From contig CAYRYY010000004.1 of NCBI GenBank assembly GCA_964428715.1, positions 1 through 26,593 on the forward strand: a stretch of 26,593 nt of DNA, written 5' to 3'. Positions within the stretch are counted from its first letter, which is position 1. Every line of letters starts with the position of its first letter. Source of the stretch: an uncultured Gammaproteobacteria bacterium. GTDB taxonomy: Bacteria; Patescibacteriota; Microgenomatia; Levybacterales; GWA1-39-11. The notes under the pieces were generated by a model. It was not told the origin of the DNA and made no database searches. It saw nothing but the letters and a program-made list of their open reading frames with translations. Shown piece after piece: positions 1 through 26,593 of the stretch. The position numbers and the translations under genes are program-made.

Positions 1-2
1 AC

Positions 3-413
3 TATGCAAGATGTTATTCTGAAAATTACAAAGATGTAGGATATTTGGCGGCATTTGCAGGAGTGGACAAAAATAGAATGGATGAGGCAATTAAAGTAGT
101 ACGAGATGAATTGCTGAAGGTGTGTTCTGATTCTGAAATCACTCAAGAAGAGCTGATAAAGGCAAAAGAATATCTAAAAGGTCACTTTATATTAGATTTG
201 GAAGATACTCGATCTGTTTCTGTATATTATGCCTCAGACCTTATTTTAAAGGGTGAAATGGAAAATCCTGAAGAAGTACTTAAGCAGATTGATGAAGTGA
301 CACTTGAAGATGTAAAAAAAGCCGCATGCAAGTATATTAAAAAAGAAAACATGAATTTGGTAATCATTGGTGATTTTGAAGACAGAAAACGGTTTGAAGA
401 TCTTCTAAGCTAG
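3..413 (+). CDS. M16 (insulinase-family) peptidase, C-terminal part; 5' truncated by the window edge
   Basis: Frame is open from position 3 (YARCYSENYKDVGYLAAFAGVD...). ELIKAKEYLKG, VTLEDVKKAA and LVIIGD are typical of the M16 C-terminal domain. Confidence 0.85.
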   Translation, partial: YARCYSENYKDVGYLAAFAGVDKNRMDEAIKVVRDELLKVCSDSEITQEELIKAKEYLKGHFILDLEDTRSVSVYYASDLILKGEMENPEEVLKQIDEVTLEDVKKAACKYIKKENMNLVIIGDFEDRKRFEDLLS

Positions 414-414
414 A

Positions 415-993
415 TTATCCTAATTTTTCAGGTCTTAAGACTTTTAAAATATTGTTAAGGTGATGAGTTGAAATTTCGTAATCTGGTTGATCCATCTCTT
501 CTGTATTTACTCTTTTTGAATCATAGCTGACTGGCTCTTCATTTGCGTCATCAGTGTTTAAAAAGTTTACAACAAGATCATAATTATGTTTTTTGCCAGT
601 GTATATTGCCAGAAAAACATCTGGGTCATTTTCGGCAGGGTTTCCTATATAAGTCACAGTAAGTAGTCGTCCACCCGTTAATTTATAGTCATCATAGGGG
701 GATGTTGAAACTAGCCAATAAGGTGCCATGTCTAGTGAGTAAAGAGTTCTTCCATCTGGAAGTTTTTTTTCTTCTCCCTTACTGATTACATCTCCGCGAA
801 TTTGTCCCGCAAGAGTTCTAAACACTTGTTCCTGAATGGTTGTAATTGGTTTTCTTTCTTCCCCTAGTACGGGATTAGGAAACCGCATATCTTTTTGAGA
901 AAGGGCAATTCTTTTAAGAAAATCAAGAGACTCTTGTACAACAATGGGAGATGTGCCTTGTGGTGGGATAGGACCTCTTTCTGGTTCTGTCAT
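415..993 (-). CDS. Hypothetical protein (192 aa, MTEPERGP...)
   Basis: Long ORF. Start moved to ATG at 993 because TTGCAA(1029-1024)-17-TAACAT(1006-1001) lies 7 nt upstream. No family recognised. Confidence 0.7.
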   Translation of the reverse strand: MTEPERGPIPPQGTSPIVVQESLDFLKRIALSQKDMRFPNPVLGEERKPITTIQEQVFRTLAGQIRGDVISKGEEKKLPDGRTLYSLDMAPYWLVSTSPYDDYKLTGGRLLTVTYIGNPAENDPDVFLAIYTGKKHNYDLVVNFLNTDDANEEPVSYDSKRVNTEEMDQPDYEISTHHLNNILKVLRPEKLG

Positions 994-1051
994 ATTATGT
1001 ATGTTAGCGCTCTTATTAGAAGTTTGCAACAATCAGATGGTATAATATAGT

Positions 1052-1810
1052 ATGAAATTAAAGGTAATTCAGCTAAATATTTGGCGGGGGACGCTGTTAT
1101 CCAGCGCATTGGACTTTCTCATAAAAGAAGATCCTGATGTTATCTTGCTTCAGGAGGTGTACAGTAATTCAAATAATCTGCCTGGAATGCCGTTGACGCA
1201 TAGGTTGTATCAGTATTTACAAGAAAAGCTCCCAGACTATGAATTTGTATATGGGCCTGCATTTACAGACACTACAAAACTAGGAAATATAGAATCTGGG
1301 AATGCAATTTTTTCCAAATTTAAAATAATAGACAGCACTAACACATTTTTTGATGTGCCGTATAAAACATTTGATGAGCAATCGCAAACCGACTTTTCAT
1401 ATAACCCGCAGACTATCTTAGGGGCAAAATTAGATGTGAATGGGGTAGAGTGTAATGCTTTTTCAGTTCATGGAATTTGGGGACATGACGGACGTGATTC
1501 AGACAGAAGACTCAAGATGGGAGAGATAATAATAGAGCAAATTAAAGATAAACAAAACGTCATTTTGGGTGGAGATTTTAATATAAATCCTGATACACAA
1601 ACGATTTCAAGTATTGAAAGGTATGTAAAAAGTGTATTTGAAAACACACTTACAAGCACATTCAATATGAAGCACAAAACAGATGGAGGATATGCTACAG
1701 CAACAGTGGATATGATGTTTTGCTCAAAACACATAAAAGTATTATCTAAAGAATGCCTAGATATAAATATTTCAGACCATTTACCGCTTGTGGTAGAATT
1801 TGAACTGTAG
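1052..1810 (+). CDS. Endonuclease/exonuclease/phosphatase (EEP) family protein
   Basis: Motifs QLNIW, DVILLQEV, GNAIFSK, ILGGDFN, VDMMF and ISDHLPL. Confidence 0.92.
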   Translation: MKLKVIQLNIWRGTLLSSALDFLIKEDPDVILLQEVYSNSNNLPGMPLTHRLYQYLQEKLPDYEFVYGPAFTDTTKLGNIESGNAIFSKFKIIDSTNTFFDVPYKTFDEQSQTDFSYNPQTILGAKLDVNGVECNAFSVHGIWGHDGRDSDRRLKMGEIIIEQIKDKQNVILGGDFNINPDTQTISSIERYVKSVFENTLTSTFNMKHKTDGGYATATVDMMFCSKHIKVLSKECLDINISDHLPLVVEFEL

Positions 1811-1811
1811 T

Positions 1812-2243
1812 ATGCCAATGATGCTTAAGCCTCAAGAATTACAGGAAAAAGCCTTAAGCTTTTTAGCTAAGGAAAGGTTGATGGTACTGGGAACAAGTCT
1901 TCATGATAAGGTCTGGTCGGCAACTGTTCATTTTGTTGAGACTTCAGAGTTTGAAATGATATTTTTTTCAAATCCTTCAGCGCGGCATTGTCAGAATATA
2001 CTCAAAAACCCGCATGTTTCAGCTGTTGTAACAAATGAAAAAACAGCAACTTCTATTCAATTTGCCGGAACATGCAGGATTGCAGATGGAATAGAATGGG
2101 ATAAATATTTTGAAATATATTCTCAAAAAGTGAAGAATGCGGCACAAAGGGTAGACCAGGTAATTTATGTAATAAAACCAGATGAGGTGTGGATGATTGA
2201 TGAAAAACTAACTGGAGGAAGATCTCGTACTCAGATATTATAG
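1812..2243 (+). CDS. Pyridoxamine 5'-phosphate oxidase-like (FMN split-barrel) protein
   Basis: MVLGTS...W-S-A-T-V-H-F, RHCQNILKNPHVSAVV, IQFAG, YVIKPDEVWMID. Start placed at the ATG just after the EEP stop. Confidence 0.8.
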   Translation: MPMMLKPQELQEKALSFLAKERLMVLGTSLHDKVWSATVHFVETSEFEMIFFSNPSARHCQNILKNPHVSAVVTNEKTATSIQFAGTCRIADGIEWDKYFEIYSQKVKNAAQRVDQVIYVIKPDEVWMIDEKLTGGRSRTQIL

Positions 2244-2246
2244 AAA

Positions 2247-2879
2247 TTACTCAGCGCCAACTATAACTACAGCATCCCCTGATCCCGTGTAGTCAGAAGT
2301 TGCACTTCCAATTGTATAATCATCTCCTAAGTCTTTTCTTAGCAAGCTTACGAAATCTTTACTTGCTGCTTTTACTTGAATAACTGTCTCTGTGTAATCA
2401 AAGTTGTCGGCGTTCCCAGTGCTGGATACTACATATCCTAAGTCTTCAAGCTTTTCTTTCATAACGTTAGCCACTCCTGCTTCTCCAGATCCATTTTGAA
2501 CAACGATGGTTAGATCAGCACGGTCAAGTTTGGTTACTGGGTCAACGGAACTGGAAGATCCACCCGCTGAAGTAGGTGCAGGCGTTGTTGTAGTGCTGGA
2601 TGTAGGTGCGGGTGAGCCATCAGTTTCAGGTTCTGTAGGCGCAGGAGTATCAGTAGGGAGAACAAACTCTTCAATGGTCGGAGTAGGAGTTGCGTCCTCT
2701 GTAGACGTGTTTCCTAAAAGCTGCATAGCTCCAAATGCAATTGCTGCCAATATTATAATAATGAGAATTAAGAATACAAGTTTCTTGCCGCGTTTTGAAG
2801 GACCTTTGCTAGATGAGGCTGGAGTGGTGTTCTGAGTTCCAAAAGGTGATTCGCTAAATACTGATGAGGATTCTTCCAT
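2247..2879 (-). CDS. Membrane-anchored LytR C-terminal domain protein
   Basis: One N-terminal TM helix, a Pro/Thr/Ser linker, then IVVQNGSGEAGVA...GNADNFDY..TVI...VVIVG (LytR_C pattern). No LCP catalytic domain. Confidence 0.85.
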   Translation of the reverse strand: MEESSSVFSESPFGTQNTTPASSSKGPSKRGKKLVFLILIIIILAAIAFGAMQLLGNTSTEDATPTPTIEEFVLPTDTPAPTEPETDGSPAPTSSTTTTPAPTSAGGSSSSVDPVTKLDRADLTIVVQNGSGEAGVANVMKEKLEDLGYVVSSTGNADNFDYTETVIQVKAASKDFVSLLRKDLGDDYTIGSATSDYTGSGDAVVIVGAE

Positions 2880-2931
2880 AAGTGAGTGTCAGTATAGCAT
2901 AAAAGATATTTTTTGCAAGTAGAGAGGGGTG

Positions 2932-3324
2932 TTACTTAGCGTTTATTTTATATGTTTTTGTAATTGTTTTGCCTGGGAATGTATAAACAACTTCAAGTTT
3001 CATTTTCTTAATTTTTTTGTGGTTGACACAAGTTCCGCTTGAGCAAGTACCGATTGTAATATTTTTAAAAACCACATTCTTTCCACCTGGTACAATAACT
3101 CCTCCAACACCTTGCGGGACACCTTGGGCTTCGTAAGTTAGGGTGTAGGATATTTCAGTTGCCTTCTTAATATTAATAAATGTTGTTTTTAGGTTTGTCT
3201 GATTGTGATTAAGAATCGAAACCGCTTGAGGGGAGTATTTAACTTTTGGAGCCGCAAATGTTGGCTGAATAAGTAAAAAAGAGAATATAGCAAAAGATAA
3301 AAAGGCAACAATTAATTTATTCAT
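2932..3324 (-). CDS. Hypothetical secreted protein with a GTCSSGTC motif
   Basis: Sec signal ending in TFA; basic, beta-rich mature part; Cys pair; TTGACA-17-TAGCAT promoter upstream. Confidence 0.75.
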   Translation of the reverse strand: MNKLIVAFLSFAIFSFLLIQPTFAAPKVKYSPQAVSILNHNQTNLKTTFINIKKATEISYTLTYEAQGVPQGVGGVIVPGGKNVVFKNITIGTCSSGTCVNHKKIKKMKLEVVYTFPGKTITKTYKINAK

Positions 3325-3414
3325 AACACATTATGCTATCAATGAAAAATTGTATTGTCAATAAGACAAGTGGGTATTTACACTACCCAGTTCATCTTGT
3401 ACAATACTACTATT

Positions 3415-3882
3415 GTGGAAAGAACAGTAGTATTAGTTAAACCAGACGGAGTGCAGCGCGGACTTATTGGGGAAATTATTTCCCGATTTGAGAAAAAAGG
3501 AATGCGTTTGTCAGGACTTAAGATGATTTCATTGGGAGACGCCGTGTTGGATGAATGGTATGTTCATCACAAAGACAAGTCCTTTTTTCCAGATCTTAAA
3601 TCCTACATGATGTCATATCCTGTGGTTGCAATGCTTTGGGAAGGATTGGACGCAGCAGTAACCGTTCGCAAAATGATTGGAATTACAAAGGCCAGAGACG
3701 CAGAACCAGGAACAATCAGAGGAGATTTTGCAATGTCACAGCAATATAACTTAATTCACGCATCAGAATCCGCTGAAGCAGCACGCAAAGAAGAAGCTCT
3801 CATCTTTTCAGAAACAGAAGTATTTGAGTGGATGAAGAAAGATTACGAATCTGTATACGCCGACGAAGAGAAGAAAAAGTAA
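3415..3882 (+). CDS. ndk: Nucleoside diphosphate kinase
   Basis: ERTVVLVKPDGVQRGLIGEIISRFEKKG, PGTIRGDF, NLIHASES (catalytic His). Start set to GTG at 3415 from the usual NDK N-terminus. Confidence 0.97.
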   Translation: MERTVVLVKPDGVQRGLIGEIISRFEKKGMRLSGLKMISLGDAVLDEWYVHHKDKSFFPDLKSYMMSYPVVAMLWEGLDAAVTVRKMIGITKARDAEPGTIRGDFAMSQQYNLIHASESAEAARKEEALIFSETEVFEWMKKDYESVYADEEKKK

Positions 3883-3934
3883 CCCCTTTGCGATTTTGTT
3901 TGAATAGCTTATCTCCCTTTTTATCATCTAATAG

Positions 3935-4885
3935 CTAAAAATCGTATTTATTTTTTAGTATTTTATATTGGCTATCTACTTTCTTTCTATAATTCCTTGA
4001 TTCAGTTACTAGTTTTTCCCTTTTATCTAGACCTTTCTCTAGGGCAGCATCAAAACGCTTTTTTGATTCTATTTGTGAGGCTGAAACCTCTTGTTGAGTA
4101 ACGTAAAAAGCTTCTACATCATTTCTTTGTATCGCAGAGTTCATAGCATCTATGAGTTGAATTTGTAATTTAATCATGGTAGATGCTTCATCCTTGATTT
4201 CATTTGAATACTCATCTTCAACGTTTGGCAGGCTGTTCAATTTGGATTCTAGGTCAGAAAGATCACCGTTAATTTCCTGGAATACACTCACAATCTTTAC
4301 TGGATCGGCGCTGGCAAGCAACGAGGGATCCTGCAATTTTTGGTTGAGTGCGTTAAGTTCTATAATAACTGGCACTATTCCGCGGTTGAACATATTTGTT
4401 GATTCATATCCATATGAAGCAAGTTCTTGCGAGTGGGTAAGGTATTCGCTTAGTGAATTTTTATAATCTTTTACCTCAGGATCTTTTAAGTTTTCAATAT
4501 TTCTTTTTAATAATGCGCTTTTTCTAACACTTTGACTGCGTGAGGCTTCCATCTTTTTTGCACTTTCTTCTAGGCCTGCTATGGTTACATCGGTTAATGA
4601 TACAGTGCTGGCTGCAGTAGGTTCTAGCCTTTTTTCGATATCTTGAATATGAAAGGCATAAGCTTCAAAAGTTTTTTGAGTATTCAGTGATTGTGCCTGA
4701 ATTCTTTCATGTTTTTCAAATGCGCTATAGATTAAATAGGCTGTAATTCCTACAATAAGCACCAATAAAATCTCAAAGCCTAAAATTGTAAAGGTTTTTT
4801 TGTTTAAATTGGGTTTAGAGTCATTTGGTGGATTGGTGCTTTCAGTTGCTAGCTGCGGGGGGATAGTAGGCGGTTGCGTTTCCAC
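3935..4885 (-). CDS. Hypothetical membrane-anchored helical/coiled-coil protein
   Basis: 316 aa, Pro-rich N-terminus, one TM helix, long Glu/Lys/Leu-rich helical body. GTG start 6 nt after CATACT, with TTGACA 18 nt further upstream. Confidence 0.75.
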   Translation of the reverse strand: METQPPTIPPQLATESTNPPNDSKPNLNKKTFTILGFEILLVLIVGITAYLIYSAFEKHERIQAQSLNTQKTFEAYAFHIQDIEKRLEPTAASTVSLTDVTIAGLEESAKKMEASRSQSVRKSALLKRNIENLKDPEVKDYKNSLSEYLTHSQELASYGYESTNMFNRGIVPVIIELNALNQKLQDPSLLASADPVKIVSVFQEINGDLSDLESKLNSLPNVEDEYSNEIKDEASTMIKLQIQLIDAMNSAIQRNDVEAFYVTQQEVSASQIESKKRFDAALEKGLDKREKLVTESRNYRKKVDSQYKILKNKYDF

Positions 4886-4934
4886 GTTTATAGTATGTGC
4901 TTATTAAATTTATTCTGTCAAGATTGTTTATATG

Positions 4935-5609
4935 CTATGATAAGTCTTCAATTCGTACAGATTCTTCAATTTTAAATTCTCCAACCCTGGTTCTTACTAG
5001 TTTTTCCAAATATGCGCCGGTTTGAAGTTTTTCCCCTATGTCACGCGCTAAGCTTCTAATATAAACCCCTGTTCCGCATTCAATTTTGAGTCTTAGCTCT
5101 GGAAAAGAGTAGTGATCTATTATGATGCTGTTAATTTTTACTGGCCGTTCTTGCATCACAACAGTTTGTCCCTTCCTAACTCTTCTGTGCGCTGGTAGAC
5201 CGCCTATCTTAATAGCGGAGTAAATGGGAGGTGTTTGCATAATATTCCCGGTAAACTTTTTTATACATTCAAGCACATCATCCTCTGTTGGAGTATGTTT
5301 TGTGACCAAATCTTGAGCGTTTTGAGTATCACGTTTATATTCATGAATCGGTCCTTCCCGGTCATCTGTATCAGAAGTGTACCCAAGTTTAAGTGTTGCA
5401 ACGTATTCCTTGTCCCCCTTTACATATTTGTCTAGCAATTTTGTGTTTTCCCGACCTACCGCCACTACTAAAACGCCTTCAGCCAGTGGATCAAGCGTTC
5501 CTCCATGTCCCACACGTTTTACTCCAGTTTTGCGGCGTATTATGGCCACAACATCATGAGATGTTATGCCAACCGGCTTATAAACTGCAAAAATTTTATT
5601 TTGATCCAT
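4935..5609 (-). CDS. truB: tRNA pseudouridine(55) synthase, short form without C-terminal PUA domain
   Basis: KPVGITSHDVV, RVGHGGTLDPLAEGVL, TPPIYSAIKIGG, CGTGVYIRSLARDIG, LVRTRVG. Start set to MDQNK at 5609. Confidence 0.97.
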   Translation of the reverse strand: MDQNKIFAVYKPVGITSHDVVAIIRRKTGVKRVGHGGTLDPLAEGVLVVAVGRENTKLLDKYVKGDKEYVATLKLGYTSDTDDREGPIHEYKRDTQNAQDLVTKHTPTEDDVLECIKKFTGNIMQTPPIYSAIKIGGLPAHRRVRKGQTVVMQERPVKINSIIIDHYSFPELRLKIECGTGVYIRSLARDIGEKLQTGAYLEKLVRTRVGEFKIEESVRIEDLS

Positions 5610-5690
5610 TTTTTTGGATAATCCCTTCGTTCTTCTTGGATTATACAACAACGAGTTTCTTATAAAAATATACTAATAAATCAATATAAT

Positions 5691-5719
5691 TTGATTATTA
5701 TTCCATCAAAAACTATAAT
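5691..5719 (+). promoter_or_regulatory. Sigma70-type promoter of the LAGLIDADG-like gene
   Basis: TTGATT(5691-96)-17-TATAAT(5714-19), ATG 6 nt later. Confidence 0.7.
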
Positions 5720-5725
5720 GTCCTG

Positions 5726-6406
5726 ATGGAAAGACCTAAATTTCTAGGACCCATTTTGAAACCTATAGAAAAACCTAGAACTCCCGAAGACATAAAGCTT
5801 GCAAGTAGGAAATATTTAGCCGGTATTTTTGAGGCTGGGGGTTCATTTTCAGTAAATGTGTATGAGGGAAGAATTCAGTGTGGATTAAATTTTACAGACG
5901 TAAGCAAGGGGACAATAAGCGCAATTCAAAAATTGTTCGATGGTAGTGAGGAAAGGTTGAGAGATGTGCGCTCAAACAGATGGTCAATTACAGATACCCA
6001 GAAGATTGTAGCTATTCTTACAGGAATATATGAGTTTGCCCCTTCAAGAAGGGTACAAATTGAAAGTTTTATAGAAATGCTGGGTGCATCCGGTAAAGAA
6101 AAGATAGCTATCGGAAAAAGTTTTCCAAGGGAGCGCAAAAGAGTTGGGGAAGAAGAGTATAGTGAGCTCGTGAACGATCCATCATTTCTTGCAGGTGTAT
6201 TTGATGCCCGTGGACATATGTATTTTTATGAGAATCAGGGATTGCATAGGATTAATATGCAATCAAAAAATATTCCACTTATGAATGCGATTCAAAAAGA
6301 GCATCAAGGAGGAGAATACTCACATACAGGGAAAATGAGCTTAAGTAACGGTGTATCTCACAAATTCCTTCACAGAATAAATCCTTACAGAATTGCAAAT
6401 TTATAA
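5726..6406 (+). CDS. Free-standing LAGLIDADG homing-endonuclease-like protein with two degenerate motifs
   Basis: YLAGIFEAGGSF and FLAGVFDARGHM, each followed by beta-strand/helix segments typical of the fold. The catalytic acidic position is G in one motif and R in the other. Confidence 0.7.
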   Translation: MERPKFLGPILKPIEKPRTPEDIKLASRKYLAGIFEAGGSFSVNVYEGRIQCGLNFTDVSKGTISAIQKLFDGSEERLRDVRSNRWSITDTQKIVAILTGIYEFAPSRRVQIESFIEMLGASGKEKIAIGKSFPRERKRVGEEEYSELVNDPSFLAGVFDARGHMYFYENQGLHRINMQSKNIPLMNAIQKEHQGGEYSHTGKMSLSNGVSHKFLHRINPYRIANL

Positions 6407-6418
6407 AAAATTTCAAAA

Positions 6419-7573
6419 TTAGTCATGGTGTTTTACAAATGGGATAAAAAGTGCTGGAATTATAGCACTTAGGGCAAAGATAGATAATGTTATAAATGCA
6501 TACGTTACTCCAAATGTATTTGAAATTGCCCCAAGCAGCACTGGTGCGCCCGCAACAGATACATTTGCAATGACCGAATAGGTGCTTATAGACTTTTCAA
6601 AATTCCCATGATGTTCAACTGAATCAGAAACCATGGTTTGAGTGACAGGAACTGTACCCTTGGTAAGTAGTCCCAAGATTATAGAATAGGTGACAATAAG
6701 TATAATATTGTTTGACGTTGCGAGTAAAAGTATAAAAAGCGCCATAAGGAGTTCTGCCAGTACAAAAACTTTTATGTGCCCATACTTATCAATTGCACGA
6801 CCCAGTATGGTTTTTCCTAGTAAGTTTCCTACTAAATATGCGCCAACTAACCCTCCTAAAATAGCCGTTCCAAATCCTTTTTCCAAAAGTAAAAATGGCA
6901 AGAAGATAAAAAGCGGAAACGATGCGAATACGTCCAGAGTTCCTGCAAGTGATGCCAATACAAATCTTTTATTTTTAAGTAATGTTTTAAACGCAAGGTC
7001 TTTAGATTTTTCAGTAACATGTATATGCGGATTTTTGTGATGAATGAAGGTAAAGATTATGAGTGCGACTACAGCAAGCAATCCATATGCAAGTGACGTG
7101 TATCTCCAGCCAATGAAGGCTATAACAATTGTAAGGAGGGTAGTTATTCCAATTTTTCCTATGTCTCCAATGGCTGTAAATGTACCGATTTGTGTTCCTC
7201 TGGTAGATTTGGTAGAAAGTTTTGAAACTAGTGCAAACCCAATAGGGTGAAATACAGAAAATCCCAGAGCCGCTATAACGAAGCACAAAAATACTGTTGC
7301 AAAATTAATTGTTGCGCCAAGGAGTATAAAGGAAGTTGCGTAAATGCCAAGGGCTGCAAGCAGCACTTTCATCCCTCCCCATTTAACAGCTGCACTTCCT
7401 GCAGGAAGTGCTAAAAGTATTCCCATAAATCCAGTTAAGCTTCCCAGGATTCCTGCTTGAAATAAATTAAGTGATAAATCCTTTGTTATAAACGGCAAGA
7501 TTAGGATACTGCTGGAAAAATATCCATCATTAAATACATGGAGAATATTTAAGAAAAATAAATTTGATTTCAT
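6419..7573 (-). CDS. MFS transporter (resembles Fsr/fosmidomycin-type)
   Basis: 384 aa, about 12 hydrophobic segments, HVFND, FSVFHP, LGRAIDKYG (MFS motif A-like). Confidence 0.88.
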   Translation of the reverse strand: MKSNLFFLNILHVFNDGYFSSSILILPFITKDLSLNLFQAGILGSLTGFMGILLALPAGSAAVKWGGMKVLLAALGIYATSFILLGATINFATVFLCFVIAALGFSVFHPIGFALVSKLSTKSTRGTQIGTFTAIGDIGKIGITTLLTIVIAFIGWRYTSLAYGLLAVVALIIFTFIHHKNPHIHVTEKSKDLAFKTLLKNKRFVLASLAGTLDVFASFPLFIFLPFLLLEKGFGTAILGGLVGAYLVGNLLGKTILGRAIDKYGHIKVFVLAELLMALFILLLATSNNIILIVTYSIILGLLTKGTVPVTQTMVSDSVEHHGNFEKSISTYSVIANVSVAGAPVLLGAISNTFGVTYAFITLSIFALSAIIPALFIPFVKHHD

Positions 7574-7576
7574 AAG

Positions 7577-7648
7577 TCGGGGTGAAAGGAATTGGACCTT
7601 CTACCTCTGCGTCCCGAACGCAGCGTTCTACCGATGAACTACACCCCG
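7577..7648 (-). tRNA. tRNA-Pro(CGG), no encoded CCA
   Basis: Cloverleaf: acceptor CGGGGTG/CACCCCG, anticodon arm CTGCG-TTCGGGA-CGCAG, T arm GAAGG-TCCAATT-CCTTT. Confidence 0.92.
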
Positions 7649-7678
7649 GGCGTAAGTAATGTTTTGCAGTGGTAGATG

Positions 7679-7751
7679 CGTCCCCGATTGGAGTCGAACC
7701 AACAATCTTTCCCTTAGGACGGGACTGCTCAATCCATTGAGCTACGGGGAC
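7679..7751 (-). tRNA. tRNA-Arg(CCT), no encoded CCA
   Basis: Acceptor GTCCCCG/CGGGGAC, D arm GCTC/GAGC, anticodon loop GTCCTAA, T loop TTCGACT. Confidence 0.93.
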
Positions 7752-7759
7752 ATGCTGAT

Positions 7760-7788
7760 ATTATATTCGAGCAGAAATAATATTACAA
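7760..7788 (-). promoter_or_regulatory. Promoter of the tRNA-Arg/tRNA-Pro/MFS unit
   Basis: On the minus strand TTGTAA-17-TATAAT, ending 8 nt before tRNA-Arg position 1. Confidence 0.7.
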
Positions 7789-7841
7789 TGAAAGGTAAAT
7801 AAACATTGACTTAGAGGTCTCAATTTCATATCATTATACCC

Positions 7842-8570
7842 ATGGAAGAGCACATGACTAAAAAAGAACGAAAAGAACAAAAAAAGCTTGAGCGCATGGA
7901 TCAAATGGAAGGATCTCAAAAATCATTTAAGACAAAAGGAATTATTATTGGCGTTGTGGCGCTTATTTTCTTAGGGTTTTTTATCTACGCAATAAATGCT
8001 GCAAAAAGTAAACCTTCAGAGCCGGTTGAGTTGTCTGCTAGCGGATGGGTAAAAGGAAATCCAGAGGCTACAGTTACCTTTACGGAATTTGCTGATTTTC
8101 AGTGTCCATATTGTAAGCAATTCTCACCTATTGTATCTCAGCTAGAAAAAGAATATGGAGACAGAATTAAGATTGTATTTAAACATTTCCCACTTAAGCA
8201 AGCTCATCCTAATGCGTTTCCAGCAGCAGTTGCCGCAGAAGCTGCAGGCAGGCAAAACAAGTTTTGGGAATATCACGATCTCTTATTTGAAAAACAAGAA
8301 GAGTGGTCAGCTACGCCAAATCCACAATCAAAATTTGTTGAATATGCAAAGGGTTTAAAGCTAGATGCAGCGCAATTTGAAAAGGATTTGGATGATGACA
8401 AACTCAAAACTGCAGTAAATGCTCAGGTTGATGAAGGAATAAAAGTAGGCGTGTCGGGTACCCCCACACTGTTTATAAATGGAGCGCCAATTGATATCCC
8501 TGGAAATTATGAAGTATTAAAGCTGCAGATTGAAAGCGTGCTGCCTGATGCATCACCTTCTGCAAAATAA
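7842..8570 (+). CDS. dsbA: Membrane-anchored DsbA-family thiol:disulfide oxidoreductase
   Basis: EFADFQCPYC, FKHFPL, AAEAAGRQNKFWEYHDLLF, GVSGTPTLFING, N-terminal TM helix. Confidence 0.92.
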   Translation: MEEHMTKKERKEQKKLERMDQMEGSQKSFKTKGIIIGVVALIFLGFFIYAINAAKSKPSEPVELSASGWVKGNPEATVTFTEFADFQCPYCKQFSPIVSQLEKEYGDRIKIVFKHFPLKQAHPNAFPAAVAAEAAGRQNKFWEYHDLLFEKQEEWSATPNPQSKFVEYAKGLKLDAAQFEKDLDDDKLKTAVNAQVDEGIKVGVSGTPTLFINGAPIDIPGNYEVLKLQIESVLPDASPSAK

Positions 8571-8571
8571 C

Positions 8572-9117
8572 ATGGATAATCCATTTGCTCCTTTATTATC
8601 ATTTTTAGCCCTCGGAACTCTCCTTTTTATAATTGGTATAGCGGTAGGCACACTTCTTTTTATTGTTTCATTTTTAACTCCAAAAAAATCATTAGTTGGT
8701 AGACTTTCAAATTTAATAGGTGACAATGCGATGGGAATAGGACTTATTATAGCGACAATGGCAACTGTATCAAGCTTATTTTTATCAGAAGTTGCAGGAT
8801 TTCCTCCCTGCAAACTATGCTGGTATCAGCGTATTTTTATGTATCCGCAGGTTATCGTTTTGGGAGTAGGACTACTATACAATGACTTGAAAGCTCGTTT
8901 AATAGCGCTTATTTTAAGTATTATAGGAGTACTTATTGCGGTTTATCACATACTCGTTCAGTTTTTTCCAGCGTCATTTAAGTGTTCAGACGAAGTGGCT
9001 AATTGCGCGCTGAAATCATTTACCTATTATGGGTTTATAACGATTCCTGTTATGAGTTTAGTGGCCTTTTTAGCAATCATTGTAGTGCTCCTTTTTAGCT
9101 TCAAGAAGACCCGTTAG
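8572..9117 (+). CDS. dsbB: DsbB/BdbC-type disulfide bond formation protein
   Basis: PCKLCWYQRIFMYP, second Cys pair C-SDEVAN-C, GFITIPVMSL, multi-TM. Start at ATG 8572 directly after the dsbA stop. Confidence 0.92.
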   Translation: MDNPFAPLLSFLALGTLLFIIGIAVGTLLFIVSFLTPKKSLVGRLSNLIGDNAMGIGLIIATMATVSSLFLSEVAGFPPCKLCWYQRIFMYPQVIVLGVGLLYNDLKARLIALILSIIGVLIAVYHILVQFFPASFKCSDEVANCALKSFTYYGFITIPVMSLVAFLAIIVVLLFSFKKTR

Positions 9118-9153
9118 TTTCCGTAAAGACTCAAAATCCTTTATAATACACAT

Positions 9154-9870
9154 ATGGGGAAAAAGCAGATCATAAAGTACCTTGTGCTGCGCACATTGGG
9201 AAATTTTTTAATTCTTTTCATGGTGTTTGGATTTGTAGCAACTTTTGGTCCAGCAATTTACTACGAGGTGAAATTTAGAGTGTCTCAATTTAGGGGGGTA
9301 TCATATGCGTTAACCTCAAAAGACCCGGAAGAGATTAAAAAGATCAATGAAGAAAAAAAGAATGATCCAGTTGCGGCAAGTTTATTTGGAGATGTGTTAG
9401 CTGAAGGAAAGACGCATGAAATTATACCTACTGACACCGAATTTTCTGTTGTAATTCCCAAAATTGGAGCCAATGAAAAAATTACAGCCAATGTAGATCC
9501 ATCTAATGAAGGTGAATATCTAGACGCTTTGAAGCATAGTGTGGCACATGCAAAAGGTTCAGCATTGCCAGGACTTGGAGGAACAACATATTTATTTGCT
9601 CATTCAGCTGACAATTTTTGGGATGTAGGCAGGTACAATGCTGTGTTTTATTTGCTAAAAGATTTAAATATAGATGATGAGATTTCTGTCTTTTTTGATA
9701 ATAAAAGATATAACTATACTGTGTATGACAAGAAAATTGTAGACCCTTCAGAGGTGGATTATTTGGCAGCTAATATAGGGCAGGGAGAACGCATAATACT
9801 GCAAACATGTTGGCCACCAGGAACAGCATGGAAACGTATGCTCATTTTTGCAAAACCTGTAAACAATTAG
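9154..9870 (+). CDS. Sortase (class D/E-like)
   Basis: N-terminal TM helix, VVIPKIG, GVAHAKG-like VAHAKGS, YLFAHS (catalytic His), LQTCWPPG (catalytic Cys), KR (Arg). Confidence 0.92.
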   Translation: MGKKQIIKYLVLRTLGNFLILFMVFGFVATFGPAIYYEVKFRVSQFRGVSYALTSKDPEEIKKINEEKKNDPVAASLFGDVLAEGKTHEIIPTDTEFSVVIPKIGANEKITANVDPSNEGEYLDALKHSVAHAKGSALPGLGGTTYLFAHSADNFWDVGRYNAVFYLLKDLNIDDEISVFFDNKRYNYTVYDKKIVDPSEVDYLAANIGQGERIILQTCWPPGTAWKRMLIFAKPVNN

Positions 9871-9923
9871 TTTTGCGAAAAGAACGGCAGTGTCCTTTTT
9901 GCAAAACCAGTTAGCAATTAATT
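9845..9923 (+). repeat. Imperfect direct repeat of the sortase 3' end (24/28 nt identical, 51 nt offset)
   Basis: tttttgcaaaacctgtaaacaattagtt (9845-9872) versus tttttgcaaaaccagttagcaattaatt (9896-9923). Confidence 0.8.
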
Positions 9924-10122
9924 GAGGGTGGGGTTTCACGCGGTGTGCGTGAACACCTAAAACAGCTGAGTTCAATTGTATGAATTTTCGTGCGTAATGA
10001 TTTAGTTTTTTACACTTCCGTTCTACTTGTAAGCACTTTGATGATCTTGACCACCGCATTTTCACATCATATAAATTACTTTAATGAACTGCCCAGTTAC
10101 TAAAAACACATTTATATTTTTG

Positions 10123-10151
10123 AACCAAACACCTAGTGTTTGGTTTTTTTT
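10123..10151 (+). terminator. Intrinsic terminator upstream of the tasA-like gene
   Basis: Stem aaccaaacac/gtgtttggtt followed by a T run. Confidence 0.7.
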
Positions 10152-10219
10152 GATTTGAAAATGTAATCAGAATTAATTCTGTTTTATTGACAGAAAAGAA
10201 TGGAGGTGAATTTTAAATT

Positions 10220-10771
10220 ATGTTAACAACAAGAATTGGAATTTCAATGTTTTCTATTTTAGCAGCAGTTGGATTGCTCAGCGGAGCAACCTTCGCATTC
10301 TTTACAGACACAGCAACTTCTCAAGACAATACGTTTGCAACAGGTACAGCAGATTTACAAATTGCAGTGGACAATGCAGGAGTTCCTGGAGCGTTTGGAG
10401 CAGAGATTACAGCACCAGCAATTGATGAAGAAAATATAGTCCCTGGTTTTTCTAAGACTTATGATTTTTGGCTTAGAAATAATAGCTCTACAGGAATTGA
10501 TATGAGTATAGCTGCAGCACTTGCAGATATCATAACAACTGGTAATGCTGGCATTCAAGATCAGCTTACAGTTCAAATTGACTGCGGAATAATAGCTGGA
10601 CCAGCTGCAGTAAGTGGATTTACCGGAGGCCCATATCCAGTACGAGCAACTTTGAGTGCTGGGGTTAATGTGCCTTGTGAGATGACAGTATCACTCCCAT
10701 CGAGCGTAGATAGTAGTTATCAAGCATCGAGTGTGAGGTTTGATGGGGTATTTACAGGAACACAACTGTAG
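10220..10771 (+). CDS. TasA/camelysin (CalY)-like protein with SipW-type signal peptide; probable major fibre subunit
   Basis: GATFA|FFTDTATSQDNTFATGTADLQI, NIVPG...Y.F.LRN, C-terminal YQASSVRFDGVFTGTQ. Strong SD GGAGGTG at 10202-10208. Confidence 0.85.
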   Translation: MLTTRIGISMFSILAAVGLLSGATFAFFTDTATSQDNTFATGTADLQIAVDNAGVPGAFGAEITAPAIDEENIVPGFSKTYDFWLRNNSSTGIDMSIAAALADIITTGNAGIQDQLTVQIDCGIIAGPAAVSGFTGGPYPVRATLSAGVNVPCEMTVSLPSSVDSSYQASSVRFDGVFTGTQL

Positions 10772-10782
10772 ATTTGGTAGGT

Positions 10783-10842
10783 TTTTTGTGGCGGGCAATT
10801 GCGTCAGCCCGCCACAGAAACAGTAAGAAGTAGATGACGCAA
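10783..10842 (+). other. GC-rich hairpin whose loop is complementary to a downstream segment (possible pseudoknot)
   Basis: Stem tgtggcgggc(10787-96)/gcccgccaca(10807-16). Loop ttgcgtca(10799-806) is the exact reverse complement of tgacgcaa(10835-42). Confidence 0.65.
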
Positions 10843-10861
10843 AATTTTTATAACTGCCCTT

Positions 10862-11416
10862 ATGAAAAAAGCAAGAAAAATAACGCTTAAAGTATTACAT
10901 ATTAAATTTACTATTTTAGTATTCTTATTAGTTCCGCTAGCTATTGCAACACTTATAACTTCTAAAACAAATATACTTGGCAACATTCAATCATATGTAG
11001 TTCTCACCGGGAGTATGACGCCCACAATTCCTGTAGGAAGCGTAGTGTATGTAAAGAAAGCACAAGACTACAAAACAGGAGACGTTATAACATTTAATTC
11101 TCAAAATGGTCAGCGCGTAACCCACAGGATTGCAAGTGTGGAAGATTCAGGTTATGTCACCAGAGGAGACGCCAATAACACAACTGATAAAGATTTGGTT
11201 TCCAAAACAGATATAGTTGGAAAAAATGTTTTTACACTTCCATATGTAGGACGCGCTATTTTATTTTCTAAAACTCCATTGGGATTTGGGCTTATCATAG
11301 TACTTCCTATTTTAGTATTTATTGGATTTGAAATATGGAATATTAAAAAAGAACTGGAAAAACAGATCGAGAAAAAATTAAAAAAACAATTACTGCAGAA
11401 TACCCAAAACGTATGA
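10862..11416 (+). CDS. sipW: Signal peptidase I, SipW/ER-type (Ser-His)
   Basis: VVLTGSMTPTIPVGSVV, GDVITF, VTHRI, TRGDANNTTD, PYVG, C-terminal TM helix. Confidence 0.92.
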   Translation: MKKARKITLKVLHIKFTILVFLLVPLAIATLITSKTNILGNIQSYVVLTGSMTPTIPVGSVVYVKKAQDYKTGDVITFNSQNGQRVTHRIASVEDSGYVTRGDANNTTDKDLVSKTDIVGKNVFTLPYVGRAILFSKTPLGFGLIIVLPILVFIGFEIWNIKKELEKQIEKKLKKQLLQNTQNV

Positions 11417-11925
11417 GATATGCTTTATTTTTCTTTTCAGTTATAGCATTTTTAGGATTTTTTCTAACACGAGTGACATTCGCTGTTTTTTCAGATTCTG
11501 CAGTTTCTCAAAATAACACTTTTACAGCCGCAGCTGTTTTTGCATCTCCTACGCCAAGTTTGTCACCAACTCCCACACCTCAAGAAGTTCCATTATTTGT
11601 AAGCAACCCCTTTACCTGTGCAGATGGCGCCTCTAACACAAGTGTCTCAAAAGGAAATGTGAGTTTTGTAAAAACATCATCACTTGAGATACAAGTGGAA
11701 TTGCAAAATGCACTTCCAAATACTCAGTATGCGTTATGGGTAAATCAAAATCCAGGCGGTTGTCCACAGCCAAATGCCACACAAAATGCGTTTATTGAAA
11801 CTGATGCAAGTGGAAATGGACAAAACACCTTATCAGGACATGCGCTCGTGGGTGGTGCGACAAGATTTTGGGTAAGCATGGTAGGCGGTTCTGATGTATT
11901 AAGAAGCAAAGCGGTAGAATTATAA
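11413..11925 (+). CDS. SipW-type signal-peptide protein with TasA-like N-terminal strand, Pro/Thr linker and a small beta domain
   Basis: VTFA|VFSDSAVSQNNTFTAA matches the TasA-type mature N-terminus, then SPTPSLSPTPTP, then a domain with 2 Cys. ATGA overlap with sipW. Confidence 0.75.
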   Translation: MRYALFFFSVIAFLGFFLTRVTFAVFSDSAVSQNNTFTAAAVFASPTPSLSPTPTPQEVPLFVSNPFTCADGASNTSVSKGNVSFVKTSSLEIQVELQNALPNTQYALWVNQNPGGCPQPNATQNAFIETDASGNGQNTLSGHALVGGATRFWVSMVGGSDVLRSKAVEL

Positions 11926-11927
11926 AA

Positions 11928-12872
11928 ATGAAAAAAAGAATATTAGTCATTTTGTCACTTATTATTTTGCTCTCTGGTGTAAGTGTATATGCTAAAGACA
12001 ATTTAAAACTTTTTGAGAATACTGCATATGCAGTAGGGGAGTTGACCGTTAATTGGGGAGCTGGTATTTCTGAAGGAGAGCCAATATTTGAAGTATCAGA
12101 TATGATTCCAGGGCAGATAGAAACGCATACCGTGGAAGTACTAAATGGATCAAGTAATACTCGTCCAGTAGGAGTTAAGGGGATTGAGACAGCAAATAAT
12201 GGAGATTTGTCATCTGCATTCTCCATAATTATTTCTCAAGGTTCTAGCGTTTTGTATGGAGCGGGAAGTCTAACTGGTGTAAAAACTCTTGCTGATTTCT
12301 TTGAGGAAAGCAGCAATCCTTCAGGTATATTTTTATCAAACATAAATCCAGGAGACAGTGTGTTATATACATTTACAATTATTTTTAATGCAGATTCAGG
12401 AAACGAATTTCAAAATACAGAAACTATTTTTGATTTAAAAATTGGAATGTCAGTTCCGATTCCTACAGAATGTGCGCATATAAAATTTGGAAAAAACACT
12501 GTGCCAATTCTGGGAACTGCAGGAAGTGACAAAATAAACGGAACACCTGGAAACGACTGTATAATGAATTTTGAAGGAGTAGATACAGTCACTGGAGGGG
12601 CCGGAAACGACTGCATAGTAGGAATTTCAGGAGTCAAGAAGTTTAATGGGGGGGCCGGAAATGATGGAATAATAGGTGGAAGCTCAAATGACAGTTTGGA
12701 TGGGGGGGCCGGAAATGACATTATTTCAGGAGGTGCTGGAAATGACACAATAAAAGGAGGTGCTGGAAATGATGCGTTGGATGGCGGTTTAGGAAACGAT
12801 GTGACAGATGGAAATGCTGGAAAAGACTCATGTTCTGCAGAAACTACAAAAGCATGCGAGAGTGCAATATAG
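11928..12872 (+). CDS. Secreted TasA-like core domain fused to RTX (hemolysin-type Ca-binding) repeats
   Basis: IFEVSDMIPGQIETHTVEVLN and NINPGDSVLYTFTIIF...GNEFQNTETIFDL resemble the TasA/camelysin core; GGAGND nonapeptides in the C-terminal third. Confidence 0.78.
   Translation: MKKRILVILSLIILLSGVSVYAKDNLKLFENTAYAVGELTVNWGAGISEGEPIFEVSDMIPGQIETHTVEVLNGSSNTRPVGVKGIETANNGDLSSAFSIIISQGSSVLYGAGSLTGVKTLADFFEESSNPSGIFLSNINPGDSVLYTFTIIFNADSGNEFQNTETIFDLKIGMSVPIPTECAHIKFGKNTVPILGTAGSDKINGTPGNDCIMNFEGVDTVTGGAGNDCIVGISGVKKFNGGAGNDGIIGGSSNDSLDGGAGNDIISGGAGNDTIKGGAGNDALDGGLGNDVTDGNAGKDSCSAETTKACESAI
12513..12836 (+). repeat. 12 consecutive 9-codon RTX-type repeats
   Basis: GTAGSDKIN/GTPGNDCIM/NFEGVDTVT/GGAGNDCIV/GISGVKKFN/GGAGNDGII/GGSSNDSLD/GGAGNDIIS/GGAGNDTIK/GGAGNDALD/GGLGNDVTD/GNAGKDSCS. 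Confidence 0.9.
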
Positions 12873-13114
12873 ATAATTTGATACACAATGATTACCTTGA
12901 CAAAAAACACGTAAAAGGAGTTAAATTATTACACTTCTCTTGGCAGGGAACTGTAGGATTGATAGGATAACTACAATCACACAAGAATAAGAGTAACTTC
13001 AAAGAACTTTTTTGCTGACCGCCCCCGGAAGCATTACATCCAGCACATTTCCTGGATATTTTCATACACAGAATTTATATATTGTGATATCTTTTTTGAA
13101 AGGAGGTGAATTTA

Positions 13115-13708
13115 ATGAATATTAAAAATAAAATTGCGGCTGCATCTGCTTCTGCTGTAATTTTGAGTGGAGTGTTAGTGAATGGTGCATTTGCATCAAC
13201 AGATATCACTATCTCTGGTAACTTAAAAAAATCAGAGAATAAAGTAACTGTCAAAAACTCAAAAGTTACAAAGGTTACACAGAGCAACTCACAAGTGGTT
13301 AATACAGTTGTAAATTCTTCAGCATCTACTGGAGGAAATAAGGCAAATGACAACATGGGAGATGTGATTGTAAGTACAGGTAAGGCAACTTCACATGTGA
13401 CGGTTGCCGTAGGCGGAAATGTAAACACAGCAACATTCCCATGCGGATGTGAAGAAACAGACACAACAGTAAAGGTAAAAAATAACGGTAAGAAAAGCAA
13501 AAATACCGTAAATACTGATGATCTGGTAAAGAATATTGCAGCTCAAGTGAATGCTGCATTAGTTGGAACTGGTGTAGGATCTGATGCTGCAACAGGAGAC
13601 AACAAAGCAAACGCCAATGGCGGAAAAGCAACAGTAGACGTATCTACTGGAGTTTCTAACTCAACTGTAGCAGTTGTGGTAGAAGGATCAGTAAACGTGC
13701 TTGAGTAG
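13115..13708 (+). CDS. Secreted two-repeat Asn/Gly/Val/Thr-rich protein (predicted beta-solenoid or amyloid-like)
   Basis: Signal ending in GAFA; two ~80-aa repeats (A.TG.NKAN.N.G...VSTG.....V.V.V.G.VN) joined by a PCGCEE hinge. Strong SD AGGAGGTG at 13101-13108 places the start at ATG 13115. Confidence 0.8.
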   Translation: MNIKNKIAAASASAVILSGVLVNGAFASTDITISGNLKKSENKVTVKNSKVTKVTQSNSQVVNTVVNSSASTGGNKANDNMGDVIVSTGKATSHVTVAVGGNVNTATFPCGCEETDTTVKVKNNGKKSKNTVNTDDLVKNIAAQVNAALVGTGVGSDAATGDNKANANGGKATVDVSTGVSNSTVAVVVEGSVNVLE

Positions 13709-13727
13709 TAAGCATCGTTTATTGTAG

Positions 13728-13778
13728 TGAAAACGGACCTCTAGGGGCATTGACCCTGCGGAGGCCGTTTTCATTTTA
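13728..13778 (+). terminator. Long hairpin terminator closing the fibre locus
   Basis: tgaaaacgg/ccgttttca with inner cctc/gagg and taggg/ccctg stems, followed by tttta. Confidence 0.7.
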
Positions 13779-13803
13779 TCTGAAACATGTATATAATGAT
13801 TTT

Positions 13804-15993
13804 ATGGGACAATTTGTGCATTTACTGGTTAAAAACCCCAAGGATGATGAGACGCCAATTCAAGCGGCGACGCAGATATTTTCAAGCGTATTACCATATC
13901 CATATATTCCCTTATGGAAGCATGCATATTCAAAACCAACACCGTTTGCGTTTGAAATATTTCTAATAAATCAGACAGTTTCGTTTTATGTAGCAGCACC
14001 TGCCAACAAAGAGACCGTGGCTTCTAGTGTTATTTCATCGTCTTTTCCTAAATCACGAGTTATTAAAACAACAGACCCTATGCTCGAAGTGCTAAAAGCA
14101 AAACATATAGCTTATGGTCAGATGGTTTTAAATTCATATTCTTATTTGCCTATTAAAACTTTTGCTGATTTTGAAGATGTTGATCCGTTGTCAGCAATGC
14201 TTGGATTTTTAGGAAAACAAACAGAAAATGTACAAATGGCTGTGCAAATTTTGGTAACTCCTGCAACGTTTGCTTGGCAAAGCAATGCGGTAAAACAGGC
14301 AGGGCATATGATATTGGATACTCCAGGTTCAGCAACTGACCCAGCTGACAAGGCGCGCTATGCGCAAAATCCGCAAAAAATGTTAATGATGCAAAAAGCA
14401 GCTTTTCAGGGTGGTAAAGCAGTTGTGAGGCTTATTGTAGGTGCGGATTCAATACCTGAAGCAAAACATGAGCTAGCCAACCTTTCAGGAACATTTGGAA
14501 CTTTTTCACTGGGTGAGGGAAATCAGTTTGTTTTAAAAAAACCCAGAATCCGCAAAAAACTTCTTTTGGAACGGATTAAAAGCAGACAAACTGGATTGTT
14601 TGAAAAAAGACAGCAAGTATTAAACGCGGCAGAATTGGCCACTTTGTGGCATCCACCGGGGATCTTACTTGCGGGACTCAAAAATATTTCATGGGGAAAA
14701 ACACTTTTGGGTGAAGCTCCTGAAAATCTTCCTGTTATAACTAACATGGAAGATGATGAAAAGCAAAAGATTAATTTTTTTGCAAAAACAGAGTTTAAAA
14801 ATAAAGAAACAATTTTTGGAATTAAGGATGCAGATAGACGTAAACACATATACGCAATTGGAAAAACTGGGGCTGGAAAGTCCACACTTATTGCAAACAT
14901 GGCAATTGATGACATAAGAAAGGGACGCGGCATAGGAATTATAGACCCACATGGTGATTTGTCAGAAATTATCTTAGACTACATTCCTAAAAGACGCTTG
15001 AATGATGTGGTGTATTTAGAGCCGTTTGATCAGGAAAGGCCTTTCTCGTTAAATGTTTTGGAGATTCACAATAAACAGCATAAAGATTTAATTTCTTCAG
15101 GAATTGTTTCAATATTTCACAAAATTTACGGGGATAGTTGGGGACCAAGACTGGAGTACATTTTGCGTAATGTCATCTTAACACTACTTGATGTTGAGCA
15201 GGGGACACTTCTTGATGCGCTGCGTATTTTATCAGACGAGCCATACAGGAAAAAAATTGTGGCTCAAATTCAGGATCCAGTACTTAAAAACTTTTGGGAG
15301 CAGGAATTTGACAAAATGTCAGATAAATTAAGAACAGAAGCTGTTATGCCGATTCAAAACAAAATTGGTCAATTTGTTTCATCAAAAATGATTAGAAATA
15401 TTATTGGAAATCCAACAAGTTCAATTAATCTGCAGGAAATTATGGATGATGGAAAGATTTTAATCCTTAATTTGTCGCAAGGAAAATTGGGAGAAGACAA
15501 TGCAGCATTGTTGGGCGCTATGATAATTACACAAATTCAGTTGGCTGCTATGAATAGAGCATTTGTGAAAGAAGAAGACAGGCGCGACTTTTTCCTATAT
15601 GTAGATGAGTTTCAGAATTTTGCAACTAGTTCATTTATTAAGATTTTGTCAGAAGCTAGAAAATACAGACTTTCATTAACACTAGCTAATCAATATTCTG
15701 ATCAGCTGGAGGAAGAAATACAGCGGGCAATTTTTGGAAATGCAGGAACTATTATCTCATTTGTAGTAGGAGCGCATGACGCCTATACCTTGACCAAGGA
15801 ATTTGCTGAAATATATTCAGAAAACGATTTAGTGTCACTTGGGAAATTCGAAACTGTCGTAAAGTTATCTATTGATGGAATGACGTCTGGTCCGTTTCCA
15901 GCAACTACACTTCCGTTGCCAAATCTCAAAAATGACAATAGAGCTGATATTATTCGAATGTCAAAAGAACGTTATGGGAGAAAAGCAATGTAG
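13804..15993 (+). CDS. VirD4/TraD(TrwB)/VirB4-like FtsK-HerA-superfamily ATPase
   Basis: Walker A GKTGAGKS, IIDPHGDL, WGPRLEYILRN, Walker B FFLYVDEFQNF, SEARKY..L.LANQY. Start at ATG 13804, 6 nt after TATAAT. Confidence 0.88.
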   Translation: MGQFVHLLVKNPKDDETPIQAATQIFSSVLPYPYIPLWKHAYSKPTPFAFEIFLINQTVSFYVAAPANKETVASSVISSSFPKSRVIKTTDPMLEVLKAKHIAYGQMVLNSYSYLPIKTFADFEDVDPLSAMLGFLGKQTENVQMAVQILVTPATFAWQSNAVKQAGHMILDTPGSATDPADKARYAQNPQKMLMMQKAAFQGGKAVVRLIVGADSIPEAKHELANLSGTFGTFSLGEGNQFVLKKPRIRKKLLLERIKSRQTGLFEKRQQVLNAAELATLWHPPGILLAGLKNISWGKTLLGEAPENLPVITNMEDDEKQKINFFAKTEFKNKETIFGIKDADRRKHIYAIGKTGAGKSTLIANMAIDDIRKGRGIGIIDPHGDLSEIILDYIPKRRLNDVVYLEPFDQERPFSLNVLEIHNKQHKDLISSGIVSIFHKIYGDSWGPRLEYILRNVILTLLDVEQGTLLDALRILSDEPYRKKIVAQIQDPVLKNFWEQEFDKMSDKLRTEAVMPIQNKIGQFVSSKMIRNIIGNPTSSINLQEIMDDGKILILNLSQGKLGEDNAALLGAMIITQIQLAAMNRAFVKEEDRRDFFLYVDEFQNFATSSFIKILSEARKYRLSLTLANQYSDQLEEEIQRAIFGNAGTIISFVVGAHDAYTLTKEFAEIYSENDLVSLGKFETVVKLSIDGMTSGPFPATTLPLPNLKNDNRADIIRMSKERYGRKAM

Positions 15994-16101
15994 TACTTTT
16001 TATTCCTCCTGCGACCCTTGGTCTAAGTCATAAATTCCTGTACCACTTCGTGGTATAGTCGGTTACTCATGTATCACATTCGTGATATAATAATATACCT
16101 C

Positions 16102-16863
16102 ATGAGAAGAAGAATTGTTATTGTTTCTGTGTTTCTTTGTTTATCTGTTTTTGTGTATCTTTTTTCTCAAAGTGTTTCATCCCCCATGTTGTTTTTAGCA
16201 TCATTTTTTAGTCCCTCACGTGTTTTTTTGCATGAAAGTGTATACGCTCAGAAAGGAAGTTCAGAGTTGGATGTTTTACGTTTAGAAAATGAAAAATTAA
16301 AAGAACAGTTATTGCAAATGAATGCAATTAAAAAAGATAACATTGCATTAAGAAGTCAATTTGAGGATAGTGTAATTTCGCCTCAAATCTTAATTCCTTC
16401 AAAAATTGTAGGATTTAAAGGTAGTCCTCAAAATCCAACAGGATTTGTACTTGATCAAGGAGCGCGTAGCGGAATTAAAAAGGGCTCGCCAATTATTGTT
16501 GGAAATCAGCTGATTGGTAAAATTTACCAAGTAAATGAATACTTCTCAGAAGTAATGCTTGTAATTCACAAGGATTTTACAACACTTGCAATTTCAGGTG
16601 AGCACGATTCTCCTGGAATTATAACTGGATTTGATGAATTTATGATTTTTGACCATGTTACTATTACTGATACTATTTCCAAGAATGAATCAGTGCTTAC
16701 AAAAGGTGAATTGAATTCGACAGGAATTGGAATTCCTCCAGGATTAGTTATAGGTAAGATAACACGGGTGGATAAGTCCGATACGCAGCCATTGCAATCG
16801 GCTGTTGTTGAACACATGATTCCATTTAATTCTCTTTCCACTGTGTTTGTTATAAAACAGTAA
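16102..16863 (+). CDS. mreC: Rod shape-determining protein MreC
   Basis: LRLENEKLK coiled coil, LDQGARSGIKKG, LIGKI, V.TKG....GIPPGLVIGKI. Confidence 0.9.
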   Translation: MRRRIVIVSVFLCLSVFVYLFSQSVSSPMLFLASFFSPSRVFLHESVYAQKGSSELDVLRLENEKLKEQLLQMNAIKKDNIALRSQFEDSVISPQILIPSKIVGFKGSPQNPTGFVLDQGARSGIKKGSPIIVGNQLIGKIYQVNEYFSEVMLVIHKDFTTLAISGEHDSPGIITGFDEFMIFDHVTITDTISKNESVLTKGELNSTGIGIPPGLVIGKITRVDKSDTQPLQSAVVEHMIPFNSLSTVFVIKQ

Positions 16864-16872
16864 AGTCTATCT

Positions 16873-17295
16873 ATGGTAATAAAAATTGCATTGTTGTTTT
16901 TCATACTTGTTTCATTACTTATCGAATCTAGTATTTTTCCATTTCCATTTGTTTTGCTTTTGTCACTATTGTTTGTTATCTTTTTTGATGACATTTGGGC
17001 CCTTTTTTTAATACTATGCGCATCAATATTTTTAGATGTATTAAGTTTCCACCCCGTTGGAATAACTGCGGTATTTATAATGAGTACTGCAATTTTAATT
17101 GTTTTTTTTGAAAAAATATTTTCCCTACAAGGTTTACTTCCATCAGTAGTTGCAGTTTGGGGAAGTATTGTGCTTTACACGTTTATGGTTGGATATTCAT
17201 TTTCCTGGATGCTTATAATTTTACTAACTGCAATTTTGGCGGTCATGGTAATACTCGAGAAAAGAAGATACAAAAAAGGAGGTTTAAGTGCGTAA
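16873..17295 (+). CDS. mreD: Probable MreD (small polytopic membrane protein)
   Basis: Hydrophobic 140-aa protein with FLDVLSFHPVG, located between mreC and pbp2. Confidence 0.7.
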   Translation: MVIKIALLFFILVSLLIESSIFPFPFVLLLSLLFVIFFDDIWALFLILCASIFLDVLSFHPVGITAVFIMSTAILIVFFEKIFSLQGLLPSVVAVWGSIVLYTFMVGYSFSWMLIILLTAILAVMVILEKRRYKKGGLSA

Positions 17296-19111
17296 AAGAT
17301 TTAAAACTGGCATAGCATTTTCAGATTCTATAGAAGAAAGGACCTTTAGGTTTTCAGGAAGTAAAACAAATAACCCATTTTTTAAAAGACCAGATTTTTT
17401 GACAATTATTCCACTCATTGTGCTTCTTTGTGTTTTTGTAATTCTTGCAACACGATTATTCTTTGTTCAAGTTGTTCAGGGCGCATATTATACAAGACTT
17501 GCGGATGATAACAGAACAAGGACAGTTGTGATACCTGCACCTCGTGGGATTTTATTTGATCGAATGAAGCGTCCTCTGGTCAGAAACGTACCAGTATTTG
17601 AGGTAGTAAAAGATGGGAAACCTGAAATTATTTCAAAAGAGCAAGCACTTCAGTTAATATCTGAAGACAAAAATGTATTTGAGTCAGTTGCGCGTGAATA
17701 TTTATATAAAGACGCATTTTCTCATGTGATTGGGTATACGGGGCATGTTTCTGAGGATGAATTACTGATGCCCGCATTTAAAGGGTATGCAATTTCTGAT
17801 TTTGTAGGGAAAATGGGGCTTGAAAAGTTTTATGAATCAAAGCTTCATGGGATAAATGGACGGGAACTGCATGAAGTAAATGCGTCGGGAAAGGAAATCA
17901 GATTTTTGGGTAAAGAGGAGCCTAAGGCTGGAGACAATATAATAACTACGCTTGATTTAGATATTCAGTTGATTGCACAAAAGGCTTTAGGAAAGGTGGA
18001 AAAGGCAGCGGTGGTTGTAAGCAACCCCCAAAACGGGGAGATACTGGCACTTTATTCTAAGCCGTCATTTGATCCAAATCTATTTACAAAAGACAAAGAG
18101 TATAAGGCAATTGGCGAGTATGAAAGTCGTGAAAGTGTGTTGCTGGATGGTGAAAAATTTCCCTTGCTTGACCGAGCAATTTCAGGAGTTTATCCTCCAG
18201 GTTCTACATTCAAACTCATAACTTCATCTGCAGTGCTAGCCGAAAAAACTGTAACACCTGGATTCATAGTAAATGATACAGGAGTCATTACTGTGGGCGG
18301 TGCCACATTTGGTACGTGGAATTTTTTGGAGAATGGTAAAACAGAAGGTGCAGTTGATTTGAGAAAAGCGCTTCAACGATCCAACGATATCTACTATTAC
18401 AGAGTTGCTGAAAAGTTGGGGATTGGAAAATTAGAGGAATATTCTAAACTTTTTGGATTAGGAAAAAAAACTGGTATTGATCTTCCAGGAGAAGTAAGTG
18501 GAACGGTTCCTGGGGAGCGATGGAAGAAAAGAACATTAGGAGATATTTGGTATTTAGGAGATACGTACAACATGAGTATTGGGCAGGGCTATTTGCTTAC
18601 AACACCATTACAGATAAACGTAATGACCCAAATTGTTGCAAATGGTGGAACGTATTTTAAGCCGCATTTAGTAAAAGGAGAGGAAAGTATTATTCAAAAA
18701 CATATAGTGGATGAAAGTATTTTAAAAACAGTGAGAGAAGGAATGCTTCAGGCATGTGAAACAGGGGGCACAGGTTATCCGCTATTTGGATTTACAGTTC
18801 AAAATGACAGATTAGATATAGATAATTTGAACTATTTTGAGGCGTCATCTACATCCGCTCGACTCTCCAGTACAGATTCAGCAGCGCTTAAAAAAGACAA
18901 ATATGTTGAGATAAAAGTAGGCTGTAAAACGGGAACAGCAGAAGCGCATGGAGAAGGAAATCCAAAGCCGCACGCATCATTTACGCTGTTTGCACCTTAT
19001 CATGATCCGGAAGTGGTAGTTACTGTAGTTGTTGAAAATGGCGGACAGGGATCAGAGGTAGCAGGCCCTATAGCCCGAGATGTGTTAAGAGAGTATTTCG
19101 AGCGAAAGTAA
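17288..19111 (+). CDS. mrdA: Penicillin-binding protein 2 (class B transpeptidase)
   Basis: IPAPRGILFDR, GKMGLEK.YE..LHG..G, YPPGSTFK (SxxK), SND (SxN), KTGTAE. Confidence 0.93.
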   Translation: MRKRFKTGIAFSDSIEERTFRFSGSKTNNPFFKRPDFLTIIPLIVLLCVFVILATRLFFVQVVQGAYYTRLADDNRTRTVVIPAPRGILFDRMKRPLVRNVPVFEVVKDGKPEIISKEQALQLISEDKNVFESVAREYLYKDAFSHVIGYTGHVSEDELLMPAFKGYAISDFVGKMGLEKFYESKLHGINGRELHEVNASGKEIRFLGKEEPKAGDNIITTLDLDIQLIAQKALGKVEKAAVVVSNPQNGEILALYSKPSFDPNLFTKDKEYKAIGEYESRESVLLDGEKFPLLDRAISGVYPPGSTFKLITSSAVLAEKTVTPGFIVNDTGVITVGGATFGTWNFLENGKTEGAVDLRKALQRSNDIYYYRVAEKLGIGKLEEYSKLFGLGKKTGIDLPGEVSGTVPGERWKKRTLGDIWYLGDTYNMSIGQGYLLTTPLQINVMTQIVANGGTYFKPHLVKGEESIIQKHIVDESILKTVREGMLQACETGGTGYPLFGFTVQNDRLDIDNLNYFEASSTSARLSSTDSAALKKDKYVEIKVGCKTGTAEAHGEGNPKPHASFTLFAPYHDPEVVVTVVVENGGQGSEVAGPIARDVLREYFERK

Positions 19112-19127
19112 AAGTAGTAGACATAAA

Positions 19128-19147
19128 GTAAAACTGCCCAGTTTTAC
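19128..19147. other. Inverted repeat between convergent genes (possible terminator)
   Basis: gtaaaactg-cc-cagttttac. Confidence 0.45.
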
Positions 19148-19178
19148 AATATGCCTACTTCTTGCATTAATTTCTTTA

Positions 19179-19400
19179 CTATTTATTTACGTTAACATCA
19201 ACTTGCCGTGGAACATCTACTTGTGGTGCTGATGAACCGGTATCAACGTTATTCGTAACGCCTCCAAATATTCCACTTGCTCCAAAAAAGTAAAATGCTA
19301 GAATTGCAAGTACTACTAACACTGCAATTCCCATTATAAACCCCATCGCGTTTGAAGAGCTTGTGTCATGTGCAACATGTTCGTGAATTACTTCTGCCAT
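19179..19400 (-). CDS. Small single-TM protein (73 aa)
   Basis: Strong SD AGGAGG upstream; one TM helix; C-terminal VDVPRQVDVNVNK. Confidence 0.75.
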   Translation of the reverse strand: MAEVIHEHVAHDTSSSNAMGFIMGIAVLVVLAILAFYFFGASGIFGGVTNNVDTGSSAPQVDVPRQVDVNVNK

Positions 19401-19495
19401 ATATGTGTATTCCTCCTTTCTTTAAATGATATGTCCATTTTACAACTCATCTGTAAAGATACTACAAAGAGCATGCAAGAAAGTGGTAAGAGAGG

Positions 19496-20431
19496 TTAGT
19501 TGGTGAATTTAAGTGTTGTAAGGATGGGGGAGAACCAGTCAGATTTAAACGTATCACAAGAATTATTTGTTATAAATAGGACTTGAACATTTTTAGTTTT
19601 AGCCAGAGCATATCTGGGACTTTTTACTTGAGTATTACCTCCGGCTCCGCATAGCTCAGATAATGATTGGTTATAGCTTAATATTTCAACCGGAGTATTG
19701 TTAATATTTTTTTGAGACAAAACAAGATTTGATTCAGCGCTTAGGTTTTCTGATTTTAGTACATCTGAAAGTGGGGTAGTATCAGAATAATTAGTAAACA
19801 CCATTACAACTAATCTTTTTGCCATAAGATCTCCCTGTTTTTGCAAAAAGCCAATTAATTCATTTGTTGATGAATTTTCTTTCACTAAACTATCTGGATA
19901 CTGAAATGAAAATCCCTTAGGATTGTTGTATATCTTATTAAGCGATGTATTTGTGTTTTGTATAGATGCTGGATTTTTAAGACATGCGGTAAGTTCTGCA
20001 GTTTGAGTCCAGCCGCATGTGCCGTTTGCTTGAACTTCACATGTGGCAGTTTTATAACATGCATATTCTTCTTTGTATTCACATGTAGATACAAATCCTT
20101 CAGATTCAGATTTACTTACACAAAATTGCCTACTGCAGCCGCTTATCACACACTCACCATTCGCTTGTGGAAGTGGACTTATTTCAAATTCATTGGTCGG
20201 CTTAGGAGAAATTGAGGGAATTTGCTCAAATTCATTGTTGTTGCTTCTTGAAACTTCCTTAAATGAGTAAATTGCGGCAGCTGTTCCAAGAGTTAAAAAG
20301 AACAGAACAAAAAAACCAATCAGAATAAATTTAAACTTTTTTTTCTGTGTGTTGTTGGGGGTTGAATTTGGAAGTTGAGAAATATCCGTTTCTGGATTTA
20401 AGGTAGGATTTTGCGTAGATTTGTTTTCCAT
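19496..20431 (-). CDS. Membrane-anchored protein with an eight-cysteine module and a PsbP-like C-terminal region
   Basis: CVISGCSRQFC...STCEYKEEYACYKTATCEVQANGTCGW...TAC (8 Cys), then YNNPKGFSFQYP. Promoter TTGACT-17-GATAAT, ATG 6 nt later. Confidence 0.7.
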   Translation of the reverse strand: MENKSTQNPTLNPETDISQLPNSTPNNTQKKKFKFILIGFFVLFFLTLGTAAAIYSFKEVSRSNNNEFEQIPSISPKPTNEFEISPLPQANGECVISGCSRQFCVSKSESEGFVSTCEYKEEYACYKTATCEVQANGTCGWTQTAELTACLKNPASIQNTNTSLNKIYNNPKGFSFQYPDSLVKENSSTNELIGFLQKQGDLMAKRLVVMVFTNYSDTTPLSDVLKSENLSAESNLVLSQKNINNTPVEILSYNQSLSELCGAGGNTQVKSPRYALAKTKNVQVLFITNNSCDTFKSDWFSPILTTLKFTN

Positions 20432-20513
20432 ATGTAAATTATCTCAGTATTTTTATACCGAGTCAAATGGCTTTATCTTGACAATGACACATATTTAGAA
20501 TTATAGTAGCTGT

Positions 20514-20945
20514 ATGGTAGATTCTGAACAAAGGCAAATAGTAAGGCGTCCAAACGCAAATAGAAGTGCGAGAATTATTCATAGGCATGGTGATGGAGGT
20601 GGAATTGATCACACAAATCGAACATATTTAAGAACAGATCAAGAAATCTCAACTGACGAGCGGGAAATGTTAAAGAGTATTGGTGCAAGTCTTGCGGACC
20701 AAAGGCTTGAGTCTGGGGAGCCGGATGTTGCTGCTGTTGCAGGCACTTTAAGCAATTATGATTCTCAAAGACGTGGGCTAGTCAGAAGCGGATTTGTAGA
20801 TTCAGTTGTGGAGCATGAACTTCCCAGACCTGTGTCAAATGAGATTACCCCGGAAACAAAAAATTGGAAATTGGAAGCACTTAGAAGATCAGCAGTATTG
20901 AATAGGCAAATTACATCAGCGCTTCATGAATTAGAAAATAAATAA
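20514..20945 (+). CDS. Hypothetical protein (143 aa)
   Basis: ORF preceded by TTGACA-18-TATAGT with ATG 6 nt later. No family recognised. Confidence 0.7.
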   Translation: MVDSEQRQIVRRPNANRSARIIHRHGDGGGIDHTNRTYLRTDQEISTDEREMLKSIGASLADQRLESGEPDVAAVAGTLSNYDSQRRGLVRSGFVDSVVEHELPRPVSNEITPETKNWKLEALRRSAVLNRQITSALHELENK

Positions 20946-20949
20946 TTCA

Positions 20950-21102
20950 CTATGGTAGTAGAGGCTTTATAAGCTCCCACATTGTTTTATAATCATTCAT
21001 CCCGTTTAGAAGAAACAAGAAAAGCATGGATAAGATTATTCCCGCGGCAATGTTTGTTTGAGGTGTTTCTATATTTAATGTATTCTGCTGACCCAAGTTC
21101 AT
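20950..21102 (-). CDS. Putative 50-aa single-TM protein missing from the ORF track
   Basis: MNLGQQNTLNIETPQTNIAAGIILSMLFLFLLNGMNDYKTMWELIKPLLP*, preceded by TAAGAT and GGGAG. Fills the gap and converges on the 20514-20945 ORF. Confidence 0.5.
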   Translation of the reverse strand: MNLGQQNTLNIETPQTNIAAGIILSMLFLFLLNGMNDYKTMWELIKPLLP

Positions 21103-21209
21103 AACTCCTATCTTAAGCACATTGAGTAAATATACATCGTGTATTTAGAAAGAAAAGCGTAAGAACTTTCTATATTTACACAGAACTTTTGATTTTCTAT
21201 GATTGATTC

Positions 21210-22292
21210 ATGGAGGAAAATGCATGTTTGTCTTTCAGTTTATGTAAAGGAGTAGGGCCTAAAACGTTTTTAAAACTTGTAAGGCATTTTGGATCTGCTC
21301 AGAACGCGTGGAATGCTTTTGATTTAGAATCCGCAAAAGAAGTAGGCATAGGGGAGAAGACTTATTTAAAATTTGATACCTCGAGAAAAGAATTAGATAT
21401 AGAGGATTATTTACTAAAAATTAACCGAGCTAAAGTAAGCATAATTGGGTTTACAAATTTGTTATATCCTCAAAGCTTAAAAGTTTTAGAATCTCCGCCT
21501 ATTGTACTGTTTTGCAAAGGAGATGTTGAGTTATTAAAACATCTTCAAAACATTGGGATTGTTGGGGCGCGAAAGATTACGTCATATGGAAAAGACGTCA
21601 CACAAAATTTGACATCAGATCTTGTTGCCAATAATTTTTGCATAGTATCAGGATTGGCGTTTGGGGTGGACGCAATAGCGCACAAAACTGCACTTGAACA
21701 CAAGGGAAAAACGATTGCAGTTCTAGGGTGCGGGGTGGACTGTGTAACTCCACTTGAGAATGAAAGATTATATGAGGAGATATTAGACAAAGGTGGGTTG
21801 ATTGTTTCAGAATATAGGTTAGGTTTACCGCCGTCAGCTGGATCATTTCCTGCAAGGAACAGGATTATTGCAGCATTGTCCCTTGGTGTCTTAGTTACGG
21901 AAGCAGCAGAAGATTCAGGATCATTAATTACAGCAGAAGAAGCACTAAAATTAGGAAAGCCTGTTTTTGCAGTTCCAGGAAGTATTAATTCTCAGATGAG
22001 CCGTGGGACATTAAAGCTTCTCAAACAAGGAGCGCATATTGTGACCAGCGCAAACGACATACTTGAAGATCTTGAAATTAAACCTCGAGATTTTAGCAAA
22101 AGTGAATTAGACCTATCACGTTTTTCAGAAAATGAAAATCTTATTCTTGAGCTCATTCAACAAGAGCCGCTTTCAATGGATGAAATTTCAAAACAAACCA
22201 AAATCCCGGTTCATAAATTACTTGGGATAGTATCCAATCTGGAGTTGCAGGGAATTGTAAAGAACAATGGGGGAGAGGTAGGGATTATATGA
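21210..22292 (+). CDS. dprA: DNA-protecting protein DprA
   Basis: IGIVGARKITSYG, IVSGLAFGVDAIAH, AVLGCG, FPARNRIIAALS, EAAEDSGSLITA, FAVPGSI, winged-helix tail. Promoter TTTACA-17-TATGAT, ATG 6 nt later. Confidence 0.96.
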   Translation: MEENACLSFSLCKGVGPKTFLKLVRHFGSAQNAWNAFDLESAKEVGIGEKTYLKFDTSRKELDIEDYLLKINRAKVSIIGFTNLLYPQSLKVLESPPIVLFCKGDVELLKHLQNIGIVGARKITSYGKDVTQNLTSDLVANNFCIVSGLAFGVDAIAHKTALEHKGKTIAVLGCGVDCVTPLENERLYEEILDKGGLIVSEYRLGLPPSAGSFPARNRIIAALSLGVLVTEAAEDSGSLITAEEALKLGKPVFAVPGSINSQMSRGTLKLLKQGAHIVTSANDILEDLEIKPRDFSKSELDLSRFSENENLILELIQQEPLSMDEISKQTKIPVHKLLGIVSNLELQGIVKNNGGEVGII

Positions 22293-22294
22293 AA

Positions 22295-23164
22295 TTACTC
22301 AATGTGGCCTGCGGGCATAACATGCGGAGTTTGCCCATCTACGTCAACCTTGAAGACAGGTAGTCCTTTTGCTAAAATTCCAGCTGTTGTTTCTGTTTGC
22401 TGATTAAGCATTGACCTAAAGTCTTCAAGTGATACTTTTTTAACAGAAAGTTGTGGAAGAGCCAGTAGTAATCTTTCAAATAATTCAGTTGTATATTTTG
22501 CGTCTCTTTCTACATCTACCATAAAATATTGTTCATCCCCATCTCTGTGAGCAATTGCTTTTTGTTCTCCCATATTAAATATTACAGCACCTTCAAGATG
22601 AGGTCCTTGTAAATGAACTATCTCCACCTTGTCTGGTTGCTCTTTTGCAAGCTTCTTTTTGTAAGCGATAGCTTTTTTTACTTCATCTGGGTTAACTCCA
22701 TATGTCTGTGCGTTTTCAGGGAGTGCCGCTTTTGCTAAATGCCCGCATCCTATATCATGTTCGTGTCCATTCCCATTATTATGTGTATGTTCATCTGTAT
22801 GGGCATAAAATTTACCCTCCGAAGTGCTTACCACGGCATCTACTGCCTGTTCTGGTGTTAATCCCAGTCCGAATTTTTGATTTAAACCTAAAAGTCCTAA
22901 TACAAATCCACCGTCTGCGCCAAAGCGGGAAATTTTCCCATCATTTCCTTCATATCTTCCGTCTCCACACATACGTCCTGGTTTTGCGTCAGTTATGTGA
23001 TTTGGATTTGCTATAAATTCTTCAATAGTGTGTGTTTGTGCAATCATACGTTCTTTAATTCCATGTGATAATTCTTTTTTTTGATTTTGTGTTGAAGAAA
23101 TTGGTTTTTCACCAATACCACCAATAGCATTACCAATTTCTAATATATTCATAGTATCATTCAT
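22295..23164 (-). CDS. Putative carbonic anhydrase (beta/zeta-, cadmium-CA-like metal motifs)
   Basis: C-G-D-G-R (CxDxR) and H-T-D-E-H...G-C-G-H give a Cys/His/Cys ligand set as in beta/zeta CAs; later L.G.H.E..V motif. Confidence 0.62.
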   Translation of the reverse strand: MNDTMNILEIGNAIGGIGEKPISSTQNQKKELSHGIKERMIAQTHTIEEFIANPNHITDAKPGRMCGDGRYEGNDGKISRFGADGGFVLGLLGLNQKFGLGLTPEQAVDAVVSTSEGKFYAHTDEHTHNNGNGHEHDIGCGHLAKAALPENAQTYGVNPDEVKKAIAYKKKLAKEQPDKVEIVHLQGPHLEGAVIFNMGEQKAIAHRDGDEQYFMVDVERDAKYTTELFERLLLALPQLSVKKVSLEDFRSMLNQQTETTAGILAKGLPVFKVDVDGQTPHVMPAGHIE

Positions 23165-23189
23165 TTAGCGTATTTTCTATTAAGAAAAC

Positions 23190-24458
23190 TTAAAAAGCAA
23201 AGAACATGAGGTAAAAGGCAGTAATTCCAGCAGCATATCCTGCAAGCGCTGGGATAGTTGCGATTTTTAAGTACTTTCCAAAAGTTAAATCCTTTACCAT
23301 TCCCATAGCAACAACTCCGGCAACTGACCCGATTGCAAGCGCTGATCCTCCAGTTCCAACAGCTAATGCTAAGAATGTCCATATACGTGGATCTTCAAGC
23401 TTAATAAGATCAATTGAGAGTGCAGTAAGTGGCACATTATCAACAATTGCAGAAAGCAGTCCAATAGCAGCAGATCCAAATACTACGCGCTGCAATTCTT
23501 GATGTTCACCAAAGATAAAGTGAGAAACGGTTTCTAAGATTCCAAAAACATGGAGCGCTGAAACTGCAAGCAGTATGCCTATAAAAAACTTAAGAGACGA
23601 AATGTCTGTTTTTTGAAGCATAGTTTCAATGCTTGCATCAAGATGAGTAGTTCTCGTTGATCCTCTCTTAAAATACTCGATAAATGCCCATACAACACCT
23701 AATCCGAGAAGAAGTCCTAGATAGGGTGGAAGTCCAATAAGATTCATGAAAAGAGGGAAAGAGAAGCTTGCAAGTACCGAACCTATAACAAATTTTTCAC
23801 TCTTGGAAAATTCCGTAGGCTTGTCAACTACGTAGTCCTTAGACGTATTATTGATTTGTCTATACATTAAGTAACCAGAAACTAGAGCGAGCACGGCTGA
23901 TGGGATAAATGCTTCGGTAATAATTTGAATGGCTGTAAATTTATGTGCAAGCCATAACATAATAGTAGTTACATCTCCGATTGGTGACCATGCTCCTCCT
24001 GCATTAGCTAAAATCACAATTCCAGCTGCAACTATTACTAAATTCTTTCCTGAGAAGAACTGACGCGCTATTTGGATCATAACAATAGTAATGGTTAAGT
24101 TGTCTAGCACTGCTGAGAGGAAAAAAGTCAAAACACCCATGATAGCAAACTGTTTTTTATCATTCAGCTTCATGCGGGCTAATTTGGTTCTAATTACATC
24201 AAAGAATCTATAATGAACAAGTATCTCAACTAGAGTCATTGCGGCTAGTAAAAATACTACGATTTGAAATATTTCAGCACCAGCCTCAGTGACTATATGG
24301 GAAATAACAGATTTATCTGGAGTAGTTAATGCCGCCAAAATCCACAAAATCGCGCCAAGTGAGAGTGCTACAGCGGATTTATTTGTATTTAGCTTATGTT
24401 CTAGCGTGATAAGTAAATACCCTGCAATAAAAATAATAAGAGCGATAATTCCAACCAT
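23190..24458 (-). CDS. nhaD: NhaD-type Na+/H+ antiporter (IT superfamily)
   Basis: LSAVLDNLT, ANAGGAWSPIGDVTT, SAIVDNVPL, GTGGS..IGS.AGVVAMG. Start set to MVGII at 24458. Confidence 0.85.
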   Translation of the reverse strand: MVGIIALIIFIAGYLLITLEHKLNTNKSAVALSLGAILWILAALTTPDKSVISHIVTEAGAEIFQIVVFLLAAMTLVEILVHYRFFDVIRTKLARMKLNDKKQFAIMGVLTFFLSAVLDNLTITIVMIQIARQFFSGKNLVIVAAGIVILANAGGAWSPIGDVTTIMLWLAHKFTAIQIITEAFIPSAVLALVSGYLMYRQINNTSKDYVVDKPTEFSKSEKFVIGSVLASFSFPLFMNLIGLPPYLGLLLGLGVVWAFIEYFKRGSTRTTHLDASIETMLQKTDISSLKFFIGILLAVSALHVFGILETVSHFIFGEHQELQRVVFGSAAIGLLSAIVDNVPLTALSIDLIKLEDPRIWTFLALAVGTGGSALAIGSVAGVVAMGMVKDLTFGKYLKIATIPALAGYAAGITAFYLMFFAF

Positions 24459-24543
24459 ATTTATGAAAAAAGAAAAAAGCGGACACATGCTGTATCGCGC
24501 TTTGTATATTTATTTTAGTACTATACTTTAAAAAATCAATACC

Positions 24544-24572
24544 TTGATTTGAGCAATAGCCTATGGTATACT
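24544..24572 (+). promoter_or_regulatory. rplJL promoter
   Basis: TTGATT-17-TATACT with extended -10 TG. Confidence 0.75.
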
Positions 24573-24586
24573 ACAAAATAGAAAAA

Positions 24587-24632
24587 TTCCAAAGACAGTA
24601 AGCAAGGGATTACCTATAAGACTTACCGAGGA
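24587..24632 (+). promoter_or_regulatory. L10 leader (ribosomal protein autoregulatory RNA)
   Basis: CCAAAGACAGUAAG...CUUACCGAGG matches the AAGAC/CGAGG core of L10 leaders, directly upstream of rplJ. Confidence 0.8.
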
Positions 24633-24663
24633 CAGCATGTTAGTTATAACTAATCAGTAATGT

Positions 24664-24693
24664 TGGCGCCTTTGGAACGGGCGCTATTTTTTT
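24664..24693 (+). terminator. Attenuator terminator in the rplJ leader
   Basis: tggcgcc/ggcgcta stem followed by T7. Confidence 0.7.
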
Positions 24694-24731
24694 GCCCTTA
24701 CAATACTATTTAATAAATATTTAACAAACTT

Positions 24732-25253
24732 ATGCCATCACAAAGAAACGTATCAGCACTAGATGAAGCAAAACAAAAAGTTGACCGCGCAACTGCAATG
24801 TATTTTGTGGAATACACTGGACTTACCCATCAGCAAATGGAAGAGGTTAGACGAGAACTCCGAGATAACAATGCCGAAATGGCAGTTGTGAAGAATACAC
24901 TTATGAACATAGCACTTGCTGACAAAAAGATTGACGTAAAAGATCAGTTGTCAGGACAAAAAGCAATTCTTTTTTCATACGAAGATCCTATTAAGACTGC
25001 TAAAATTCTGGCTGCTTTTGTGAAGAAATACAGTATGCCAAAGGTAAATTTTGGAATTTTAGATGGAGAAATCATTGAGGACAAAACAGTTGTGAAATTG
25101 GCGACAATCCCATCAAAGGAAATATTGGTTGGAAAATTACTTGGACTTCTCAACTCCCCAATCACTGGATTTGTGTACGCACTTAATGGAAACATCACAA
25201 AACTTGCAATTGCACTAAAAGAGATTGAAAAGAAAAAAGCAGCAAGTAACTAA
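24732..25253 (+). CDS. rplJ: 50S ribosomal protein L10
   Basis: YTGLT..QMEEVRRELR, VVKNTL, LATIPSKEIL..KLLGLLNSP. Confidence 0.96.
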   Translation: MPSQRNVSALDEAKQKVDRATAMYFVEYTGLTHQQMEEVRRELRDNNAEMAVVKNTLMNIALADKKIDVKDQLSGQKAILFSYEDPIKTAKILAAFVKKYSMPKVNFGILDGEIIEDKTVVKLATIPSKEILVGKLLGLLNSPITGFVYALNGNITKLAIALKEIEKKKAASN

Positions 25254-25277
25254 TACAAAAAGGAGGTGTTTTAATAT

Positions 25278-25667
25278 ATGGCAAAAATGACAAAAGAAGA
25301 TATGATGACAGCAATTGAAGAGATGTCTGTTCTTGAACTTTCTGAGCTTGTAAAAGCTTTAGAAGAAAAGTTTGGAGTAACAGCAGCAGCCCCTGTAGCA
25401 GTAGCCGGAGCAGCCGCACCAGCAGCTGAAGCAGGAGAGGCAGCAGAAGAACAAACTATATTTAATGTAGTAGTAACTTCTTCAGGAGCAAACAAACTTG
25501 GAGTTATCAAAGCTCTAAGAGAGTTAGCACCAGCTCTAGGACTTAAAGAAGCAAAAGATTTAGTTGACGCAGCACCAAAAGAAGTATTAACTCAGGTTAA
25601 TAAAAAGGCAGCTGATGAAGCTAAAGAAAAGCTTACAGCAGCAGGAGCGACAGTTGAGCTCAAATAA
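25278..25667 (+). CDS. rplL: 50S ribosomal protein L7/L12
   Basis: [45 protein letters not shown]; SD AGGAGGTG. Confidence 0.98.
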
Positions 25668-25824
25668 GATCATCCTTCATGCATAAAAGCATGAAGGAAA
25701 GCCCTCTGGGCTGATCTTTCTTTCGCTTCAAGACCTAATTTATTAGAGATCTTGAAGCTCCAGATAATAAAAGCGTCTGAGATTAGGGTTTACAAATTTG
25801 AACTCTAACGTTAGGCGCTTTTTT
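25666..25824 (+). other. Cluster of hairpins after rplL ending in a terminator-like stem
   Basis: tccttcatgc/gcatgaagga; agccc/gggct; gcttcaaga/tcttgaagc; aaaagcgtct/aggcgctttt followed by Ts. Confidence 0.6.
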
Positions 25825-25918
25825 CGTGCAAAAATTCTTTATCATGCAGAAAGTGACATTATTTTTATTGAAACATTTGACCTTTGATTTTTAACCTCGA
25901 ATTTCGTATAATACTTCC

Positions 25919-26182
25919 ATGGCAGCAAAATGTATGAATTGCAGTAAGGGAGTTATGATGGGGCACAGAGTATCACACTCTAAGCGCCGGACTAATCATG
26001 CCTTTAAGCCCAATCTTCAGAATAAAACATTCGTACTTGATGGAAAAAAGTTAACTCTTAGAATCTGCACAAACTGCATAAAGCTTTACAAAAAGATTGA
26101 CCGAGAAAACAAAGAACTTCTTTCTGAAGCAGCTGCAGCCGCTGAAGAAAAGACATCTGAAAAATCCTCAGTACTTAATTAA
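25919..26182 (+). CDS. rpmB: 50S ribosomal protein L28 with C-terminal extension
   Basis: CxxC, GHRVSHSKRRT...FKPNLQ, LRICTNCIK. Promoter TTGATT-17-TATAAT, ATG 6 nt later. Confidence 0.95.
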   Translation: MAAKCMNCSKGVMMGHRVSHSKRRTNHAFKPNLQNKTFVLDGKKLTLRICTNCIKLYKKIDRENKELLSEAAAAAEEKTSEKSSVLN

Positions 26183-26198
26183 GTTGCGCTCTAGACTT

Positions 26199-26593
26199 TT
26201 AGGTCGCGCTCATGATTTTTCCAATTTTTGGAATTTTTGAAAGTGACCAGATAATCCCAAAAGATAACACAATAACACTTACAAGCGTCAAAGAAAATCC
26301 GAAGAGATTATACGCACTTAAGGGATCCACAACATACTCTAGAAAGTATTTTAGAACCGCAACATGAATAAAAAAGACTCCAAAGCTCAAGCTGGAAATA
26401 GCAAAAATCTGATGTTTAAATTTAAACAAAAACAAATCATAGATTTTTTTGAAGAATAGTCCACAGAAAAGACTATAAAGTACAACACTTATTCTCCATT
26501 GTTCTCTCAGAAACCGTAGTTCATTGAATGATTTAAACAATAAAAGCGTTTCGAAGAAAATTAACATTCCCAGCATAAAGGTTGCTATAAAAA
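26199..26593 (-). CDS. Acyltransferase-3 (OafA-like) family membrane protein, C-terminal part; truncated by the window edge
   Basis: Frame is open to the window end; SSLSFGVFFIH (S.GIYL.H-like motif) and hydrophobic helices. Confidence 0.7.
   Translation of the reverse strand, partial: FIATFMLGMLIFFETLLLFKSFNELRFLREQWRISVVLYSLFCGLFFKKIYDLFLFKFKHQIFAISSLSFGVFFIHVAVLKYFLEYVVDPLSAYNLFGFSLTLVSVIVLSFGIIWSLSKIPKIGKIMSAT

Follow-up and report, generated by a model that had tools for sequence, protein, structure and literature searches.

Does the five-gene cluster at positions 10220-13708 of this DNA encode a surface fibre of the TasA type, and if so, how would such a fibre begin, grow and end? A large part of bacterial diversity belongs to the Patescibacteria, and their presumed mode of life is attachment to other cells. 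To our knowledge type IV pili and Pam pili are the only attachment structures known in the phylum, and we know of no cultured representative of Microgenomatia. We have analysed the cluster in its window, by which we mean the whole stretch of 26,593 nt, part of the genome (1.24 Mb in 147 contigs) of an ultra-small, Levybacteria-like bacterium of freshwater or wastewater. The relatives of the source genome that bear names, Candidatus Levybacteria, Daviesbacteria and Shapirobacteria, all belong to the Microgenomatia.

Gene arrangement and expression signals

The cluster comprises a TasA-like gene (g1), sipW (g2), a TapA-like gene (g3), a TasA-core/RTX fusion (g4) and a gene for a repeat protein (g5). 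These are the five + strand reading frames listed in the initial annotation, and all were found as stated there. Genes were assigned using searches with PF12389 (Pfam) and with TIGR04088 and TIGR02228 (NCBIfam). The features are as follows.

7842..9870, + strand: dsbA, dsbB and sortase, the upstream context (family and neighbourhood comparison)
10122..10154, + strand: intrinsic terminator of the upstream dsbA-dsbB-sortase unit (11-bp stem then T8; -13.4 kcal/mol, z -3.45)
10202..10209, + strand: strong Shine-Dalgarno site GGAGGTGA, 10 nt 5′ of the g1 ATG
10220..10771, + strand: g1, TasA-like major subunit, 183 aa (PF12389 and TIGR04088, fold match)
10783..10820, + strand: GC-rich hairpin between g1 and sipW, 14 bp, without U-tract (-30.3 kcal/mol, z -3.77)
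10862..11416, + strand: g2, SipW-class (archaeal/ER-type) signal peptidase I (TIGR02228)
11413..11925, + strand: g3, TapA-like protein (hhalign to g1 family, fold comparison)
11928..12872, + strand: g4, TasA-type core with RTX beta-roll (hhalign, PF00353)
13100..13109, + strand: strong Shine-Dalgarno site AAGGAGGTGA, 5 nt 5′ of the g5 ATG
13115..13708, + strand: g5, secreted two-repeat protein (alignment A5)
13726..13777, + strand: intrinsic terminator at the cluster end (-33.1 kcal/mol, z -5.39, then U-tract UUUUCAUUUU)

The dsbA-dsbB-sortase unit lies upstream in loci of this family with or without TasA genes. Here the terminator at 10122..10154 ends that unit, and g1 therefore begins a new transcript. 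The genes had been described as a tight run. This holds for g2 and g3, which overlap by 4 nt, and for g3 and g4, separated by 2 nt, but not for g1 and g2, where a gap of 90 nt contains the strong hairpin, nor for g4 and g5, which lie 242 nt apart. It is possible that the hairpin acts as a partial terminator or as an mRNA stabiliser, and in this way sets an excess of subunit. The terminator expected at the end of the cluster is present as a stable hairpin and U-tract 3′ of g5.

Shine-Dalgarno sites of the GGAGG type precede only four of the 30 genes in the window (g1, g5, and the genes for PBP2 and L7/L12), confirming that the first and last genes of the cluster carry strong sites that are rare in their surroundings. 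A GTG at 13106 falls within AAGGAGGTGA, so that the true start of g5 is the ATG at 13115, which is a correction to the initial annotation. Most of the other genes in the window have a TATAAT-like box directly 5′ of the ATG and, judged from these boxes, look leaderless.

The peptidase and its neighbours

The layout of g1 is a predicted cleavage site after A26, a donor strand at about residues 27-45 and a beta-sandwich core at 46-183. The protein scores 34.7 bits against PF12389 (Peptidase_M73; cut-off 22.5), over residues 3-94 only, and 30.4 bits against the SipW-type signal peptide TIGR04088 (cut-off 19). With the TasA equivalog NF046066 it reaches 17 bits against a cut-off of 450, and thus g1 is not a TasA orthologue. 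A profile of the g1 family (130 sequences) was compared with the PDB, and matched TasA (5of1, E 1.3e-5; 8aur, E 1.8e-5), with profile positions 39-190 aligned to chain positions 4-203; it also matched AbpX (E 1.7e-4). The AF2 model of g1 (pLDDT 90) gave the TasA fibre 8aur_A as its best Foldseek match (E 6.5e-7), with an ABP pilus (7ueg) second, followed by the Sulfolobus thread and Fim/CFA pilins. In the VIA structure search the TasA fibre subunit was the sole match with Z ≥ 8 (Z 10.1, rmsd 2.5 Å over 129 residues). Identity to TasA is 23% over the 129 VIA-aligned residues, and 16% by Foldseek. A TasA fold of the mature protein was a check named in the initial annotation, and both structure searches return it. 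By the profile comparison g1 is homologous to TasA along the whole of its mature domain.

The donor segment (residues 27-45) is the best-conserved portion of the g1 family, with 2.49 bits per column in the family alignment versus 1.53 in the core; the mean column identity is 18%. A26 is invariant, and among the 130 sequences F28 is present in 86% and F39 in 82%. These phenylalanines correspond to F29 and F39 of TasA, which hold its donor strand (PMC9674648). On the basis of the homology to TasA and the conserved donor strand, we infer that g1 would polymerise by donor-strand exchange.

The identification of g2 as sipW was upheld. It scores 101.7 bits against the archaeal-type signal peptidase I family TIGR02228 (cut-off 51.85), and when aligned with human SEC11A/C it shares their GSMxP, HR and GDxN motifs, such that the predicted catalytic set of Ser51, His88 and Asp103 is intact and of the Ser-His(-Asp) rather than the Ser-Lys type. 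It falls below the threshold of the Bacillus SipW equivalog NF046067 (103.7 versus 190 bits).

The g3 protein opens with a signal peptide of the SipW type and a donor strand, from which a Pro/Thr/Ser linker leads to a beta-sandwich resembling SOD/CHRD domains. It had been proposed as a second SipW-type substrate; this agrees with a weak match to TIGR04088 (E 0.019) and with an hhalign match to the g1 family of 95.8%, which extends over residues 3-41 only. The comparison shows that g3 has only the signal peptide and donor strand in common with g1, without the TasA core. Its C-terminal domain gives TM scores of 0.54-0.60 to Sod_Cu/CHRD clusters, and differs among relatives, where it may be SOD-like, an LTD domain or a g5-type repeat. 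We found no Pfam or NCBIfam family match for g3, and neither the Ig-like domain nor the orthology of TapA; it would act like TapA, but is not a member of that family. The start of g3 overlaps the stop of sipW in the sequence ATGA, and in about 13 other loci SipW and g3 are encoded in one reading frame. The mature protein has no obvious anchor, i.e., no transmembrane segment and no LPXTG.

In g4 a generic N-terminal signal or anchor is followed by a core at about residues 37-176, an RTX beta-roll at about 196-300 and a C-terminal pair of cysteines. Residues 53-176 align with g1 65-182 by hhalign (98.6%, E 8e-16), and the RTX repeats score 64.1 bits against PF00353 (cut-off 23), in agreement with the fusion that had been claimed. 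Among solved structures in the PDB, g4 matches RTX blocks from CyaA, from lipases and from serralysins. The N-terminus of g4 did not match the signal/donor profile of g1, and the canonical donor strand is missing. The protein thus has only the core in common with g1, to which a beta-roll of the calcium-binding RTX type is added. We considered g4 as an RTX toxin of a type I secretion system and, judged from the sequence of g4 itself, did not find this supported; NF033943 gave 66.6 versus 1000 bits, through the repeats only, and there is an N-terminal hydrophobic signal instead.

The g5 protein is made of a repeat of about 85 aa, present twice, with a high content of N, G, T and V and a conserved CxC hinge between the two copies. 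It has no match in Pfam, NCBIfam or the PDB, and its AF2 model is poor (pLDDT 54). It belongs to a surface-repeat family of Microgenomatia that is found as often at sortase/LPXTG loci lacking TasA genes, and g5 is thus not a dedicated fibre gene. The repeat protein included in the fibre operon is present, but its assignment to the fibre did not stand. Some members of the family are LPXTG proteins (e.g., with LPATG in G000:C3, beside a second sortase), and in other genomes the repeat is sortase-anchored or forms part of fusions with proteins like g3 and g4. The tie of g5 to the fibre is a loose one. It is translated separately, would be abundant at the surface, and probably forms a surface layer or stalk that works with the fibre, not one of its subunits. 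None of g1-g5 has the C-terminal LPXTG, hydrophobic segment and basic tail associated with a sortase-assembled pilus.

Conservation and putative assembly of the fibre

A relative of g1 is found in 18 of 60 related genomes, and in 72 of 400 genomes sampled across the phylum, roughly a fifth. If the fibre exists, it would at that frequency be a third common surface appendage of Patescibacteria. SipW adjoins the g1-type gene in 33 of the 35 loci read (15/15 in relatives and 18/20 in the phylum), so that the conserved clustering named as a check was observed. Most of these loci have a g4-like gene on the downstream side, and the order g1-SipW-g3-g4 recurs both in relatives and across Patescibacteria. 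Independent metagenomes from freshwater and wastewater contain near-identical copies of the locus. In L040, the closest relative read, sortase, SipW and g5 have been kept and g1, g3 and g4 are absent, and only two of eight genomes of the same genus contain g1. On these grounds the fibre can be dispensed with, and further substrates of SipW may exist.

We consider it probable that the cluster specifies a SipW-dependent surface fibre of the TasA superfamily, assembled by donor-strand exchange, in which g3 forms the start, g1 the shaft and g4 the cap. SipW would cleave g1 and g3 after the invariant alanine (ATFA/FF in g1, the slash marking the cut). By translational coupling g3 would be made in about 1:1 ratio with SipW, and g1 in excess by virtue of its strong Shine-Dalgarno site and the hairpin 3′ of the gene. 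Nucleation would occur when the first g1 receives the strand of g3, and g3 might perhaps also hold the fibre at the cell. Further g1 subunits would add head-to-tail, the N-terminal strand of each entering the next, until g4, which could take a strand and has none to give, formed a distal cap whose calcium-stabilised RTX region would be the adhesive tip. The upstream DsbA and DsbB would oxidise the paired cysteines.

The same fibre could be built with the reverse polarity, g4 being a membrane base that retains its N-terminal helix and takes the strand of the first g1 into its groove, and g3 a plug of the open groove at the distal end, with its variable C-terminal domain as the tip adhesin. We regard this as unlikely, although several features of g4 lend themselves to it. 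It is the best-conserved accessory protein, with E values of 1e-68 to 2e-87 among relatives, and its only conserved AxA site (AYA/VG, with the slash as above) lies unusually far from the hydrophobic region, about 13 residues beyond it; an uncleaved g4 would be a membrane anchor and not a tip. Variation of the g3 C-terminal domain among close relatives is also what a host-specific tip would exhibit. Against this, AYA/VG directly precedes the first core strand of g4 and so resembles a cleavage site, the in-frame fusions to SipW put g3 at the membrane, and in B. subtilis the donor-only TapA initiates near the cell rather than at the tip (PMC9674648, PMC10151520).

There might instead be no polymer, with g1, g3 and g4 acting as monomeric SipW-processed proteins of the surface or matrix (adhesins or calcium-binding wall proteins) that have the TasA fold. 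TasA is stable as a monomer (PMC9674648), and the mid-range structural matches of g1 include the N-domains of GH123, a non-fibre beta-sandwich. We think this distinctly improbable, given that in so divergent a family it is the N-terminal segment, with both donor-strand phenylalanines, that is kept best, and given that donor-only and core-only paralogues are neighbours across the phylum, an arrangement hard to explain without strand exchange. That g1 is a secreted metalloprotease of the camelysin type can be very largely discounted. The idea comes from the name of the Pfam family to which g1 is matched; the g1 fold matches the TasA fibre subunit and pilins rather than proteases, and reading the g1 sequence revealed neither HExxH nor any other motif recognisable as metal-binding. 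The protease label of PF12389 is historical, and is not established for TasA.

Beyond the fibre of g3, g1 and g4, we raise a broader proposal as speculation, itself on balance rather doubtful: that in Patescibacteria the TasA system has become a defined, polar attachment organelle of starter, shaft and cap, joined to a sortase-anchored layer of the g5 family. This fibre would be one of the main means by which Microgenomatia attach to hosts or surfaces. As part of the same tentative scheme, the donor-only starter would be translationally coupled or physically fused to its own peptidase, and the acceptor-only cap would carry swappable adhesive modules (RTX in this cluster, and in others LTD or g5-type repeats). 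The scheme would likewise have the g5-family layer be lineage-specific, built of N/G/T-rich repeats, and structurally integrated with the fibre.

Relation to known fibres

In Bacillus cereus the gene cluster is sipW-tasA-calY. The tapA-sipW-tasA system of B. subtilis (PDB 8AUR, 5OF1) resembles the present cluster in having a dedicated ER/archaeal-type peptidase beside its substrates. The g1 protein is like TasA in fold and in its homologous donor strand, including the two phenylalanines, and both TapA and g3 have only the signal peptide and donor strand in common with the major subunit. The peptidase gene overlaps that of TapA in B. subtilis (PMC10151520), and likewise sipW overlaps g3 here. 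The systems differ in several respects. The order is tasA-sipW-tapA-like rather than tapA-sipW-tasA, and TasA is longer than g1 by about 50 residues (mature g1 has 157 aa, mature TasA 234). The C-terminal domain is SOD/CHRD-like in g3 and Ig-like in TapA. A core-only, RTX-fused subunit and the associated repeat protein g5 are additional here, and the host, unlike Bacillus, is a Patescibacterium of 1.2 Mb.

Among archaea, AbpA bundling pili, AbpX and Tafi pili are built of donor-strand-exchange subunits of the TasA superfamily. AbpX is reported to have a TIGR02228 peptidase encoded next to it; that enzyme carries ten TM helices or else DUF5305 fusions, whereas in the present group the fusion is often with the TapA-like protein. 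In AbpX calcium binds at the donor-strand interface, in contrast to the separate RTX beta-roll on an accessory subunit found here. A tip adhesin and an anchor are reported for Tafi loci (10.64898/2026.01.04.697558).

The initial annotation knew of no characterised example in this lineage. This agrees with the literature found for such a fibre, but the presence of PF12389 in Patescibacteria had been noted by Wang et al. 2022 (PMC9245690), and a distinct pilus, the Pam pilus of Candidatus Mycosynbacter amalyticus, is the only CPR-specific pilus to have been solved (PMC13278184). Pam pili are reported in Saccharimonadia and Microgenomatia, with a proposed order of strand-less tip, shaft and strand-donating anchor (PMC13278184). 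As proposed here, they use donor-strand exchange without a trans-envelope machine. Their described architecture sets g1-g5 apart, the Pam pilins being two-domain proteins of 39-55 kDa that donate linker strands and have membrane-anchored PapD-like chaperones; the paper mentions no relationship to SipW or TasA (PMC13278184). Chaperone-usher pili (Fim/Pap, CFA/I) have Ig-like subunits with N-terminal donor strands and a donor-less tip adhesin, and g1 matches them with Z 6-8. There is no chaperone, usher or outer membrane here, and no detectable sequence relation to these pili.

The cluster is most likely an unstudied variant of the known TasA system, and not a system of a new kind. Since the general type is known, the gain from this window alone is modest. 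The genes are small and the machinery is minimal (one peptidase, with no chaperone, usher or ATPase), and the system is therefore open to direct testing by heterologous expression. Its donor-only and acceptor-only paralogues offer a clean natural test of how a TasA fibre starts and ends. The repeat family of g5 suggests that Microgenomatia possess a sortase-anchored surface layer not described before.

The gene cluster and its signals

The genome to which the window belongs, as contig 4, is 1.24 Mb in size and 93 % complete. The same synteny is found in records named Candidatus Levybacteria or Levyibacteriota, and more distant matching records are named Daviesbacteria and Shapirobacteria. On this basis the organism is a member of the Microgenomatia, within the Patescibacteria. 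Many of the metagenome-assembled records L040-L068 bear the title 'uncultured Gammaproteobacteria bacterium' although their synteny and gene content clearly place them in the Patescibacteria; the title looks like a placeholder or a mislabel.

Five open reading frames lie on the + strand between 10220 and 13708.

Features of the cluster
10122-10154: terminator upstream of the cluster
10220-10771, + strand: g1, TasA-like, 183 aa; PF12389 Peptidase_M73/TasA, 34.7 bits (cut-off 22.5)
3′ of g1: 14-bp GC hairpin without a U-tract
10862-11416, + strand: g2, sipW; TIGR02228 archaeal-type signal peptidase I, 101.7 bits (cut-off 51.85)
11413-11925, + strand: g3, TapA-like; starts at ATGA, overlapping the g2 stop
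11928-12872, + strand: g4, TasA-type core with RTX repeats (PF00353, 64 bits)
13115-13708, + strand: g5, two repeats, no family match
3′ of g5: strong terminator, −33.1 kcal/mol, z −5.4, with a U-tract

The g1 product also scores 30.4 bits (cut-off 19) with TIGR04088, the model for SipW-type signal peptides, and the GSMxP, HR and GDxN motifs of g2 (Ser51, His88 and Asp103) align to human SEC11A/C. The GTG at 13106, listed as the start of g5, falls within the Shine-Dalgarno (SD) sequence AAGGAGGTGA, and therefore the gene really begins with the ATG at 13115. The initial annotation had described a tight run of genes closed by a terminator, with strong and otherwise rare SD sites. The five reading frames, the terminator and the rarity of the sites stand; the start of g5 moves to 13115, and a gap of 242 nt precedes it. 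A GGAGG-type site is present in only four of the 30 genes, namely g1, g5, PBP2 and L7/L12. Most other genes of the window have a TATAAT-like box 5-10 nt 5′ of the start codon and no SD site, an arrangement suggesting that mRNAs here are widely leaderless.

Several other features of the window were noted. Minus-strand reading frames over g4 and g5 (e.g., 12410-12910) are mirror images of repeat-coding sequence. Between the sortase stop and the upstream terminator, some 250 nt (9871-10121) contain no credible reading frame and no Rfam match, and are conserved in L040, the closest relative read, over 38 nt at most. Downstream, 13804-15993 encodes a 729-aa VirD4/TrwB-like ATPase (PF10412, PF12696) whose N-terminal ~340 aa are without assignment; TATAAT lies 6 nt before its ATG at 13804, so that it is seemingly leaderless. 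In the window and in L040 this gene lies between g5 and mreC, a position it does not have in other members of the family. An Rfam L10 leader (24571-24699, 46.8 bits, gathering 44) is found upstream of rplJ-rplL, and two tRNAs lie at 7577-7751 on the minus strand.

The TasA-like subunit and its two split paralogues

The initial annotation had proposed a TasA fold for the mature g1 protein, and this was borne out. A profile of a 130-sequence alignment of the g1 family, searched against the PDB, matched TasA over the whole mature domain (5of1, E 1.3e-5; 8aur, E 1.8e-5), and also AbpX. The AF2 model of g1 (pLDDT 90) gave the TasA fibre 8aur_A as its top Foldseek match (E 6.5e-7), followed by the Pyrobaculum bundling pilus, Fim/CFA pilins and a Sulfolobus thread, with unrelated beta-sandwich domains (e.g., GH123 N-domains) interleaved in the top list. 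By VIA-align the TasA fibre was the sole match at Z ≥ 8 (Z 10.1, rmsd 2.5 Å over 129 residues). At E ≤ 1e-3, an exhaustive profile search for g1 gave 6215 cluster representatives.

Conservation in the g1 alignment is highest in residues 27-45, which follow the cleavage site (2.49 bits per column, vs 1.53 in the core). All sequences have A26, and 86 % and 82 % of them keep F28 and F39, respectively. In TasA the donor strand, i.e., the N-terminal segment inserted into the next subunit, comprises residues 28-38, and F29, I32 and F39 hold the strand in the next subunits (PMC9674648). Because of the fold match, the profile homology, the TIGR04088 signal peptide and the conserved segment, g1 is a TasA-superfamily protein in fold, homology, type of signal peptide and donor-strand conservation. 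That superfamily now takes in TasA, AbpA, AbpX, Tafi, threads and cannulae, and Tafi loci are reported with both a tip adhesin and an anchor (10.64898/2026.01.04.697558).

The two paralogues share different parts of g1. In profile-profile comparison the g3 family has in common with it the signal peptide and donor strand only (residues 3-41, 95.8 %). Beyond these residues g3 has a Pro/Thr/Ser linker, followed by a beta-sandwich that is similar to Sod_Cu/CHRD folds (TM 0.54-0.60); in relatives this C-terminal domain is swapped for a lamin-tail domain (Pfam LTD, E 1e-18) or a g5-type repeat (HMM of the g5 repeat alignment, E 1e-6 to 1e-9). The g4 family has only the core in common with g1 (g1 65-182 / g4 53-176, 98.6 %, E 8e-16). 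The g1 signal/donor profile did not match the first 60 residues of g4, in which a hydrophobic segment is followed by a variable spacer and then by a conserved TAYA|VG, directly ahead of the first core strand. A divergent donor strand retained in g4 was rejected on that profile comparison; a non-homologous strand may be present. These comparisons indicate that, at the level of sequence, one paralogue (g3) keeps the strand and the other (g4) keeps the groove.

Distribution of the cassette and a proposed route of fibre assembly

Homologues of g1 were found in 18 of 60 relatives, including only two of eight within the same genus, and in 72 of 400 genomes drawn evenly from the phylum (E ≤ 1e-5). 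The clustering of these genes is conserved in related genomes, as the earlier reading expected. SipW follows g1 in all 15 loci from relatives and adjoins it in 18 of 20 loci from across the phylum. Among the relatives' loci a g3-like gene comes next in 12, two more have a different TasA-like paralogue in that slot, and a clear g4-like gene is present in eight. Ten of the 20 phylum loci (L081, L084, L086, L089-L094, L097) and three of the 15 from relatives (L035-L037) encode SipW and the g3-like module in one continuous frame. An assembly error was considered for the in-frame fusion in L036 and rejected, since ~13 loci, which come from different families of Patescibacteria, show the same fusion; the window has an ATGA overlap between these two genes.

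In the window's family the cassette lies between dsbA-dsbB-sortase and mreC-mreD-PBP2. The stretch 3′ of the sortase is variable, with unrelated genes there in relatives. The best g1 match comes from another family (219 bits; G048:C17, L025/L056, with a complete g1-g5 cassette), compared with 102 bits within the genus, where six of eight genomes have no match. Taken with the patchy distribution, this suggests that the cassette moves horizontally or is often lost. Metagenomes of several studies, from freshwater and from wastewater, contain the locus almost base for base. None of the RNA runs searched convincingly contains it; a 253-nt contig from a wastewater library labelled 'RNA-Seq' matches at no more than ~90 % identity and is no evidence of transcription.

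In B. subtilis the first strand comes from TapA, and every TasA inserts its own into the subunit that follows (PMC9674648, PMC10151520). By analogy, SipW would cleave g1 and g3, g3 would nucleate the fibre and g1 would elongate it; g4, able to accept a strand but not to donate one, would end the fibre and display its Ca-binding RTX domain. The genes observed in the initial annotation are confirmed, and their interpretation as a TasA-type filament is supported by the TasA fold and the conserved clustering. Of this scheme, family, fold, motifs and synteny are shown, whereas the cleavage sites, the polymerisation and its polarity, the stoichiometry and the function are inferred from the B. subtilis model.

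The main rival to this scheme reverses the polarity, such that g4, with its N-terminal hydrophobic segment, would be an uncleaved membrane base and g3, with its exchangeable C-terminal domain, a variable tip. A non-polymeric role for g1, g3 and g4 is less likely. That g1 is a protease, as the Pfam name would have it, is unlikely; the camelysin assignment was rejected, as g1 has no metal-binding motif and its fold matches are fibre subunits.

The presence of PF12389 in Patescibacteria was already listed by Wang et al. 2022 (PMC9245690). The literature searched contained no work on TasA-type fibres of the phylum, in line with the initial annotation, which named no characterised example in this lineage. 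Pam, the only solved CPR-specific pilus, likewise uses donor-strand exchange, but differs in having two-domain pilins and PapD-like chaperones (PMC13278184). Particular to the window are the RTX-bearing, putatively acceptor-only subunit, a TapA-like protein whose gene is coupled to sipW, and the link to the surface proteins of the g5/sortase family.

The g5 family and neighbouring sortases

The g5 protein consists of two ~85-aa repeats with a conserved CxC hinge between them. Its AF2 model, from a 25-sequence alignment, was poor (pLDDT 54), its structure neighbours in the ESM Atlas were all below TM 0.25, and its profile found nothing in the PDB. The family is typical of Microgenomatia; the nearest g5-like clusters are labelled Saccharimonadota in the ESM Atlas.

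Its members occur in three settings. Many cassettes have one directly after g4 (L025, L027, L030, L048, L049, L056, L068), and in L052 a g1-like reading frame lies between the two. Elsewhere, loci that lack TasA genes altogether have a small member of the family next to a sortase. There are also larger paralogues, one ending in LPITG or LPATG, a hydrophobic segment and a basic tail; such a locus lies on contig 3 of the window's own genome, where a second sortase accompanies a 369-aa LPATG protein and two repeat proteins of 421 and 743 aa. In other genomes g5-type repeats are fused to g3-like or g4-like proteins. L040 has sortase-SipW-g5 without g1, g3 or g4. Because the family is found in these several settings, g5 is an adjacent gene whose association with the fibre genes is genuine but loose, and not a dedicated subunit.

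Action of the upstream sortase on the fibre proteins was rejected, since none of them carries a sorting signal. Also against such a link, the dsbA-dsbB-sortase block is conserved in the family with or without TasA genes, and the space before g1 is variable.

In L040 (4769-10802) a sortase, a divergent SipW, a g5 at 71 % identity and the VirD4-like gene are present; either this relative has lost the fibre genes while retaining SipW, or its SipW acts on a different substrate. The locus on contig 3 (L079:5938-11310, minus strand) recurs in Microgenomatia (L042, L046, L055, L058, L060-L062). It comprises a ~420-aa repeat protein, a ~740-aa repeat protein with a C-terminal TM segment and a ~370-aa repeat protein that ends in LPATG/LPITG, TM segment and basic tail. 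A small sortase also belongs to it, and a 200-aa g5-like gene is frequently present. Its repeat proteins share one N/G/T-rich repeat without a Pfam model, and the locus may encode an undescribed sortase-anchored surface layer or pilus.
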